Shown here: positions 1 through 64,000 of the stretch, piece after piece
Layout: every line of letters begins with the position of its first letter
How positions within the stretch are numbered: the first letter of the stretch is position 1
Assembly (NCBI GenBank): GCA_045803545.1
Contig: JBJMOW010000006.1
Span: 160,001 to 224,000, forward strand
DNA: 64,000 nucleotides
Direction: 5' to 3'
Source: Gemmatimonadaceae bacterium
GTDB taxonomy: Bacteria; Gemmatimonadota; Gemmatimonadetes; Gemmatimonadales; Gemmatimonadaceae
Notes under the pieces: model-generated
Told to the model about the DNA's origin: nothing
Databases searched by the model: none
The model's input: only the letters and a program-made list of their open reading frames with translations
Position numbers and translations under genes: made by a program

Positions 1-1081
<1,081 letters not shown>

Positions 1082-1097
1082 AATCGTCCTAGATCGC

Positions 1098-1643
1098 ATG
1101 GCAACCAGAGAGGGTCCAGAGTTGATAGGTCTCGCGCAACGCACGCTGCGCGATTTGCGGCTGCGCGTCGCCGGCGCCAGTGGCGGCGGCCCCGACGCAC
1201 TGCGCGAGGCTGGATACGCTGGGGCACCATCTCTGTTCGACGCCTTCGAGCAATGGCTCGAGGAGCGCGGATTCGGCCGCGCCGAAGATCTGGAAATCGA
1301 CGAGTTCTCCCAGCGCGCGGGTGAATTCTTTGAGAATGCCGGTTGGGGCGGCGTGACGTTCCGCTCGCTCCACGATGCGCTCGCGGTGATCGACATCGAG
1401 GATTGCTGGGAGGCACAGCTGCACGGCGAAGGCGAGCGCGGCTGCCATCTCACCACGGGCACTCTCGCCGGGTTCCTCGGCTGCCTCGCCGATTATCCAG
1501 TCGGGGTGATGGAGATCGAGTGTTCGACCGGATCTCCGGCGCGGTGTCGGTTCTTAGCGGGGAACGCAGAGATGCTCGAGCACGCGTACGAGCGAATTGC
1601 GCGGGGAGAATCGTGGGAGACTATTGGCGCTGGAGAGTTCTAA
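1098..1643 (+). CDS. Stand-alone V4R (4-vinyl reductase-like) domain protein
   Basis: ATG at 1098; GWG motif followed by DCWEA...GCHLTTGTLAGFL...VMEIEC...CRF, the V4R Cys/Glu/Cys/Cys pattern. Confidence 0.8.
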   Translation: MATREGPELIGLAQRTLRDLRLRVAGASGGGPDALREAGYAGAPSLFDAFEQWLEERGFGRAEDLEIDEFSQRAGEFFENAGWGGVTFRSLHDALAVIDIEDCWEAQLHGEGERGCHLTTGTLAGFLGCLADYPVGVMEIECSTGSPARCRFLAGNAEMLEHAYERIARGESWETIGAGEF

Positions 1644-1866
1644 AGCTGCGGGAGGAGAGCTAACAGATTGTTGCGAGCTGCGGGCTAGTTGCGAGATGAG
1701 AGCTAACTGCGAGACGAGGGCTCGCTGCGAAATGAGGGCTTGCTGCGAAATGAGGGCATTGCGAACAAATCGGAAGGGCGGCTAGCTCTGAACCCGCAAC
1801 TAGCCCGCAGCTCGCAACCAGCCCGCAGCTCGCAACAATTTGTTAGCTCTCATCCCGCAGCTTTTA
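1641..1866. repeat. MITE/REP-like element with ~45-bp terminal inverted repeats and internal 18-bp tandem repeats
   Basis: 1642-1686 AAAGCTGCGGGAGGAGAGCTAACAGATTGTTGCGAGCTGCGGGCT is the reverse complement of ~1820-1864 with 2 mismatches. Five TGCGA-starting ~18-bp units lie at 1672, 1690, 1708, 1726 and 1744. Confidence 0.85.
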
Positions 1867-2394
1867 CTCGGGTTCGAGGGCTTCTGCGTACAATGGATTG
1901 AGCACGAGCTCTCCATCGACGAGGATTTCGCGGTCCCAGGGCAGAACGATCGTGCTCTCGGTCGCAACCGCGTGAAAATCGGGAGCGAACGGGCCGGTGC
2001 GAAATGCAACCGCGGTGCGAACGTCCACCGCACCGGCATCCAGAACGGCCGCTGTAGCCAATCTGATCGTGTCGCCGGAGTCGCAGGTTTCATCCACGAT
2101 CAGCACCCGTCGACCTCGCACATCACGCGGTGCAGTGCCGAATACTTCCGGCGATTCGCGGAAATACTCGGCGTGGTATTTCCGGCTGACCATCAGCGAG
2201 TGAAACTCGCGTCCAAGAATTGCCGCGATGACCGCTCCGGGAATCACCCCAGCAGTCGCGATGCCGATTACGACCTCGGGGTCATAGGCGCGAGCGACCT
2301 TCAGAGCCAGTCCGCGAGATAGCTCGCCGAACAGCGGCCACTCGATTTCGAGCACGCCTTTGGCAGCATCTACTGTCCGTTTGCGCGGTGACAT
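1864..2394 (-). CDS. Type I phosphoribosyltransferase family protein
   Basis: VVIGIATAG loop and PRPP-binding motif RRVLIVDETCDSGDT; C-terminal LPWD. Confidence 0.9.
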   Translation of the reverse strand: MSPRKRTVDAAKGVLEIEWPLFGELSRGLALKVARAYDPEVVIGIATAGVIPGAVIAAILGREFHSLMVSRKYHAEYFRESPEVFGTAPRDVRGRRVLIVDETCDSGDTIRLATAAVLDAGAVDVRTAVAFRTGPFAPDFHAVATESTIVLPWDREILVDGELVLNPLYAEALEPE

Positions 2395-2471
2395 TTCGCT
2401 CTCAAATGGTTCAGGGAAAAGCAGTTAGGTTAAGCTAGCCCTCTAAACTGATAGTCGGTAGATTCGACCAA

Positions 2472-2957
2472 ATGTCAATCTGGGACCGCTTGACGGGCGG
2501 CGGAAAACCGAAGCCTCGTCAGCCCGACAATCTCGACTACCTCAGCGAGGCGCTGGCGTTGGAACGCCAGGGTGACTACGACGCCGCGCTGACGTCATAT
2601 CGGCTTGCCCTCAGACAGAAACCCAACAATCACAAGGTTTTGCAGAACATGGCCATCGCTTACTCAAAGCTTGGTCAGCTCGACGAAGCCGTTCGCTGTT
2701 ATCGGCGCGCGCTAACAATCGAGCCCAAGCTTTCAGGAGCGCACTACGGCCTGGCCTTTCTTCTCTTGCGTCGCGGTGATGTAAGCGACGCTGCATATCA
2801 TCTCGAAGCGTTTCTGATCGATCCCCCACGCAGTCCCGAAGCCGAACGCTGGGTGAAGCACGCACAAAAAACACTCGACGAGATGAAAGGCTCCGCCGAA
2901 CCTCCTCCATCGAGCCCCAAGGTGAGAGCGAGCGAGATCCCGGGGATTCTAGAGTAG
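2472..2957 (+). CDS. Tetratricopeptide repeat protein
   Basis: About three TPR units (GDYDAALTSYRLAL, LGQLDEAVRCYRRAL, AHYGLAFLL). Confidence 0.88.
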   Translation: MSIWDRLTGGGKPKPRQPDNLDYLSEALALERQGDYDAALTSYRLALRQKPNNHKVLQNMAIAYSKLGQLDEAVRCYRRALTIEPKLSGAHYGLAFLLLRRGDVSDAAYHLEAFLIDPPRSPEAERWVKHAQKTLDEMKGSAEPPPSSPKVRASEIPGILE

Positions 2958-3725
2958 ATGGGAGCTGTCCTCGCCGTCGTAAGCCAGAAGGGAGGAGTCG
3001 GCAAAACCACCACCGCAGTCAATCTCGCCGCTGCATTCGCGCGACGCGGGATGAAGACACTGTTGATCGACGTCGACCCACAGGGGTCGGTGCGATATGG
3101 TGCCGGACTTCAACGCGGACACGAGACTGCCGGCTTCGCAGATTATCTCAATGGCACTCGCACTCTCAGGGAGATAATTCTCCCCACCGCGCTGCCCTGG
3201 CTCCGCGTTATTCTCGCCGGATCCGTCGCAGATGAAGCGGATCACGCCGTCTATTCCCAGCTGGTGCGCGAGACCAACGTGCTCCAGGAGCTCTTGCAGA
3301 TGGCCGAACAGCGGTGCCAGGTAGTGGTCGTCGACACTCCGCCTGGACTCGGCTCCATCGCGCGAAAAGTTCTCGGCGGGGCCGAGCACGTGATCGTGCC
3401 GCTGCAGTGCGAGCCGCTGGCGCTGCAGACGACGCCACAAATCCTGCGAATGATTCAGGACATCGTCGGCGTCAATGAACGGCTCACGCTCGACGGTATA
3501 CTTCTCACGATGTTCGAAGAGAACAATCCGGCCAGCGACCGGGTAGTTGAATACGTGAGAAGGCATCTCCCCGCCAACATCGTTTTCGACGTCGTCATTC
3601 CGCGCACGGTCGCGACTGCCGACGCATTTGCTGCCGGTCAACCCGTCGTTGTCCGCAGTCCGGCCGACGCTGCCGCACAGGCTTATGTGAACCTCGCCAC
3701 CATTCTCGCCGACCGGCTGGTATGA
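2958..3725 (+). CDS. ParA/Soj/MinD family ATPase
   Basis: Deviant Walker A KGGVGKTT, IDVDPQG, DTPP and C-terminal AYVNLA. Confidence 0.93.
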   Translation: MGAVLAVVSQKGGVGKTTTAVNLAAAFARRGMKTLLIDVDPQGSVRYGAGLQRGHETAGFADYLNGTRTLREIILPTALPWLRVILAGSVADEADHAVYSQLVRETNVLQELLQMAEQRCQVVVVDTPPGLGSIARKVLGGAEHVIVPLQCEPLALQTTPQILRMIQDIVGVNERLTLDGILLTMFEENNPASDRVVEYVRRHLPANIVFDVVIPRTVATADAFAAGQPVVVRSPADAAAQAYVNLATILADRLV

Positions 3726-4534
3726 TCTCGAGATTTGGCGCCGCGCGATCAGCGCGTGGGAGAGCCATTGGATTCGTCGCCGGCTTCGTTGGGGTCGTTG
3801 CGGTGCCGTCGATCATCGCGCTTGCCTGCAACGACATCAGCGGTAACTCCGATTCGATTCTTTCACTTCAGTTCGATACACTCGCCTCGCCGTCAGTAGT
3901 CGTCGGCGATACGCTGCGCGACACGAGTGGCAAGGTCGTGCTTCCGACGGTTCACGCGTTCAACTACAAAGGCGGCGAGATCACGTCCGCGACAATCTAT
4001 TTTCAGTCGCCGGATTCGGGCGTGACGGTCGATAGCGCAACCGGAGTCATCGTTGGCGACAGCCTGAGATCGACTCCGGCGAGAATTATTGCGACCGTCG
4101 GCAAGCTGCAGGCGATTCAGCGGATCAATCTTACTCTGAGACCTGATACAATCGTTCCATCCAACGCCGTCGATACGATTTTTTTCTCTCTGCTCGATAG
4201 CACCAGGGACACCTCAGAGGTGATGAAAGTCAAACTGCTACACGGCCTGGCGACTAGCGACAGCGTCGTCAGCAATTACATCGTGAGTTTCGCGATTGTA
4301 TCGCAGAGCAATCCGAATCTCGCAGACCTGATAACCGAAGGCGGCAAGCTCTCGCGGGTCGACACAACCGACGGCAGTGGCATAGCGGGACGCAAGATTC
4401 TGGTGCATCCTGTGAACCTCGGCAGCGCCACCGCGGTCGACTCGGTGATTGTGCAGGCCACGGCTAAATATCGCGGGCAGTTGGTAGCGGGCAGTCCAGT
4501 GCGATTGGTCGTTGTGCTTCAGCCCGGCAGCTAG
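3722..4534 (+). CDS. Putative lipoprotein with Ig-like beta-rich domains
   Basis: Arg-rich N-terminus, hydrophobic stretch and lipobox ALAC; S/T/V-rich body; ATGA overlap with parA. Confidence 0.7.
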   Translation: MISRFGAARSARGRAIGFVAGFVGVVAVPSIIALACNDISGNSDSILSLQFDTLASPSVVVGDTLRDTSGKVVLPTVHAFNYKGGEITSATIYFQSPDSGVTVDSATGVIVGDSLRSTPARIIATVGKLQAIQRINLTLRPDTIVPSNAVDTIFFSLLDSTRDTSEVMKVKLLHGLATSDSVVSNYIVSFAIVSQSNPNLADLITEGGKLSRVDTTDGSGIAGRKILVHPVNLGSATAVDSVIVQATAKYRGQLVAGSPVRLVVVLQPGS

Positions 4535-4561
4535 ACTTTTCCTCGAGAGGGTGAGCAATAC

Positions 4562-6415
4562 GTGATGCAAGCCAGAGGAGGACCGCGCCCGACTCCGGGC
4601 ACGCTCAATCAACTTTTCTTCGACGCCGCGGACAGGTTCAAGAAACCAAATGCGCTGCAGTACAGAAAGGACGGCGCATATCGGCCGATTTCTCACGCCG
4701 AAATCGTTGAGCGCGTACGACACCTGGCGCGCGGTCTGGCATCGCTGGGGATTCGTCGCGGCGATCGCGTTGCGATCCTTTCCGAGAACCGGCCGGAGTG
4801 GGCGATTGCCGACTTCGCATGCCTCACTGGCGGGATGACCGATGTTCCCATCTATCCTACCATTCCATCGGAGCAGATCGCGTACATCCTCAAGGATTCG
4901 GGCGCCGCCGCAATCTTCGTTTCCAATCAGGTCCAGGCCGAGAAGATACGCGAGATAAGGAGTCAGCTTTCGGCGCTCAAGGCGGTCATCGGATTCGACG
5001 AGCTTCCCGGACTCGCCAACATGTCGATCGCGGAGCTGGAGAAGCGCGGCACCCAGGGTGAGAACCGTGAGACGATCGCCACATACCGCGAAGACGCGAT
5101 GACGGTGCGGCCGGACGACATCGCTACAATTATCTACACATCAGGAACCACGGGCGAGCCGAAGGGCGTGATGCTGACCCACGACAACATCTATTCAAAC
5201 GTCCAGGCAGCTCGCACTGCGATTCCGTTCGAAGGCGAGGATACGGCGCTCAGTTTTCTACCGCTGTCGCATATCTTCGAGCGGATGGGCGGTCATTATC
5301 TGATGTGGGCGACCGGCACCTCGATCGCGTACGCCGAGTCGATCGACACGGTGCCGATCAATCTGCAGGAAGTGAAACCGACGATCGTCCTATCCGTGCC
5401 GCGACTCTACGAGAAGATGTACGCCCGCGTACTCGAGACGGCGCTCACCGGCGGTTTTCTGAAGAAGAAGATTTTTTTCTGGGCGCGTAGTGTCGCAGAT
5501 CGTTGGGCCTCAGAGCGCCTCGCTGGCCGCACCCCGGCTGGAATGTTGGCGAGCCAATACGGAATTGCGCAGAAGCTGGTCTTCTCCAAACTCAAGGCGA
5601 GAACTGGCGGCCGCCTCAGATACTTCGTTTCAGGCGGCGCTCCTCTCGCCCCGGAGATCAACAAGTTCTTTTATGCGGCGGGTCTCGAGATCCTCGAGGG
5701 ATACGGGCTGACGGAAACTTCGCCCGTCATCGCCGTGAACACACCGGAGAACTTCCAGATCGGAACCGTCGGCAAGCCCATTGATGGAGTCGAGGTCGAG
5801 ATCGCAGCTGACGGTGAGATTCTGACGCGCGGCCCGCACGTCATGAAAGGCTACTACAACAAGCCTGACGCGACGCGCGAAGCCATTGATCCCGACGGTT
5901 GGTTTCACACCGGAGACATTGGCGAGATTCGCGACGGCTTCCTCGCCATCACCGATCGCAAAAAAGACATCATCGTCACCGCTGGTGGGAAAAATATCGC
6001 GCCACAACCGCTGGAGAATAAAGTCAAAACCAACAAGTACATTGCTCAGGCGGTAATGATCGGCGACAAGCGGAAGTTCCCGTCGATGTTGGTCGTCCCG
6101 AATTTCGACCAGCTCGAGAAATGGGCGATGAAGCGCAACATCATCTGGACCGATCGTGCTCAGCTGCTGCGGATGCCGACGATTCAGGCGAAGATGGAGC
6201 GCGAGGTGGCGACGGAGCTCAAGGGCGCCGCGCATTTCGAGGTGCCGAAGAAAATCGGCTTGCTGGAGCACGATTTCTCTATCGAGAGTGGCGAGCTGAC
6301 GCCGACGCAGAAGGTCAAACGTCGTGTCATCGACAAGAATTACAAAGCGCTGATCGACTCGCTATACGATGAAGCTGAGAAGACTGGCGTAACCGACCAG
6401 CACGCGATCGCCTGA
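4562..6415 (+). CDS. Long-chain fatty acid-CoA ligase (FadD15-like AMP-binding enzyme)
   Basis: YTSGTTGEPKG, GYGLTET, GWFHTGDIG, DRKKD and ELTPTQKVKR motifs. Confidence 0.95.
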   Translation: MMQARGGPRPTPGTLNQLFFDAADRFKKPNALQYRKDGAYRPISHAEIVERVRHLARGLASLGIRRGDRVAILSENRPEWAIADFACLTGGMTDVPIYPTIPSEQIAYILKDSGAAAIFVSNQVQAEKIREIRSQLSALKAVIGFDELPGLANMSIAELEKRGTQGENRETIATYREDAMTVRPDDIATIIYTSGTTGEPKGVMLTHDNIYSNVQAARTAIPFEGEDTALSFLPLSHIFERMGGHYLMWATGTSIAYAESIDTVPINLQEVKPTIVLSVPRLYEKMYARVLETALTGGFLKKKIFFWARSVADRWASERLAGRTPAGMLASQYGIAQKLVFSKLKARTGGRLRYFVSGGAPLAPEINKFFYAAGLEILEGYGLTETSPVIAVNTPENFQIGTVGKPIDGVEVEIAADGEILTRGPHVMKGYYNKPDATREAIDPDGWFHTGDIGEIRDGFLAITDRKKDIIVTAGGKNIAPQPLENKVKTNKYIAQAVMIGDKRKFPSMLVVPNFDQLEKWAMKRNIIWTDRAQLLRMPTIQAKMEREVATELKGAAHFEVPKKIGLLEHDFSIESGELTPTQKVKRRVIDKNYKALIDSLYDEAEKTGVTDQHAIA

Positions 6416-7249
6416 TTAACGCTTGCGACCAACCGCGAGTAAGTGGGCGCTGCTACCAATCACGAATGGCTCCCGCTCAAGCATCCGCGCGACGCTGAGG
6501 ATCATTGCCCTGCGTTCGGGATTCTGCCAGCGCTCGGAAAAATCCGTCAGCAGCCACGCCGGCCCTTCTATTCCATAGAGGTTTTCCACCGCCAGCCCGC
6601 CTAGTGCGAGCTCATCCGACAGTTCGTCAGGGCGATGGAAGTAAGCGGTGGTGAAGAAATCGGCTCGCTCCGTTTCGTTGCGGTGCTGCCCTTCCCGAAT
6701 ATCGCGATCGACGATTCCTGCAAATCGCTTGTCGAGGAACAGCTCACGAGCCAGGCCATCAAGTGCCGACGCCCAGCGAGAGATCGCGGCGGCGAACAGA
6801 ACTCCACCGCGCTGCAGCACGCGGCATCCCTCGCGCAGCGCCGTCACTCTGTCTTCGGCTTCGGTCAGATGGTAAAGCGGACCGAGCATCAGAACGACCG
6901 ACACACTTTCGTCGTCGGCCGGAATATTTCGCGCGTCTCCGACGCTGCACGCGATCAGGCGGTGCGAGGCCGTTGAGTTGCGATACCGTGCTTCCTCGAT
7001 CAAACGAGGAGAGGCGTCGACGAGCTGCACCTGATAGCCGCGTTCCGCGAGCCAGAAGGCATACACGCCGGCACCACCACCAACATCGACGACCTCGGCC
7101 GGTGCTTTCGGCAGATGTCGCTCGATCAGCTCGCGGGTGCGCGCCTCCTCGAGAGGGCCAGGCCCGAATTGCAGCCGGGTCTCTTCGGCGTTCCGCTGAT
7201 AATAGGCCTCTATGTGCGGGTCGAAGCGAGGTGGCGCGCTGTCGCTCAT
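6416..7249 (-). CDS. Class I SAM-dependent methyltransferase
   Basis: VVDVGGGAG motif I; LMLGPLYHL; LQRGG. Confidence 0.9.
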   Translation of the reverse strand: MSDSAPPRFDPHIEAYYQRNAEETRLQFGPGPLEEARTRELIERHLPKAPAEVVDVGGGAGVYAFWLAERGYQVQLVDASPRLIEEARYRNSTASHRLIACSVGDARNIPADDESVSVVLMLGPLYHLTEAEDRVTALREGCRVLQRGGVLFAAAISRWASALDGLARELFLDKRFAGIVDRDIREGQHRNETERADFFTTAYFHRPDELSDELALGGLAVENLYGIEGPAWLLTDFSERWQNPERRAMILSVARMLEREPFVIGSSAHLLAVGRKR

Positions 7250-7722
7250 CGATGGGTGGGGACAGCATCATACACTTCAATTCCAATCAGAATGAATTGA
7301 GGCGGCTGAGTTGGCATCACAATGTCGGACACCCATATCACAACAAATTTCTCCGGTACGAGAGCGCTCAGGGATTGACGGCGACCGTCCTGAGACTCGA
7401 TCGGCAAGCAGGTCGGGGTTTGAAAGACAGGTTCAGGATAGGGATAGGAGCCACCTCCAATCCCATTTGTCGAGACCGTCAGGATTCCAGAAGTCGAATC
7501 GTAACTTTGAATGAAAGCGCTGATGTTCCTGCCGCGACGATCCAGCGGGCGGTTGCACGATCGCGTCACCGTGATTGTGGTGCCGGCTCCTCGAAAAGGT
7601 ACCCGGCTTATTGAGGGCAGCGTCGCCCTCGACCTCAGTTGCGCCGACGCGGTAGTGAGACAAGCTGATACTGCGCTGACCCCAAGAACCAGGAAACCGA
7701 TGGTGACGGCATTCGCGCGCAT
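7246..7722 (-). CDS. Hypothetical exported protein
   Basis: N-terminal signal-like sequence (MRANAVTIGFLVLGVSAVSAC); ATGA overlap with the methyltransferase gene. Confidence 0.55.
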   Translation of the reverse strand: MRANAVTIGFLVLGVSAVSACLTTASAQLRSRATLPSISRVPFRGAGTTITVTRSCNRPLDRRGRNISAFIQSYDSTSGILTVSTNGIGGGSYPYPEPVFQTPTCLPIESQDGRRQSLSALVPEKFVVIWVSDIVMPTQPPQFILIGIEVYDAVPTHR

Positions 7723-7847
7723 TGCTCCTCCCTACGTCCGCTGATTGGCGCCCGGCCCCGTTCACAAATACGTTACAACGCTTCAACGATCCGGGAATAG
7801 TTTATTCCCTGGCACGGAGTTCCGCACTTCACCGGTTAGACACACCA

Positions 7848-8873
7848 ATGACGAAATTCGCCAGTATCCTCGAGACCGTCGGCAGAACGCCGATTGTGAA
7901 GATCAATCGCATTGCGCCGGCGAACGTCAACATGTATGTCAAAATCGAAGCCTTCAACCCGCTCGGGTCGGTCAAAGACCGCCTCGCCCTCGGCGTGATC
8001 GAAGATGCAGAGAAGAAAGGCCAGCTCAAGCCGGGTCAAACCGTGGTCGAAGCCACGAGCGGTAACACCGGAATTGGCTTGGCGATGGTGTGCGCGGCGA
8101 AGGGCTACCCGCTCGTCGTCACCATGGCGGAATCGTTCAGCGTCGAGCGCCGCAAATTGATGCGGTTCCTCGGCGCAAAGGTTGTATTGACGCCGGCGCC
8201 CGAGGGCGGAACAGGCATGGTCAGGAAAGCGAACGCGCTGGCGAAGAAAAATGGCTGGTTCCTCACGCGTCAGTTCGAGAACGAAGCGAATGCCGATTAT
8301 CACTCACGGACGACTGCACGCGAGATCGTCGATGATTTCAACGGCGAGCGACTCGATTACTGGGTAACAGGCTTTGGAACCGGCGGCACACTCAAGGGCG
8401 TCGGAAGAGTGCTGGAGAAAGAGAGGCCCGAGGTGAAAATCATTTTGGCCGAGCCCGCCGACGCCCCGATGGTGAGCAGCAAGACGGCACAGGAGCGAAA
8501 CGCAGATGGGTCACCCGCAAGCCGTCACCCCTCGTGGAAGCCACACCCGATTCAGGGTTGGAGCCCGGATTTCATCCCGAAGCTCACGGGCGATGCGATG
8601 GAGATGTCACTGGTAGATCGGGTCATCACGATCCCCGGGCCCGTGGCAATGAATTGGAGCAAGCAGCTCGCGCAAAAGGAAGGAATCTTCGTTGGCATAT
8701 CAGCGGGCGCTTCCTTCGCGGCCGCACTCGAGGTAGCAAATGGTGCTCCGAAGGGCACAACGATTCTGGCGATGCTACCCGACACCGGCGAGCGCTATCT
8801 CAGCACGCCGCTGTTCGCTGACATTGTGCCGGAGATGAACGAGGAAGAGGCTGCCCTGGCAGCATCGGTTTAG
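7848..8873 (+). CDS. cysK: Cysteine synthase A (PLP-dependent)
   Basis: NPLGSVKDR (PLP lysine), EATSGNTG, GTGGT and PDTGERYLST; ATG at 7848. Confidence 0.92.
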   Translation: MTKFASILETVGRTPIVKINRIAPANVNMYVKIEAFNPLGSVKDRLALGVIEDAEKKGQLKPGQTVVEATSGNTGIGLAMVCAAKGYPLVVTMAESFSVERRKLMRFLGAKVVLTPAPEGGTGMVRKANALAKKNGWFLTRQFENEANADYHSRTTAREIVDDFNGERLDYWVTGFGTGGTLKGVGRVLEKERPEVKIILAEPADAPMVSSKTAQERNADGSPASRHPSWKPHPIQGWSPDFIPKLTGDAMEMSLVDRVITIPGPVAMNWSKQLAQKEGIFVGISAGASFAAALEVANGAPKGTTILAMLPDTGERYLSTPLFADIVPEMNEEEAALAASV

Positions 8874-8897
8874 CCGAGCAGCTAGAGCGCCTCGCGC

Positions 8898-9383
8898 TCA
8901 CCCAATCCGTGGCAGGGAATCGTGGCTGGGGAAGCCACCGGCGTCGAGTTCCTGTGATTCGGAGTCGGTGATTCGCAGCACTGCAAACGCTTCGTGCGAG
9001 AGCACGCCGAGCATTAGCTCGCCGTCCCGGTAAAGGATCGGATCTTCGAACCATCCGTCCTGCCAGGGATCGTACTGAAAAAAACCCTCCCTGAGCGCGT
9101 CCTTCAGAGCGATGATCGATGTTTCGTTCAGCGCCCACCGTTCAGTGGGACGAGACAGATCATCCGCCGTGCGACCACTCATTCGCTCCAGTTTCGCCTC
9201 GCCAAGCGAGAGCGGGCGCACCAGTTCGTCGAACTGTTCCCATCTATCTCCGGCACCACTCGCTTTGCTCGAGAGAAAGTCGATCGTGAACTCGTTCGCA
9301 CCGAGACTCATGCACCATTCGACGAGCTTCCAGCTCTTCGCGACGGAGTAATCGCTCGGAATTAGATATCGTTTGATCAACAA
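8898..9383 (-). CDS. Hypothetical protein
   Basis: 161-aa ORF with plausible composition filling the gap in a minus-strand gene run; no family recognised. Confidence 0.6.
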   Translation of the reverse strand: MLIKRYLIPSDYSVAKSWKLVEWCMSLGANEFTIDFLSSKASGAGDRWEQFDELVRPLSLGEAKLERMSGRTADDLSRPTERWALNETSIIALKDALREGFFQYDPWQDGWFEDPILYRDGELMLGVLSHEAFAVLRITDSESQELDAGGFPSHDSLPRIG

Positions 9384-9408
9384 TCGTCGGTGAGCTTGGT
9401 CACGTGAC

Positions 9409-9852
9409 TTAGAGAGCTTTGCGAAACGTTACAATCCGCTCGACTTCCGTGTACCCCGAAGCCTTGTGTGCGCGATGGCTGGTATCGTTGTCGAGCAGCG
9501 CATCCGACGCCATCTCGCGATAGCCCTGGCGCCTCGCCCAGTCTTCGGCGGCATCGAGAAGGGCTCGCCCGTAACCCTGTCTACGAAAGTCGTCGTCGAC
9601 GTACCAGGCCTCGACATACCCAACGGGTGTGGTATCGCAACCTTCGGCGTAAGGACGCGAGCCAGCTTCTACGAAGCCAGCAAGCGAGCCATTTCCACGA
9701 TCGAGGACAAAGACTTCGCCGTCAGAGCGCGCGCGAAACTCGCTCATGCCATTCGCCAGGTCGGCTTCCGTGCAGTCGTTAAAAAGTGCGAGACTCATTC
9801 GCAGCCATTCTGCCCAGTCTGAGTCCCGGTAGCGACGAACCTGCAGGGGCAT
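9409..9852 (-). CDS. GNAT acetyltransferase of the aminoglycoside 6'-N-acetyltransferase (AAC(6')-I)-like type
   Basis: GFVEAGSRPYAEGC-TTPVGYVEAWYV, RRQGYG and MASDALLDNDTSHRAH...ERIVTFRK match the AAC(6')-Iy/Ic-like pattern. Confidence 0.8.
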   Translation of the reverse strand: MPLQVRRYRDSDWAEWLRMSLALFNDCTEADLANGMSEFRARSDGEVFVLDRGNGSLAGFVEAGSRPYAEGCDTTPVGYVEAWYVDDDFRRQGYGRALLDAAEDWARRQGYREMASDALLDNDTSHRAHKASGYTEVERIVTFRKAL

Positions 9853-9859
9853 ACTGCGT

Positions 9860-10285
9860 TCAGTGCCAGAGTTGGAGGAGGCCAGAGATCGCCTCGAACA
9901 CGAGATCCATAGCGCCTTCCGTCCCCAGCAATTTCTTTATTTGTTGTGGACCGTCCGAGGCCTCAATGCCAATGCGATGGCGGACGGCGTCATATTCTCC
10001 AGCGTCGAGCCAGATCCCATCACACGTCATGCAGCGGTCGATCTCGATGCCCTCGATGGTCTGCGCGGCCATGGAAATCTTGCAGCCAGGGCAAGCGCGA
10101 TATTTTCGCCGAACACGACGCTCTTCTGGAACGCGTCGAGTGGCCTGCGAAAGCCGTTTAGGATCTATGAGCTCTACGCGCGCACTGTGCGGCAGCCAAA
10201 GCCCCCGACATTCGGGGCATGAAGCAAAACCGGTCGATCCAACAAGCTCCTCAACGAGCTCGGCGCGATCGACCGGGCACTTCAT
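9860..10285 (-). CDS. Tandem zf-TFIIB-like zinc-ribbon protein
   Basis: CPVD...CPECRGLW and CPGC...IEIDRCMTCDGIWLDAGE; start taken at MKCP. Confidence 0.8.
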   Translation of the reverse strand: MKCPVDRAELVEELVGSTGFASCPECRGLWLPHSARVELIDPKRLSQATRRVPEERRVRRKYRACPGCKISMAAQTIEGIEIDRCMTCDGIWLDAGEYDAVRHRIGIEASDGPQQIKKLLGTEGAMDLVFEAISGLLQLWH

Positions 10286-10293
10286 AACGACGC

Positions 10294-12933
10294 CTACCGG
10301 GCTGTCGTCCGGTGGATGTTCCAACCCGTCACGATCACTCGCGCGGGTGCTCCGCCTAGATCACGCACGTTGTAGCGCGCGCTCAACGTGCGTGATTCAC
10401 CAGGGAGCAAGGTCACGTAGTTGTCCTCCCACGTCACCGGCAACGCTTCTTCCCCGCCCTTGCCCACGACCTGCAGGCGCATGAAGAACGCGATGGCGTT
10501 GGTCGGATTCTTTAGCGTCACCGTTGTGGTGCCGATGCTGCCGTTGCGTGAAGACCGCGCTGAGGCGCTCACCGCCGACTGAGGCATGCTGCGCAATGCG
10601 GTGAAGTCCGCGTAGTTCTTGACGGGTGTCATATACCACGTCGATGAATCAGACAGTGCGTCCATCTTCGTCGACAGCCAGTAGAAGTTGCTGCTGATCG
10701 GACGACCGTCGGACCCAGTCAACCTCAAGTCCACGAAGTAAGCGGGCGTCGAGAGGTTCGTCGGCTCCGGCAAGGTGAATAGACGCAACGTCGAATCCGC
10801 CGGGATATCGATCACTGTGTCCCTGGCAAACTTCTCGGAATTATCCAGACCAAGTATTCGCGTGCGCAGATGAACCCCGCGTACGCCGGAACGCGGCTTG
10901 TTGTCGTTCACTACTGCAATCGTACGATCGTCGTAAGAATAGACCGCGTGCACCGGCTCGTTGGCCTTCTTGGTGCCGAAGTACCCGCCCGCCGGCAGCA
11001 GGTACCAATCGAACAAGTGCCAGTAAATCGACGGCCAGGCGTTGTTGAACATCCACTGAATCACTCCCGTCGACACGTACTTGTTGCGACGATACGCCTC
11101 GAACATCGCGCGCTCGCCCTCGTACGTCATCAGCTGCGCCGTCACCGTATAATCCTCGGCGGTGATCGGTGCGCCGTATCGCTGTGAAAGAGCAGCGTTG
11201 AAACGATCGAGCAGCTTGGTGAACTGTCCGCCAGCAGCGTGGTAGAACCAGACTGTATCGAGCGGCCACTTGAGATTCTCGGCCGGAATCATCTTGCGCA
11301 TGCTCTCGATCGGAGGCACGGCTGCGCCGGGACTCGTCTCGGTGTTGTAAGCCCACGCGCCCCCGTGAGTGCTGTCCTGCATCCAATAGCCAGGCGGTAC
11401 CCAATCGTACGGACCGGTCATCTTCACACCGCTGGCGCCCGAGAACTGCGCCGGCTTGGCACTCGCGGAGCTGATCGTAGGATTCGGCCAGAGCTCGTCG
11501 CGCTCAATGTTCAGATACATCTGCTCAACGTCAGCCGGCGGCGGATTATCGCTGCCGTTGAGCCACGTGAAGACACTCGGGTGTGCGCGCAGGCGACGGA
11601 TCTGATCCCGCAACGACGCCGCGGCGATCTGATGCTGCTCAGGTTTCCACTTCGGCCACTCTTCCCACGGGCCGCAGCAGACCCAGCCCGTCATGATGAG
11701 GACGCCGAGGCTGTCGGCTTGATGGAAGAAGCGATCGTTCTCGTAGTTCCCCTCCAGGCGAAGCGTGTTGAGATGCATGTCGAGCGCATACTTCATCTGC
11801 GCGTCCTGCCGCTCGGGTTGGGGGCGGAAGAACATGTCGGGCGCCCAACCCCCGCCGCGGATCAGAATGCGCTTGCCATTGATGCGGAACAGTCTTCCGC
11901 CTTTTGGCGTCGACTCCGAAGTGACTTCGCGAATACCAAAACGCTGCGTTTGCTGATCGGAGACACGGCCGTTATTCACGAACTCGATGTTGAGCGTGTA
12001 CAACTCTGGCGATCCAAGTTCGAGCGGCCACCAGAGCCGGGGGTTGGTGAAGTGAAGTCCCGGAGCGTCAGCCGGAGTGATACTCACGAGCGCACTATCA
12101 TTCGCGCCGATCGTTACCGGCTTGCTGAACGACACAGTCCCGATCCGCCCGCGCAGAGTTCCACTCACCGGCTGAGATGTGAGATTGTGCAAACCGCTGA
12201 CAACGGTCAGATCCGCTGATTTCAGCGAAGCGGTATCGATGTGACTTATCACACCCGGATACTGGATCACGACATCACCGCTCGACGCCAGGTATGCCGG
12301 CTGCCAAATGCCCATGTCCTTGTCGGGTGGCGACGGATTCCAGTCGACCCACGTCGTTTGAAGATCGGGCGTATCCGGTGCAAAGATCTCAACCGCCAGC
12401 GCGTTCTCGCCGCTTCGATTGACGGCGTCGGTCACGTCGAACTCGTAACGCCTATAGGTGCCCGCGACCGCCGCGGAGTCAGCGATGCGCTTGCCGTTCA
12501 GCCAGAGGTTCGCGCGGTAGTTGATCCCGTCGAAGTTTAGGCGCACGCGCTTGCCACGCATTGACACCGGCACGCGAAAACTCGTGCGATACCACCACGG
12601 TACCACGAAGGGACTGGCGGAATCCATCGCGGTGTGCACGAAGTTCGCACCGATCTTGAAGGTCGTTCCCGGAATGCTGCGCAGGTTCATCCCATAAAAC
12701 GGATCCTTGTAGACACCGGCATCAACGAGAGCGCCGACCACAGTCGATGGCACACTCACGCTGTACCAATCGGTCGGGTGATATGAAGTCGACGAGATCG
12801 CAGCGCCATCAGTGCCGACCTTGGCCGATGACTGGAGCTGCCAGCGCTCGTTCAGCATCGACCGCTCCTGCGCGGCCACCACGTTTGCTGCCGACAGAGT
12901 AAGAAAAAGGGCCCAGTGAGAAAACTGCTTCAC
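10294..12933 (-). CDS. GH2 exo-beta-D-glucosaminidase (CsxA-like) / beta-mannosidase family glycosidase, secreted
   Basis: Signal peptide; FDGINYRANLWLNG, WVDWNP, LRLEG, HPSVFTWLNGSD, KMTGPYDWVPP and QWMFNNAWPS motifs; GTG start overlaps the permease stop. Confidence 0.85.
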   Translation of the reverse strand: MKQFSHWALFLTLSAANVVAAQERSMLNERWQLQSSAKVGTDGAAISSTSYHPTDWYSVSVPSTVVGALVDAGVYKDPFYGMNLRSIPGTTFKIGANFVHTAMDSASPFVVPWWYRTSFRVPVSMRGKRVRLNFDGINYRANLWLNGKRIADSAAVAGTYRRYEFDVTDAVNRSGENALAVEIFAPDTPDLQTTWVDWNPSPPDKDMGIWQPAYLASSGDVVIQYPGVISHIDTASLKSADLTVVSGLHNLTSQPVSGTLRGRIGTVSFSKPVTIGANDSALVSITPADAPGLHFTNPRLWWPLELGSPELYTLNIEFVNNGRVSDQQTQRFGIREVTSESTPKGGRLFRINGKRILIRGGGWAPDMFFRPQPERQDAQMKYALDMHLNTLRLEGNYENDRFFHQADSLGVLIMTGWVCCGPWEEWPKWKPEQHQIAAASLRDQIRRLRAHPSVFTWLNGSDNPPPADVEQMYLNIERDELWPNPTISSASAKPAQFSGASGVKMTGPYDWVPPGYWMQDSTHGGAWAYNTETSPGAAVPPIESMRKMIPAENLKWPLDTVWFYHAAGGQFTKLLDRFNAALSQRYGAPITAEDYTVTAQLMTYEGERAMFEAYRRNKYVSTGVIQWMFNNAWPSIYWHLFDWYLLPAGGYFGTKKANEPVHAVYSYDDRTIAVVNDNKPRSGVRGVHLRTRILGLDNSEKFARDTVIDIPADSTLRLFTLPEPTNLSTPAYFVDLRLTGSDGRPISSNFYWLSTKMDALSDSSTWYMTPVKNYADFTALRSMPQSAVSASARSSRNGSIGTTTVTLKNPTNAIAFFMRLQVVGKGGEEALPVTWEDNYVTLLPGESRTLSARYNVRDLGGAPARVIVTGWNIHRTTAR

Positions 12934-14330
12934 GATGTCGCCTCCGCGAAACCGAATGGCCAACGCTTGATATTCCAGGACCAGAGGAGAAACACTGCAA
13001 ATCCCAGCGCCAGGACGCCGATACCGAAGAAAATTACCTGCAGCTGCGTAGTCGCAAACACGAAAATCCAGCCCAGCATCGCGATCACCGCCGGGATCGG
13101 ATACAGCCACATCCGATAAGGGCGCGGCATGTCAGGCGCGTGCTTCCGCAGCAGCATCAACCCGACGATCTGGCCCATGAACTGTACGACGATGCGCGTT
13201 ACGATCAGCGCATCAATCACCGTGCCCAGTGAAAAGAAGCCGGCGAAAATTGAAAGTACACCGAGTACCAGCAGCGACACGTAAGGGAAATCCTTGGTCG
13301 GGTGCAGCTTGCCGAATATCCGGAAGAAGTACCCACTCTCCGCCGCTGCGAACGGAATCCGCGAGTAGCCAAGCAGCAGCGCGAAGACGGAGCCGAACGC
13401 GGTCCACAGCACCAGCAGCGTAAAGATCGTGGCAACCGTTTTACCGTAGACCTTCTGCATGAAGATCGAGACGATGAAGTTGGACTCTGCGTGCTGGTCC
13501 GCCGGCACGAACTCGCGCCACGGTACGACGCCGATGATGGAGAAGTTGATGCCGATATAGATGATGGCCACCGCAATCGTGCTGACGAGAATCGACCGCG
13601 GAATGACGCGCCCCGGATTCTGCACCTCGTCGCCGATGTAACAGACGTCGTAATAACCGAGGTAGTCGTAGATGCCGATTCGGGTGGCGGCGCCGAGGCC
13701 GAGGAAGAACCCGAGGGAGAAGTTGAACGCGCCGGGTGGGAAATCGAACGCAACCGCCGGATTGAAATGAGTCGCACCGGTGAAAATGACGGCCAGCACG
13801 GTGATGAGGGTACCGATCCACAGTGAGATCGTGATCTTGGCGATCGACTGAATGCGGCGATAAAGCAACACGATGTTGATGACTCCGACGACCGTCACCA
13901 GCACGATCACCCACGGCCGCGTCAGTCCGGACCACAGATACTGCGCGTACTGCGTGAACCCGATGTAGCCGGAGGCGATCTCGAGCGGACCACTCAGCAC
14001 GAACTGCCACACGAACAGAAAGCCCATCAACCGGCCGAACTTCTGGGCTCCGAAGGCTTCACGAAGGTACCGGAAGGAGCCGCCGGATCCCGGCAACGCC
14101 GCACCGAGCTCGCTCCACACCATGCCATCGCAAATCACGATCACCAACGCGACGATCCAGCCGAGCATCGCCTGCGGTCCGCCAAGCGCGGACATGAGAA
14201 GCGGGATCGTAATAAACGGTCCCGCTCCCATCATGTTGGTCATGTTGAGCGCGGTGGCGCTCAGCATATTGAATCGCCGTTCCAGGTGAGTATGGCCGGC
14301 CGATTCGACGGTTGACGACGTATTGCTCAT
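12930..14330 (-). CDS. APC family amino acid/amine permease
   Basis: About 12 TM helices; GAGPF in TM1, ELGAALPGSGG and PRPYRM motifs. Confidence 0.9.
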   Translation of the reverse strand: MSNTSSTVESAGHTHLERRFNMLSATALNMTNMMGAGPFITIPLLMSALGGPQAMLGWIVALVIVICDGMVWSELGAALPGSGGSFRYLREAFGAQKFGRLMGFLFVWQFVLSGPLEIASGYIGFTQYAQYLWSGLTRPWVIVLVTVVGVINIVLLYRRIQSIAKITISLWIGTLITVLAVIFTGATHFNPAVAFDFPPGAFNFSLGFFLGLGAATRIGIYDYLGYYDVCYIGDEVQNPGRVIPRSILVSTIAVAIIYIGINFSIIGVVPWREFVPADQHAESNFIVSIFMQKVYGKTVATIFTLLVLWTAFGSVFALLLGYSRIPFAAAESGYFFRIFGKLHPTKDFPYVSLLVLGVLSIFAGFFSLGTVIDALIVTRIVVQFMGQIVGLMLLRKHAPDMPRPYRMWLYPIPAVIAMLGWIFVFATTQLQVIFFGIGVLALGFAVFLLWSWNIKRWPFGFAEATS

Positions 14331-14345
14331 TCGCGTCCGTTCATC

Positions 14346-15728
14346 CTATTGTCCTCCGACATAGACCCTCAGCGAAACCGGGCCGAGCTGTTGGCCATCG
14401 GCGTCGGCGGCCCAGGTGATTGTCTGCCACTCGGATTTACTCAACCTCGGTGCGACAAGTCTAACCCGCACCGGATAATCGTCGTGTGGTCCTGCGACAA
14501 ACGTCGTCATTGGCCACGGATGTCCGTGCTGCGCTGACGTGCTATCCACCGACCATCCCGCCGGCAGCTGCGTGCGCAGATGAAACGTAACTGCCTTATC
14601 AGTGTTGTTGCGCAACAAGAGCATCACCGGAAAATGCTGACTACTCCCGACGCCGAGCTCAGGTGCAATGAGCGTGTTCATGACGTCGACGCTGTGCGCA
14701 GGGTAAAAACGCTTATAGAACGCCCACGCCTGTCCGAGCTCGATCGAGAGCGCCGGCAGGTTCTCAGGGCGATAGCCACGCACTGGGGCGAAAGCGATTG
14801 GCCGGCCGCCTACGCCGTCGAGAATGTCCGCCGTCGTTGCACCGCCAACGAGTGACTTCGCCAGCACGAACGGCAGCGGCTGCTCGAAATCCTTGAGATT
14901 GTTTGTGGCAAGCGCTCGCGCCGGATCGTCGCCGTACTGGGTGCGATGGAAGGTTTGCTCAGTGGCGGCCAGCCTGGCGTACGATACACCGCGTGCAGGA
15001 GAGACTGCCGTCATCGAGTATTCCGGTCCCTTCCCGTTCATGAACTCGAAATGCGTCGCGTCAGTGTAATAGTAAAGTTTCTTCGGCTGCCACGGACGCA
15101 AACCCTCCATCAGGTTGCCGTAGTAGAGGCGGTCTTCCGGCATCGCCACCTGCTCCGCGAATGCTGTTGGATCTCCCGCCAAATCGAACGCTTCCGTCGC
15201 GATGACACCAGACGCCTGATGATCTTCGTGGTTTTCCCCTGAGACCGTCGCGGGCAACATCGTGATCACGACTTCGGGACGAGTGAGACGAATGAAACGC
15301 ACGGCATCGGCGAGCGCCGCACCGTGGTTCCCCGTTTCGAGCGACCGCAAAACGTCGGCAACGTCGAATCCAGGCGTGTCCGGCATTCGCAGAAAAAAAA
15401 CCTTGTCAATGCCGATTGACGCCAGCGCCTGTCTTGTCTCGATCTCGCGAATCTCTCCCAGCGTGCGCGCCTGCTCGTAACCAACCAGATTACTCCCGGC
15501 ATCACCTCTGGTAGTGACGACTACGGCGACGCGCTTCTTGTCGTCGAGCACTGCCTTTGCCAGATAGCCGGCGATCGTTGTTTCGTCGTCCGGATGTGGT
15601 GCTATGACCAGGATATCGACTTTGAATCTTTCGTCGGGTGCCGGATTGGTCGGCTGCTGGGACGCGAGAGGCCTGACGAGGGCGGTAACCATCAGCGCGG
15701 CGCCGAGTGTCAAACGACCACTGTGCAT
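14346..15728 (-). CDS. PIG-L/LmbE family de-N-acetylase, secreted
   Basis: APHPDDE, TRGDAG and HEDH motifs; signal peptide from ATG 15728. Confidence 0.88.
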   Translation of the reverse strand: MHSGRLTLGAALMVTALVRPLASQQPTNPAPDERFKVDILVIAPHPDDETTIAGYLAKAVLDDKKRVAVVVTTRGDAGSNLVGYEQARTLGEIREIETRQALASIGIDKVFFLRMPDTPGFDVADVLRSLETGNHGAALADAVRFIRLTRPEVVITMLPATVSGENHEDHQASGVIATEAFDLAGDPTAFAEQVAMPEDRLYYGNLMEGLRPWQPKKLYYYTDATHFEFMNGKGPEYSMTAVSPARGVSYARLAATEQTFHRTQYGDDPARALATNNLKDFEQPLPFVLAKSLVGGATTADILDGVGGRPIAFAPVRGYRPENLPALSIELGQAWAFYKRFYPAHSVDVMNTLIAPELGVGSSQHFPVMLLLRNNTDKAVTFHLRTQLPAGWSVDSTSAQHGHPWPMTTFVAGPHDDYPVRVRLVAPRLSKSEWQTITWAADADGQQLGPVSLRVYVGGQ

Positions 15729-15815
15729 CGCACTGAAATACGGAAACTCCACGCGCTCCGCAACGAGTTGTCGCATATGGTCTGCTATCGCACCGTCAAA
15801 CAGCAAGGAGCTCTC

Positions 15816-16754
15816 ATGAAGCGGGCATTGATTGGTATTTGCTGCATCGTCGGTTGTACCGCGAAGTCGGACGCGAGCAAATCCGCCGACTCGACCTCAG
15901 CGGCGCCCGCTCAAGCCGATCGACCAATAGCGATTGTCCACGACGGCCTGGCCTCGGCGGAAGCCCTCTCATTCGATCCGAAGCTCAACGTCTACTTCGT
16001 CAGCAACATCAATGGCGACCCTGGCATCAAGGATGGCAATGGCTTCATCACGCGAATCACTGCCGACGGCGTCGTTGACAGCCTGCATTTCATTCAGGGC
16101 GGACGAAACGGCGTGACACTCAACGCGCCGATGGGCTCTCGGGTGCAGGGCGATACGCTTTGGGTCCTCGACGTCGATGTTCTGCGCGGGTTCAACGCCC
16201 GAACCGGCGCTGCGCTCAAGTCAATCAGCCTCGCGGCGCAGGGCGCGGGATTCCTCAACGATCTTGCGATCGGCCCCGACGGCGACTTCTACATCACTGA
16301 CACTGGCGTCCGACCGGTCAGCGGTAACCTGCAACATGTCGCGCCGGATCGGATCTATCATGTCGATCGCAGCGGCAAGGTTACGATCGTGGTCGAAAAT
16401 CCGGCGCTGTCGATGCCTGACGGAATCGGCTGGGACCCCGCCGGCCGTCGGCTCGTGCTGGCTCCTTTTGGCGGTAAAGCCGTGCAGGAATGGCATCCCG
16501 GCGACAAGGCGCCAACAGACGTGGCACCCGGACCGAGCAAGTTCGACGGCGTAGAAGTCGAGCCCGACAATACGATCGTCGTCACGATCTGGAACGACTC
16601 CTCGGTCTCAACACTCACCGGCAACAAGCTGGTCAAGAGAGTCCGGCTGTCGATGCCGCCTGCTGACGCCAGCGTGGATGTCAGTCGCGGGCGGGTTGGC
16701 GTTGTCTCAGTCGCAGTCGATCGATTCGAGCTGTGGCCGTGGCCCGCGCACTAG
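15816..16754 (+). CDS. SMP-30/gluconolactonase-like beta-propeller lipoprotein
   Basis: SD AAGGAG, lipobox IVGC, and YFVSNING...DGNGFI, FLNDL, YITDTG and PDGI motifs. Confidence 0.8.
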   Translation: MKRALIGICCIVGCTAKSDASKSADSTSAAPAQADRPIAIVHDGLASAEALSFDPKLNVYFVSNINGDPGIKDGNGFITRITADGVVDSLHFIQGGRNGVTLNAPMGSRVQGDTLWVLDVDVLRGFNARTGAALKSISLAAQGAGFLNDLAIGPDGDFYITDTGVRPVSGNLQHVAPDRIYHVDRSGKVTIVVENPALSMPDGIGWDPAGRRLVLAPFGGKAVQEWHPGDKAPTDVAPGPSKFDGVEVEPDNTIVVTIWNDSSVSTLTGNKLVKRVRLSMPPADASVDVSRGRVGVVSVAVDRFELWPWPAH

Positions 16755-17413
16755 TTCTGAGACGTCTCGATTTGAATCGAGCCGGCACCGACTGAGACTT
16801 TGAGGTCGGCCAGACGCCGAACGACTGCGTCCGCCGCCACCAGATCCTCGGACGGATATGTCGCGGCGACGGCGATCACTCGCATGCCTCCCGCGTGCGC
16901 GGCCTCAATCCCCGGAGGCGTGTCTTCGATCACCACACACTCTTCCGGTTTGAGGCCCAGATGCGAAGCAGCAGTCAGATAGCCCTCGGGATGCGGCTTC
17001 CCGTGCGAAATCTCATCCGCGCACACCATCACACGTGGAACAGGAATACCGACGAGATTCAGTCGGAAGGATGCAATCGCGCGCGTACCTGACGTCACGA
17101 TCGCCCATTGATTCACCGGCAGCCGGGCGATCAAGTCGCGCGCGCCCTCGATCTCATAGATGCCTTCGCTCGTCATCCCCTCTTGCAGCTCGAGGCTGGT
17201 GACTTCGTTCAGCACATCCAGATGGGGCGCCACCGCCCGAACCGTCTCGATCGTTCGACGACCGTGCGCGATTGCAATCACATCCTCGGCGTTCAATCCA
17301 TGCTGCGCCGACCAACCGCGCCACGCACGCTCGACACACTCGGCGGAATCAACGAGCACTCCGTCGAGATCGAACAGAATCGCTTTGCAATCCAGTGCGG
17401 AGCCGGCGCTCAC
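16751..17413 (-). CDS. HAD-superfamily sugar phosphatase (YfbT-like)
   Basis: FDLDGVLVDS, VTSG, GKPHPEGY and EDTPPG motifs. Confidence 0.92.
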   Translation of the reverse strand: MSAGSALDCKAILFDLDGVLVDSAECVERAWRGWSAQHGLNAEDVIAIAHGRRTIETVRAVAPHLDVLNEVTSLELQEGMTSEGIYEIEGARDLIARLPVNQWAIVTSGTRAIASFRLNLVGIPVPRVMVCADEISHGKPHPEGYLTAASHLGLKPEECVVIEDTPPGIEAAHAGGMRVIAVAATYPSEDLVAADAVVRRLADLKVSVGAGSIQIETSQN

Positions 17414-17432
17414 AGATCTTGGGACACCACAA

Positions 17433-18923
17433 TCATGGCATCGATGAATTGCTGACGAACGCCAGTCGCTTTCCGTCGGGCGACCACGACGGCACGTTGA
17501 TCGTTCCCTGGCCGCCATAAACGTACGCAATCACCCGCGCCGGCCCGCCACCGACCGGCATTAGCCGGATCATGACGTGCTTGTAGAATGGGTGATCATC
17601 CGCGGGAACACTGAGCGGGAATGAGATGAAGACGATTTGCTTGCCATCCGGAGAGATGTGCGGGAACCAGTTGTTGAAATTGTCATTGGTGATTTGTTGC
17701 TGATCGCTACCGTCGGGACGCATCCGCCAGATCTGCATGCGCCCCGTTCTCGCCGAGTTGAAGTAGATGTACTCCCCGTCCGGAGTGTACTCGGGGCCGT
17801 CATCGAGCCCGGCGGTCGTCGTTAGCTGGGTCTCTTCTCCACCGTCGACCGAAATTTTATAGATATCGAAGTCGTCGTTGCGCTGACCGACGTACACGAG
17901 CCAGCGGCCATCCGGCGACCAGCCGTGCAGGTAAGACGGACCTTTTGCCGTGATGCGCCTGGGTACGCCGCCCGTTGTTGGCACTGTGTACACGATCGAG
18001 ACGTTGCTATCCGCAGGTGAGTGATTGCTGATCGCGAGCATCTTGCCGTCGAACGACAACACGTGGTCGTTGTTGTTGCGCGTGGCAAAATCGGTGTTGA
18101 TCACCTCGGCCGCGCTCGTTGCGAGATCAAAGCGATAGAGCTTTCCCTCCTGAGCGTAGATCAACGCTTTGCCGTCAGTCGTCCAGTTCGGTGCCTGGAA
18201 CGATCCGCGATACTGATGCACGATCGTCGCATTTCTGGTCGCGAGATCCAGAATCTCCAGATTGCTACCAAGGTAGTCGCGGTAGGGCACGAAGCCTGTC
18301 TTCGGCGGAAGGGTGATCCGCACGTTGCTGAATTCACCTCGCTCGACGACGGAATCGTTGTGTGCGCAAACGAACAGGCCAACGTACACCGTGTCAGGCA
18401 GCGATACGTCCGCGAGCTGAGTACTCACCAGCGTGTCACCGAACTGCGCGACGGACATGATGTAGACTCCGTCGCGACGCTCGAGCTGAATCACCGCGTC
18501 GGCGTTTGGAAGGCTGTCCGCAGATCTGCTTTCTTCCGTCGTCGCGCCCGGTGTCCGGCGAAACTGGAGAGACATCAGTCCATCACCATGGAGCGCGGCC
18601 GTCACCTGCGGGCTCCTCGGGTCGAGCGTCGATCGGATCGTCCAGCCTATCTTCCGGTGTGCTTCGACACCTCGGCCGACAAAATGAGCGCGCGTCGAAA
18701 GAATGAAATTGCCGGCCAGTCGCTTCCACACGTAGTGAAAGTCGTCTCGCTCGGCCCACATGTTCTTGCCAGATCCAGCAATGACATAACTCTGCGTGCG
18801 CGGATCGTACGATGCTGAGCCAGCGTGACGAACGCTGCCGACGTCACCGTGCGCGGCAAAGATTCCGATCGGCATCAGGTGCGCCATCATCAGAGAGTAG
18901 AGAATAGCCAAAGGAAGCATCAT
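17433..18923 (-). CDS. TolB-like (PD40) beta-propeller protein with an N-terminal lectin-like domain
   Basis: Repeated WSPDG/ISPDG/YTPDG propeller blades; N-terminal GSGKNMW...DDFHYVWK domain. Confidence 0.85.
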   Translation of the reverse strand: MMLPLAILYSLMMAHLMPIGIFAAHGDVGSVRHAGSASYDPRTQSYVIAGSGKNMWAERDDFHYVWKRLAGNFILSTRAHFVGRGVEAHRKIGWTIRSTLDPRSPQVTAALHGDGLMSLQFRRTPGATTEESRSADSLPNADAVIQLERRDGVYIMSVAQFGDTLVSTQLADVSLPDTVYVGLFVCAHNDSVVERGEFSNVRITLPPKTGFVPYRDYLGSNLEILDLATRNATIVHQYRGSFQAPNWTTDGKALIYAQEGKLYRFDLATSAAEVINTDFATRNNNDHVLSFDGKMLAISNHSPADSNVSIVYTVPTTGGVPRRITAKGPSYLHGWSPDGRWLVYVGQRNDDFDIYKISVDGGEETQLTTTAGLDDGPEYTPDGEYIYFNSARTGRMQIWRMRPDGSDQQQITNDNFNNWFPHISPDGKQIVFISFPLSVPADDHPFYKHVMIRLMPVGGGPARVIAYVYGGQGTINVPSWSPDGKRLAFVSNSSMP

Positions 18924-19351
18924 GACTGCACCTCCGAGGTTCGCCTAAGGACGACTGCAACCACGAGTGCGACGAGGAATGCGGGCAACGCGGTAATCAA
19001 CGGCCAAATCAGCAGCGACAGCTGAATCGAGCGCAAATGCGGGGTGGAAACACGATAGCCATGAATGGTCGCCGCGAGCGCGAGTCCGAATGCGCCGAGC
19101 GCGGTACCCAGCGCAGCGTGAAATGCGGTTGATGTCGCTCGATACCGCATGCGAATCCTGTCGCGCGCGACGTGGACGCCAAACACGATCGCGCTCAGGA
19201 GCCATGCCATGCCCCGCCAGAAACGCTGACGCGGGCCCGGCACTCCACCAGCGAGCTCGGCCGACACCAATCCGATGAGCAGGTAGAGGCATCCTGCGGC
19301 GAATGTCGCTGACACCCAACTCGAGCTTACCGGACGCGAAGATGCAGCCAT
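18920..19351 (-). CDS. Hypothetical 4-TM membrane protein
   Basis: Four hydrophobic segments; ATGA overlap with the downstream gene. Confidence 0.65.
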   Translation of the reverse strand: MAASSRPVSSSWVSATFAAGCLYLLIGLVSAELAGGVPGPRQRFWRGMAWLLSAIVFGVHVARDRIRMRYRATSTAFHAALGTALGAFGLALAATIHGYRVSTPHLRSIQLSLLIWPLITALPAFLVALVVAVVLRRTSEVQS

Positions 19352-19397
19352 TGCCGTAAATACTGCCTTATCTTCCGGCACCACGCCACAATCCGAC

Positions 19398-19964
19398 ATG
19401 CAATTCGAACTGCAGCCAACTCTCAAAGGCGAGCTCGTCGAGCTCAGACCTTTGCGTGCCGACGATTGGCACGCTCTCTATGCAGTCGCGAGCGATCCTT
19501 TGATATGGGAAATCCATCCAGAGCGAGACCGCTATAAGGAAGAAGTTTTTCGCCGCTACTTTGACGGCGCCATGGAATCCGGCGGCGCCTTTCTCATCAT
19601 TGACCGCAAGTCCGGCGAGGTTATCGGCAGCTCCCGCTACGCTCACCTCGTCCCAGAGCGCAGCGAGATCGAGATCGGCTGGACGTTTCTCGCGCGCTCA
19701 TACTGGGGCGGCCGCTACAATTGGGACTTGAAGCGGCTGATGCTCGCACACGCGTTAAAGTTCGTCAATCGAGTGGTTCTTCTCGTCGGGCCGCAGAATT
19801 TTCGCTCGCGACGAGCAGTCGAGAAGATCGGCGGCGTCGAGCGCGGACGACGGATCGCGGATGGGCGCGAATCGATCGTCTACGAAATCACCGCCGAGGC
19901 TTTTAGCAACGGACCCCTGGCAACGCCCGCGGAGGCGAAACCTCAGCGCGCGACACGCGAGTAG
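19398..19964 (+). CDS. RimJ/RimL-type GNAT acetyltransferase
   Basis: LQPTLKGELVELRPL, EIGWTFLARSYWG and NFRSRRAVEKIG motifs. Confidence 0.9.
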   Translation: MQFELQPTLKGELVELRPLRADDWHALYAVASDPLIWEIHPERDRYKEEVFRRYFDGAMESGGAFLIIDRKSGEVIGSSRYAHLVPERSEIEIGWTFLARSYWGGRYNWDLKRLMLAHALKFVNRVVLLVGPQNFRSRRAVEKIGGVERGRRIADGRESIVYEITAEAFSNGPLATPAEAKPQRATRE

Positions 19965-21928
19965 CGCCGCCCGAAGCCAAACGGATAAAGCGGGTGAGCG
20001 GTGTCGTGCGGCACATCCGACTTCTGCGCCTCGACGTCCGCCATCGATGACGGGAGCTCGAACGGCAGTCGACCCTGTGGTTGCGCCGCGCCGGTAACGA
20101 CATCGAGCAGCGCCACATCGCTCACTCCAAAGTTGGCCAGCAACGCCGTCGCCCGGTCCTTGACGCCCGTCAGAATCGCCGGACGGTCGAGTGAAACGGT
20201 CAGAACCGTCGGCACCGCGGCGCTGATGCGCTTGATCTCCTCGAATTCCTTATCACCATCGCGGAAGCCGAGGTCACCCTCGTGCATCATCGCGCCGAAC
20301 ACGTACTGCGGGTGGATAGTCTGGTATGGCGCACCGGTGCGAACGATCGCCAAATCCGCCTGCGACAGATCAGACACGACGGTGAAGCCGTAGCGCGTCG
20401 CCGTCGCCGAATCGATGCCGTGCAGGAAGACTCGTTTGCCACTCGCGGCAACCGGGAGGAAATCCTTTTTATTCTCGAGCAACACCAGTGACCGACGCTG
20501 GGCATCAGTTGCCTGACGTTGGAATTCGCTGTTTCCCACCACTTGCCCCGCCCGAGCCGGATCGACGTAGGGATTCTCGAACAATCCCTGCCTGAATTTC
20601 TGTACGGCGATGCGATATGCAGACTCATTCACCTTTCGCTCGTCGACTTTGCCCATGCGAACTGCTTCAACGACGTATTGAGACTCTTCCACACCGCCGA
20701 ATTGGTCGACGCCGGCATTGATCGCTTTGGCAAAACGATCGAGCTTCGACAGGTTCTCCACGCCCCATGGCATCCCAACGTCGGCAAAACTCGGACGCTC
20801 TCCGGCTGGCGCTCCATTCTGACACTTGTCGGCACAATCGTTGGTGATCGCCCAATCGGTGAGGATAATTCCGTCAAAACCATATCGCTTGCGCAGCATC
20901 TCGTTTAGCAGCTGCTCGTTGAATCCCGCTCCCACCGGCACGATCGGCCGGCCATTGACAGTTGCGCCCTGCAGGATCGAATAAGTCGGCATCACCCCGC
21001 TAACATGGGCGGCAAACGCGCCGAGGAACGGCTTGATATGGATCTCGAGATCACCGGGCGAAAAGCTCGCGAACTTGCCGTAACTGTTATGGCTGTCGAG
21101 TCCGTTTTTCTGGGCGCCGTAACCAACCCAGTGCTTGACCACGGCGAGCACACCCAACGAGTCGAGGCCGGACGTTCCGTGCTGGAATCCTTGCACGTAC
21201 GCTTTGACCAAATCACGCGCGACGTCCGGGTCCTCGCCAAAAGTCCCGCTGATACGACTCCACCTTGGCTCGGTCGCAATATCTGCCTGCGGCGACAACG
21301 TCTCTTCGATCCCAACCGCGCGGTACTCCTGCCGGGCGATGTCAGCGAAGCGTCTGACCAGGGCAGCGTCACGAAGGGCAGCGAAGCCTAGAGTTTCTGG
21401 CCACTGCGAGAATCCACTCGCCTGTACGCTGGCACCGAGCGTGTATTGGAAATGATTGCGCGGATCGGTACTGATGGTGAGCGGAATTCCGAGTCGGGTT
21501 CTCTCGGCGATCTCCTGCAGCGAGTTGTTCTGGGCGGCGAGTGTCGCCGGATCGCCGCGCAACCTGGTGATAAAGCTGTTGACGGCGGCGTCGCGAATCA
21601 GCCTGCCCATCGCCGCGGTGTCGTAGCCGGTGCCGGCACCTACCATTCCCAGGGGGCCGCTGCTGCGTGCGGTGCCGTGCATCATCATTCCCGCTTTTTC
21701 TTCGAGCGTCATCCGCTCGACCAGATCAAATGCCCGGCCGCGGGGCGTGCGCCGCCAGTCCTCGAACGGTTCCAACCGGCCATTTCGATTGAGGTCCTTG
21801 AACTTTTTGCCGCCGACCTGAATAATCGGGGTCGATCGCGCGCCGAGGGTGGGTTGAGGAAGAGTCGTGTCCTGGGCATGGACGACGATCGGGACGAGCG
21901 AGAGCAGGATGGCGCGCGACGATATCAT
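19943..21928 (-). CDS. GH3 beta-glucosidase family glycosidase, secreted
   Basis: MTLEEKAG, STDPRN, TFGEDP, KHW and ILTDW (nucleophile Asp) motifs; signal peptide. Confidence 0.93.
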   Translation of the reverse strand: MISSRAILLSLVPIVVHAQDTTLPQPTLGARSTPIIQVGGKKFKDLNRNGRLEPFEDWRRTPRGRAFDLVERMTLEEKAGMMMHGTARSSGPLGMVGAGTGYDTAAMGRLIRDAAVNSFITRLRGDPATLAAQNNSLQEIAERTRLGIPLTISTDPRNHFQYTLGASVQASGFSQWPETLGFAALRDAALVRRFADIARQEYRAVGIEETLSPQADIATEPRWSRISGTFGEDPDVARDLVKAYVQGFQHGTSGLDSLGVLAVVKHWVGYGAQKNGLDSHNSYGKFASFSPGDLEIHIKPFLGAFAAHVSGVMPTYSILQGATVNGRPIVPVGAGFNEQLLNEMLRKRYGFDGIILTDWAITNDCADKCQNGAPAGERPSFADVGMPWGVENLSKLDRFAKAINAGVDQFGGVEESQYVVEAVRMGKVDERKVNESAYRIAVQKFRQGLFENPYVDPARAGQVVGNSEFQRQATDAQRRSLVLLENKKDFLPVAASGKRVFLHGIDSATATRYGFTVVSDLSQADLAIVRTGAPYQTIHPQYVFGAMMHEGDLGFRDGDKEFEEIKRISAAVPTVLTVSLDRPAILTGVKDRATALLANFGVSDVALLDVVTGAAQPQGRLPFELPSSMADVEAQKSDVPHDTAHPLYPFGFGRRYSRVAR

Positions 21929-21953
21929 TTGGATACGGGTAGGCTGTATGGGC

Positions 21954-21959
21954 TATAAT
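21954..21959 (+). promoter_or_regulatory. Consensus -10 box (TATAAT) in the short divergent GH3/YdjC intergenic region
   Basis: Perfect TATAAT 27 nt upstream of ATG 21987 in a GC-rich genome; no good -35 at canonical spacing. Confidence 0.5.
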
Positions 21960-21986
21960 ATTCTCTCCCATTTTCCGAGTTCGCCA

Positions 21987-22904
21987 ATGCTGAAGTCGCT
22001 CGTACTCTCAGCGGTTCCCCTGATTTTCTCCTCTGTGTTATCCGGGCAACAGCAGACGATCGCTGAGCGATTAGGGTATCCGCGAGACGCCAAGCTGCTG
22101 ATCATCCACGCAGATGATCTCGGCTTCGCACACTCGGCGGACGCCGCGAGCTTCGACGCGCTCAATGCGGGTGCGATAACCTCGGCAAGCATCATGATGC
22201 CGACTCCGTGGGTGACCGAAGTCGCCGCTTACGCGAAGGCTCACCCGGAGGCTGATCTCGGGCTGCATCTCACGCTGACCAGTGAATGGGCGACTTACCG
22301 TTGGGATGGATTGGCGCCGACCGACAAAGTTCCAAGCTTGTATGATCCGGACGGTACGCTACCAAACGACGAATCCATCGTCGCGAAGCGCGCGAAGCCG
22401 GAAGAAGTCGAGCGAGAGCTACGAGCACAGGTCGAACGAGCGCTGGCGCTTGGAATCAAGCCGACACATCTCGACAGTCACATGGGTTCCCTGTTCGCGA
22501 CACCTGCGCTGTTCAATGTCTACACGAAAGTGGCGCACGATTATCACCTGCCGTTCCTCGCAGTGCGACAGGGGCCGCTTGGCGCTGGGGATTTCGTGCT
22601 GGCACCGAAAGATGTGCCGCTCGATGCCGTTGTCATCGCCGGCGACAACGTGCCGCGCGACAAGTGGAAGGAGTTTTACCTCGACGCCATCAAGAATCTG
22701 AAGCCCGGCGTTACCGAGCTAATTATCCATCTCGGTCACGACGACGCCGAGCTGCAAGCGGTGACCGTGAATCATGAGCCCTACGGCTCCGCCTGGCGTC
22801 AACGTGATTACGATGTCGTGAACAGCGCCGAGTTCAAGCAGGCGCTGAAGGACAACCACATCGTTTTGATCAGGTGGCGGGACCTTGGGAAGCTCGTTCA
22901 ATAG
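21987..22904 (+). CDS. ChbG/YdjC family carbohydrate deacetylase, exported
   Basis: IIHADDLG, GLHLTLTSEW, THLDSHM and ELIIHLG motifs; signal peptide. Confidence 0.9.
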   Translation: MLKSLVLSAVPLIFSSVLSGQQQTIAERLGYPRDAKLLIIHADDLGFAHSADAASFDALNAGAITSASIMMPTPWVTEVAAYAKAHPEADLGLHLTLTSEWATYRWDGLAPTDKVPSLYDPDGTLPNDESIVAKRAKPEEVERELRAQVERALALGIKPTHLDSHMGSLFATPALFNVYTKVAHDYHLPFLAVRQGPLGAGDFVLAPKDVPLDAVVIAGDNVPRDKWKEFYLDAIKNLKPGVTELIIHLGHDDAELQAVTVNHEPYGSAWRQRDYDVVNSAEFKQALKDNHIVLIRWRDLGKLVQ

Positions 22905-22946
22905 GCGCGTGACGGGAGATGCGGGTCCGCCAGCGGGAGGTCGTTG

Positions 22947-24794
22947 CTAGAGCACCAGGCGTTGCCGGGATTTGAAGTAATCTCGCCATGGGTCTACCTT
23001 TGCCCGCCGCAGGCGATCCCGGATGTTCTGCACGGTCCATACGTCGCTTGCTTTGAGGCGCGTCAGTTCGTCCCATGCCAGGGGCACCGACATCGCTCCA
23101 TCAGGCGCTGCACGGGTCGAGAACGCAGCGACAGCAATCGACGTGCGGTAGTTCCGTTTGTAGTCAATAAGAATCTTGCCTCGGCGCGCTGATTTCTCGA
23201 ACGACAGCGTATAACGCGCAGATTCTTCCGTTAGCTCATTTGCGACCTGCCGGCTGAATTCAAATACGGCGTCCCAGTCGTGTTCGGGGCGAAACGGTAC
23301 GACGACGTGCAAGCCCTTGCCTCCCGTCGTCTTGACCCAGCTTTCGAGGTCACTCGCGTGCAGCAGCTTGCGTAGTCTTCGCGCTGCTCCAGAGACGTCA
23401 CGCCACGGAACGTTGTCGCCCGGGTCGATGTCGAACACCACGCGATCCGGCCGCTCGACATTGTCGGTGCGCGCATTCCATGTGTGCAGCTCGACGACGC
23501 CTGACTCGATGAGCGCAATAAGCGCGTCACGTGAATCGACGTAACAGTACTCACCGATTTTTTTCTTTTCCGATATGTGGACGCGTGGGACAGTGTCTGG
23601 AACGAATCGCTGGTCTCGCGCTGTGTGGTGCACGAATTTGGCTTGCGATCTCAGCGCATCGGCGCGGGTTATCGGCGCCGTCGCTCGGACGAGGGTGAGT
23701 GGGCGGCGCTCGACATGCGGTAGCGCCCAGTCGGCGATCTCCGAGTAGAGCTGCGCCAGATCGGACCGCGTAAACCGAATCCGGGGATACACGAGCGGTG
23801 AGTCCGGTTTCGCCTTTGATTGAATCGCGTTCGCCGCTCTCGAGGCCTGTTTACCACCGACGTGGGCTTCCTTTTCGCGATGTACATCCCGAGGATCCTT
23901 GTCGTTACGAAACCCCTGCAGTGATGGGTGGCGAATGTGGCCATCGGCGGTCCACTCTGTGAATTCGATTTCGGCGACCTTCACCGGCTTCACGTAATGC
24001 GCATTCCTGCCGAGCCAGCCTGGTGGTTGCGGGTCGAACGGCGTGCGATCGATTTCGATTTTCTCTAGATCACGACGTAGCTGCCGACTAAAAGCGTTGC
24101 TCCAACCGGCGCCTGTACCGACTTTCCCGGCGAAGCGCAGGTGGCTGCGCTCGTAATAGCCGACGAGAATCGAGCCGACTCCGACGCGCGCGCCCGATGG
24201 ATCGGTGAACCCTCCGACGACAAATTCCTGGCGTTTGACGCATTTGATTTTCTGCCAGTCGGAGCTGCGCGCGTCCAGGCGATATGGCGCATGACGGAGC
24301 TTGCTGATGATTCCTTCGGCACCGAGTGCACACGCCTGCTGAAAGACGTTCATGCCGTCGCGATCGAAGTGGTGGTTGTAACGAATGACCCTGGCGCCGC
24401 TGCCGACGAGTTTTTCAAGGATTGCTTTTCTCTCGAGCAGCGGCCGCTTGGTAAGATTCTCGCCGTCGAGCGAAAGCAGATCAAACGCGAAGTAGGTCAG
24501 CCCTCGCCTGCTGTTCCCCAGCTGCTGCAGTAGCTGAAAGCGCGACACACCATTGGCATCGAGCACGACGATCTCGCCGTCGATGAGCGCGTTCTTGGCC
24601 TTTAGCTTGCGCGCCGCAGCCACGATCTCCGGGAATTCGCCCGTATAATCGGTTCCGCGACGCGAGATGATGTGCACTCCCCTTCCCTCGATGAACACGC
24701 CCATGCGGAACCCATCGAGCTTGAGCTCATGAATCCATCTGTCACCCGCCGGTGGTCGATCGACGAGGAGGGCTTTTTGAGGGCGGTACTCCAT
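22947..24794 (-). CDS. ligD: NHEJ DNA ligase D (ATP-dependent ligase plus AEP primase-polymerase; no phosphoesterase domain)
   Basis: ELKLDGFR (KxDG), EGIISK, WQKIK and RHPS; polymerase motifs DRVVFDIDP, KTTGGKGLH and IDYKRN. Confidence 0.92.
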   Translation of the reverse strand: MEYRPQKALLVDRPPAGDRWIHELKLDGFRMGVFIEGRGVHIISRRGTDYTGEFPEIVAAARKLKAKNALIDGEIVVLDANGVSRFQLLQQLGNSRRGLTYFAFDLLSLDGENLTKRPLLERKAILEKLVGSGARVIRYNHHFDRDGMNVFQQACALGAEGIISKLRHAPYRLDARSSDWQKIKCVKRQEFVVGGFTDPSGARVGVGSILVGYYERSHLRFAGKVGTGAGWSNAFSRQLRRDLEKIEIDRTPFDPQPPGWLGRNAHYVKPVKVAEIEFTEWTADGHIRHPSLQGFRNDKDPRDVHREKEAHVGGKQASRAANAIQSKAKPDSPLVYPRIRFTRSDLAQLYSEIADWALPHVERRPLTLVRATAPITRADALRSQAKFVHHTARDQRFVPDTVPRVHISEKKKIGEYCYVDSRDALIALIESGVVELHTWNARTDNVERPDRVVFDIDPGDNVPWRDVSGAARRLRKLLHASDLESWVKTTGGKGLHVVVPFRPEHDWDAVFEFSRQVANELTEESARYTLSFEKSARRGKILIDYKRNYRTSIAVAAFSTRAAPDGAMSVPLAWDELTRLKASDVWTVQNIRDRLRRAKVDPWRDYFKSRQRLVL

Positions 24795-25026
24795 CGGCCA
24801 GGTCTATTTCAAGACGTATTCCGGGACGTCCGTCTAGAGCGACCACGCGGGGTTCAAGAACTCGCCACGCGTCAGTCGGCGTAAACCCGTTCCGTCGGCG
24901 TTTGCGACATAAAGGGTGTTCGGGGGTGTCAACTGTGGTCCAGGATTCCGATGCCGTCAGAAACGACACTGCGGGCGACCCCAGAAGGAATCAACCCGCA
25001 GTTCGTTATGTCCGTAACACCTGACT

Positions 25027-25809
25027 TTAGAGAATTCCGCCGCTTCTCACTCTGAAGTCGACGTTGTCGTTGATCCACTTCCAGAGCTCCGCCTGCTGCT
25101 CGGGAGCCGCGCCGTCCTTGTAGTGCTGGCGCCAGGTGGCCATGACTTCGTCATCGACTGTCCAGATTCTTACGCGACGGCGCGGGACGCTTTTCTCCCA
25201 GTGCACTGCGACCGTCGGACGCGGATAAAGCAGACGCAGCGTGGTGTTCTTCGAGAGGTACTCGAGCCCGTTGACGCTGATCTTTCTGTATTTGCTCAGG
25301 CTGTCGTTCTTCGAGGTCGGCGTGTCCGGGATACCGTCGGTCAACATCACCACGTTGATCGGCGACAGTACCAGGTTCTGACGCTTCACCAGCGTCGCGA
25401 CGCGCTCGAAGAATGGATTGAAATCGGTGAGTCCGTCGTGCGGCGGATATTCCTTACGCAGATATGCGGCAATCTGCGGTACCGTCATCTTCTCGAAGGT
25501 CATGATCGGCTGGAACGACTTCGTCTCGCCGGGTTTTTCGCCGCCGAACGAGCCGACGAACACAGCTGTCGGCTCTTTGAGGCCGCCCAAACCGTGCAGG
25601 TGTGCGTACAGATAGTTTGCCGCGAAATCCACTGCGCTTTCGTAGCCGCGCTTGCCGCTGAATGAGCCGCTGACATCTATTGCCAGCACCAGCGTGGAGC
25701 GCGCAACCCGCGGGCTGCTCTCGGCCGTCGAGCAGCCAAAGAGAGCGAGGGTCACCATGCCGACGAACGCCGCGCCGGTGACGACTTTCACAATGCGTAG
25801 TTTGCTCAT
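25027..25809 (-). CDS. vWA-domain lipoprotein
   Basis: Lipobox LFGC; complete MIDAS (DVSGS...TDF...LTDG). Confidence 0.8.
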   Translation of the reverse strand: MSKLRIVKVVTGAAFVGMVTLALFGCSTAESSPRVARSTLVLAIDVSGSFSGKRGYESAVDFAANYLYAHLHGLGGLKEPTAVFVGSFGGEKPGETKSFQPIMTFEKMTVPQIAAYLRKEYPPHDGLTDFNPFFERVATLVKRQNLVLSPINVVMLTDGIPDTPTSKNDSLSKYRKISVNGLEYLSKNTTLRLLYPRPTVAVHWEKSVPRRRVRIWTVDDEVMATWRQHYKDGAAPEQQAELWKWINDNVDFRVRSGGIL

Positions 25810-27074
25810 GATGCGATCCTCGGCATTGGGTCCATCGGCGTGCGGTGTCTGCCCTTGTCACCCGACGAGCGAGAATTGAACGGTACCGGCGTCGCCGCCA
25901 GGATGTCCTCGAGGGAAGTGAACGGCAGCACGAAGTGAGGCCGTGACTGCACGATCACAACCGCGAAGTTGATCGCGGCAGCGAACAGCTGCAGCACCGG
26001 AAGCGACAGCAGCTCGAACATGCGCTTCGCTTCCTCGTGGAACCAAGCCGTCTCCGCCTTGAGAGCGTTGACCGGCTCCCGCCAGAGGCCAGGCTGTGGA
26101 GCCGCGGTCGGTATTTTGGTTACGCCTTCATGGTTTACAGCCTGGCGCGACAGGATCGCTAATAGAGCCGGCGTTCCAAATCGACCAAACAGGAACCACG
26201 ACATGCCGCGTACGCCCAGCCAGCCGAAAGAGGCAAGGCCAATCGTGGCGCCGATGCCGAGGTGAACTGAATCACCCGACTGCTGCGCAATCCACGGCGT
26301 GATCGCGTCGATGAGTTCGCGATAAAGGAAGATGACTTCGAAGAACATCACCGCCGCTTCAACGACGAGCATCTGTGCAATTGTGCCTGGCTTCTTAGCC
26401 TTGACGGCTTCCGTTACGACCTGGACGCAGGCAAAGCTTCCCGCCACCAGCAGGAAGAGGAACATCCACAGCAGCGGCGCCATGACCGCCGGATTGGGAT
26501 CGAAGCCCGTCAGACTGCCGAATACTTCAACGAGTGTCGGCTGTAAGGTGAACGTGAAGATCGTCGCTTCAATCGCGCACCATATGGTAAGGACCATGAA
26601 GGCGACCCACGGCACACCCGGCTGGAAGTAGCTGCGTGACGCACCGTCGAGGAGCGTCAGCGGCGAGCGCACGATGCCAAGCAGAATGTTCTTGATCATC
26701 AACAGCCCGAAACGAATCGAGCCGATCACCCAACCAACCAGGGCAACGCCAACGCGAAGCATGCCGGTCCAGAACAGCCAGATGCAGCGAGCGGCATCCC
26801 ACCACGTCATAAGCAGCGCGGTCATGAAATGGCCGCGACCAGAGCGGAACGGCAGCGTATACAGAGAGGCCGCAGTGCACCACGCGCCGGCCATTAACAC
26901 GAGCACCGGTACGAGTAGCACGACCCAGGTAAATACGCGCGCCGCCGGATGTCCATTGATCAGCGAGGACAGCATCGCCGGCTGCCACTGGCCGAGCCAG
27001 CGCAGAGGCGCAGTTAAAAGCATCACCGCGGGCTGCCACTGCGCGGGGAATAGTTGCGCGAACGAATCAAACAT
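25806..27074 (-). CDS. Polytopic membrane protein of unknown function
   Basis: Many TM helices; start chosen at ATG 27074 with a GAGGT SD (the ORF is open to 27116); ATGA overlap with the vWA gene. Confidence 0.75.
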   Translation of the reverse strand: MFDSFAQLFPAQWQPAVMLLTAPLRWLGQWQPAMLSSLINGHPAARVFTWVVLLVPVLVLMAGAWCTAASLYTLPFRSGRGHFMTALLMTWWDAARCIWLFWTGMLRVGVALVGWVIGSIRFGLLMIKNILLGIVRSPLTLLDGASRSYFQPGVPWVAFMVLTIWCAIEATIFTFTLQPTLVEVFGSLTGFDPNPAVMAPLLWMFLFLLVAGSFACVQVVTEAVKAKKPGTIAQMLVVEAAVMFFEVIFLYRELIDAITPWIAQQSGDSVHLGIGATIGLASFGWLGVRGMSWFLFGRFGTPALLAILSRQAVNHEGVTKIPTAAPQPGLWREPVNALKAETAWFHEEAKRMFELLSLPVLQLFAAAINFAVVIVQSRPHFVLPFTSLEDILAATPVPFNSRSSGDKGRHRTPMDPMPRIAS

Positions 27075-27243
27075 TTTTAGACCTCGCAGTGAGGTTTGCA
27101 TCGAGCCCGAAGACACACGGGCGGAGGCACCGCGAATCGTGACTGGCGGTGCCAGTTCTGCGAGTTTGACGCGTAACGGCTGAGCTTGGATACAGCGAAG
27201 CCGTTATCCGCACGAGCAGGCGGTTTACTGCCGGTTACCAAAA

Positions 27244-27276
27244 GCAAAAGCCCCCGGCGATTGCCGGGGGCTTTGC
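27244..27276 (-). terminator. Intrinsic terminator after the susC-susD-DUF4397 operon
   Basis: Minus strand GCAAAGCCCCCGGC-AATC-GCCGGGGGCTTTTGCTTTT: GC stem followed by a U-rich tail. Confidence 0.88.
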
Positions 27277-27288
27277 CATCTGTTCGGC

Positions 27289-28086
27289 CTACCTGTTGGT
27301 CGTGTTATCGAGGCACGTCTTGTTCGACGCCGCGCAACCCGTGGTTGTCGGCGCGACGGTGATGTCCCCGCGCGCGGTGATCGTGTAAACTCTGCCGCCG
27401 CTGAAAGAAACACCGGTTCTCGACAGCGCATTGGTCGTCGCTCCGTTGTAGCGCGTACTGATGTCGTACGCGCCCGCGGGGATGTTGACGAATGCACCAG
27501 CCTGTTTATACCCGACTTCGGCACCGATTGGAAGTTCGGCGCCGGTGGTAGTGGGCTTTGCGTACAGCGTCATCGGATTCGCATTGGAGATTGCATTCAC
27601 GAATCTGACCGTCGCCGTATTGAGATCAGGCGGCGGAGTGAACGGATCCTCGACAATGAAGTTGTCGACAGTCTTGGCCGTACTGTTGTAGATCCCGCTC
27701 ATGTAGAACGAGTAGTACTTGCCGTCCTCGATGTTTGCGGTGAGAGTCGAGATCGCGAGATCCTTATCAGTAGCGGCCGCGATCTTCCCCGCCAACGCGT
27801 GCGAGCCCGGAGCAATGGCCGAGTAATCCCCACCACCCGACACGCCGCCGTAGGCGATGCCGCTCGTCGACTCAGTTCCCGTCGTTGACAAGACCGCGGA
27901 CATCTTCGTCTCGTCGGCGTAGAAGTTCACACTCGGCGCGTTGACACCGAAGTTGAAGAACCGGACTCGCGAATTCGCCAGCGGCGCCTCAGTGAGGTTC
28001 TGCACCGTTTTGTCGCCACACGCTGAAAGGAGGCCGGCCGCGACCAGCACTGCCAGCGAAGCATATCTATTCATTAGCCTGGTCAT
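27289..28086 (-). CDS. DUF4397-like lipoprotein
   Basis: Lipobox LSAC; two VRFFN/VRFVNA beta-sandwich repeats; ATGA overlap with susD. Confidence 0.8.
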   Translation of the reverse strand: MTRLMNRYASLAVLVAAGLLSACGDKTVQNLTEAPLANSRVRFFNFGVNAPSVNFYADETKMSAVLSTTGTESTSGIAYGGVSGGGDYSAIAPGSHALAGKIAAATDKDLAISTLTANIEDGKYYSFYMSGIYNSTAKTVDNFIVEDPFTPPPDLNTATVRFVNAISNANPMTLYAKPTTTGAELPIGAEVGYKQAGAFVNIPAGAYDISTRYNGATTNALSRTGVSFSGGRVYTITARGDITVAPTTTGCAASNKTCLDNTTNR

Positions 28087-29651
28087 GGGAGGATGATCCA
28101 CAACGGTTTGGTGTGATAGTCGGTATCGAGCCCGCCGATGACATCGAGGCTCGCTCTGTTCCAGACGTACTCGGAGTTGAACCTCGGCCGAATGCGCTGC
28201 ACAACCTTACCCGCGTTGTCTGGATAAAGGCTCGTCGGGGGCGCAAAGCCGCGGAAGATCTCCACTCCGCTGACCGGATCGTTATCGGTGTAATGGTACC
28301 GGCGCATGTCCATCCATAGCTCGTTGTGTCCCCACGCCCACTGCGCGATGACCTTCTGAGACATGATGTGGGACAAGTCCAGCACCGCCGGGAAAATAGT
28401 TGGCGATGCCATGAACGTGGCCTTCGCCGTGGCATCGATCTGGGTGACAGCCTGACCATCGTCGCTATTGTGCGCGTTGACGAAATCGATGTGCGAAGAG
28501 ATCGCGTTCCGATACGCTGTTTGCGCCGTACCCTGATCGCCCGACCGCAGCGCCGCTTCAGCCTTGATGAACTGAAGCTGCGAGTAAGTCATCAGGGGCA
28601 TCTTCGACTTGTCCGAGAACAGATACCGGCTCGGCGACTGACGTGTACTTCCGGGATAGCCGTAGAAGTTGTTGGGCTTCTGCGGGTCAGTGAGCGCGCC
28701 GTATCCCGCGACGTTCGGATCCAGTCCACGGAAATTTCCATCCGGCGACGGCGACAGCATCCGCGACATGCGTGGATCGACGGTGCCGCCGAATTGGGTG
28801 CCATCCATCAGGCCGACGATGAATCGGGTTTGACGGTAGTTCGTGATGTTGTCACGCGATGGTCCCCAGAAATTGCGGTCGGCGTTGTCGGTGCTCAGCG
28901 CCGGATACTGCAACTGCGCATCGTCGGCGTTGCTCGCGAAAGACCTGTCGACGTCTGCGATAACTGCCGCCGGATCATAATTCGCTTTGTTGCTGTAATG
29001 ATTGAGGCTCAGGGCGCGGAATCCGTACGCAAACTTCAGCCACTTCGTACGATCGCCATTGTAGATTTTGTCGCCTTTGGAGAGGTAGGTCGCGTCGACT
29101 GCACCATCCGTCCGCTGCAACAGCACGATTGCACTGTCGAGCAGCCGTTTGACTTCCTCGTACGCGTACTGCTGGCTGTCGTAATCAAACGCGGTGCGAG
29201 ACGGATCGATCGCTTCCTTGACGATGATCTCGCCGTGCAGATCAGTCAGCACCTGCCAGCCCCAGGCCTTCAAGATGAGACCGACACCAAGCAGATCCCA
29301 CCGCTGCTCGGCTTCGGCCTTGTTGTTCATGTCGATCAGATTCTGGCCCAGCGACCAGTAAACATCACGCCATTGCTCGGCGCCGTTGTCGCTGGATGGA
29401 TCGTAGCCCATTCGGTCCCACGTGCTGAGCACCGTCTGGCCGTTGGCTAGCATCCACTCCTGGGTGTAACGACCGACGAAACGGCCGTCGAACTGCGGCG
29501 CCGTCACCATCCAGTGAATCATGGGCGGCAGGTACAGATTCGCAGTGACCGTCTGTGGTCCGTTCGGGTTCGTGTTTACATCGAGGTAGTCGCTACAAGC
29601 CGCCGAAACGACGAGAGACCCCGCGAGTAGAGAGATAAGTGTCTTCTTCAT
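28083..29651 (-). CDS. SusD/RagB family outer-membrane lipoprotein
   Basis: Lipobox SAAC-SDYLDVNTNPN; LQFIKAEA and WMDMRR motifs; downstream of susC. Confidence 0.92.
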   Translation of the reverse strand: MKKTLISLLAGSLVVSAACSDYLDVNTNPNGPQTVTANLYLPPMIHWMVTAPQFDGRFVGRYTQEWMLANGQTVLSTWDRMGYDPSSDNGAEQWRDVYWSLGQNLIDMNNKAEAEQRWDLLGVGLILKAWGWQVLTDLHGEIIVKEAIDPSRTAFDYDSQQYAYEEVKRLLDSAIVLLQRTDGAVDATYLSKGDKIYNGDRTKWLKFAYGFRALSLNHYSNKANYDPAAVIADVDRSFASNADDAQLQYPALSTDNADRNFWGPSRDNITNYRQTRFIVGLMDGTQFGGTVDPRMSRMLSPSPDGNFRGLDPNVAGYGALTDPQKPNNFYGYPGSTRQSPSRYLFSDKSKMPLMTYSQLQFIKAEAALRSGDQGTAQTAYRNAISSHIDFVNAHNSDDGQAVTQIDATAKATFMASPTIFPAVLDLSHIMSQKVIAQWAWGHNELWMDMRRYHYTDNDPVSGVEIFRGFAPPTSLYPDNAGKVVQRIRPRFNSEYVWNRASLDVIGGLDTDYHTKPLWIILP

Positions 29652-29652
29652 T

Positions 29653-32600
29653 TTAGAATCCCATCCTGACACCGAAGTTCACGCCGCGGGGAATGGGGAA
29701 GTTGCCGAAGTCGATGCCTGCACCTCCGGATCCTCCAACTGCCGCACTGTTGCCGTTCACAATCGGATCAAGCCCTTTGTAGTTGGTCCATAGCGCCAGG
29801 TCGGTGCCCTTGACGAACACGCTCGCGTTACGCGTGCCGAGGAAACCGTTTGGCAGCAGATAACTAAGCTGGATGTCTCTCAATCTCAGCCAGTTGATGT
29901 TCTTTTCGATGAAAAGTTCTTCGCTTATCAGACGGTAGTAGTCCGTCTGCACGCTGGGAACGACGACGATGTTATTGATCGTCGGGTTCGCCGAGTCTTC
30001 CCTTCCGTCACGCAACACGCCCTTGATGACTCGGGGCTGGTCGCGATCGAGAGTTTCGGTGCTGAGACCTCTCGCGGTCAGATAGTGCTCGGTGGCGTTG
30101 AAGATGTCGCCGCCTCTGCGAATATCGAGCAGGAAGTCGAGGCTCAGTCGGTTCTTTCTGAAAGTGTTGGTGATACCAACGTTGTACTTCGGCTGACGAT
30201 CGTAGCCGTTGTCGATGAACGAAGTCGAGCGAATCGGCAGGCCGGTCGACGGATCGATGAGCAGATCGCCGTTCTTGTTGCGCAGGTAGAACAAGCCGGT
30301 AAGCGACATTGTCGACAGGCCGGGCATGGTGCCGTTTCGCACGTTTCCGTACAGCCACGTATCCGACACGTAGGACTCAGGCAGTGCGTGTGGCAGCGAC
30401 ACGACCACGCCACGTGCGTGCGAATAGTTCGCCTGGAAGTCCCATGAGAAGCCTGCGGATTGAATGGGGGTGCCACGGAGGGTGAACTCAACGCCCTTAT
30501 TTCTCGTCGCCGCGCCATTCAGGTTGAACAGAATGAATCCAGTGCCGTAACTGCCACGGATGTCGTTTACGATCTGATCGAGGGTCTGCTTGCGATAGAC
30601 CGTCGCGTCGAGTCCCAGGCGATCCTGAAGGAAGCTCAGCTCGACACCGAACTCGCGCGATCTCGCGAATTCCGGCTTCAGATCGAGGTTCGGGCCCCAG
30701 AAGTCATAACCATAACCACCGTACGCCGTGGTCTTGTACTGCAACGCAGGGCGGTATGCGTACGGTCTCGCGTCCTTACCCACTGAGGCGACGGCTGCTC
30801 TCAGCTTGCCAGTCATGAAATGACGAATGCTCGGGAACGCGTCCGAAAAAATGAAGCTCGACGAGAACGAAGGGTAGAAGAACGAGTTACGTCCCTTCGG
30901 AATCGTCGACGTCCAGTCGTTACGACCGGTGGCGTTGAAGAAAAGGTAATCCTTCCAGTTCAGCGTCAGCTGTCCGAACGCACCGACCAGACGGCGCTGC
31001 TCGATGGTGGTCTTGCTCGTCCTCAGGTTGGTGTTGTTGATCGAGACGAAGTTTGGATCGAGGAAATCTCTTCCCGTCGCCGCGTCCGTAGTCGCCTTGT
31101 AGTCAGAGATGGAATTGCCGAGAAGTCCGCTGACAGAAAGGCTGTTGGTGAACGGGTGCGGGTTGAAGTTGAGCAGGGTCTGCACGTTGGTGTTTCGCTG
31201 AATTAAATCGGCGAGGTCGAGGAGTCCGTTGTAGTTGGCCCCAACAACGCTCTCCGGATTGCGCAGTAGTAGATTCGAATTCGCATAGGCATCGGTACCG
31301 ATGTTGGACTTCAGATTCGCCCACGAAACGGGCGTCAGCGTGATTCCCACATTGGCGATGATGCGATTGTTCTTCGAATTGATCGCATTCTTCGCGACGT
31401 TGAAGTACGGATTGTCGACTTCGGTTCCCGCCGCCAGTCCGCTAACGCCCGGTAGCGACGAACCGATTGTGACGAGCCTGCGCCGGGTCCCGGACGCCGT
31501 GAGGAAGTTTGTGGCGTCGTCGGTCTGGGGCCAGGTCATCAATCCCATCAGAGGGCCGATTTCGCCCTTGTACACCTGATCGTTGGTGTCCGTTATGTAC
31601 GACATCGACAGATCGGTATTCAACCACGGAAGGATCTGCGCCTGTGACGCGCCCGTGACGTTGACACGACTGTAGTCGGAACTGGGAACTACGCCTTGCT
31701 GCTTGTCGAACGAAGTCGCCAGGCGGTAGTTGATCTTGTCGTCTGCGGTTGCACCGCTAAATGCGAAGTTGTTGGTCGCCGTTTTACCGGTTCGCAGGAA
31801 CCCCCCGATGTTGTCATAAAACTTGGTGTCGGCCGCGTACGGTGCGCCGAAATACGCGAACGAGTTTGTCGCGGCGAATGGACTCGACAGAATTCCACTC
31901 GGTCCCCAGATCTTCTGCAGCTCCGGCTTCGCTCTCGTTGATTCGAAGCGGAAGCTGTTGCTGTACTGGAAGCCGCCACCCTGTCTGCCACGCTTGCTCG
32001 TGATGACGATGGCTCCGTTCGCGGCGTCGATGCCGTAGAGGGCCGCTGCTTCGGGACCCTTGAGAACGGTGATGCTCTCGATGTCTTCAGGATTGAGGTC
32101 GGCCGCACGATTGGTGAAATCGACGCTGCGGTTGCTGAACGCGGAGTTGGCGTTGTTGTCGGAGGCAAGCACACCGGTGTTCAGTGTTCGATTGTCCATC
32201 GGGAGTCCATCGAGAATCATCAGCGGCTGGTTACTGCTGCTGATCGAGCTAATGCCGCGGATGACGATCGACGATGATGCGCCGGGAACTCCCGAGCTGC
32301 TCACTACGTCGACGCCCGCGATACGGCCCTGCAGCGAGTTCACGAAGTTCTCGCGTTGGGCTTCGGCGACAGCCTGTCCGCGCACGGTTTGCTGCGCAGT
32401 ACCAAGCGCTCGCTGCGCTGTGCTCTGACCGAGTGCGGTCACGACAACTGCGTCGAGGCTGGTCGCGACCGTGCGAAGCTGCAGGTTCACGACGCCGTCG
32501 TTGCTGACGACTCGTTCCTCCGGCGCCTTGCCGAGAGTCCTGAACTGCAGCGTTTGTCCAGGCTGCGCCTGGATGGTGAAGGTGCCGTTGTCGTTGGTGA

Positions 32601-32757
32601 CGGCCCTTGTTGTTGTCCCTTTCACAGTGACTGTGACGCCGGACAACGGCGTGCCTTGCTCACTCGTGACCTTACCCGTGACTGATTGCTGTTGCGCGAA
32701 TGCTTGCGCTGTCACGAAGAAAAGACTCGTCAGCACGAAGAGCAGTCTTTTTTTCAT
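29653..32757 (-). CDS. SusC/RagA family TonB-dependent transporter
   Basis: Carboxypeptidase-like N-domain; plug motif LKGPEAAALYG...NGAIVIT; C-terminal Phe. Confidence 0.96.
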   Translation of the reverse strand: MKKRLLFVLTSLFFVTAQAFAQQQSVTGKVTSEQGTPLSGVTVTVKGTTTRAVTNDNGTFTIQAQPGQTLQFRTLGKAPEERVVSNDGVVNLQLRTVATSLDAVVVTALGQSTAQRALGTAQQTVRGQAVAEAQRENFVNSLQGRIAGVDVVSSSGVPGASSSIVIRGISSISSSNQPLMILDGLPMDNRTLNTGVLASDNNANSAFSNRSVDFTNRAADLNPEDIESITVLKGPEAAALYGIDAANGAIVITSKRGRQGGGFQYSNSFRFESTRAKPELQKIWGPSGILSSPFAATNSFAYFGAPYAADTKFYDNIGGFLRTGKTATNNFAFSGATADDKINYRLATSFDKQQGVVPSSDYSRVNVTGASQAQILPWLNTDLSMSYITDTNDQVYKGEIGPLMGLMTWPQTDDATNFLTASGTRRRLVTIGSSLPGVSGLAAGTEVDNPYFNVAKNAINSKNNRIIANVGITLTPVSWANLKSNIGTDAYANSNLLLRNPESVVGANYNGLLDLADLIQRNTNVQTLLNFNPHPFTNSLSVSGLLGNSISDYKATTDAATGRDFLDPNFVSINNTNLRTSKTTIEQRRLVGAFGQLTLNWKDYLFFNATGRNDWTSTIPKGRNSFFYPSFSSSFIFSDAFPSIRHFMTGKLRAAVASVGKDARPYAYRPALQYKTTAYGGYGYDFWGPNLDLKPEFARSREFGVELSFLQDRLGLDATVYRKQTLDQIVNDIRGSYGTGFILFNLNGAATRNKGVEFTLRGTPIQSAGFSWDFQANYSHARGVVVSLPHALPESYVSDTWLYGNVRNGTMPGLSTMSLTGLFYLRNKNGDLLIDPSTGLPIRSTSFIDNGYDRQPKYNVGITNTFRKNRLSLDFLLDIRRGGDIFNATEHYLTARGLSTETLDRDQPRVIKGVLRDGREDSANPTINNIVVVPSVQTDYYRLISEELFIEKNINWLRLRDIQLSYLLPNGFLGTRNASVFVKGTDLALWTNYKGLDPIVNGNSAAVGGSGGAGIDFGNFPIPRGVNFGVRMGF

Positions 32758-32948
32758 AAGACGCGTACCGGTGGGAGAAATTGATGTACGAGTTTTGGAG
32801 GACGAAGAGTGTTTCAGTCCACCAGCTCCGATGAAAAGAGGGACCGAATTTTATTGCGGCGTTGCAAAAAACGCCATATGTGTGCGCCGTCCAAGGCGTT
32901 TCGCGACCGACTGTTAGGTGATAACCCCGAGTTGGTTTTAAGACAATG

Positions 32949-33578
32949 TCAACGTCGGCGGAGTGGCACTATATCGGGAGCTTTCTCCGCCACCCAGTAG
33001 TGCTCGTCGCGCGCGAGCACCACCGCCGTGGATGCGTTTAGCGACGTCGGACCGACGATTCGACCAAGGGATTTTGTTACCCGAACTGCTTCATCGACCG
33101 TCGCGATTTCGAAATACGCGTCGAGCGCGACACCGTGGCAGGAGTTCGTGGCCAACGGAATTGCGCCAGCGCTCCGCACGATACCTACCCGCTCCGACTC
33201 TTTTACCTCGCGCGGTGGGTTGAGCGCGATCACCCGCAGGTCGGCCAGCTCGGCGAGGTCGTGCGCTGCGTACGCCCACAAGCCGCCCAGTACTATAGTT
33301 GCACCAGGCTGAGTTGTGTCGAGGTAGGCACCCGCACGCGTAGCCAGCTCTTCGCGTCGATGACTAACGTGGGCACGTTCTGCGTCGTAGTCCGCGATGC
33401 TCTCGCCGCGAGTGAAGTCCACCACGCCGTTCCTGATCCCATACTCGGCGCTGCAGATCGGGCAGCCGAGGGTGCCTTCGGTCACCATACGATTGCTGAC
33501 CTCCCTGAACGAAGCAACCAGCCAGGTATCGTCGTGCGCGTTGATGCAGCGCAGCAGGTCGATCATCTCGATGAACAA
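32949..33578 (-). CDS. Trm112-like N-terminal domain fused to a degenerate methyltransferase-like domain
   Basis: MIDLLRC...EGTLGCPICSAEYGIRNGVVDF resembles Trm112/YcaR; C-terminal IPLA...EAVRVTKSLGRIV resembles class I MTase motifs. Confidence 0.65.
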   Translation of the reverse strand: MFIEMIDLLRCINAHDDTWLVASFREVSNRMVTEGTLGCPICSAEYGIRNGVVDFTRGESIADYDAERAHVSHRREELATRAGAYLDTTQPGATIVLGGLWAYAAHDLAELADLRVIALNPPREVKESERVGIVRSAGAIPLATNSCHGVALDAYFEIATVDEAVRVTKSLGRIVGPTSLNASTAVVLARDEHYWVAEKAPDIVPLRRR

Positions 33579-33599
33579 TGGAGGCGCGGGAGGCGGGAG

Positions 33600-34313
33600 T
33601 CAGCTATGCGATAAGCGCAGCTCGTCGATGTTCACTGTCGCTGGCTGGCTCAGAGCAAACATCACTGCGCTCACCACGTTGGCCGGCTCGAGCATCGGGC
33701 GCTTGGAATGCGGACGATTTACAGGATCGGTCACCGTCACGTCGGTCCAAATGTCGGTGTTGGTCGCGGCGGGCGATATCAAGGAAGTCCTGACGCCCGT
33801 GCCACGCAATTCCGTGCGCAGCACCTCGTGCACCGCCCGCAAGCCAAACTTGGCGGCGGAGTACGCCACGTTGCCCGAGAAAATCGTTCGGTCCGCGATC
33901 GATCCAATCGTTACAATGTGTCCGCTGCCTCGCTTCTTCATGTCGCCGAGAAACGCGCGCACGAAAAGGAAAGGCGCGACGAGATTCGTATTGAGCATGT
34001 TCGCGAACTGCTCGGCGCTCGTCTCCTCGACCACCGCGACGCTGAAGATTCCCGCGTTGTTGACGATGATGTCGGGAACGCCGAGCTCCGATCGAACCGT
34101 TTCGGTTGCTTTCTCGACGCTGCGCGGATCGGTCACATCGGCTGAAATCGGAATCGATCCTTTGATCTCCGAAGCGCGGTCCTTCAGTGTCGACGGGTTG
34201 CGGGCGATAAGTGCTACGCGCGCACCGGAGGCGCTCAATGCAGCAGCGATCCCGGCTCCGATTCCTCGTGACGCGCCGGTAACGACAGCGGTTTTTCCGC
34301 CGAGCGCGCTCAC
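33600..34313 (-). CDS. Short-chain dehydrogenase/reductase
   Basis: TGASRGIG, NNAG and YSAAK (YxxxK) motifs. Confidence 0.93.
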   Translation of the reverse strand: MSALGGKTAVVTGASRGIGAGIAAALSASGARVALIARNPSTLKDRASEIKGSIPISADVTDPRSVEKATETVRSELGVPDIIVNNAGIFSVAVVEETSAEQFANMLNTNLVAPFLFVRAFLGDMKKRGSGHIVTIGSIADRTIFSGNVAYSAAKFGLRAVHEVLRTELRGTGVRTSLISPAATNTDIWTDVTVTDPVNRPHSKRPMLEPANVVSAVMFALSQPATVNIDELRLSHS

Positions 34314-34316
34314 TCG

Positions 34317-34931
34317 CTAGTCGCCGCCATTGTGAGCGAGGCGCAGGAACTCGTCGCGGGTCTTCGGATCCTCGCGAAACACTCCACGCAACGCGGATGT
34401 GATGGTCTTGGAGTTCTGTTTCTGCACCCCACGCATCATCATGCAGAGGTGATACGCCTCGATCACCACTCCCACGCCACTGGGTTGCAGCACGCTGCAT
34501 AGTCCCTCGGCGATCTCTTCAGTCAGGCGCTCCTGCACCTGAAGTCGTCTCGCAAATATGTCGACGATGCGGGGGATCTTTGACAGCCCGACGATCTTGC
34601 CGTTCGGAATGTATGCGACGTGCGCCTTGCCGAAGAAAGGCAGCATGTGGTGCTCGCACATCGAGTAGAGCTCAATGTCCCGCACCATGATCATGTTGTC
34701 GTGATCTTCCTTGAAGACGCCGTTGCCAACGACCTCTTTCGCGGTGTGACTGTAGCCTTGTGTCAGCCATGTCATCGCGCGCGCGACCCGCCGCGGAGTA
34801 GCCAACAACCCTTCGCGCTTGGGATCTTCGCCGATCAGCTCGAGCTCACGTCGAATGAGATCTTGAAACTCCTTCGAGGGCTCTTTCTCCTCGAGGTCTT
34901 TCAGATCTTTAGTTGCCCGTGTACTCGACAT
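34317..34931 (-). CDS. folE: GTP cyclohydrolase I
   Basis: [35 protein letters not shown] and HLCMMMRGV motifs. Confidence 0.97.
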
Positions 34932-35322
34932 AGTTGTTCTCCGTTTCCCAAAGCACGAGTCGAATGAGTTTGCCGGGCTTCACCTTCGTCGCGAGAATTT
35001 TCCAGAAGGCGGTGACGATGTTCTCCGACGTCGGGATAACTCCCTTCATGAAGGGAACATCAAGATTGAAGTTCTTGTGATCGACGATGTCGACGATCTC
35101 CCGCTCGACGATTTTCTTGAGCGCTGAGAGATCGCAGACGTAACCCGTCGTGGGATCGGTTTCGCCCTCGACCGAGACGTCGAGGGTGTAGTTGTGTCCG
35201 TGCCAGTTCGGGTTGTTGCACTTCCCAAAAAGGCGCGAGTTCTCGGCGTCGGACAGCTCGGGGTTATGGACGCGGTGCGCAGCATTGAAGCGCAGCCGTC
35301 TGGTTACTGTTACACGGGGCAT
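34909..35322 (-). CDS. 6-pyruvoyl-tetrahydropterin synthase, PTPS-II (animal-like) type
   Basis: FNAAHR...[14 protein letters not shown] (CX5HGH), DHKN, TSEN and WETENN motifs. Confidence 0.9.
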
Positions 35323-35444
35323 AATTGACGTAAGATACCGCATCCCATCCAAAGAATCTTTTGCTGGGGCGGTTGCCGATGCTTACCTGCCTTCCTATAA
35401 AGGAAAGCTCGGACACCGTTGCATCACTCCGATCGTTGGACACG

Positions 35445-35482
35445 AAAGAAAAGAGGCCCCACCGCTTGATTGGTGGAGCCTC
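35445..35482 (-). terminator. Intrinsic terminator of the 6S-like RNA
   Basis: Minus strand GAGGCTCCACC-AATCAAGC-GGTGGGGCCTC-TTTTCTTT. Confidence 0.8.
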
Positions 35483-35487
35483 AATAA

Positions 35488-35635
35488 TGGGACGGAGAGG
35501 TTTTTTGAAGCCCGGTCGAATTTTTGAGGTCCTCACCTTGCCTACCGCCTTCCCCGCACTGGGGCATGACGTCAGCACAGTTTATCGAACCCACTCGAAG
35601 GACTTGTTGGCTCAAAAAGTGAGTTCCCCGCCCCA
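35488..35635 (-). ncRNA. ssrS: Probable 6S RNA (rod-shaped with a central bubble)
   Basis: Ends pair (UGGGGCGGGGA/UCUCCGUCCCA, 11 bp); UUUUUGAGCC pairs with GGCUUCAAAAA flanking a large internal bubble; apical CCCC/GGGG hairpin; has its own promoter and terminator. Confidence 0.65.
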
Positions 35636-35685
35636 ACGATGAAGTCGGCTTTTATTCCTGCAACAGTTTCCGTAAAGACTCTCTG

Positions 35686-35714
35686 AACATACCGGCCGTC
35701 ACACCCAAGGTCAA
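35686..35714 (-). promoter_or_regulatory. Sigma70-type promoter for the ncRNA
   Basis: TTGACC-17 nt-TATGTT on the minus strand. Confidence 0.65.
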
Positions 35715-35726
35715 CGAAATTTCGCC

Positions 35727-35900
35727 ATGGACTATTTGCTGATTCTTAGCGTTCTGATGCTTGTGATTTGGGCGATCGTCACCTTCACGACGACGGCGCC
35801 GGGCTGGATTCATCTTCTGCTGACCGTCGGGATGTTCCTGCTGATCTACCGCATCGTCGTGCGAGGTACGCGCGGCGTGGACGACAAACCCAAGACCTGA
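35727..35900 (+). CDS. Small two-TM membrane protein (lmo0937/DUF5670-like), absent from the ORF track
   Basis: 57 aa, MDYLLILSVLMLVIWAIVTFTTTAPGWIHLLLTVGMFLLIYRIVVRGTRGVDDKPKT; GWIHLLL motif; TGATG coupling to the next gene. Confidence 0.8.
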   Translation: MDYLLILSVLMLVIWAIVTFTTTAPGWIHLLLTVGMFLLIYRIVVRGTRGVDDKPKT

Positions 35901-36934
35901 TGTCCCCCGCCGGACGTGGGCCTTACTCGTTCGGAGATGAAGGACCCGCCACGGCAGTCGCCGAGCAGCCGCAGGCGCTTTCGGCGGACAAGAAGAAACC
36001 CGTTCTCGTAACAGGGGCGACCGGACTCGTCGGCATCCATACCTGCCGAGAGTTATCGAAGCATGGCTGGCAGGTAAGAGCGCTAATCAGAGATCCGGCG
36101 AAAGCGGCACTCGCGCTCGGCCAGCTTCCGGTCGAGTTTCGTGTTGGTGATGTCCGCGACGCTGGTACCCTGCGCAGCTCGCTCAATGGCTGCGGCGCCG
36201 TCGTTCATCTTGCCGCGATCGCCATCGAGAAGAAAACGGAGAAGTACACCGAGACCAACACGGCGGCGACCGAACGGCTCATCTCGGCGGCGCGCGCGGA
36301 GAATGTGCAGCGCGTGATCTTCATGTCACAGAACGGCGCCGACAGCCGCTCGAGGCATCCATTCCTGCACAGCAAAGGAGTCGCACAGGATTCAATCAGG
36401 ACGAGTGGACTCCAGTGGACCGTCCTGCGCCCGTCGGTAATCTTCGGCCCCGAAGACCAGTTCGTCAACGTACTCGGCAGATTGATCCGGCTGACGCCGA
36501 AATTTTTTCCGCTGCCGGGCGGTGGGCGCGCGCGCTTTCAACCTATCGCCGTCGACGACGTCGCGCGTGTGATCCGGATCTCACTCGAGAAAAAAGAAAC
36601 CGTTCGTCAGAGCTACGACCTCGGGGGTCCAGCGGCGCTCAGCCTGCGCGACATGACGGAACGAATTCTCATGGCGATGGGAACGACACGCACAATCGTC
36701 CCGGTCCCTATAAAAATGGTGAGACCGATTGTCTCGTTGATGCAGCGCTTCCTTCCTAATCCGCCGGTGACGCCAGGACTGCTCGACCTCCTCAGCGTCG
36801 ACAACACGGTGTCGCACAACGCGCTGACGGAGATCTTTAAAGTGTCCCCGATGCCCTTCGCGGGAGACGAGCTCGGCTACCTGAGACGAATAACGTTTCG
36901 CAGCGCGATCAACTCGCTGTTCGAGCGGGCGTAG
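35900..36934 (+). CDS. NDUFA9-like atypical SDR (NAD(P)-binding epimerase family)
   Basis: VLVTGATGLVG, VVHLAAI, LRPSVIFG and FQPIAVDDVA motifs. Confidence 0.88.
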   Translation: MSPAGRGPYSFGDEGPATAVAEQPQALSADKKKPVLVTGATGLVGIHTCRELSKHGWQVRALIRDPAKAALALGQLPVEFRVGDVRDAGTLRSSLNGCGAVVHLAAIAIEKKTEKYTETNTAATERLISAARAENVQRVIFMSQNGADSRSRHPFLHSKGVAQDSIRTSGLQWTVLRPSVIFGPEDQFVNVLGRLIRLTPKFFPLPGGGRARFQPIAVDDVARVIRISLEKKETVRQSYDLGGPAALSLRDMTERILMAMGTTRTIVPVPIKMVRPIVSLMQRFLPNPPVTPGLLDLLSVDNTVSHNALTEIFKVSPMPFAGDELGYLRRITFRSAINSLFERA

Positions 36935-36936
36935 AC

Positions 36937-37452
36937 TCACATGTAGCGCGCGACGGACATCGCCGTCGCGGCAAGGAGTCCCAGGCCGACCGTCAGCATC
37001 ACCGACCAACCGTTGCGCTTTCGGAGACGGTCGGCTTCGGCGGAGAGTCGTTGTCTTTCTTCAGGAGACGGCGATCCAGCAAGCGCTCCCGCGACTTTTC
37101 CCAGCTTCAGACCCGCGGGTCTCTGGATGAGAACCTGAACGAGGAACGCAAGGATACCGGCGGTGCCACCGACCGAGAACGTTCGTCCCGCGCCGGTGGA
37201 AAGGAAGCTGTCATCGAAGCCCGCTGAGTCGATCCATAGCAGGCGGACGCCGGTGAGAATTACGAACAAGCCGATAGTCGGTAGAATCACGAAGGTCTTT
37301 CGGCGCTGCAGTCCGTCCATCACCTGCGGGATGAGCTGGGGCATAGCGAGCAGCGTTGGAACCAGAAAGAAGGCGGAGTAAATCCCACCGCCGACCCAGA
37401 CGATGGCACCGACGACGTGGATAACGCGAAGCAGAAGCAGTTCAGCGTGCAT
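36937..37452 (-). CDS. 4-TM membrane protein (CopD/DUF2269-like)
   Basis: LRVIHVVGAIVWVGG N-terminal motif; four TM segments. Confidence 0.75.
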   Translation of the reverse strand: MHAELLLLRVIHVVGAIVWVGGGIYSAFFLVPTLLAMPQLIPQVMDGLQRRKTFVILPTIGLFVILTGVRLLWIDSAGFDDSFLSTGAGRTFSVGGTAGILAFLVQVLIQRPAGLKLGKVAGALAGSPSPEERQRLSAEADRLRKRNGWSVMLTVGLGLLAATAMSVARYM

Positions 37453-37882
37453 TCATTTCTCCAGTAGGCGTTGATCTGAGTGCGGCAAGCCACGCAGGGA
37501 AAGCATATAGGAAGAGCCAGCCCCTCCACGCAATCCCGGGCAGAAAAATTGTCCAGCGAATGCGGTCGCCGGCAACGAGGAAGATCACCAAAAGTATCAA
37601 TATCAGGTTTACGACGATCCGATACACCCGGTAGGTCGTGCGCTCGATCTCCGCCGTTTTGCGTCGATCGAACCGCGCCGCGACGGTAATCGCCAGCGCC
37701 GCCAGGATAAACGCGAACACTACATCGGCGATCGGCCACCATGCCGGCAGAGCGGAAGCTTCCTGCACCAGCCCGGCAGCGACCGGAAAAACAAGCGACA
37801 CCACAAACGCAATCGCGCTAAGGAGAGCCAGGTAGCGTCCCTGCCGGGACGAGTTACGGGGCGGCTTGGCGGGCTCTGTCAT
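37442..37882 (-). CDS. Hypothetical membrane protein
   Basis: Four hydrophobic segments from ATG 37882; overlaps the start of the next gene. Confidence 0.65.
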   Translation of the reverse strand: MTEPAKPPRNSSRQGRYLALLSAIAFVVSLVFPVAAGLVQEASALPAWWPIADVVFAFILAALAITVAARFDRRKTAEIERTTYRVYRIVVNLILILLVIFLVAGDRIRWTIFLPGIAWRGWLFLYAFPAWLAALRSTPTGEMNAR

Positions 37883-37963
37883 AACCGCGATGAATCTGGT
37901 GCCATGCCTGGACTGAGGCCAGCCACCGTTTCCCGTCCGCCAACCAGCTTTCAAAAAAAGGTC

Positions 37964-38011
37964 TTGCCGCTTACCTCGGTAAGTACTAGCTTACCGTTAG
38001 TGATTACTTAC
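37964..38011 (+). promoter_or_regulatory. Promoter with palindromic ArsR-type operators
   Basis: TTGCCG-17-TAGCTT; GTAAG-N6-CTTAC (37979-37994) and GTTAG-N6-CTTAC (37996-38011). Confidence 0.7.
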
Positions 38012-38344
38012 CGAGACAAACAGCTAGATGCAATCGGCGACCATACCCGCCGGGCCATCCTCGCCCGACTGCGCAAAGGCCCGGCATCCGTCGGCAGGCT
38101 CGCCAGCGCCTTTCCCGTCAGCAGGCCCGCCATCTCGCAGCACCTGAGAGTCCTCAAGGACGCAGGCCTAGTCACGGATCGCGCCGACGGCACGAGGAGG
38201 GTTTACGAGCTGAATCCCGCAGCGTTCGCCTCACTCCGCGAGTACTTCGATGAGTTCTGGGGCGTGGCGCTCATCTCTTTCAAGAAACGAGTCGAAAACA
38301 CTTCCAGGAGGAGTGATGCCGGCCATGGCAGAGCAAATGATTGA
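38000..38344 (+). CDS. ArsR/SmtB family transcriptional regulator
   Basis: AIGDHTRRAIL...SRPAISQHLRVLKDAGLV...GTRRVY; GTG start. Confidence 0.92.
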   Translation: MITYRDKQLDAIGDHTRRAILARLRKGPASVGRLASAFPVSRPAISQHLRVLKDAGLVTDRADGTRRVYELNPAAFASLREYFDEFWGVALISFKKRVENTSRRSDAGHGRAND

Positions 38345-38822
38345 GGCTGTCAGAAAATCAGTGACGGTGAGTGCAACCCCCGAGACCGCGTTCGACATCT
38401 TCACTGCTGATTTCGACAGCTGGTGGCCTCGCTCACACCACCTCGGCAAGACTCCGATGAAAAGGGGCATCGTCGAGCAGCACCAAGGCGGGCGTTGCTA
38501 CACGGAGCACGAAGACGGCGCGGAAGTCCAATGGGGTACGGTGCTCGTCTGGGATCCACCGCGGCGTCTGGTATTGGCCTGGCAGATCGCCGCTGACTGG
38601 AAGTGCGAGCCGGATCTATCCAAGGCTAGCGAAGTCGAGATTCGCTTCACCCCCGAGCCGGGTGGCAAGACGCGCGTCGATCTCGAGCACAGAAACTTCG
38701 AGCGCATGAGCGCTGGCGGCGAAGCGATGCGGGCGGGCGTTGGTGCCGAGGGCGGTTGGGGTAGCCTGTTGCAGATGTTCTCCGAGCGCGTCGACGTAGT
38801 CACCGCTCGTCGGTCGGTCTGA
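38316..38822 (+). CDS. SRPBCC/AHSA1 family protein
   Basis: AFDIFT...SWWP, WDPPRRLVLAW, SEVEIRF, TRVDLEH and GGW motifs; SD AGGAGG. Confidence 0.9.
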   Translation: MPAMAEQMIEAVRKSVTVSATPETAFDIFTADFDSWWPRSHHLGKTPMKRGIVEQHQGGRCYTEHEDGAEVQWGTVLVWDPPRRLVLAWQIAADWKCEPDLSKASEVEIRFTPEPGGKTRVDLEHRNFERMSAGGEAMRAGVGAEGGWGSLLQMFSERVDVVTARRSV

Positions 38823-40323
38823 CTCCCAGTCCTGCCAACGCCGAAAGGACGGTTATCCCCGCGGCTTCGAGTATCACGATCTTGAAGCCGCGGAGGAAAG
38901 CCGTTCGAATGTCCCCCTCGACTCGCGCCTGCTGCTGTTGATCGAGCCCGGCGCTGTGCAAATCCGCCCCGGCCATTTTCGGCAGCTCCGTTTCAATCCG
39001 CGCGCGCGGCTCAGCGGCGATCCCGCTTTCAGCGAGCTTGGGTTCGATCGAGCCGTTAAACGAGCGAGTCAGAACAACTCCGAATATCGCGATCGCCAGC
39101 AATCCGGCCACTCGCGCGACGGAGTTGTTGATGCCCGACGCCACTCCGGCATGATCCGCGGGCACCGCTGACATCACCGTCGTCGTCAGCGGCGCGACTG
39201 TGATCGCCATCCCGAGGCCAAGTACAACCACCGCCGGGAAAATAGTGCTCCAATACGAGCCGACGATCCCGACGCGAGCGAGAAGGGCGAAGCCCACCGC
39301 AGAAATCAGCGGTCCGACTGTCAGCGGAATTCGTGGACCGATGCGGCCAACCAAACCCCCCGACCACCTCGATAAAGCGAACATGATGATGGGAAACGGC
39401 AGGAATGCCGCGCCCGCTGCCGTCGCTGAGTAACCCTGCACCTGAATCAGCAGCAACGGCAGGATAAAAAACACAACTCCCAGCGCCCCATAGAGAAGGA
39501 GCGTCAACAAGTTGGTCATGGTAAAAGACCGCGAAGCGAACAGCTCGAGGGGAATCATCGGGTTCTTCTCCCGGTGCTCCACCAATACGAACACGCCTAG
39601 TGCGATCACACCTGCGAGGAGCGAGACGATCACCAGAGACTGACGCGCTCCGGGCACTGGCCACTCGAGCAATCCGAGCACGATTCCGCCGAGGCCAAGT
39701 ACGGCGAGCGCAGCACCGCGCCAGTCGATTCGACCCGTGCGCGATGGATCGCGACTCTCACCCATGTAACGCAAGGAGACCAACACCACGACAATCGCCA
39801 GCGGAACGTTGATGAAGAAAGCCGAGCGCCAGCTCAGATTTTCGATCAGCCAACCGCCGAGCACTGGCCCGACGGCGGTCGTTATCGCGCTGAAACCCGA
39901 CCACGTTCCAATCGCTCGTCCGCGCTCGGCACCCTCGAAAGTCGCGCTGATGATCGCCAGGCTGCCGGGCACCAGCAACGCGGCTCCGATTCCCTGCAAT
40001 GCCCGCGCGATGATCAGCATCAGCGGCGACGATGCGAAACCGCACCAGATCGATGCCGCGGCGAAGGAGACGACGCCGATCAGGAAGATCCGCTTGCGAC
40101 CGAATTGATCACCGAGCGAGCCGCCGATAAGAATGAGAGCGCCCAGCAGGAGCGTATAAGCCTCGATCACCCACTGCACGTCGGTAATGGTCGCGTCGAG
40201 GCTTTTCTGAAGAGCCGGCAGCGCGACGTTTACGACCGTCCCGTCGATGAAGGTCATCGAAGACGCAAGGATCGTAGCCACCAGCGTCCATCGTTGCTGC
40301 GACTTCACGCTCGGTTTGGTCAC
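38800..40323 (-). CDS. MFS DHA2 (EmrB/QacA-like) transporter
   Basis: IDGTVVNVALP, GSLGDQFGRK and WRSAFFINVP motifs; about 14 TM. Confidence 0.93.
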   Translation of the reverse strand: MTKPSVKSQQRWTLVATILASSMTFIDGTVVNVALPALQKSLDATITDVQWVIEAYTLLLGALILIGGSLGDQFGRKRIFLIGVVSFAAASIWCGFASSPLMLIIARALQGIGAALLVPGSLAIISATFEGAERGRAIGTWSGFSAITTAVGPVLGGWLIENLSWRSAFFINVPLAIVVVLVSLRYMGESRDPSRTGRIDWRGAALAVLGLGGIVLGLLEWPVPGARQSLVIVSLLAGVIALGVFVLVEHREKNPMIPLELFASRSFTMTNLLTLLLYGALGVVFFILPLLLIQVQGYSATAAGAAFLPFPIIMFALSRWSGGLVGRIGPRIPLTVGPLISAVGFALLARVGIVGSYWSTIFPAVVVLGLGMAITVAPLTTTVMSAVPADHAGVASGINNSVARVAGLLAIAIFGVVLTRSFNGSIEPKLAESGIAAEPRARIETELPKMAGADLHSAGLDQQQQARVEGDIRTAFLRGFKIVILEAAGITVLSALAGLGVRPTDER

Positions 40324-40452
40324 TGCATCATGGCTGTATAAACGTTCGGTTAGGGGTGCGGGCGAAGGCTTGCGTGATATGCTATCCTAGTGAAGCGGAA
40401 GCTTGCCGGCTTTCGGCCACAATTGCTTAATCGTAGTACAAACGGAATCCCA

Positions 40453-42132
40453 ATGACTGCGCCCGTCGAGACGCTTGCCACTCTCAGCACCACGGACAAC
40501 GCGGATCACACCTTTCCGGTGCTGAGCGATGCGCAGCTCGCGCGCATCTCGCAACAGGGACATCGACGCGAAGTGCAGGCAGGTGAGGTACTGATCGATG
40601 CGGGCGCGCCCGTCACCCATTTCTACGTGGTGCTGTCGGGCGCGGTCGAGGGCGTGCAGCTGCGCGATGGCGGCGGTATTCGCGTGCGCACTCTGCGAGC
40701 GGGTCAATTCACCGGCGAAGTGTCGATTCTCTCTGGCCGGCCCGCGCTGGTTACTCTGCGCGTGTGTCAGGACGGCGAGATCGTCGAGATCGATCGCGAC
40801 AGGTTACTCTCTATAATCCAAACCGATGCTGACCTCAGCGAAGTTTTCGTCCGCGCGTTCCTGCTGCGCCGCGTTGGCCTGATCACCGGCGGATTTGCCG
40901 ACGTCCTGCTCGTCGGCTCCAATCACTCATCCGACACGCTTCGCATCAAGGAGTTTCTGACGCGCAACGCGCATCCGTATACGTCGGTCGATCCCGATCA
41001 CGATACGGGTGTGCAGGAGTTGCTGGATCATTTCCAGTTCTCGCTGTCCGACCTTCCTGTTCTAATCTGCCGCAACACTGCAGTTCTAAGAAACCCGACC
41101 AATCACCAGATCGCGGACTGCCTCGGCTTCAACGACTCCATCGATCAAACGCATTCGCGAGACGTAGTGATCGTGGGTGCGGGACCGTCGGGACTGGCGG
41201 CTGCGGTTTACGCCGCGTCCGAAGGTCTGGATGTTCTGGTAATCGAGTCCACATCGCCAGGCGGACAGGCGGGATCGAGCTCACGAATCGAGAACTATCT
41301 TGGCTTCCCATCGGGCATCACGGGGAATGAGCTCACGGGGCGCGCGTACACTCAGGCCCAGAAATTCGGCGCCGATATCGCGATCGCTGAGAGCGCAATT
41401 CGCCTCAATTGCACTCCCAAGGCGTACAAGGTGAGCATGGATAACGGCGCCGAAGTACACGCGCGAACGGTGGTGATCGCGACCGGCGCGGAGTATCGAA
41501 AACTGCCGTTGCCGAACATCGGCCAATTCGAGGGCGTCGGTATTTATTACGGTGCGACCTTCATCGAATCACAGCTTTGCGAGGGCGACGAAATCATCGT
41601 CGTCGGTGGCGGAAACTCGGCGGGGCAGGCAGCTGTATTTCTGTCGCAGACAGCGAGACGAGTTCACATTCTCGTGAGGGCGACGGGGCTGGCGGAGAGC
41701 ATGTCGCGTTACTTGATCCGCCGCATCGAAGAGGACTCGCGGATAACCCTGCACACGTGTACTGAGATAGTCGGACTCGAGGGCGAGCACCATCTCGAGC
41801 GAGTGCAATGGCGGACAGATGGTGGTCCCGTTGAATCCAAAGACATCAGACACGTTTTCGTGATGACGGGCGCGAAGCCAAGTACCACTTGGCTCGATGG
41901 CTGCGTGACGCTGGACATGCAGGGTTTCGTAAAGACGGGGACGGACCTCTCACCGGAAGATCTCGCCTTGGCAAAATGGCCGCTATCGCGTCCGCCGCAT
42001 TTGCTTGAGACAAGTCGTCCCGGAGTGTTCGCAGTCGGTGATGTCCGCGCCGGCAACGTGAAACGGGTAGCGTCGGCGGTTGGCGAAGGCTCGATCGCAA
42101 TCTCGTTCGTCCACAGCGCTCTACAGGAATGA
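40453..42132 (+). CDS. cNMP-binding domain plus thioredoxin reductase-like flavoprotein
   Basis: N-terminal CAP/cNMP domain (FYVVLSG, GQFTGE); GAGPSG, GGGNSAG and GVFAVGD motifs. Confidence 0.9.
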   Translation: MTAPVETLATLSTTDNADHTFPVLSDAQLARISQQGHRREVQAGEVLIDAGAPVTHFYVVLSGAVEGVQLRDGGGIRVRTLRAGQFTGEVSILSGRPALVTLRVCQDGEIVEIDRDRLLSIIQTDADLSEVFVRAFLLRRVGLITGGFADVLLVGSNHSSDTLRIKEFLTRNAHPYTSVDPDHDTGVQELLDHFQFSLSDLPVLICRNTAVLRNPTNHQIADCLGFNDSIDQTHSRDVVIVGAGPSGLAAAVYAASEGLDVLVIESTSPGGQAGSSSRIENYLGFPSGITGNELTGRAYTQAQKFGADIAIAESAIRLNCTPKAYKVSMDNGAEVHARTVVIATGAEYRKLPLPNIGQFEGVGIYYGATFIESQLCEGDEIIVVGGGNSAGQAAVFLSQTARRVHILVRATGLAESMSRYLIRRIEEDSRITLHTCTEIVGLEGEHHLERVQWRTDGGPVESKDIRHVFVMTGAKPSTTWLDGCVTLDMQGFVKTGTDLSPEDLALAKWPLSRPPHLLETSRPGVFAVGDVRAGNVKRVASAVGEGSIAISFVHSALQE

Positions 42133-42190
42133 CTGTAACAACACTCACCGATATGCTGACGTAACAACGACACACAGCACGGAGATCATC

Positions 42191-42544
42191 ATGGCTCTCA
42201 GTAACGCACAGCGCAATCACATCGAGAAGAGACTGCACGAGGAGCGCGAACGCTCGCTTCAGGTGCTGAACGGCATCCTTGCCGATACCTCACTCACCGA
42301 GCAGGACGCCGCCGGTGATTTGTCCAAGGTGCCATTTCATCCGGCCGATCTAGCAACCGACGAGATAAATCGCGAGGTCGATGAGTCAAATGCTACGCGT
42401 GCATCTCGCGAGTTGGCGGAGATCGACGCCGCGCTGGAGCGACTGTACAAGTCGCCTGCAGATTTCGGTGTGTGCGAAGAGGACGGCCGCCAAATCCCGT
42501 TCGAGCGCTTGGATATCATCCCGTGGGCGCGAACCTGCGACTAA
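42191..42544 (+). CDS. TraR/DksA family protein
   Basis: Coiled coil with HPADLATD; EIDAALERL...FGVCEEDGRQIPFERLDIIPWARTC; SD GGAG. Confidence 0.88.
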   Translation: MALSNAQRNHIEKRLHEERERSLQVLNGILADTSLTEQDAAGDLSKVPFHPADLATDEINREVDESNATRASRELAEIDAALERLYKSPADFGVCEEDGRQIPFERLDIIPWARTCD

Positions 42545-42569
42545 TTCAGAATTCGGCAGCAGGCAGTCG

Positions 42570-42941
42570 ATGAGTCCCAGAGCATCGAAATCCACTTCGT
42601 TCAGCCGCGTCGAGAAGTACGCGATGAAGTATTCTGGCGTCGAGCGGTCGACTTATTTCGGTAAACCCGCGGTCAAGCTCGATGGCCAGATCATCGCATG
42701 CATGGCGAGCAATAAATCGGCGGAGCCCGATACTCTGGTGGTGCGTGTCGACTTTCTCGAGCGAGATCTAAGAATCGCGAATGAGCCCGACGTCTATTAT
42801 CTGAAGCCGCACTACGTGAACTACCCGTGTGTGCTAACTCGATTGTCGCAGGTGAGCGATGAGGCGCTCAAGGATTTACTTGAGTCTGCCTACCGGTACG
42901 TGACTAAAAAGAAAACTCAGTCGCGGGCGCGGTCACGCTGA
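42570..42941 (+). CDS. MmcQ/YjbR-like protein
   Basis: GVERSTYFGKPAVK...PDVYYLKPHYVNYPCVL...LLESAY pattern. Confidence 0.78.
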   Translation: MSPRASKSTSFSRVEKYAMKYSGVERSTYFGKPAVKLDGQIIACMASNKSAEPDTLVVRVDFLERDLRIANEPDVYYLKPHYVNYPCVLTRLSQVSDEALKDLLESAYRYVTKKKTQSRARSR

Positions 42942-42946
42942 AAAGT

Positions 42947-43306
42947 CTACAGGCCAATCGTCTCACCGCCGGCAATAGCCCTCTTGAGTTCCCAGTGACC
43001 GTTTGTCCGAACAACCAAGTAATCCGTCTCGAAACGTACCGCGCCACCCTGACAGTTAAGTCCTGGAGGGCACGGCGGAGTCTGGCGGATGCAGTCCTGC
43101 ACGAGCGCGACGATGGCCGTGTTGCCCGTGATGCACCGTACGCGAAGCTCAGGTTTGCCGGCTTTGACGGCAGCGCTATCCTCCAGGCAAGCTCCGGCTT
43201 TGCCACGCGGTATCTGGCCGAACGCAGCCATCACCTGATCCTCGGGCGATCTGTGCAGGCACGCCGCAGCTAGCGGTAACAACAAACCTGACACCACCTG
43301 GCGCAC
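42947..43306 (-). CDS. Small putative lipoprotein
   Basis: Lipobox AAAC; sits directly downstream of the GMC gene. Confidence 0.55.
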   Translation of the reverse strand: MRQVVSGLLLPLAAACLHRSPEDQVMAAFGQIPRGKAGACLEDSAAVKAGKPELRVRCITGNTAIVALVQDCIRQTPPCPPGLNCQGGAVRFETDYLVVRTNGHWELKRAIAGGETIGL

Positions 43307-43310
43307 GCTC

Positions 43311-44996
43311 CTACAACTCCCTTCTCTTCATCTGCTCCACCGCGTAGTTCACGGCGCGCGCGGTCAACGCCATGTAGGTGATGCTCGGATTCTGATTCGC
43401 GTTCGACGTCATGCACGCACCGTCGGTCATGAACACGTTCGGCGCATCCCAGACCTGGTTGTGCGCGTTCAACACTGACGTCTTCGGATCGCGACCCATC
43501 CGCGCGGTGCCCGTCTCGTGAATCACCAGGCCCGGCGCGTTGTTCTCCTTGAACGTCCGGATGTTGGTCGCGCCCATCGCCTCCAGCATTTCGGTTGCCG
43601 TAACGACCATATCGTCCTGCATCTTCAGCTCGTTGTCGCTGTACTTGCAGTTGATGTGCAGCGCCGGAATGCCCCACGCATCGACCAGATGCGGATCGAT
43701 GGAGATGTAGTTCTCGTGACGCGGCAGCATCTCGCCGAATCCATCGAACGACATCTGCCATGGACCGAGATCGCCGATCAGCGATTTCTTGAACTTGGCG
43801 CCGAATCCCGGCATGTCTGACCCCCGCTCCCAGCCGTCACGCGAGGCTCTGCCCTCGAAACCGTAGCCGCGCTGGAAGTCGGGATGCTTACTCTTCACGT
43901 TGCGGAAGCGCGGGACGTAGATCGCGTCGGGACGCCTGCCGACCTCCATCCGATCTTTCGCCCACGGCAGCTCGCCGGTCGCGCCCCCACCCATGATGTG
44001 ATCCATCAGGTTATGTCCCAGCTCGCCACTCGAATTGCCGAGTCCATTCGGGAATTCCGATGACGTCGAGTTGAGCATGATGCGCGTAGACTCGAGCGCG
44101 GCAGCATTGACGAAGATCAATCGGCCTTTGACCTCGAACATCTCTTTGGTGTTTCCGTCAACCACTCTCACGCCTGATGCTTTCTTTGTCTTCGGATCGT
44201 AGATTACGCTGTGGACGACACTGAACGGACGGAGAGTCAGATTGCCGGTTTTGCGCGCCGCCGGCAGCGTCGAATTCAGGCTGCTGAAATAGGAGAGCGT
44301 GACACAGCCGCGATAACAATTTCCGCAGAGGTGACACTTCTGTCTGCCGAGATGGTTCTCAGTGATCACAGCCAGCCGCATGTTGGTGACGAGGCGCTCG
44401 CCGTTGAACTTGGTGAGGAGAACTTCGCGCGCCTTTGCTTCGGCCGCGTTCAGCGGCCATGGCTGCATGAATTCTCCGTCGGGCAGATGTGCTAATCCTT
44501 CATGCCTGCCCTGCACACCAACGAATTTCTCGACGTGACTCCACCACGGCGCCATGTCCTTGTAGCGGATCGGCCAGTCGACCGCGACTCCTTCCTTCAG
44601 ATTCGCTTCGTAGTCGAGATCGCTCCACCGGAAGACGCAGCGACCCCACATGATCGACTTGCCGCCGACCTGGCGTCCGCGAATCCACGAAAACGGCTTG
44701 CCATCGGGAGTCGAGTACGGATTGTCGAGATCGTTGACGAAGAACTTGCCCGCGTATTCGTCGCACGCACCGCACTGGCTTTGGACAGGCTGGTATCGTT
44801 CGATTCGGCTCCGATCACCCATGCCGCGATAGCGCTTCTGATACGGCATCACGTGCTCGACGTAGTCGACGGCGGGATCGATCGGCCTTCCCGCTTCGAG
44901 CACGATCGTCTTGAGCCCGTGCTCGGTCAGCTCCTTTGCTGCCCACCCACCGGAGATTCCGGATCCGATGACGATCGCATCGTACGTATCGGCCAT
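43311..44996 (-). CDS. GMC family FAD oxidoreductase (glycoside 3-dehydrogenase-like)
   Basis: GSGISGG, GGKSIMWG, LGHNLMDH, HETGTARMG and NQNPSITY motifs. Confidence 0.93.
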   Translation of the reverse strand: MADTYDAIVIGSGISGGWAAKELTEHGLKTIVLEAGRPIDPAVDYVEHVMPYQKRYRGMGDRSRIERYQPVQSQCGACDEYAGKFFVNDLDNPYSTPDGKPFSWIRGRQVGGKSIMWGRCVFRWSDLDYEANLKEGVAVDWPIRYKDMAPWWSHVEKFVGVQGRHEGLAHLPDGEFMQPWPLNAAEAKAREVLLTKFNGERLVTNMRLAVITENHLGRQKCHLCGNCYRGCVTLSYFSSLNSTLPAARKTGNLTLRPFSVVHSVIYDPKTKKASGVRVVDGNTKEMFEVKGRLIFVNAAALESTRIMLNSTSSEFPNGLGNSSGELGHNLMDHIMGGGATGELPWAKDRMEVGRRPDAIYVPRFRNVKSKHPDFQRGYGFEGRASRDGWERGSDMPGFGAKFKKSLIGDLGPWQMSFDGFGEMLPRHENYISIDPHLVDAWGIPALHINCKYSDNELKMQDDMVVTATEMLEAMGATNIRTFKENNAPGLVIHETGTARMGRDPKTSVLNAHNQVWDAPNVFMTDGACMTSNANQNPSITYMALTARAVNYAVEQMKRREL

Positions 44997-44998
44997 CG

Positions 44999-45550
44999 TC
45001 AGACCCTCGGCGTGAATGGGACGTTGCCGTCGTAGCCATTGAAGAACATCTGCGTTTTGAGAATGTCCACTTGTACCGGTTCTGAGGTGAAGTAACCGTA
45101 GACTGTGAGCGCCTTGATCCGCTCAAAGGCATGACCGGCGCCTTCCTTGTGGGGCCGTTTTGCATCGAGACCAGTCAGGAAATCCCCTCGCTTCACGTCC
45201 GTAAGGTCAACGAAATGAGGCGTTCCCATCGCCACGGCTTGCACATCGAGGTCGTCGAGTCCGGCGAGGAAGGCCTTCTTTTCGTCATCGCTCATCCACT
45301 CGGTCAGTATCAGATCGATGAACTGAGGGACTTTGACACTCGTCGCGCCTGGTGTGTCCGTCTCGGGTATGATCATCTCCGCGATCTGCGTTACCAGCTT
45401 TTGCTGAGCTGGATTAAGTGTGCGGAATGGTACATCGCCCAGGCGGCGATGGATTTGTTCGCCGAGCTCGATCGCAGCCTCTGCACTCCGCGGCAAAAAC
45501 TGGAGAGCGAGAGCCGCGCCGAGAAACTGAACAGCTTCACGTCTTCGCAT
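44999..45550 (-). CDS. Gluconate 2-dehydrogenase subunit 3-like, Tat-exported partner subunit
   Basis: MRRREAVQFL twin-arginine-like leader; IIPETDTPGA and GYFTSE motifs. Confidence 0.88.
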   Translation of the reverse strand: MRRREAVQFLGAALALQFLPRSAEAAIELGEQIHRRLGDVPFRTLNPAQQKLVTQIAEMIIPETDTPGATSVKVPQFIDLILTEWMSDDEKKAFLAGLDDLDVQAVAMGTPHFVDLTDVKRGDFLTGLDAKRPHKEGAGHAFERIKALTVYGYFTSEPVQVDILKTQMFFNGYDGNVPFTPRV

Positions 45551-45655
45551 TAGAGGTTGGCTAGAGACGCCGATTGAAGGAGGCCGAGCCAACGTAGGAT
45601 GCGGTACGAAAAGCGTCAAGGCGGGGTCGAGTACTTCGCGCCCGCCGCCTGTATC

Positions 45656-46111
45656 TCAAGGCTTCGAACGGCGTGGCCGCTGCTTGGCAGAGATTGACTT
45701 GATCACTGTTTGCTGCTTACCTGGCTTTCCCGTGAAGCTTGGCCGTGCGCCGAGAATCGCCTGGTCGATCAGATCCCGTACATCCCGATCTTCGAGGTGG
45801 CGTGGAGATGACAGGTGGATGTTGCGCACGATGCTGCCACTCCCATTCAGCATCTTCTTCGGGTCGCGGAGTTTCGCTCCCTTGAGAAAACAGAGTGTGA
45901 CCCAACGCGGCATGATCGCGAGTGACAAAACCGCTTCCGAAGGTCGCTCACTCGGCCCAAATCCGAATACCAACGCGTTGTAATTATCGTAGACGAACTC
46001 GATCCCGCCCGGGATCATCTTGCGCAGCCTGGTCCGCGAGGCGCGCGCATCCGCTGCGATTTTGCCATCGTACTTGGCGAGGAACGACGCGATTTGTCTC
46101 GCCGCGGTCAT
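45656..46111 (-). CDS. DUF1801/YdhG-like protein
   Basis: VYDNYNALV, VTLCFLKGAKLRDP and LNGSG motifs. Confidence 0.75.
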   Translation of the reverse strand: MTAARQIASFLAKYDGKIAADARASRTRLRKMIPGGIEFVYDNYNALVFGFGPSERPSEAVLSLAIMPRWVTLCFLKGAKLRDPKKMLNGSGSIVRNIHLSSPRHLEDRDVRDLIDQAILGARPSFTGKPGKQQTVIKSISAKQRPRRSKP

Positions 46112-46127
46112 CTTTGATCGAGACCGG

Positions 46128-47105
46128 TCAGATTTCCCAGTTGGAAAGCACGATTCCGCCGTTCGCCGGCTTCGCTTCCGAGTAGTCGTGAATCGACATC
46201 CGCAGGTCAGTCCACCTCACTCGCGCGCCGCGCGCAATCAGCCGACGATAGACGCTGCTGTACTGGCCCTGCACGCGGATCGCTACCCGCTTCGCGCCGC
46301 GCACCCGCGCGTGCGCGCACAATTGCGTCACGAGATGATCGAAGTCCGCTTCCGTCTTCGCGACCATCTTGAGCACACGCATCTCCTCGGTCGCGCGCCC
46401 TTCGACCAGCGGAACCGAGTGACACACCGCGAACGCCAGCACTTCGGATCCCTTGCGCACGAATAGGGTGTCCCCGAGCTCGTGCTGCTCGGTGAGCACG
46501 ATCTCTCTGGTATAGTCGTAACCAGGTGACATCTGCTCCAGCATCGCCCGGCATTGGCGCAGCGCCAGCTCGCGCTCATGCGGATTGAGCGAAGAAATCG
46601 TCGTTGCCTGAATTCCCGCCCTCGCCGCCTCGAGGGTCACCGTCACCGTGAGGTGACCGGGCACGAATCCAAGCGCCGAGTAAAATCCGACGTTGTCCAT
46701 CGTTCTCGGCATCGTCTCGAGTCCAATCACCTTGGCGCCGCGCTTTTTCAGCCACTCTACGCCCGTCGAGACAATCACCTTGCCGATTCCCTGGCCTTGG
46801 TAGTCAGGATGCACGGCGAGGGGGCCCATCCACCCTTCGAGTCCGGAGCGATGTACCATGTTGAACGCGGCGATCCCGTCGCGCGCGTTGCGCCAGATCA
46901 TTGCGCCCTCTTCGGCGTCTGCAATCGCGAATTTCCAGACGGCTGGATTGAGGTGTGGAACGCGTACTCCCACCATGCCGTCCTTCCGATAGCGCTCGGT
47001 GAACGCCTCGCTGAACACCGCGTTGAGCGATGCGATCTCACGAATGCTCACACGCTCCGGCGCCTCGGCGACCCACGCGTGTCTCCAGTTGCGCGCGAAC
47101 GCCAT
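46128..47105 (-). CDS. Two-domain GNAT acetyltransferase
   Basis: GPLAVHPDYQGQGIG and NVGFYSALGF motifs; TAATG-coupled to rad50. Confidence 0.88.
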   Translation of the reverse strand: MAFARNWRHAWVAEAPERVSIREIASLNAVFSEAFTERYRKDGMVGVRVPHLNPAVWKFAIADAEEGAMIWRNARDGIAAFNMVHRSGLEGWMGPLAVHPDYQGQGIGKVIVSTGVEWLKKRGAKVIGLETMPRTMDNVGFYSALGFVPGHLTVTVTLEAARAGIQATTISSLNPHERELALRQCRAMLEQMSPGYDYTREIVLTEQHELGDTLFVRKGSEVLAFAVCHSVPLVEGRATEEMRVLKMVAKTEADFDHLVTQLCAHARVRGAKRVAIRVQGQYSSVYRRLIARGARVRWTDLRMSIHDYSEAKPANGGIVLSNWEI

Positions 47106-49615
47106 TACGCCCCCGCTCCAGCCGGGTACTCGGCGGACTCGTCGGAGCCGCGCTCGCGCCGGACAGTCTCGCCGATGCCAAGCGACGGCTGATCGTCCTC
47201 GAACGCATCCTCGTCGCCGACCCCTCCACCCACGACTGAGCTCCCAGTCTCAGGGTCGTAACGCACTGTAATCACACGGTCCATTCCTTCGCGCACCGGC
47301 TCAATGTGTGTGATGAGAATGACCTGTTCGAAGCGATCGTGCAATCCACGCAGCAGCTCGACGACGTTGAAGCGCCTCGCCTCGTCGAGCGAGCCGAACA
47401 CTTCATCCAGAATCAGCAGCGAGAAGCTCTGCCCCGCGCGCTCGGCGATCATCTGCGAAATCGCCAGTCGAAGTACGAGATTGGCGAGGTCCTCCTCACC
47501 GCCCGACAGGACTGGCTTCGGAATTCCGTCCTCGAGGATGACGATGTTGTACTGATCGTCGAGCTCGAGCTCGGTGTAGCGCGCGTCGGTCAGCTCGCTC
47601 AGAAATGCGCTGGCAAGCTCCGACAATTCGGGCCGCAACTGATAGTTGAGGTCGGTGCGGAGATCCGAGAATGCGCGATCGAGCTCATCGTGCAGTCTTC
47701 GATCAGCAACGAGCAGGTCGAGCTCGGCTGCGCGCTTCTTGAATTCCTCTGCGCGTTCCTGCGCGCCTGCCAGAGCCGCCACCGTGCTGACGACCTGCTC
47801 ATGCGCGCGCGCAGCCGCAACCTTCGACTCCTGCAGCTCCGTCCGCAGCCGATCGTATTCGGTCTTCACGTGAGTGAATTCTTTCTCAGTGAAGGCGATT
47901 TGAGCGCGACGAGTGCGCAACGTGCCCAGCATCGACTGCACCCGCATGACTTCCTGCGCGATGTTGGACTGTTCGAGTTTCAGCTGCGGCTCTCTCTCGA
48001 GCATCGCCTGGAACCGCGTGACTTCGGCTTCCATCGGCGTCAGTCGATCGACCTCGGCCAGAACGTCGGCGTGTCGCGCCGCATCGTAACCGGCGGGGAT
48101 CTTGGAGATGTCGCGCTCCATCTGCAGCTGGCGCTGCCGCTTCGCCGCGATGTCGCGGACGATGGTGCCAAGCTCCTGAACCGCGAGCTGCACCTTCGCC
48201 AGTTTCCGCTCGAGATTGCCGACGTCCTGGGTCAGGCCGCGACGCCTCTCGTCGAGCTGGTGCACGTCCTCCGGCATCTGCTCGAGCTGCTCCACGCGCG
48301 CCTTATAATAATTTCCGTCGACGTGGACGTTCTCGATCATCTCGTCGAGGTGCTCGACGACGGTGTGCAGGCTGCCGCCCAGCGGCCGGGCGCAAGTCGG
48401 GCATTCGCCATTCTCGCCGACTGCGACCAGGCGATCGCGCTGTTGTTTTAGCTCGACGTACTGCTGTCGCAGCGACTCACGCTTGGTTTGCGCTTCCTGC
48501 CGGTCGCGCACCCACTCCGTGCGGCGCGCCTCGAGGACTCCCTGCGCGTCCTCGAGCTCTACCCGCTTCTTCTCGAGCTCGAGAGTCGCCTCCTCTTCGA
48601 GCGCGGGGGCGCGCTCGATGCGTGAATGGCGATCCTCGAGGCGAGCGATCTCCTCGCGTAACGCAGCTTCGCCTTCGAGCAGGGTCTTGCGACGCCCTTC
48701 TTCACGGTAAAGCGCGTTCAGCGCCTGCAGCTCGACGTTGAGTGCGTACAGCGGCTCGACCGCCACGGCCAGGGTGTCCACTTTGGTGCGCGCGGCCTTC
48801 ACTCCTTCGAGCTCGTGTTCGATGCGCTCGGCGTCACGACGCAGCGCCGCTTCCTTTTCCTCGCCGACCGTGATTTGCGTCAGGAGCTGCGCCGACTGTT
48901 CGCGCTGGCGCTGCATCATCTCCCAACGCGGCTCGATCGCCATGAACTCACGCTGCCGAACCGCACTGCGGTGCGCCGCATGCTGCGCGCGAGACTCCGC
49001 TTCTTCCCTGCGCGCTGAGGCCTCGGCCAGATTTCGCAGCACAATCTCGGGATCTGGCATTCCCCGCTGCATCCCTTCGACCGCTGCCTTCAACCGATTC
49101 CGTTTCTCGCGAGTGAGGTCCTGGGCGATGCGCAGCTTCTCGTAACCCAGCACGCGCGACAGAAATTGCCCGCGACCGGCTGGCTTCATCGCCGCCATCA
49201 CGTTCAGCTCTTTCTGCCCGGTGAAGTAGGTGTGATAGAACTCTGACAGCGACATGCCCAATCGCCGCTGCAGGAGGTCGTTAGTAGCGGTGATCGAATT
49301 CGCGATTGGCGACCCGGCCCCGTCGAGATACACCTCGGCGCTGGTGAGGCTGCGGACTATGCGATAGCGATGCGACCCCAGCTCGAACTCGAGCTCCACT
49401 TCCACAGGCGCGCGCGCACCGGCGCCGAGAAAGCGGATCGAGTCGCGATTGCCACGGATGGCGGCGTTTCCGTAGAGAGCCCACGCAATTGCTTCCAGAA
49501 TCGTGGTCTTGCCGGCACCATTTGGTCCGATGATGCCGGTGAGACCGCTCTCGAAGGCGATCCTTGTCCGCGCGTGCTGACGAAAGTTGGTAAGACTGAG
49601 TTTGTTCAGCCTCAC
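47105..49615 (-). CDS. sbcC: Rad50/SbcC SMC-family ATPase
   Basis: Walker A GPNGAGKT, Q-loop, coiled coil with CPTC zinc hook, LSGGE signature, LILDE Walker B and ITH. Confidence 0.95.
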   Translation of the reverse strand: MRLNKLSLTNFRQHARTRIAFESGLTGIIGPNGAGKTTILEAIAWALYGNAAIRGNRDSIRFLGAGARAPVEVELEFELGSHRYRIVRSLTSAEVYLDGAGSPIANSITATNDLLQRRLGMSLSEFYHTYFTGQKELNVMAAMKPAGRGQFLSRVLGYEKLRIAQDLTREKRNRLKAAVEGMQRGMPDPEIVLRNLAEASARREEAESRAQHAAHRSAVRQREFMAIEPRWEMMQRQREQSAQLLTQITVGEEKEAALRRDAERIEHELEGVKAARTKVDTLAVAVEPLYALNVELQALNALYREEGRRKTLLEGEAALREEIARLEDRHSRIERAPALEEEATLELEKKRVELEDAQGVLEARRTEWVRDRQEAQTKRESLRQQYVELKQQRDRLVAVGENGECPTCARPLGGSLHTVVEHLDEMIENVHVDGNYYKARVEQLEQMPEDVHQLDERRRGLTQDVGNLERKLAKVQLAVQELGTIVRDIAAKRQRQLQMERDISKIPAGYDAARHADVLAEVDRLTPMEAEVTRFQAMLEREPQLKLEQSNIAQEVMRVQSMLGTLRTRRAQIAFTEKEFTHVKTEYDRLRTELQESKVAAARAHEQVVSTVAALAGAQERAEEFKKRAAELDLLVADRRLHDELDRAFSDLRTDLNYQLRPELSELASAFLSELTDARYTELELDDQYNIVILEDGIPKPVLSGGEEDLANLVLRLAISQMIAERAGQSFSLLILDEVFGSLDEARRFNVVELLRGLHDRFEQVILITHIEPVREGMDRVITVRYDPETGSSVVGGGVGDEDAFEDDQPSLGIGETVRRERGSDESAEYPAGAGA

Positions 49616-50802
49616 GCCGTTGCTTCCTCGACGGCCGGTCCTGCTACCAGGTCCGCCTCGCGGAGGTAGTGCAGCCCGAGCTCGACGAGCGCTTCGCGAT
49701 CGATGTTCTCGGTGATCGGACGTGCACGGAGTTTGTCGCGCACGGTATCGGCGAGTGAAGCGCGACGTCCGGGACCGACGTTCTGCCGATCGGGACGCAC
49801 GATTTCCGGACGACGAGTGTCGAGATGAAAGTGGAGGGCATTACGCTTGTATTCGCGCAGGGCCCGATGATCCAGCTCTCGAAGGATGTGACGCGGTACG
49901 TCGCTTACGACCAGACGGACGATCTTGTCTTTGTAACCGCCTTCGCAGCCATCTAAAGCTTCGCGAATTGCCTCGTCGAGCGACGCGGGCGAAAGTCCGG
50001 CCCCAGATATCGGCATCAGATCGACCCAGCGGCGTGCCGGCAAAATCGGATGGAATTTGTGAACACGGTTCGCGAGGTCGTGCTCGATTATTCCCTTTCC
50101 CTCCAGGCGATTCTCGCGCTCCTCGGCAAGCTCGCCCCACGGATTGGTGCTCGTGTAGTCGATCGAGCCCGGGTAAAAAGCGTTGTCGGCGACTGGGCGA
50201 TAGACGTGATAATGACCGAGGGCGACATAGTCCCAGCGATGCGGACCGAGAGTCTCGATGCTGATTTCCATCGGCGCCCGATCGAGCTCGCGTCCGTACT
50301 TGGGTAGCACGCCTTCTATCTCACCATGCAGCAGCAGGATGTTGTATTTCGCCGATGGATCGGGTTCGAGTCGGGGACTTCCCTGTCCCATGTCGGGGAC
50401 CGCCAATATTGCCAGATCGTGCTCGGCAACGCGTACCCACTTTGGCTCGCCCTCAACCACAGTTATGCCGAGCTGGCGAAAAAGACCGAGGATGCAGCCA
50501 GTTTCGCTGGTGCGAGGAGTGTCGTGATTGCCGGCGACGATCACGATTTCGCTAAGCGGCAGCGCGCGCTTTAGGCGCTCGAACTGCATAAACGCGGTGA
50601 GAATCGCGGGATTGGTCGGCCGCACTGTGTGAAAAACGTCGCCCGCCACCAACACCAGCTCCGGGCTCAGCTCGATTACTCGATCGATGACCGCCCGAAA
50701 TGACTGCGCGACATCGACCTCGCGCTGATTGATACCGATGGAGGCCTGTCGCTGATACTGTCTGAAACCGAGATGTATGTCTGCGAGATGTACGAGTCTC
50801 AT
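49612..50802 (-). CDS. sbcD: Mre11/SbcD metallophosphoesterase nuclease
   Basis: DIHLG, AGDVF, GNHD, LLHG and LGHYH motifs; start ATG 50802 (MRLVHLAD). Confidence 0.94.
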   Translation of the reverse strand: MRLVHLADIHLGFRQYQRQASIGINQREVDVAQSFRAVIDRVIELSPELVLVAGDVFHTVRPTNPAILTAFMQFERLKRALPLSEIVIVAGNHDTPRTSETGCILGLFRQLGITVVEGEPKWVRVAEHDLAILAVPDMGQGSPRLEPDPSAKYNILLLHGEIEGVLPKYGRELDRAPMEISIETLGPHRWDYVALGHYHVYRPVADNAFYPGSIDYTSTNPWGELAEERENRLEGKGIIEHDLANRVHKFHPILPARRWVDLMPISGAGLSPASLDEAIREALDGCEGGYKDKIVRLVVSDVPRHILRELDHRALREYKRNALHFHLDTRRPEIVRPDRQNVGPGRRASLADTVRDKLRARPITENIDREALVELGLHYLREADLVAGPAVEEATA

Positions 50803-51746
50803 CGTGCGCGCATTGCCCTTATCCACTGCGTGATCTTTGTCCGCACCTGCATCGGCGCGATCTGCGCGTCTCCTTTGCGAGCGGGAGTTTGCGCGATCGT
50901 CGAACGTACGATGATGCTGCTCCTTGAATCGGTTATCCAGCCGAGTCTTCGATCGATCTGAATCGTGCCGGCCAGTGTGCCTGAGGTCATGTAGCCCCTT
51001 CCATTCGGTTGAGCTTGACCACTTGCAGCATTCGCGCGGGACATGGTTCCGTGCATGGAAATGTAGGCGATGTCGCCGTTTCTCCCCAGAGAATCCAGAC
51101 GAAAAGTGGCCTTGACTTCTCCGACAGTTCCGGGATCGCCGCTCAACGGGATTTGCATCTCTCGTGTCCATTTTTCGCCGACGGCCACGGCCTGGCGTGC
51201 AAGCATCGCCGGCATCTCGCCGAAGATGTGCCTGAGCTCACTGTTGGCATCGGCATCGTCGACGATTTCCATTGCGCCGTCGGTCGAGACGCGCAGCCAG
51301 ACCGGACGCGCTTGCATTGAGCGGCGGCGCAGATCCTCCAGGGATGCCGGTGACGCTGGCGTCATCTTCACCGAATCCGTGATCGCCTGCATCAGCGTCC
51401 CGCTCGACGTGAGCTGGCTGGGAACTGCACGGGTGAACACCTCGATCGACGTAGTCATCGTCGTCGTCGAATCGGAACCGCGGCTCCTGTTGGTTCCCGT
51501 CATCTCGACGGTTTGAGAGAGATGCATTCTCAAGGTGTCGCCGATGTGCGGGCGAATCTGGAGGAGTACTGATTGGCCGAGTGCGATGGGGGCGCTCAGG
51601 ACGAGCGCAAGCAACAAAGTGGGAAGCGGGAAGCGGGAAGCGGGAAGCGGAATCCGAGCTGGACCAACCTGATTACTGTAAGGCTTGACGGTCGCGCTTC
51701 CCGCCTCCCGCCTCCCGCCTCCCGCCTTAGAACCCGTACGGATCAT
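50799..51746 (-). CDS. Putative exported beta-rich protein whose signal peptide carries a repeat insertion
   Basis: Hydrophobic core LLLALVLSAPIALG; ATG overlaps the herA 3' end and the stop overlaps the mre11 start (ATGA). Confidence 0.7.
   Translation of the reverse strand: MIRTGSKAGGGRREAGSATVKPYSNQVGPARIPLPASRFPLPTLLLALVLSAPIALGQSVLLQIRPHIGDTLRMHLSQTVEMTGTNRSRGSDSTTTMTTSIEVFTRAVPSQLTSSGTLMQAITDSVKMTPASPASLEDLRRRSMQARPVWLRVSTDGAMEIVDDADANSELRHIFGEMPAMLARQAVAVGEKWTREMQIPLSGDPGTVGEVKATFRLDSLGRNGDIAYISMHGTMSRANAASGQAQPNGRGYMTSGTLAGTIQIDRRLGWITDSRSSIIVRSTIAQTPARKGDAQIAPMQVRTKITQWIRAMRAR
51621..51726. repeat. Palindromic element made of inverted heptamer arrays
   Basis: (GGGAAGC)x4 at 51621-51648 and a GCTTCCC/(GCCTCCC)n array at ~51696-51726, which are near reverse complements. 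Confidence 0.85.
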
Positions 51747-53676
51747 CGTCGGGCGCCGATTTGATGCTCGCTGCCATCGGTCGCACCGGAGATTGAGCGG
51801 ATACGATCCTCTTGAATTGCGATGCGAAGTACGCTTTCGCGTTCTCCGGCCGCGCGATCAGTGTCGCGTTGCGTGCTTTGATCACTTCGTCATCGGTATA
51901 TAGCGCGGTGATCTCCTGCACCCAGGGCAGGGTGATCGATGGATCCAGCGGCCGCAGCGAACGGAGCACCGCCACATCGACCGAGACATCGGCTGCCTGC
52001 GGATATTTCTCGGCACCTTCGCGTCCCTGCATCACCGCCGGTCTCGGGAACCGGACGAAGATTGGCTGAGTGAAATGTGGATGTCGAATCATCAACTGCC
52101 CCTTCTCCAGCGTGGCCAGCTTGGTCTTCGTCGCGGGACTCAGCACGGCGTAACCGGGCGTCGAGAGCTCGTCGGCGTCCATCCGGCCGAACAATGCAGT
52201 TCCCGAATTGCCAACGACGCGCCGATGCACCTGAGACCGGAACTGCTGCGCGCTGAACAGCACGAGACCGAGATAGCGGCCACGTTCTGCGATGTCGAGC
52301 AGCATCTTCCTGACGTAGGTGTCGGGACCATCGCCCGGCGCGTACTTGTTGAGCTCATCGACGAAGACGACGAGATGTTTGACGCCGAGGTCCCTGCGCT
52401 CGAGGTGCTCACGAAGCTTGGAGACGATGCGAGCGAAGATGAGATCCTGCGCATCCTCTTCCAGGTTGGCGACATCGACTACGTACACCGCGCGATCTGC
52501 AAAGCTCCCGAACGGGAGATCACTTACAGCTCCAGTGTCAGTAACCAGTCCGGCGCAGCGTGTCGAGATGTTGGAAAGACGATTCCGGACTTTTCGAATG
52601 GTTGCGACGTGATGCGTACGCCAGCTCTCGCCGTCTTTTTTCTCCATTCCCTGGAGAAGATCGCGGAACCAGCCGTCGAGGTCGGCAAATGACTGCACGC
52701 GGTGCTTTTTGCTCAGCACGCCATCGGGAATCATCTCCCTGTCGACGACGTTCTCCTTGATGAAATCGATCAGCGCGTCTGCCTTGGCGTCGATGTCATC
52801 CTTGTTGAGCAGTACTTCGGCGAACTGTAGCACTTCGCGGAGGCCCCACGTCAGCGGCTTGACGTTGTCCAGCAGCGCTTCGTTGTTGCGGAAGGTGTTC
52901 AGCGAGATGCCCTTCGCAGTATAGGGAGCGAAGTACTGAACCTGAGAAAAAGGCTTCGGATCGACGCCCATTTTTTCGTAAAGCTTCTCGTCGGTGTCTT
53001 CGACTCTGCCGGGCTTGTCGAGGTAGCACAGGTCGGGGCCTTTGACGTTGAATGCAACGGCGGCAATCGATCCCTTTTCGTGCGGGAAGTGAGTGAACAT
53101 TGAAGAGAGCAGCCACTCCACCGCGCTCGTTTTGGTGGCGAGCCCGGACATGCCGGTGATGTTTAGATGCGCTGCCTCGGGGCCGAGCAGAAAATCCGCG
53201 TCGAGATAGATCACCGCATCGGTGCCTCCCGCGCGATACACGCCCACCGGAATTCCAGTGTTCGCGCCTTCGCGCAGATAGCCGTCCATGCGCAGCGCGA
53301 CCTGCACGTCCTGCTCTTCCGCGAGAAAGACTTCGCCCATCGGCACCGGCTGCAGCGGCTCCTCCGGGATCTGGCGCAAGACCGCCGCGGTGTAGAGCCG
53401 GATTTCGGCGCGTTCAGTCGCGGCGAAGCTCGCCGCCGACGGTGATCCGTCATGGCCGAGGACATCGTGCATCGGCGACTGCAGATCGGTGTAGCTGAAC
53501 CCCTCGACCACGATTCCGTAGATGTGTGGGATCTGGGCAGCGATCGGTTGCGCGCCATCGACGCGCACGATAGTACCAATGCCGACCGGCGAATCGATTG
53601 CCGTCCAGAAATGAAATTCGTGCGGAGTATTCGGCTTCCGCTCCGTTGCTACGACCCGGCCTAGTGCTTCACTCAT
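51727..53676 (-). CDS. herA: HerA family DNA translocase/ATPase
   Basis: N-terminal HAS-barrel-like region; variant Walker A GMSGLATKTS; Walker B VVFVDE; ERGRYLG arginine finger; AQQ sensor. Confidence 0.88.
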   Translation of the reverse strand: MSEALGRVVATERKPNTPHEFHFWTAIDSPVGIGTIVRVDGAQPIAAQIPHIYGIVVEGFSYTDLQSPMHDVLGHDGSPSAASFAATERAEIRLYTAAVLRQIPEEPLQPVPMGEVFLAEEQDVQVALRMDGYLREGANTGIPVGVYRAGGTDAVIYLDADFLLGPEAAHLNITGMSGLATKTSAVEWLLSSMFTHFPHEKGSIAAVAFNVKGPDLCYLDKPGRVEDTDEKLYEKMGVDPKPFSQVQYFAPYTAKGISLNTFRNNEALLDNVKPLTWGLREVLQFAEVLLNKDDIDAKADALIDFIKENVVDREMIPDGVLSKKHRVQSFADLDGWFRDLLQGMEKKDGESWRTHHVATIRKVRNRLSNISTRCAGLVTDTGAVSDLPFGSFADRAVYVVDVANLEEDAQDLIFARIVSKLREHLERRDLGVKHLVVFVDELNKYAPGDGPDTYVRKMLLDIAERGRYLGLVLFSAQQFRSQVHRRVVGNSGTALFGRMDADELSTPGYAVLSPATKTKLATLEKGQLMIRHPHFTQPIFVRFPRPAVMQGREGAEKYPQAADVSVDVAVLRSLRPLDPSITLPWVQEITALYTDDEVIKARNATLIARPENAKAYFASQFKRIVSAQSPVRPMAASIKSAPDDDPYGF

Positions 53677-54704
53677 GAAATTGCCCGCAGAAATTCTTCG
53701 CAGTCTCGCACACCGTATGACATCTTGTCCCATCGGCCGTCCGGAAGAGCGAGTGGAGTCTTCTCGGCGAGAATCCAGCGAGAGATCTCATCTGCGCGAT
53801 CTGCTGGATTGGCGCACTCTGACATCTCGACGCGCACCAGTCCCCACAACGGATCGTGTCCATCTGCGCTCCGCTGCCTGAGATACCAACTGAACACCGA
53901 GTTGCGCCTTCGCGGAGAGACCTGGAATACGGAGGAGCGCTCGTTGACGGCGAGACTCAGAACGACTTTGAGCGCTTCGTCCTCCACATAGAGCGTTCGA
54001 TGGCTCTTGATCACGCCGACAGCGCAGCCCGATGACGCAACGACAGCACTGCGATTGATGCCACCGTCGACAAATAGCGGTGCTTCGTCTCGCACGCACC
54101 ATGCTTCAGCGATCTGATCTTCCAGCAGCTCTCGCTGTTGATCGACGGCGCGGATTGCGCGATCGAGCAGCACCTGCGGGTGTGGACTCGGGTAGTCTCC
54201 GTTCGCGTCAGCCTTCGACGTATCGACAACCGTGAGCCCGCTTTCGCCCAGGGGTAGTTCGGCCAGTGGCGGCAAATATTTGAGAGGCAGATAGAGCTTG
54301 AACTCGACTCTCGGCGGTTGATGCCCCCACGTGGTGAGCCGGCGATTTACGCGCACCCGCACAACTGCCGACGTGATTCCCAGCACCAGCGGCACACCTT
54401 CGTGACGCGCGATCAGGCGAACCTTTTGCGCGCCGTCGAGGAACGCACCGAACCCGGACTGCACGTCGCGGGATACGCCGGGAACCCTCCTCGCTCGCAT
54501 CAGACTGCCTTCGACGATCTGCGCCGACCGCAGCTGAGGCTGATCGAGAGACCCGGGCGAATCGACCTCGACGCTGGTGCTGATCTCAGTGATACCGGGC
54601 AGTCGCTGCATCAGCAGCTTGAGCGCGGCCCGGCTGGCGTGGTCCGGACCGGAATTGATCAACTGCAACCGCCTACTCCAGCCCGATGTCCCACGCCTGC
54701 TCAA
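53673..54704 (-). CDS. nurA: NurA-like nuclease (RNase H fold); start uncertain
   Basis: AFLDG, LFVDG, VGVIKSH, SWYLR and GLVRVE motifs; ATGA-coupled to herA. Confidence 0.75.
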   Translation of the reverse strand: MSRRGTSGWSRRLQLINSGPDHASRAALKLLMQRLPGITEISTSVEVDSPGSLDQPQLRSAQIVEGSLMRARRVPGVSRDVQSGFGAFLDGAQKVRLIARHEGVPLVLGITSAVVRVRVNRRLTTWGHQPPRVEFKLYLPLKYLPPLAELPLGESGLTVVDTSKADANGDYPSPHPQVLLDRAIRAVDQQRELLEDQIAEAWCVRDEAPLFVDGGINRSAVVASSGCAVGVIKSHRTLYVEDEALKVVLSLAVNERSSVFQVSPRRRNSVFSWYLRQRSADGHDPLWGLVRVEMSECANPADRADEISRWILAEKTPLALPDGRWDKMSYGVRDCEEFLRAIS

Positions 54705-54951
54705 GGTCCTTCTTTGAGTAGGCGCGAAATGCCGTGAGGGTGTGGGTGGACCTGATTCCAGGAACGACGGTGACTTCCTCGGTCACGATGCGCGCAATCG
54801 CCTCGTGCTCGGCGACTTCGAGCATGGCCACAAGGTCCCATTCGCCTGAAACGGAAAAGACCTGGGAAATGCCCTCGATGCCCGCCAACCGTGTCGCGGC
54901 CTGGGCGATTCTTTGGGGCTCTGCTTTGATGAGAACGATCGCAGTAATCAA
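54673..54951 (-). CDS. Stand-alone Lrp/AsnC ligand-binding (RAM) domain protein
   Basis: ITAIVLIKAE...GISQVFSVSGEWDLVA...GIRSTHTLTAF; TTG start with GGAG SD; no HTH. Confidence 0.85.
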   Translation of the reverse strand: MITAIVLIKAEPQRIAQAATRLAGIEGISQVFSVSGEWDLVAMLEVAEHEAIARIVTEEVTVVPGIRSTHTLTAFRAYSKKDLEQAWDIGLE

Positions 54952-55091
54952 GTACGCTCCGGGCCGCCAGCCGTTCGCTGTCGGCTGCCTTTCAGTATCT
55001 TTGGTGAGCGATTTGCCGCGCATCTGGCGGCGGGTGATATAACGATATCGGCGCGGCGGACGCTCCGCCACGTTTTGAAATAGAGGTTGAG

Positions 55092-56540
55092 ATGCCGGAA
55101 TTGGAGGACCTTGGAGAGCGCGCCACGCCGCAGGCGACCCGCGCGCAGAATCTCCTCTACACGCTGCCGTACACCACCGAGTCGATCGCGGAGTTTCTGA
55201 CGCCAGCGCTCGCACGTGTGGATCGCACTGCCGGCGGCACGCAGGTTCTCGTCGTCACGCGCGACGCGGAAACCGCTCTGACGATCTCGGAGACGATTCT
55301 TCGCATCTCGGGTCCAGCGGGGATCGAGGTCGTTCCAGCGACCAGCGCCTCTCGCGCCGCCCGGATCTTCAAGACACGTCCGGTGCTGGCGGTCGCAGGT
55401 CCGGCGACCGAGCTCAGCGCGCTGGTAAAGAGTTCTCTGCTCAAGCTCGACACAGTTCGAACGGTCGTGCTCGCCTGGGCTGACGACATTCTCGGCGAGG
55501 GGCCGGAGGCGATCAGTGCACTCGAAGCACTGCTCGCCGAGCTCGGCGAGGCCGGACGCGTGATTGTGGTGCGCAAAGCCACCCCCGCGATTGAGAATCT
55601 GGTCGAGCGCTACGCCCGCCGGGCGCGGAGAGTGGGTCCCGCCGAAGCGGAGGCGCCAGAGGTGCCCGCTGATTACGAGCTGCCGATCATCCGCTTCGTG
55701 ACGGTTGCCGCCAGTGCCCGGGCGAGCTCGCTGCGTAGGCTGCTCGACGATCTTGATCCGCCATCCGCGATTGTGGTTGCGCGCGATCAGGTCGCGGCCG
55801 ACACTGCGACGCACACGCTCCGAACGCTCGGCTATCATCAGGACGACAAGACTATCAACGTCACCCGCGGAGATTTCGGAAGCGCGACCGCTCACACCGT
55901 GATCTTCTACCAGCCGCCGGTGACGCCGGCGGAGCTGCAGCGCATCGCATCTGCGCGGCCAGTGGAGGTAGTTGCGCTCGCAACCCCGGGCGAAGTGCCG
56001 TGGCTCCGTGAGCTGGCTAGCGGAAGACTGACTCCGCTGAACTTGCACGGACCGGAACGCCGCGCCCGCAACCGCGAGGAAGCGCTGCGTGAAGAGCTGC
56101 GCGCCGTGCTCGCGAACGGCGTTCCGCCACGCGAGGTGTTGTCACTGGAACCGCTTCTTCGAGAGTACGATGCCACCGAGCTTGCGGCGGCGGCGCTGCA
56201 CATGCTCGAGAGGGAGCGGGCTCAACGACGCGCGGCGGAAGCGAACCAGGCGCCGGCTGCGCGACCCAAGCCGCCTGAAGGCGATCGCCCGCGCGAGCGC
56301 GAACGAGACCGCGATCGTGGAGCTCCGCGGGAACGGGACCGCGATCGCGGAGCTCCGAGGGGACGGAGCTTCGACCGAGGTGAGCGCAACGATCGAGGCG
56401 ATCGCGGCCCCCGTGGTCCTTCATTCGACCGCGGCGATCGCGACAGCCGTGGCGGCGATCGTGGTGACCGAGGACGTCCGTTCGACCGCGGACGCCCCAA
56501 CCGCGGCGGTGGTCCGCGACGTGATCGCGATCGCTCGTGA
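55092..56540 (+). CDS. Degenerate DEAD-box (DeaD/CsdA-like) protein with an R/D/G-rich tail
   Basis: Helicase-like order of elements, but motif I reads LPYTTES and motif II reads VLAWAD; low-complexity C-terminus; SD GAGG. Confidence 0.75.
56291..56365 (+). repeat. Intragenic ~30-bp tandem repeat encoding [10 protein letters not shown] units
   Basis: GACCGCGATCG(T/C)GGAGCTCCG is repeated with a 30-nt period. Confidence 0.7.
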
Positions 56541-57157
56541 GCGGACCGAGCGGTCCGTTCCACCAAAGCGGTGGATGGGTTGAAGTCATTGCCGGCGTGA
56601 TGTTCAGCGGCAAGAGCGAGGAGCTCATTCGCCGAGTTCGTCGCGCGGTCATTGCCAGGAAGCGGGTTCAGGTCTTCAAGTCCCATCTCGACGCGCGATA
56701 CGCGGGGATCTACTCGATCTCGAGCCACGATGGCCGCACTGTCCAGGCGGTTCCTGCCGACTCCGCCGCCCAAATCGGCCAGCAGATCGACCCCATGGCT
56801 CATGTCGTCGCAATCGACGAGGCTCAGTTCATGGACAAGGGGATAATCCCGCTGGTGACCTCGCTGGCAAGTCGTGGCAGGCGCGTAATCGTGGCCGGAA
56901 CCGACACCGACTTTCGCGGGGAACCCTTCGGAGCAATGCCGGAACTAATGGCTATAGCAGAGGTTGTGGACAAGCTGCACGCGATTTGCGTTTTATGCGG
57001 GGGCCCAGCTAGCCGCAATCAACGGCTGATTGAGGGTCGGCCGGCGCCGTACAACTCGCCCCAGATCATGGTTGGCGGGACCGAGTCGTACGAAGCCCGA
57101 TGTCGGATGTGCCACAGTGTTCCAGCGGGTGATGCCGCCCAGGTTCCACTGCTCTGA
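56537..57157 (+). CDS. tdk: Thymidine kinase
   Basis: [28 protein letters not shown] and YEARCRMC motifs. Confidence 0.96.
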
Positions 57158-57282
57158 CACCGCGTATTTCTGTCAGAGAAATGTCAGCAAAGCTGCAAGC
57201 AGCTGTTTAAGCGTGACAGGGATGGGCTGCGTTCCTATCTTGGCCACGTAAGGCGGCTGAATTCCACCTCAATCCAGGGAAA

Positions 57283-57957
57283 ATGATTCTCATCGGACTG
57301 ACCGGAAACATCGCCAGCGGCAAGTCGGAAGTCGCCCGCATGCTCTCCGAGCGCGGCGCGACATTGATCGACGCCGATGTGCTCTCCCGCGAGGCAGTCG
57401 AGCCTGATACCCAGGCGCTCAAGGACATCGTCAAGCGTTGGGGAAAGGATGTACTCAAGAGTGACGGCAGCCTCGACCGAGGCGCGCTTCGTCAAATCGT
57501 GTTCGCGGATCAGAACGAGCTGGACGCACTCAATCGAATCGTTCATCCGGGAGTGACCCGACTTCGGGATCGTGAGATTGCAAAGGCGCGGGAGCGTGGA
57601 GACGACCTGGTCGTCTGCGTGATCCCGCTTCTTTTTGAGCGCAACCTTGTCGATGAGTTCGACTCGATCGTACTCGTTGATGCCCCGCGACCGCTGCGCC
57701 TCGAGCGGCTGGTGAGAACGCGCGGTCTCGATGAGACCGACGCGATGAACATGATCGTTTCGCAAATGCCCGCCGAGCTCAAGCGCGCGCGCGCCGACTA
57801 CGTTATCGAGAATAACGGTTCACTGAAGGACCTGGAGCGCGATGTCGACGAGCTCTGGAGCTCTCTTCACGTCGATGCTCAAGAGTCCGCCGCGCCGATA
57901 ATAGAGCTGACTGCGGGGTTCGAGCCGAGCCCCGCGCCCGCAGCGCAGCTTTCTTGA
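57283..57957 (+). CDS. coaE: Dephospho-CoA kinase
   Basis: GLTGNIASGKS, IDAD, LNRIVHP, IPLLFE and ADYVIEN motifs. Confidence 0.96.
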   Translation: MILIGLTGNIASGKSEVARMLSERGATLIDADVLSREAVEPDTQALKDIVKRWGKDVLKSDGSLDRGALRQIVFADQNELDALNRIVHPGVTRLRDREIAKARERGDDLVVCVIPLLFERNLVDEFDSIVLVDAPRPLRLERLVRTRGLDETDAMNMIVSQMPAELKRARADYVIENNGSLKDLERDVDELWSSLHVDAQESAAPIIELTAGFEPSPAPAAQLS

Positions 57958-58024
57958 CTCCGTTTCAGGACGCCGATTAGACTTCGCGCCCTGAACTGGG
58001 CGCGACTCTATCAGCGGAGAATTT

Positions 58025-58408
58025 GTGGCAAACGTCCCTGGCGATCTCAACTACACCGAAGAGCACGAGTACGTGCGCAAGGGTAAGGACGGCAACGTCG
58101 AGATCGGAATTACCGACTACGCTCAGGGTGAGCTTGGCGACGTCGTGTACATCGAGCTGCCGAAAGTTGGCGCAAAGTTCAATAAGCACGATGTGTTCGG
58201 CACGATCGAGGCGGTCAAGGCAGTCTCGGAGCTATTCTCGCCAATTTCCGGCGAAGTCGTCGCGATCAACGACCGCCTCGACAAGGAGCCGGCGCTCGTC
58301 AACTCGGACCCTTATGGTGCGGGTTGGATGATCCGGATCAAGCCGAGCAATCAATCAGAGATCAGCGCGCTAATGGATTCCGGCGCCTACGGTAAGCACA
58401 TCGGGTAG
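58025..58408 (+). CDS. gcvH: Glycine cleavage system H protein
   Basis: GITDYAQGELGDVV, IEAVKAVSE (lipoyl Lys) and NSDPYGAGW motifs. Confidence 0.97.
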   Translation: MANVPGDLNYTEEHEYVRKGKDGNVEIGITDYAQGELGDVVYIELPKVGAKFNKHDVFGTIEAVKAVSELFSPISGEVVAINDRLDKEPALVNSDPYGAGWMIRIKPSNQSEISALMDSGAYGKHIG

Positions 58409-58987
58409 TTAGTCGCAGTGCGGCATTGTTTCTAGTTTACCCACCGCTTGCGAAATGGGGTGCGTGGCAAATTCCTCCTGAGTCTTCGCAGCCAGTGCGT
58501 CCGCGGCGTGAAGGCTGGTCGTGTCGACCGAAAACAAGTTGTCGAAGCCGTACATCCGAACCAGCAGAACACGAGTCTTTGCTCCACCAACGTCAAAAGG
58601 CTCGAACCGCAACATTCTCACATAGTCGCAGACCGCGCTGCGAAGCTCACTGGGCGAGGAATTGATGAACGTGACTGTCTGCTGCTCTACACGGCCAGTC
58701 GTATCGATTACAAATGCAACAACGGGGAAGCCGATTGGGCCTCGTCCGTCCCGTCGAATAGGGTAACGCGGCCCGGGACGCATATGCACCGTGGTATCCC
58801 GACGGAGGCCGGTTGGATCACCGGTAATCCCGTCGGGATCGCGAAAGCGATGCGTCTGGATGGTCACTGAGTTGTTCTGCAGCGTGGTCGTCGTCTGAGC
58901 CAGTAAAGCGCTCCTCGGCGCCGTGATCTCAGAGAGCAGCAACCCGGCGGCGGCCAGCAGGCAGCAGACCGTTCCTCTCTTAGTCAA
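58409..58987 (-). CDS. Exported TonB C-terminal-like domain protein
   Basis: Signal peptide; PRYP...[12 protein letters not shown]...[16 protein letters not shown] start overlaps the gcvP stop. Confidence 0.6.
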
Positions 58988-61887
58988 GCCTCTGCTTCGA
59001 CGTACGAATCGGTGGGCGGACAGGAACAAATAAGATTCCGATCCCCATAAGCCGATTCAACCCGCGCCACCGCCGGCCAGAACTTGAAGTCGTGCGTCCA
59101 CGCCGCCGGAAATGCGGCGCGCTCGCGCGTGTATGGATGCGTCCACGCAGATGCTGTAACGCGACTCACCGGATGCGGCGCGTTCTTTAGCACGTTGTCC
59201 TGACGATCGGCCTCGCCGCTCTCGATCTCATTTATCTCCTCGCGAATCGAGATCATCGCCTCGCAGAATCGATCGAGCTCCTCCTTCGGCTCGCTCTCTG
59301 TCGGCTCGATCATCAGCGTGCCCGGAACCGGAAACGACACCGTCGGCGCGTGGAATCCGTAATCCATTAGCCGTTTGGCGATATCTTCGACGTCGACCCC
59401 GCTCGCCTGCTTCACTACGCGCGTGTCGATGATGCACTCGTGCGCGATCGTTCCGTGCGCGCCTTTGTACAGCACCGGGAACGAGGCCTCGAGACGCTTC
59501 GCGATGTAGTTCGCGTTGAGAATCGCGATCTTGCTCGCGAACCCCAGCCCTTCGCCTCCCATAAGCTTGATATAAGCGAGTGAGATCGGAAGAATACTTG
59601 CGCTGCCCCATGGCGCTGCCGACACGGCGCCAACCTGGTCGCGACCATCGAGACGTACCACCGGATGCCCGGGGAGGAACGGCACCAGATGCTTCGCCAC
59701 TCCGATCGGCCCCATCCCCGGTCCGCCGCCGCCGTGCGGAATGCAGAAGGTCTTGTGGAGATTGAGGTGGCAGACGTCAGCGCCAATGTCCGACGGCCGG
59801 CAGAGTCCCACCATTGCATTCATGTTGGCGCCGTCCATGTAGACCTGCCCGCCGTACTTGTGCACGACCTCGCAGATCTCGACGATCGACTCCTCGAACA
59901 CACCGTGGGTCGACGGATAAGTGACCATCAACGCCGCCAGATTGAGCGCGTGCTCCGCCGCCTTCGCTCTCAAATCAGCGACGTCGATATTACCGCGGTC
60001 ATCGGTTTTCACGACGACCACCCGCATTCCCGCCATCACCGCGCTCGCCGGATTCGTACCGTGCGCGGACTGTGGAATCAGGCAGATGTTGCGGTGCGCT
60101 TCGTTTCTCGACGCATGATAGGCATGGATCACCAGCAATCCCGCCAACTCGCCCTGTGATCCTGCGTTTGGCTGCAGCGACACCGCGGCGAATCCGGTGA
60201 TCTCAGCGAGCGCACTCTCCAGCTCATCGAACAGCTGTCGATAGCCATCGGTCTGATCGAGCGGCGCGAAAGGATGGATCTTCGCGAAGCCGGGCCACGT
60301 GATCGGCATCATCTCCGCTGTCGCGTTGAGCTTCATCGTGCACGAGCCGAGCGGAATCATCGAGTGAACCAGCGACAGATCACGCGACTGCAGCTTGTTC
60401 ATGTAGCGAAGCATCTCGGTCTCAGCGTGATGCTTGTTGAACACCGGATGCGTCAGGAACGGCGTCGTGCGATTGAACCGCTCGTCGTACCGCGTGTCTG
60501 CGTTGAGCGCGAGATCATCGACGCCGAAATCAGGATCCTTTCCGCCATTGAAAGCAGCAAGGAGGTTTGCGATGTCGTCGTCCTTCACCGTCTCGTCGAG
60601 CGCGATGCAGATCGTCCGATCCTCCATGAACCGAACATTGATCCGGCGGCCCTGCGCCTCATCGATGATCGACTGGGCGTTGCGCTTGCCCACCGCGACA
60701 CGGATGGTGTCGAAGAAATCGTCGTGGACGATGGTGAACCCAAGTCGACGCAGACCTTCGCTCAATGCCGCGGCGTAGCCGTGAGTCCGACGTGCGATCC
60801 GAGTCAGTCCCTGTGGTCCGTGATAAACGGCATACATGCTCGCCACCACCGCCAGCAGGACCTGCGCAGTGCAGACGTTGCTGGTGGCCTTCTCGCGCCG
60901 GATGTGCTGTTCGCGTGTCTGCAGCGCCATTCTCAGCGCGGGCTTGCCATCGGCATCCCGCGAAAGTCCGATGATGCGTCCCGGAATGTGTCGCTTGAAT
61001 TCGTCCCGCGTGGCGAAGTACGCCGCGTGTGGGCCGCCGTAGCCGAGCGGAACGCCAAACCGCTGGGTATTGCCGACGACGATGTCGGCTCCCCACTCGC
61101 CGGGCGGAGTCAGCAACACAAGGCTGAGAATGTCCGCCGCAACTGTGACCAGCGCGTCCTTGGAGTGAGCCTGTTCGACCGTCTTGCTGTAGTCGCACAC
61201 AGCGCCATCGGTCGACGGATATTGGAGGAGGACACCGAACACGTCAGCCGTGATTCTGAAATCCTCGAACGGCGTGACGCGCACCTGAATACCGCGTACA
61301 CCTGCTCGCGTCTTCACCACATCGATCGTTTGCGGGTGACACTCTGCCGCGACGAGGAAGACTTCTTTGCCTTCCTTGCCCTTGAGGGCGTAGCTCATCG
61401 TCATCGCTTCAGCCGCCGCCGTCGCCTCGTCCAACAGTGATGCGTTGGCGATTTCCATCGCCGTCAGATCCATCACCATCGTCTGAAAATTGAGCAGAGC
61501 TTCCAGGCGTCCTTGTGCGATCTCGGCCTGATAGGGGGTATACGCCGTGTACCACCCTGGGTTCTCGATGATGTTGCGCTGAATCACCGGCGGCGTGACG
61601 GTGTCGGAGTAGCCCATGCCGATGAAGGAGCGGAAGACCTGATTCTTGGCGGCAAGAGCGCGGAAGTAGGTCAACACCTCGGCCTCGGTGAGGCCCATTG
61701 GCAGCTCCAGCGGCTGACGCGCCCGGATATTCCTCGGAACCGTCGCATCTATTAGCGCATCGAGCGAGGGAAAGCCGATAAACTTCACCATCTCGGCCAC
61801 GTCTCGCTCGTCGGGTCCTACGTGTCTTGGAATGAACGATTCCGCGGGCGGAATCGCGGTTTCAACGTGCTTGATTGTGGTACTCAT
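58984..61887 (-). CDS. gcvP: Glycine dehydrogenase (decarboxylating), P protein
   Basis: [34 protein letters not shown] and HLNLHKTF (PLP Lys) motifs. Confidence 0.98.
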
Positions 61888-61909
61888 AGGAGTGACAATT
61901 TAACACTCT

Positions 61910-62701
61910 ATGCACCCCCGGCGAAGCAATCGGCGCTGGCGCTTTCTCGTCGCGCCGCCGCGATCCGGCGCTGAAAATATGGCGCGAGATGTAGCGCTCC
62001 AGGCCCGTGCTGCGCGCACTGGCGAAGCGGTGTTCAGCATCTACACCTGGATGCGACCGACGCTGTCCTTCGGCCGCAATCAGACAGCCGCCGGCTTGTA
62101 CGATCTGGAAAGGATTCGCGCCGCCAAGATCGACGTGGTGCGTCGGCCGACCGGCGGACGCGCGATCCTTCATCACCGCGAAGTGACCTATAGCGTTACG
62201 GCGCCAATCGAAGACGAAAGCCTGCACGCCACCTACTCCGCCATCAATCGCATCTTGCAGCTGGGGCTGAGCACTCTGGGTGTTCTTGTCGAGGTCGCTG
62301 CCGGATCGCCCCGCGCCGAGGCTCCTGATATCAGACCGTGCTTCGAGACGCCGGCGAAGGGCGAGCTTGTTGCCGACGGCGCCAAGCTCGTTGGCAGCGC
62401 ACAGTGGCGTGAAAACGGTGCGTTGTTGCAACACGGCTCCATCCTCGTCGATGATGACCAGTCGTCACTTCTCGACCTCTCGGTCAAACCGGTCGAAAGC
62501 GAGAGCTGGAGGCCGCCTGCTTCGTTGCAGTCGCTGCTCGGCCGTGCTCCGGATGCAGCGGAGGTCGCCATCGCGATGCGTGATGCGGTGCGATCGCTCG
62601 AGGATGCGGAGTTGACCGATCTGGACGAACGCGAAGTGCGCGCGGCTATGTTCGAGCGCGTCCCGCAATTTCTCGACGAGGGGTGGACATGGCGGCGGTG
62701 A
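61910..62701 (+). CDS. Lipoate-protein ligase/octanoyltransferase (LplA/LipM family)
   Basis: NMARD, RRPTGGRAILH, KLVGSAQ and LQHGSI motifs. Confidence 0.92.
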   Translation: MHPRRSNRRWRFLVAPPRSGAENMARDVALQARAARTGEAVFSIYTWMRPTLSFGRNQTAAGLYDLERIRAAKIDVVRRPTGGRAILHHREVTYSVTAPIEDESLHATYSAINRILQLGLSTLGVLVEVAAGSPRAEAPDIRPCFETPAKGELVADGAKLVGSAQWRENGALLQHGSILVDDDQSSLLDLSVKPVESESWRPPASLQSLLGRAPDAAEVAIAMRDAVRSLEDAELTDLDEREVRAAMFERVPQFLDEGWTWRR

Positions 62702-64000
62702 AGTACACGAGCGTCCTTTGCGCGCTGTTGCTTTGCGGGTGCGGCGGTGAGTCGGGCAGGACTGCCGGTGGAACAGTCGCGATCGCCGCGGGCAGCGACC
62801 CGGGCACGTTCATTCCTGCGCTTGTACAGACGACGACGGCCGCCGAAATCGTGGACATGGTTTACGACAGACTCGCCGATATCGGAGACTCGCTGAACAT
62901 CGTCGGCGATCGTGGCTTCACGCCAAGACTCGCCGACCGCTGGACCTGGTCCCGCGATTCACTAAGCATCGCGTTCCACCTCAACCCGAACGCGAAGTGG
63001 CACGACGGCCAGCCGGTGCGCTCGAACGATGTCCGCTTCACAATCGCCACTACCAAAGATTCGTCGCTCGCCGCACCTACTGCGTCCGTCATCACGAATG
63101 TCGACTCGGTCAGCACGCCAGACTCCGCCACCGCAGTCTTCTGGTTTCATACGCGCTCGCCACAGCAGTTCTACGACGCGGTGTTTCAGAATCCAATCAT
63201 ACCCGAACACGTCTGGAAAAACGTGGCCCCCGCCGCCTGGCGCGCCGCCGCGCAAGCTAAAAATCCGATTGGCTCCGGGCGCTATCGTTTCGTACGCTGG
63301 ATTCCTTCAGTGGCCGTCGAGCTAGCCGCGGATACAGCGAATTATCGAGGAGCCCCGAAGATCAGGAGGTTGATCTGGAGCATTGCTCCCGACTTCAACA
63401 CCTTGCTCACCCGCTTCGTCGGCGGTGAGATAGACGTGTTCGAAAACCTGCGACCTGAGAATGTCGCCGCGGTTCAGAAGCAGGGCCTCGGTGTCAAGCT
63501 CAATCCGTGGCTCGCCTACACCTTCATGGCCTTTAATCTTCGCGATCCCGGCAACCACGATCGACCGCACCCCCTGTTTGGGAATCGCGATCTGCGTAGG
63601 GCGTTGACAATGGCGGTGGATAGAGGCGCGATCGTGCGCGCCGCTTTCGATACTCTCGCGCTGCCGGCGCTTGGTCCGACTGTGCGAGCGTATCCGTCGA
63701 CAGATCCTAAGATCACGCAAATTCCTTATGACCTGGCTGCTGCACGCAAGCTCCTCGACTCACTCGGCTGGCGCGTCTCGGGCAGCGATAGCATGCGCGT
63801 ACGCAGTCGCCGTCCCCTCCGATTCTCCATCTCGGTCCCAGCGACTAGCGCTTTACGCATAAAAATGGCGGTGCTGATTCAGGAACAGCTGCGGCACGCT
63901 GGTGTGCAGGTCGATGTCGAGCAGCTGGCGTTGCCGGCGATAATCGACAAGGCTGGCAAGCACACCTTCGATGCCATCATCGGTCAGTGGAACACCCAAC
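62698..64000 (+). CDS. Peptide/nickel ABC transporter substrate-binding lipoprotein (3' truncated by the window edge)
   Basis: Frame from GTG 62698: lipobox LCGC, PRLADRW, KWHDGQPV...DVRFT, PIGSGRY and RRALTMAVDR; no stop before the window end. Confidence 0.9.
   Translation, partial: MKYTSVLCALLLCGCGGESGRTAGGTVAIAAGSDPGTFIPALVQTTTAAEIVDMVYDRLADIGDSLNIVGDRGFTPRLADRWTWSRDSLSIAFHLNPNAKWHDGQPVRSNDVRFTIATTKDSSLAAPTASVITNVDSVSTPDSATAVFWFHTRSPQQFYDAVFQNPIIPEHVWKNVAPAAWRAAAQAKNPIGSGRYRFVRWIPSVAVELAADTANYRGAPKIRRLIWSIAPDFNTLLTRFVGGEIDVFENLRPENVAAVQKQGLGVKLNPWLAYTFMAFNLRDPGNHDRPHPLFGNRDLRRALTMAVDRGAIVRAAFDTLALPALGPTVRAYPSTDPKITQIPYDLAAARKLLDSLGWRVSGSDSMRVRSRRPLRFSISVPATSALRIKMAVLIQEQLRHAGVQVDVEQLALPAIIDKAGKHTFDAIIGQWNTQ

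Follow-up and report, generated by a model that had tools for sequence, protein, structure and literature searches.

In the Sulfolobales and Thermococcales, herA, mre11, rad50 and nurA form a single operon, and Iyer reportedly noted bacterial clusters in 2004. RecBCD, AddAB or AdnAB is encoded by 88% of sequenced bacteria (PMC6452273). D. radiodurans lacks RecBCD and AddAB and has RecJ-RecQ; its NurA-HerA complex (7F6D, 7WRW, 7WRX) resects the 5' tail (PMC9960219), and deletion of nurA-herA in this organism raised tolerance to MMC and UV. Oceanithermus profundus carries nurA-herA-sbcD-sbcC in one cluster (PMC5448004). Other bacteria were already known to carry the four-gene cluster that we describe here, and it is not unique to this organism. 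What stands out is that the order Gemmatimonadales is mostly without the usual bacterial end-trimming machine and that a GNAT gene almost always lies behind rad50.

The window (the whole stretch of DNA analysed, 64,000 nucleotides from a Gemmatimonadaceae bacterium) holds the seven ORFs on its minus strand. Their coordinates give the order lrp-nurA-herA-DUF6263-mre11-rad50-GNAT:

54952..55091, no strand: divergent intergenic region, putative promoter (upstream sequences read by eye)
54673..54951, minus: stand-alone Lrp/AsnC RAM domain (PF01037, E = 6e-13)
about 53673..54668, minus: predicted NurA nuclease of bacterial type (profile and fold matches)
51727..53676, minus: HerA ATPase/translocase of Deinococcus type, 649 aa (7F6D HerA, E = 4e-40)
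50799..51746, minus: DUF6263-like exported protein (PF19777, E = 8e-9)
49612..50802, minus: Mre11/SbcD nuclease, 396 aa (PF00149)
47105..49615, minus: Rad50/SbcC ATPase, 836 aa (PRK03918 and invariant motif columns)
46128..47105, minus: tandem GNAT acetyltransferase, 325 aa (PF00583 and tandem GNAT fold)

The original prediction had these seven same-strand genes, with the same names and order and with overlapping stop/start junctions. The junctions measure +4, -4, -20, -4, -4 and -1 nt in gene order, so five of the six overlap and lrp is separated from nurA by 4 nt. An overlap between these two genes requires TTG 54704 as the nurA start. Homologue alignments begin at about 54611; we take TTG 54668 or ATG 54611 as the start, and NurA residue numbers count from 54611. 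The herA-DUF6263 overlap crosses an in-frame palindromic heptamer insert. An extended -10-like motif, judged by eye, is conserved in the 54952..55091 region of eight loci of the genus and likely marks a promoter. A sigma-70 consensus scan of the operon upstream region gave 0 sites, and no SOS box common to recA, both lexA genes and the operon was seen by eye. Each operon gene is present as a single copy in the genome. The GC content (0.60-0.64) is similar to that of the rest of the window, and with no GC anomaly we rejected recent transfer of the operon. Throughout the order the locus adjoins DEAD-like, TK and CoaE genes, and an aminotransferase gene is another long-term member of the transcription unit. 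Five soil metatranscriptomes contain 5-7% of the sampled words.

For both NurA and HerA, the D. radiodurans complex is the best match in sequence and fold. A profile search of the PDB matched NurA to 7F6D NurA (E = 5e-20) and 1ZUP (E = 2e-15), and the structure model (pLDDT 92) gave the same entries as top Foldseek matches (E = 3e-11 and 1e-9, respectively). These results bear out the NurA/RNase H fold that had been proposed for 53673-54704; the predicted structure of the 53673..54668 product has the RNase H-like NurA fold. Pfam PF09376 did not match NurA, which we attribute to the limited reach of the model, as it also misses 7 of 14 control genomes, including Thermus. Residues D59, D182, K202 and R293 are conserved in at least 90% of 53 sequences. 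Catalytic D(G) motifs I and II and the essential lysine and arginine of the D. radiodurans protein are present in the alignment, in which D59, K202 and R293 pair with the D. radiodurans residues D53, K201 and R309. There were no archaeal NurA proteins among the profile matches at E ≤ 10, and archaeal NurA folds were placed under bacterial ones in the Foldseek ranking. Judged from sequence and model, NurA belongs to the bacterial Deinococcus/Thermotoga type.

HerA matched a single PDB entry at E ≤ 1, the 7F6D HerA, to which it aligns over residues 2-310 and 379-561; archaeal HerA was absent from the matches at this threshold. The protein has the HAS barrel and RecA-like ATPase of the family, with GxSGxATKT and DE motifs, and both the Walker A (GxSGxATKTS) and the Walker B DE are invariant among 20 HerA sequences. 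The Walker A here, GMSGLATKTS, had been called a variant. It is present as described, but D. radiodurans HerA has GISGVATKTS and the family shows no variation in this motif, so it is the ordinary Walker A of these HerA proteins and nothing special. The positions of D. radiodurans R495 and R552, residues mutated in PMC9960219, are occupied by G and T in the pairwise alignment; basic residues nearby may substitute. We assign HerA to the bacterial Deinococcus type.

All five phosphoesterase motifs are kept in Mre11, with D8, H10, D55, N92, H93, H159 and H199 intact in the alignment. Rad50 retains its Walker A, Q-loop, SGGE signature, Walker B and H-loop, as well as the CPTC zinc hook noted earlier, in which C405, P406 and C408 are invariant among 48 sequences. 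Archaeal structures top the PDB ranking for both proteins. The best Mre11 matches (3AUZ/3AV0) score 99 bits, against 36 bits for the E. coli-type SbcD 6S6V, and Rad50 scores E = 3.5e-54 with the PRK03918 Rad50 profile against E = 8e-30 with SbcC TIGR00618, both under the cut-off. The description of the operon as archaeal-style thus suits its gene content and the similarity of Mre11 and Rad50, and does not suit NurA and HerA. The archaeal likeness is confined to the Mre11 and Rad50 proteins, as a best-scoring similarity that we do not equate with origin. All four genes cluster as in the archaeal operon; gene order differs, NurA and HerA are of bacterial rather than archaeal type, and nurA-herA is dispensable here. 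At E ≤ 1e-30, 716 mostly unnamed clusters match Mre11-Rad50. Among the Mre11 relatives examined, ten clusters carried no taxon, the taxon-named matches are all from Gemmatimonadota, a set of 80 loci is Gemmatimonadota or unlabelled, and none was found on viral contigs.

Similar four-gene clusters were found in Nonomuraea and in the gemmatimonad family f7. Their HerA proteins are only about 30-34% identical to the one described here, and the SbcC match in f7 spans 920-1180 aa rather than about 805 aa. Some clusters of the Oceanithermus, Nonomuraea and f7 kind are ordered herA-mre11-rad50-nurA, and no GNAT, Lrp or DUF6263 gene was found in the f7 and Nonomuraea clusters. Compared with D. radiodurans, nurA-herA here lies in one block with mre11-rad50 and the GNAT gene.

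We surveyed 107 genomes of the order and 43 outside it. Within the order, mre11 and the GNAT gene are each found in 106 genomes, herA in 97 and nurA in 83; by these counts mre11-rad50-GNAT is the constant core and nurA-herA can be lost. At 8 of 62 loci nurA-herA is cleanly missing, as it is in all eight herA-less genomes examined, and six loci keep herA without nurA at the locus. An AddAB/RecB-type nuclease was detected in 20 of the 107 genomes versus 39 of the 43 outside the order, and an AddAB-type match in 1 of 60 genomes of the genus, so these bacteria must begin break repair by another route. The source genome, which is 93% complete, gave no match to PF12705 or RecC and no AddAB-, AdnAB- or RecB-type nuclease; RecJ, RecQ, RecA, RecO and RecF are present. 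Together with the intact catalytic motifs, this agrees with the earlier claim of a complete four-component set. Strict mutual exclusion with AddAB was ruled out by genomes with both systems and with neither: an AddAB-type nuclease is retained in 12 of the 83 nurA-positive genomes of the order, and 16 of its 107 genomes lack both (Fisher p = 0.07, for related genomes that are not independent); in f7, 12 of 16 genomes have both. In family f3, herA occurs in 0 of 12 genomes and a strong AddAB-type match in just 4 of 12.

The survey separates the three additional genes. The Lrp protein (92 aa) consists of the RAM domain alone and has no HTH, PF01037 being its sole domain, so it departs from the Lrp/AsnC regulators, which join an N-terminal HTH to RAM. 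Its gene occurs at 23 of 26 loci of family f1 and 0 of 24 of family f2, and in 8 of 23 loci lies more than 400 nt from nurA. Regulation of the repair genes by this HTH-less amino-acid sensor, as originally envisaged, is unsupported, because lrp follows the aminotransferase gene in most relatives and is retained at loci without nurA-herA. The exported protein matches DUF6263 clusters of the atlas and has a signal peptide, judged by eye, with a lipobox-like sequence in f2 relatives. Its gene is present at 31 of 51 loci; we rejected a dedicated role, given the absence from the other 20 and the different compartment in which the protein would sit. Neither gene is conserved with the core, contrary to expectation, and both look like passengers in a longer mixed operon.

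The GNAT gene behaves differently from these two, and is more tightly linked to mre11-rad50 than had been guessed, without being linked to nurA-herA. It is absent from all 43 genomes outside the order (E ≤ 1e-30), directly follows rad50 in all 55 named loci with enough flank, and in 98 of 105 sampled genomes lies downstream of mre11 at a distance of one rad50 length. Its start overlaps the rad50 stop or lies within 30 nt of it in 47 of 49 loci, and mre11 and rad50 are themselves at most 150 nt apart in 51 of 51. The chain comprises two GNAT folds, and a C-terminal SNWE(I/V) is invariant in 47 of 47 sequences. The 3'-terminal gene of the operon thus encodes a conserved enzyme confined to this order. 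The two-fold chain is common to the tandem GNATs 3TT2, MAB_4324 (7Q3A), 3DDD, MshD and NMT, but identity to these is only 9-14%, so a substrate is not inferable from the fold matches.

We favor, at a probability of roughly 55%, a vertically inherited housekeeping operon that processes DNA ends and feeds RecFOR/RecA, and is not a defence system. Mre11-Rad50 would bind and clean ends that are blocked or form hairpins, HerA would act as a hexamer that pumps duplex DNA into the NurA dimer, and NurA would degrade the 5' strand to leave a 3' tail for RecFOR-loaded RecA; the NurA-HerA biochemistry in this scheme comes from published work on D. radiodurans. We infer the hand-over between Mre11-Rad50 and NurA-HerA, as well as co-transcription and the in vivo role of the operon. 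The pathway would run beside RecJ-RecQ in a genome without detected RecBCD, AddAB or AdnAB, and the repeated loss of nurA-herA suggests that NurA-HerA is helpful rather than essential. We counted the incomplete replacement of AddAB, the D. radiodurans deletion phenotype, the unmatched HerA R495/R552 and the 93% completeness of the source genome against this reading.

The unequal retention of mre11, herA and nurA could also mean that one transcript serves two independent modules: an SbcCD-like Mre11-Rad50 acting on hairpins and blocked ends, and an accessory NurA-HerA end degradation, with RecJ-RecQ performing resection. The loci that have lost nurA-herA or kept herA alone fit this arrangement, as do the Thermus nurA-herA genes, which have no DNA-metabolism neighbours (PMC5448004). 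Against it, the four-gene set reappears elsewhere in varied order and with an SbcC that is different and longer (7 of 8 f7 loci, Nonomuraea, Oceanithermus). That these genes are found together repeatedly suggests that a common pathway is under selection, and we consider separate modules possible but clearly the less probable account. An action on incoming DNA, at phage or plasmid ends or in DNA transfer, is more doubtful still. TdpAB is among the NurA fold matches (E = 6e-6), viral DNA is the main substrate of bacterial NurA-HerA according to a 2026 review (PMC13748450), transjugation is impaired in hepA mutants of Thermus, and distant HerA relatives occur on six plasmid-collection and two phage records. 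These mobile-element matches are, however, just 26-32% identical; PADLOC returned only generic ATPase matches (HerA, E = 5e-5) and none for NurA, Mre11 or GNAT; and the effector and the patchy or mobile distribution of the anti-phage HerA systems (Sir2-HerA, DUF4297-HerA, TdpAB) are absent. The single-copy operon instead occupies, in the genomes whose locus was examined, a fixed chromosomal position amid housekeeping genes at high prevalence, and its protein distances track an unrelated divergent neighbour as well as they track each other (Spearman 0.69-0.87, 32 loci), a vertical signal that disfavours the defence or transfer role put forward originally. Degradation of foreign ends may be a side effect of the module.

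Eco1 acetylates cohesin Smc3, and by analogy the GNAT might be a dedicated regulator that switches end processing by acetylating Rad50 or Mre11. Its fixed position behind rad50, its retention equal to that of mre11 and the near-invariant lysines Rad50 K135 and K700 and Mre11 K236 are compatible with such a role. We nevertheless think it unlikely: two sister lineages have the same type of Mre11-Rad50 without the GNAT, one genome has a split rad50 yet an intact GNAT, the fold matches are generic tandem GNATs, and the aminotransferase is likewise a long-term member of the unit. Co-variation of GNAT with Rad50 (0.80) shows no excess over that of the DEAD-like neighbour with Rad50 (0.87).

Cultured Gemmatimonas strains are available, and the natural losses of nurA-herA in the order make the function of bacterial NurA-HerA testable beside a cognate Mre11-Rad50. 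It is conceivable, at long odds, that the Gemmatimonadales replaced AddAB by a Deinococcus-type NurA-HerA and an archaeal-like Mre11-Rad50, and that the GNAT acetylates the Mre11-Rad50 head and so controls the composite machine. If true, bacteria would have a counterpart to the control of an SMC-family ATPase by acetylation.

Seven open reading frames (ORFs) on the minus strand run in the order lrp, nurA, herA, DUF6263 (an exported protein), mre11, rad50, and GNAT. Their junctions, from lrp to GNAT, are +4, −4, −20, −4, −4, and −1 nt. The block is a real operon whose genes are probably co-transcribed. The original prediction of seven overlapping genes holds for the shared strand and for five negative junctions, and for lrp–nurA only with a start at TTG 54704. 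Pfam assigned families to GNAT, Rad50, Mre11, DUF6263, and the Lrp ligand-binding domain, and gave no match for NurA or HerA. Close homologues carry names that place the host in the Gemmatimonadaceae. The genome assembly (G000) comprises 3.7 Mb in six contigs and is 93% complete. The features of the region are as follows.

54951 to 46128, minus strand: the seven-gene operon
near 51620–51727: herA–DUF6263 junction, where the beginning of the DUF6263 ORF holds an in-frame palindromic pair of 7-nt tandem repeats
45656–46111, minus strand: 151-aa ORF, starting 16 nt past the GNAT stop
55092–56540, plus strand: divergently encoded 482-aa protein with a weak CshA DEAD-box match (E = 4e-14) and an Arg/Gly/Asp-rich tail

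In most relatives within the genus the herA–DUF6263 overlap is a plain −11. Arrays of at least three such heptamers occur throughout the genome (four motifs were searched, giving 6, 11, 20, and 29 arrays) and resemble a REP-type repeat. The 151-aa ORF has no family in Pfam or NCBIfam and, among the loci examined, occurs behind GNAT only in the closest relative. The 482-aa protein has no Pfam family and looks like a degenerate RNA helicase; its gene adjoins the operon across the order Gemmatimonadales.

The original prediction described the module as archaeal-style. NurA and HerA are instead of bacterial type. The sole PDB match to HerA at E ≤ 1 was Deinococcus radiodurans HerA (7F6D, E = 4e-40), which carries the same Walker A motif, GxSGxATKTS, so the motif is not the variant it was taken to be. 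R495 and R552 of the D. radiodurans protein, however, align to G and T here. A single-sequence search with NurA found nothing. A profile of 53 sequences, eight of them from the more distant clusters of f7, a gemmatimonad family outside the order, matched D. radiodurans NurA (E = 5e-20) and Thermotoga maritima TM1739 (E = 2e-15); NurA proteins from archaea gave no hit at E ≤ 10. The predicted NurA structure (pLDDT 92) ranked 7F6D, 1ZUP, TdpAB, and then Sulfolobus NurA, and the known NurA structures at the top bear out the fold. Counted along the profile alignment, with a 20-residue tag allowed for, D59, K202, and R293 align to D. radiodurans NurA D53, K201, and R309, each required for activity according to PMC9960219.

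Mre11 and Rad50 are intact: in alignments every nuclease and ABC motif is conserved, as is the CPTC hook. The Mre11 profile scored 99 bits on 3AUZ/3AV0, 72 on 1II7, 57 on 3QG5, and 36 on 6S6V, which we take to be from Methanocaldococcus, Pyrococcus, Thermotoga, and E. coli, respectively. Rad50 gave the same PDB ranking, against constructs with trimmed coils. The best scores are thus against archaeal proteins, a ranking of similarity rather than origin, and the block is most fittingly called a composite of bacterial-type NurA–HerA and archaeal-scoring Mre11–Rad50. In genome G133, which has no nurA, herA, or AddAB-type match, rad50 (L195:5609–7556, minus strand) is shortened and split across two frames beside an intact GNAT gene, reflecting either decay or an assembly error.

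Of three supposedly dedicated extra genes, lrp and DUF6263 are passengers. Among 52 loci chosen around herA, lrp was found in 23 of 26 from family f1 and 0 of 24 from f2, and DUF6263 in 31 of 51, the remaining locus lying on a contig that stops short. Among relatives, the run of genes on this strand mostly begins further upstream with an aminotransferase (34/52, within the range examined), which the amino-acid-binding RAM domain of the Lrp protein would suit better than repair genes. An O-methyltransferase is sometimes present (10 loci). At 28 of the 52 loci a 170-aa protein is encoded ahead of nurA or mre11 (e.g., L086:11611–12117, minus strand; L085:4507–5034, plus strand); it faintly resembles DUF2283 (E = 0.01), and none of the eight loci from the window's genus was found to have it.

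The third extra fared differently: GNAT is near-invariant behind rad50. Distribution was sampled across the phylum in 150 genomes with a completeness of 90% or more, of which 107 belong to the order (f1, f2, f3) and 43 lie outside it. Within the order, mre11 and GNAT each occur in 106 genomes, herA in 97, and nurA in 83; GNAT was not found in any of the 43 others (search at E ≤ 1e-30). Where both genes are present (105 genomes), mre11 and GNAT lie one rad50 length apart in 98, are separated by an insert in four, and fall on different contigs in three. In 80 further named loci, partly overlapping this sample, GNAT directly follows rad50 in 55 of 55 with enough flank, and herA is absent from 8 of 62. 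Separately, each of eight herA-less genomes examined retains mre11–rad50–GNAT at the same locus. Near-universality, adjacency, and retention without herA therefore define mre11–rad50–GNAT as the fixed core. A dedicated regulatory role for GNAT is nevertheless improbable: it has a generic tandem fold with 9–14% identity to solved structures. Pairwise protein distances of all genes across 32 loci co-vary (0.69–0.87), equally so with the unrelated divergent neighbor, which argues for vertical descent rather than special GNAT–Rad50 co-evolution.

The prediction called for a check of recBCD/addAB, and a profile search of G000 (93% complete) found neither a PF12705 nuclease domain (AddA/AddB/RecB/AdnAB type) nor RecC. 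Three UvrD-like helicases, RecJ, two RecQ, RecA, RecO, RecF, two LexA, and two Ku are present (lexA and ku loci L103, L104, L108, and L109), so end-joining is also available. A UvrD-like frame of ∼1045 aa outside the window (L053, G000:C5 near 121800) has, by eye, an apparent DEDD exonuclease domain past the helicase part and may give this AddAB-less genome a further end-processing enzyme. Any PF12705 match occurred in 34 of 107 order genomes versus 43 of 43 outside; at E < 1e-20, a cut chosen after the data were seen, the counts were 20/107 versus 39/43. Within the genus (n = 60), six genomes had any match, and in one the match was complete and lay within a long frame. Among sequenced bacteria in general, 88% carry RecBCD, AddAB, or AdnAB (PMC6452273). 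Clean exclusion of nurA and AddAB was rejected: 12 order genomes carry both, 71 nurA only, eight AddAB only, and 16 neither, and 12 of 16 f7 genomes have both nurA and AddAB.

We favor, at a probability of roughly 0.55, housekeeping end processing by all four proteins, a scheme built on the observed protein identities, motifs, and distribution. Mre11–Rad50 would clear blocked DNA ends, HerA would feed DNA into NurA for trimming of the 5′ strand, and RecFOR would load RecA, in parallel with RecJ–RecQ. The hand-over between the pairs and the in vivo role are extrapolated from homologues. Two independent modules sharing one transcript, a reading to set beside the herA-less loci, is an appreciably weaker candidate; the same four gene types are clustered in Oceanithermus profundus, Nonomuraea gerenzanensis, and f7. 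Service in defense or DNA transfer, also raised originally, seems as improbable as the regulatory role.

The four-gene bacterial cluster is already known, having been published for O. profundus (PMC5448004); we also found it in N. gerenzanensis and 7 of 8 f7 loci. In contrast, a 2026 review (PMC13748450) states that such synteny is missing for bacterial nurA. The f7 loci (L074–L081, L202) represent another type of four-gene cluster, which comes in two gene orders, and this family carries AddAB as well. Genome G107 has a separate mre11 nearer the window's type. Literature searches at the level of titles and abstract openings showed nothing on this Gemmatimonadota operon or an SbcCD-linked GNAT. 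The expectation of an archaeal module carrying three dedicated extra genes was for the most part not upheld; what remains noteworthy is the scarcity of AddAB across the order and the near-invariant rad50–GNAT link.
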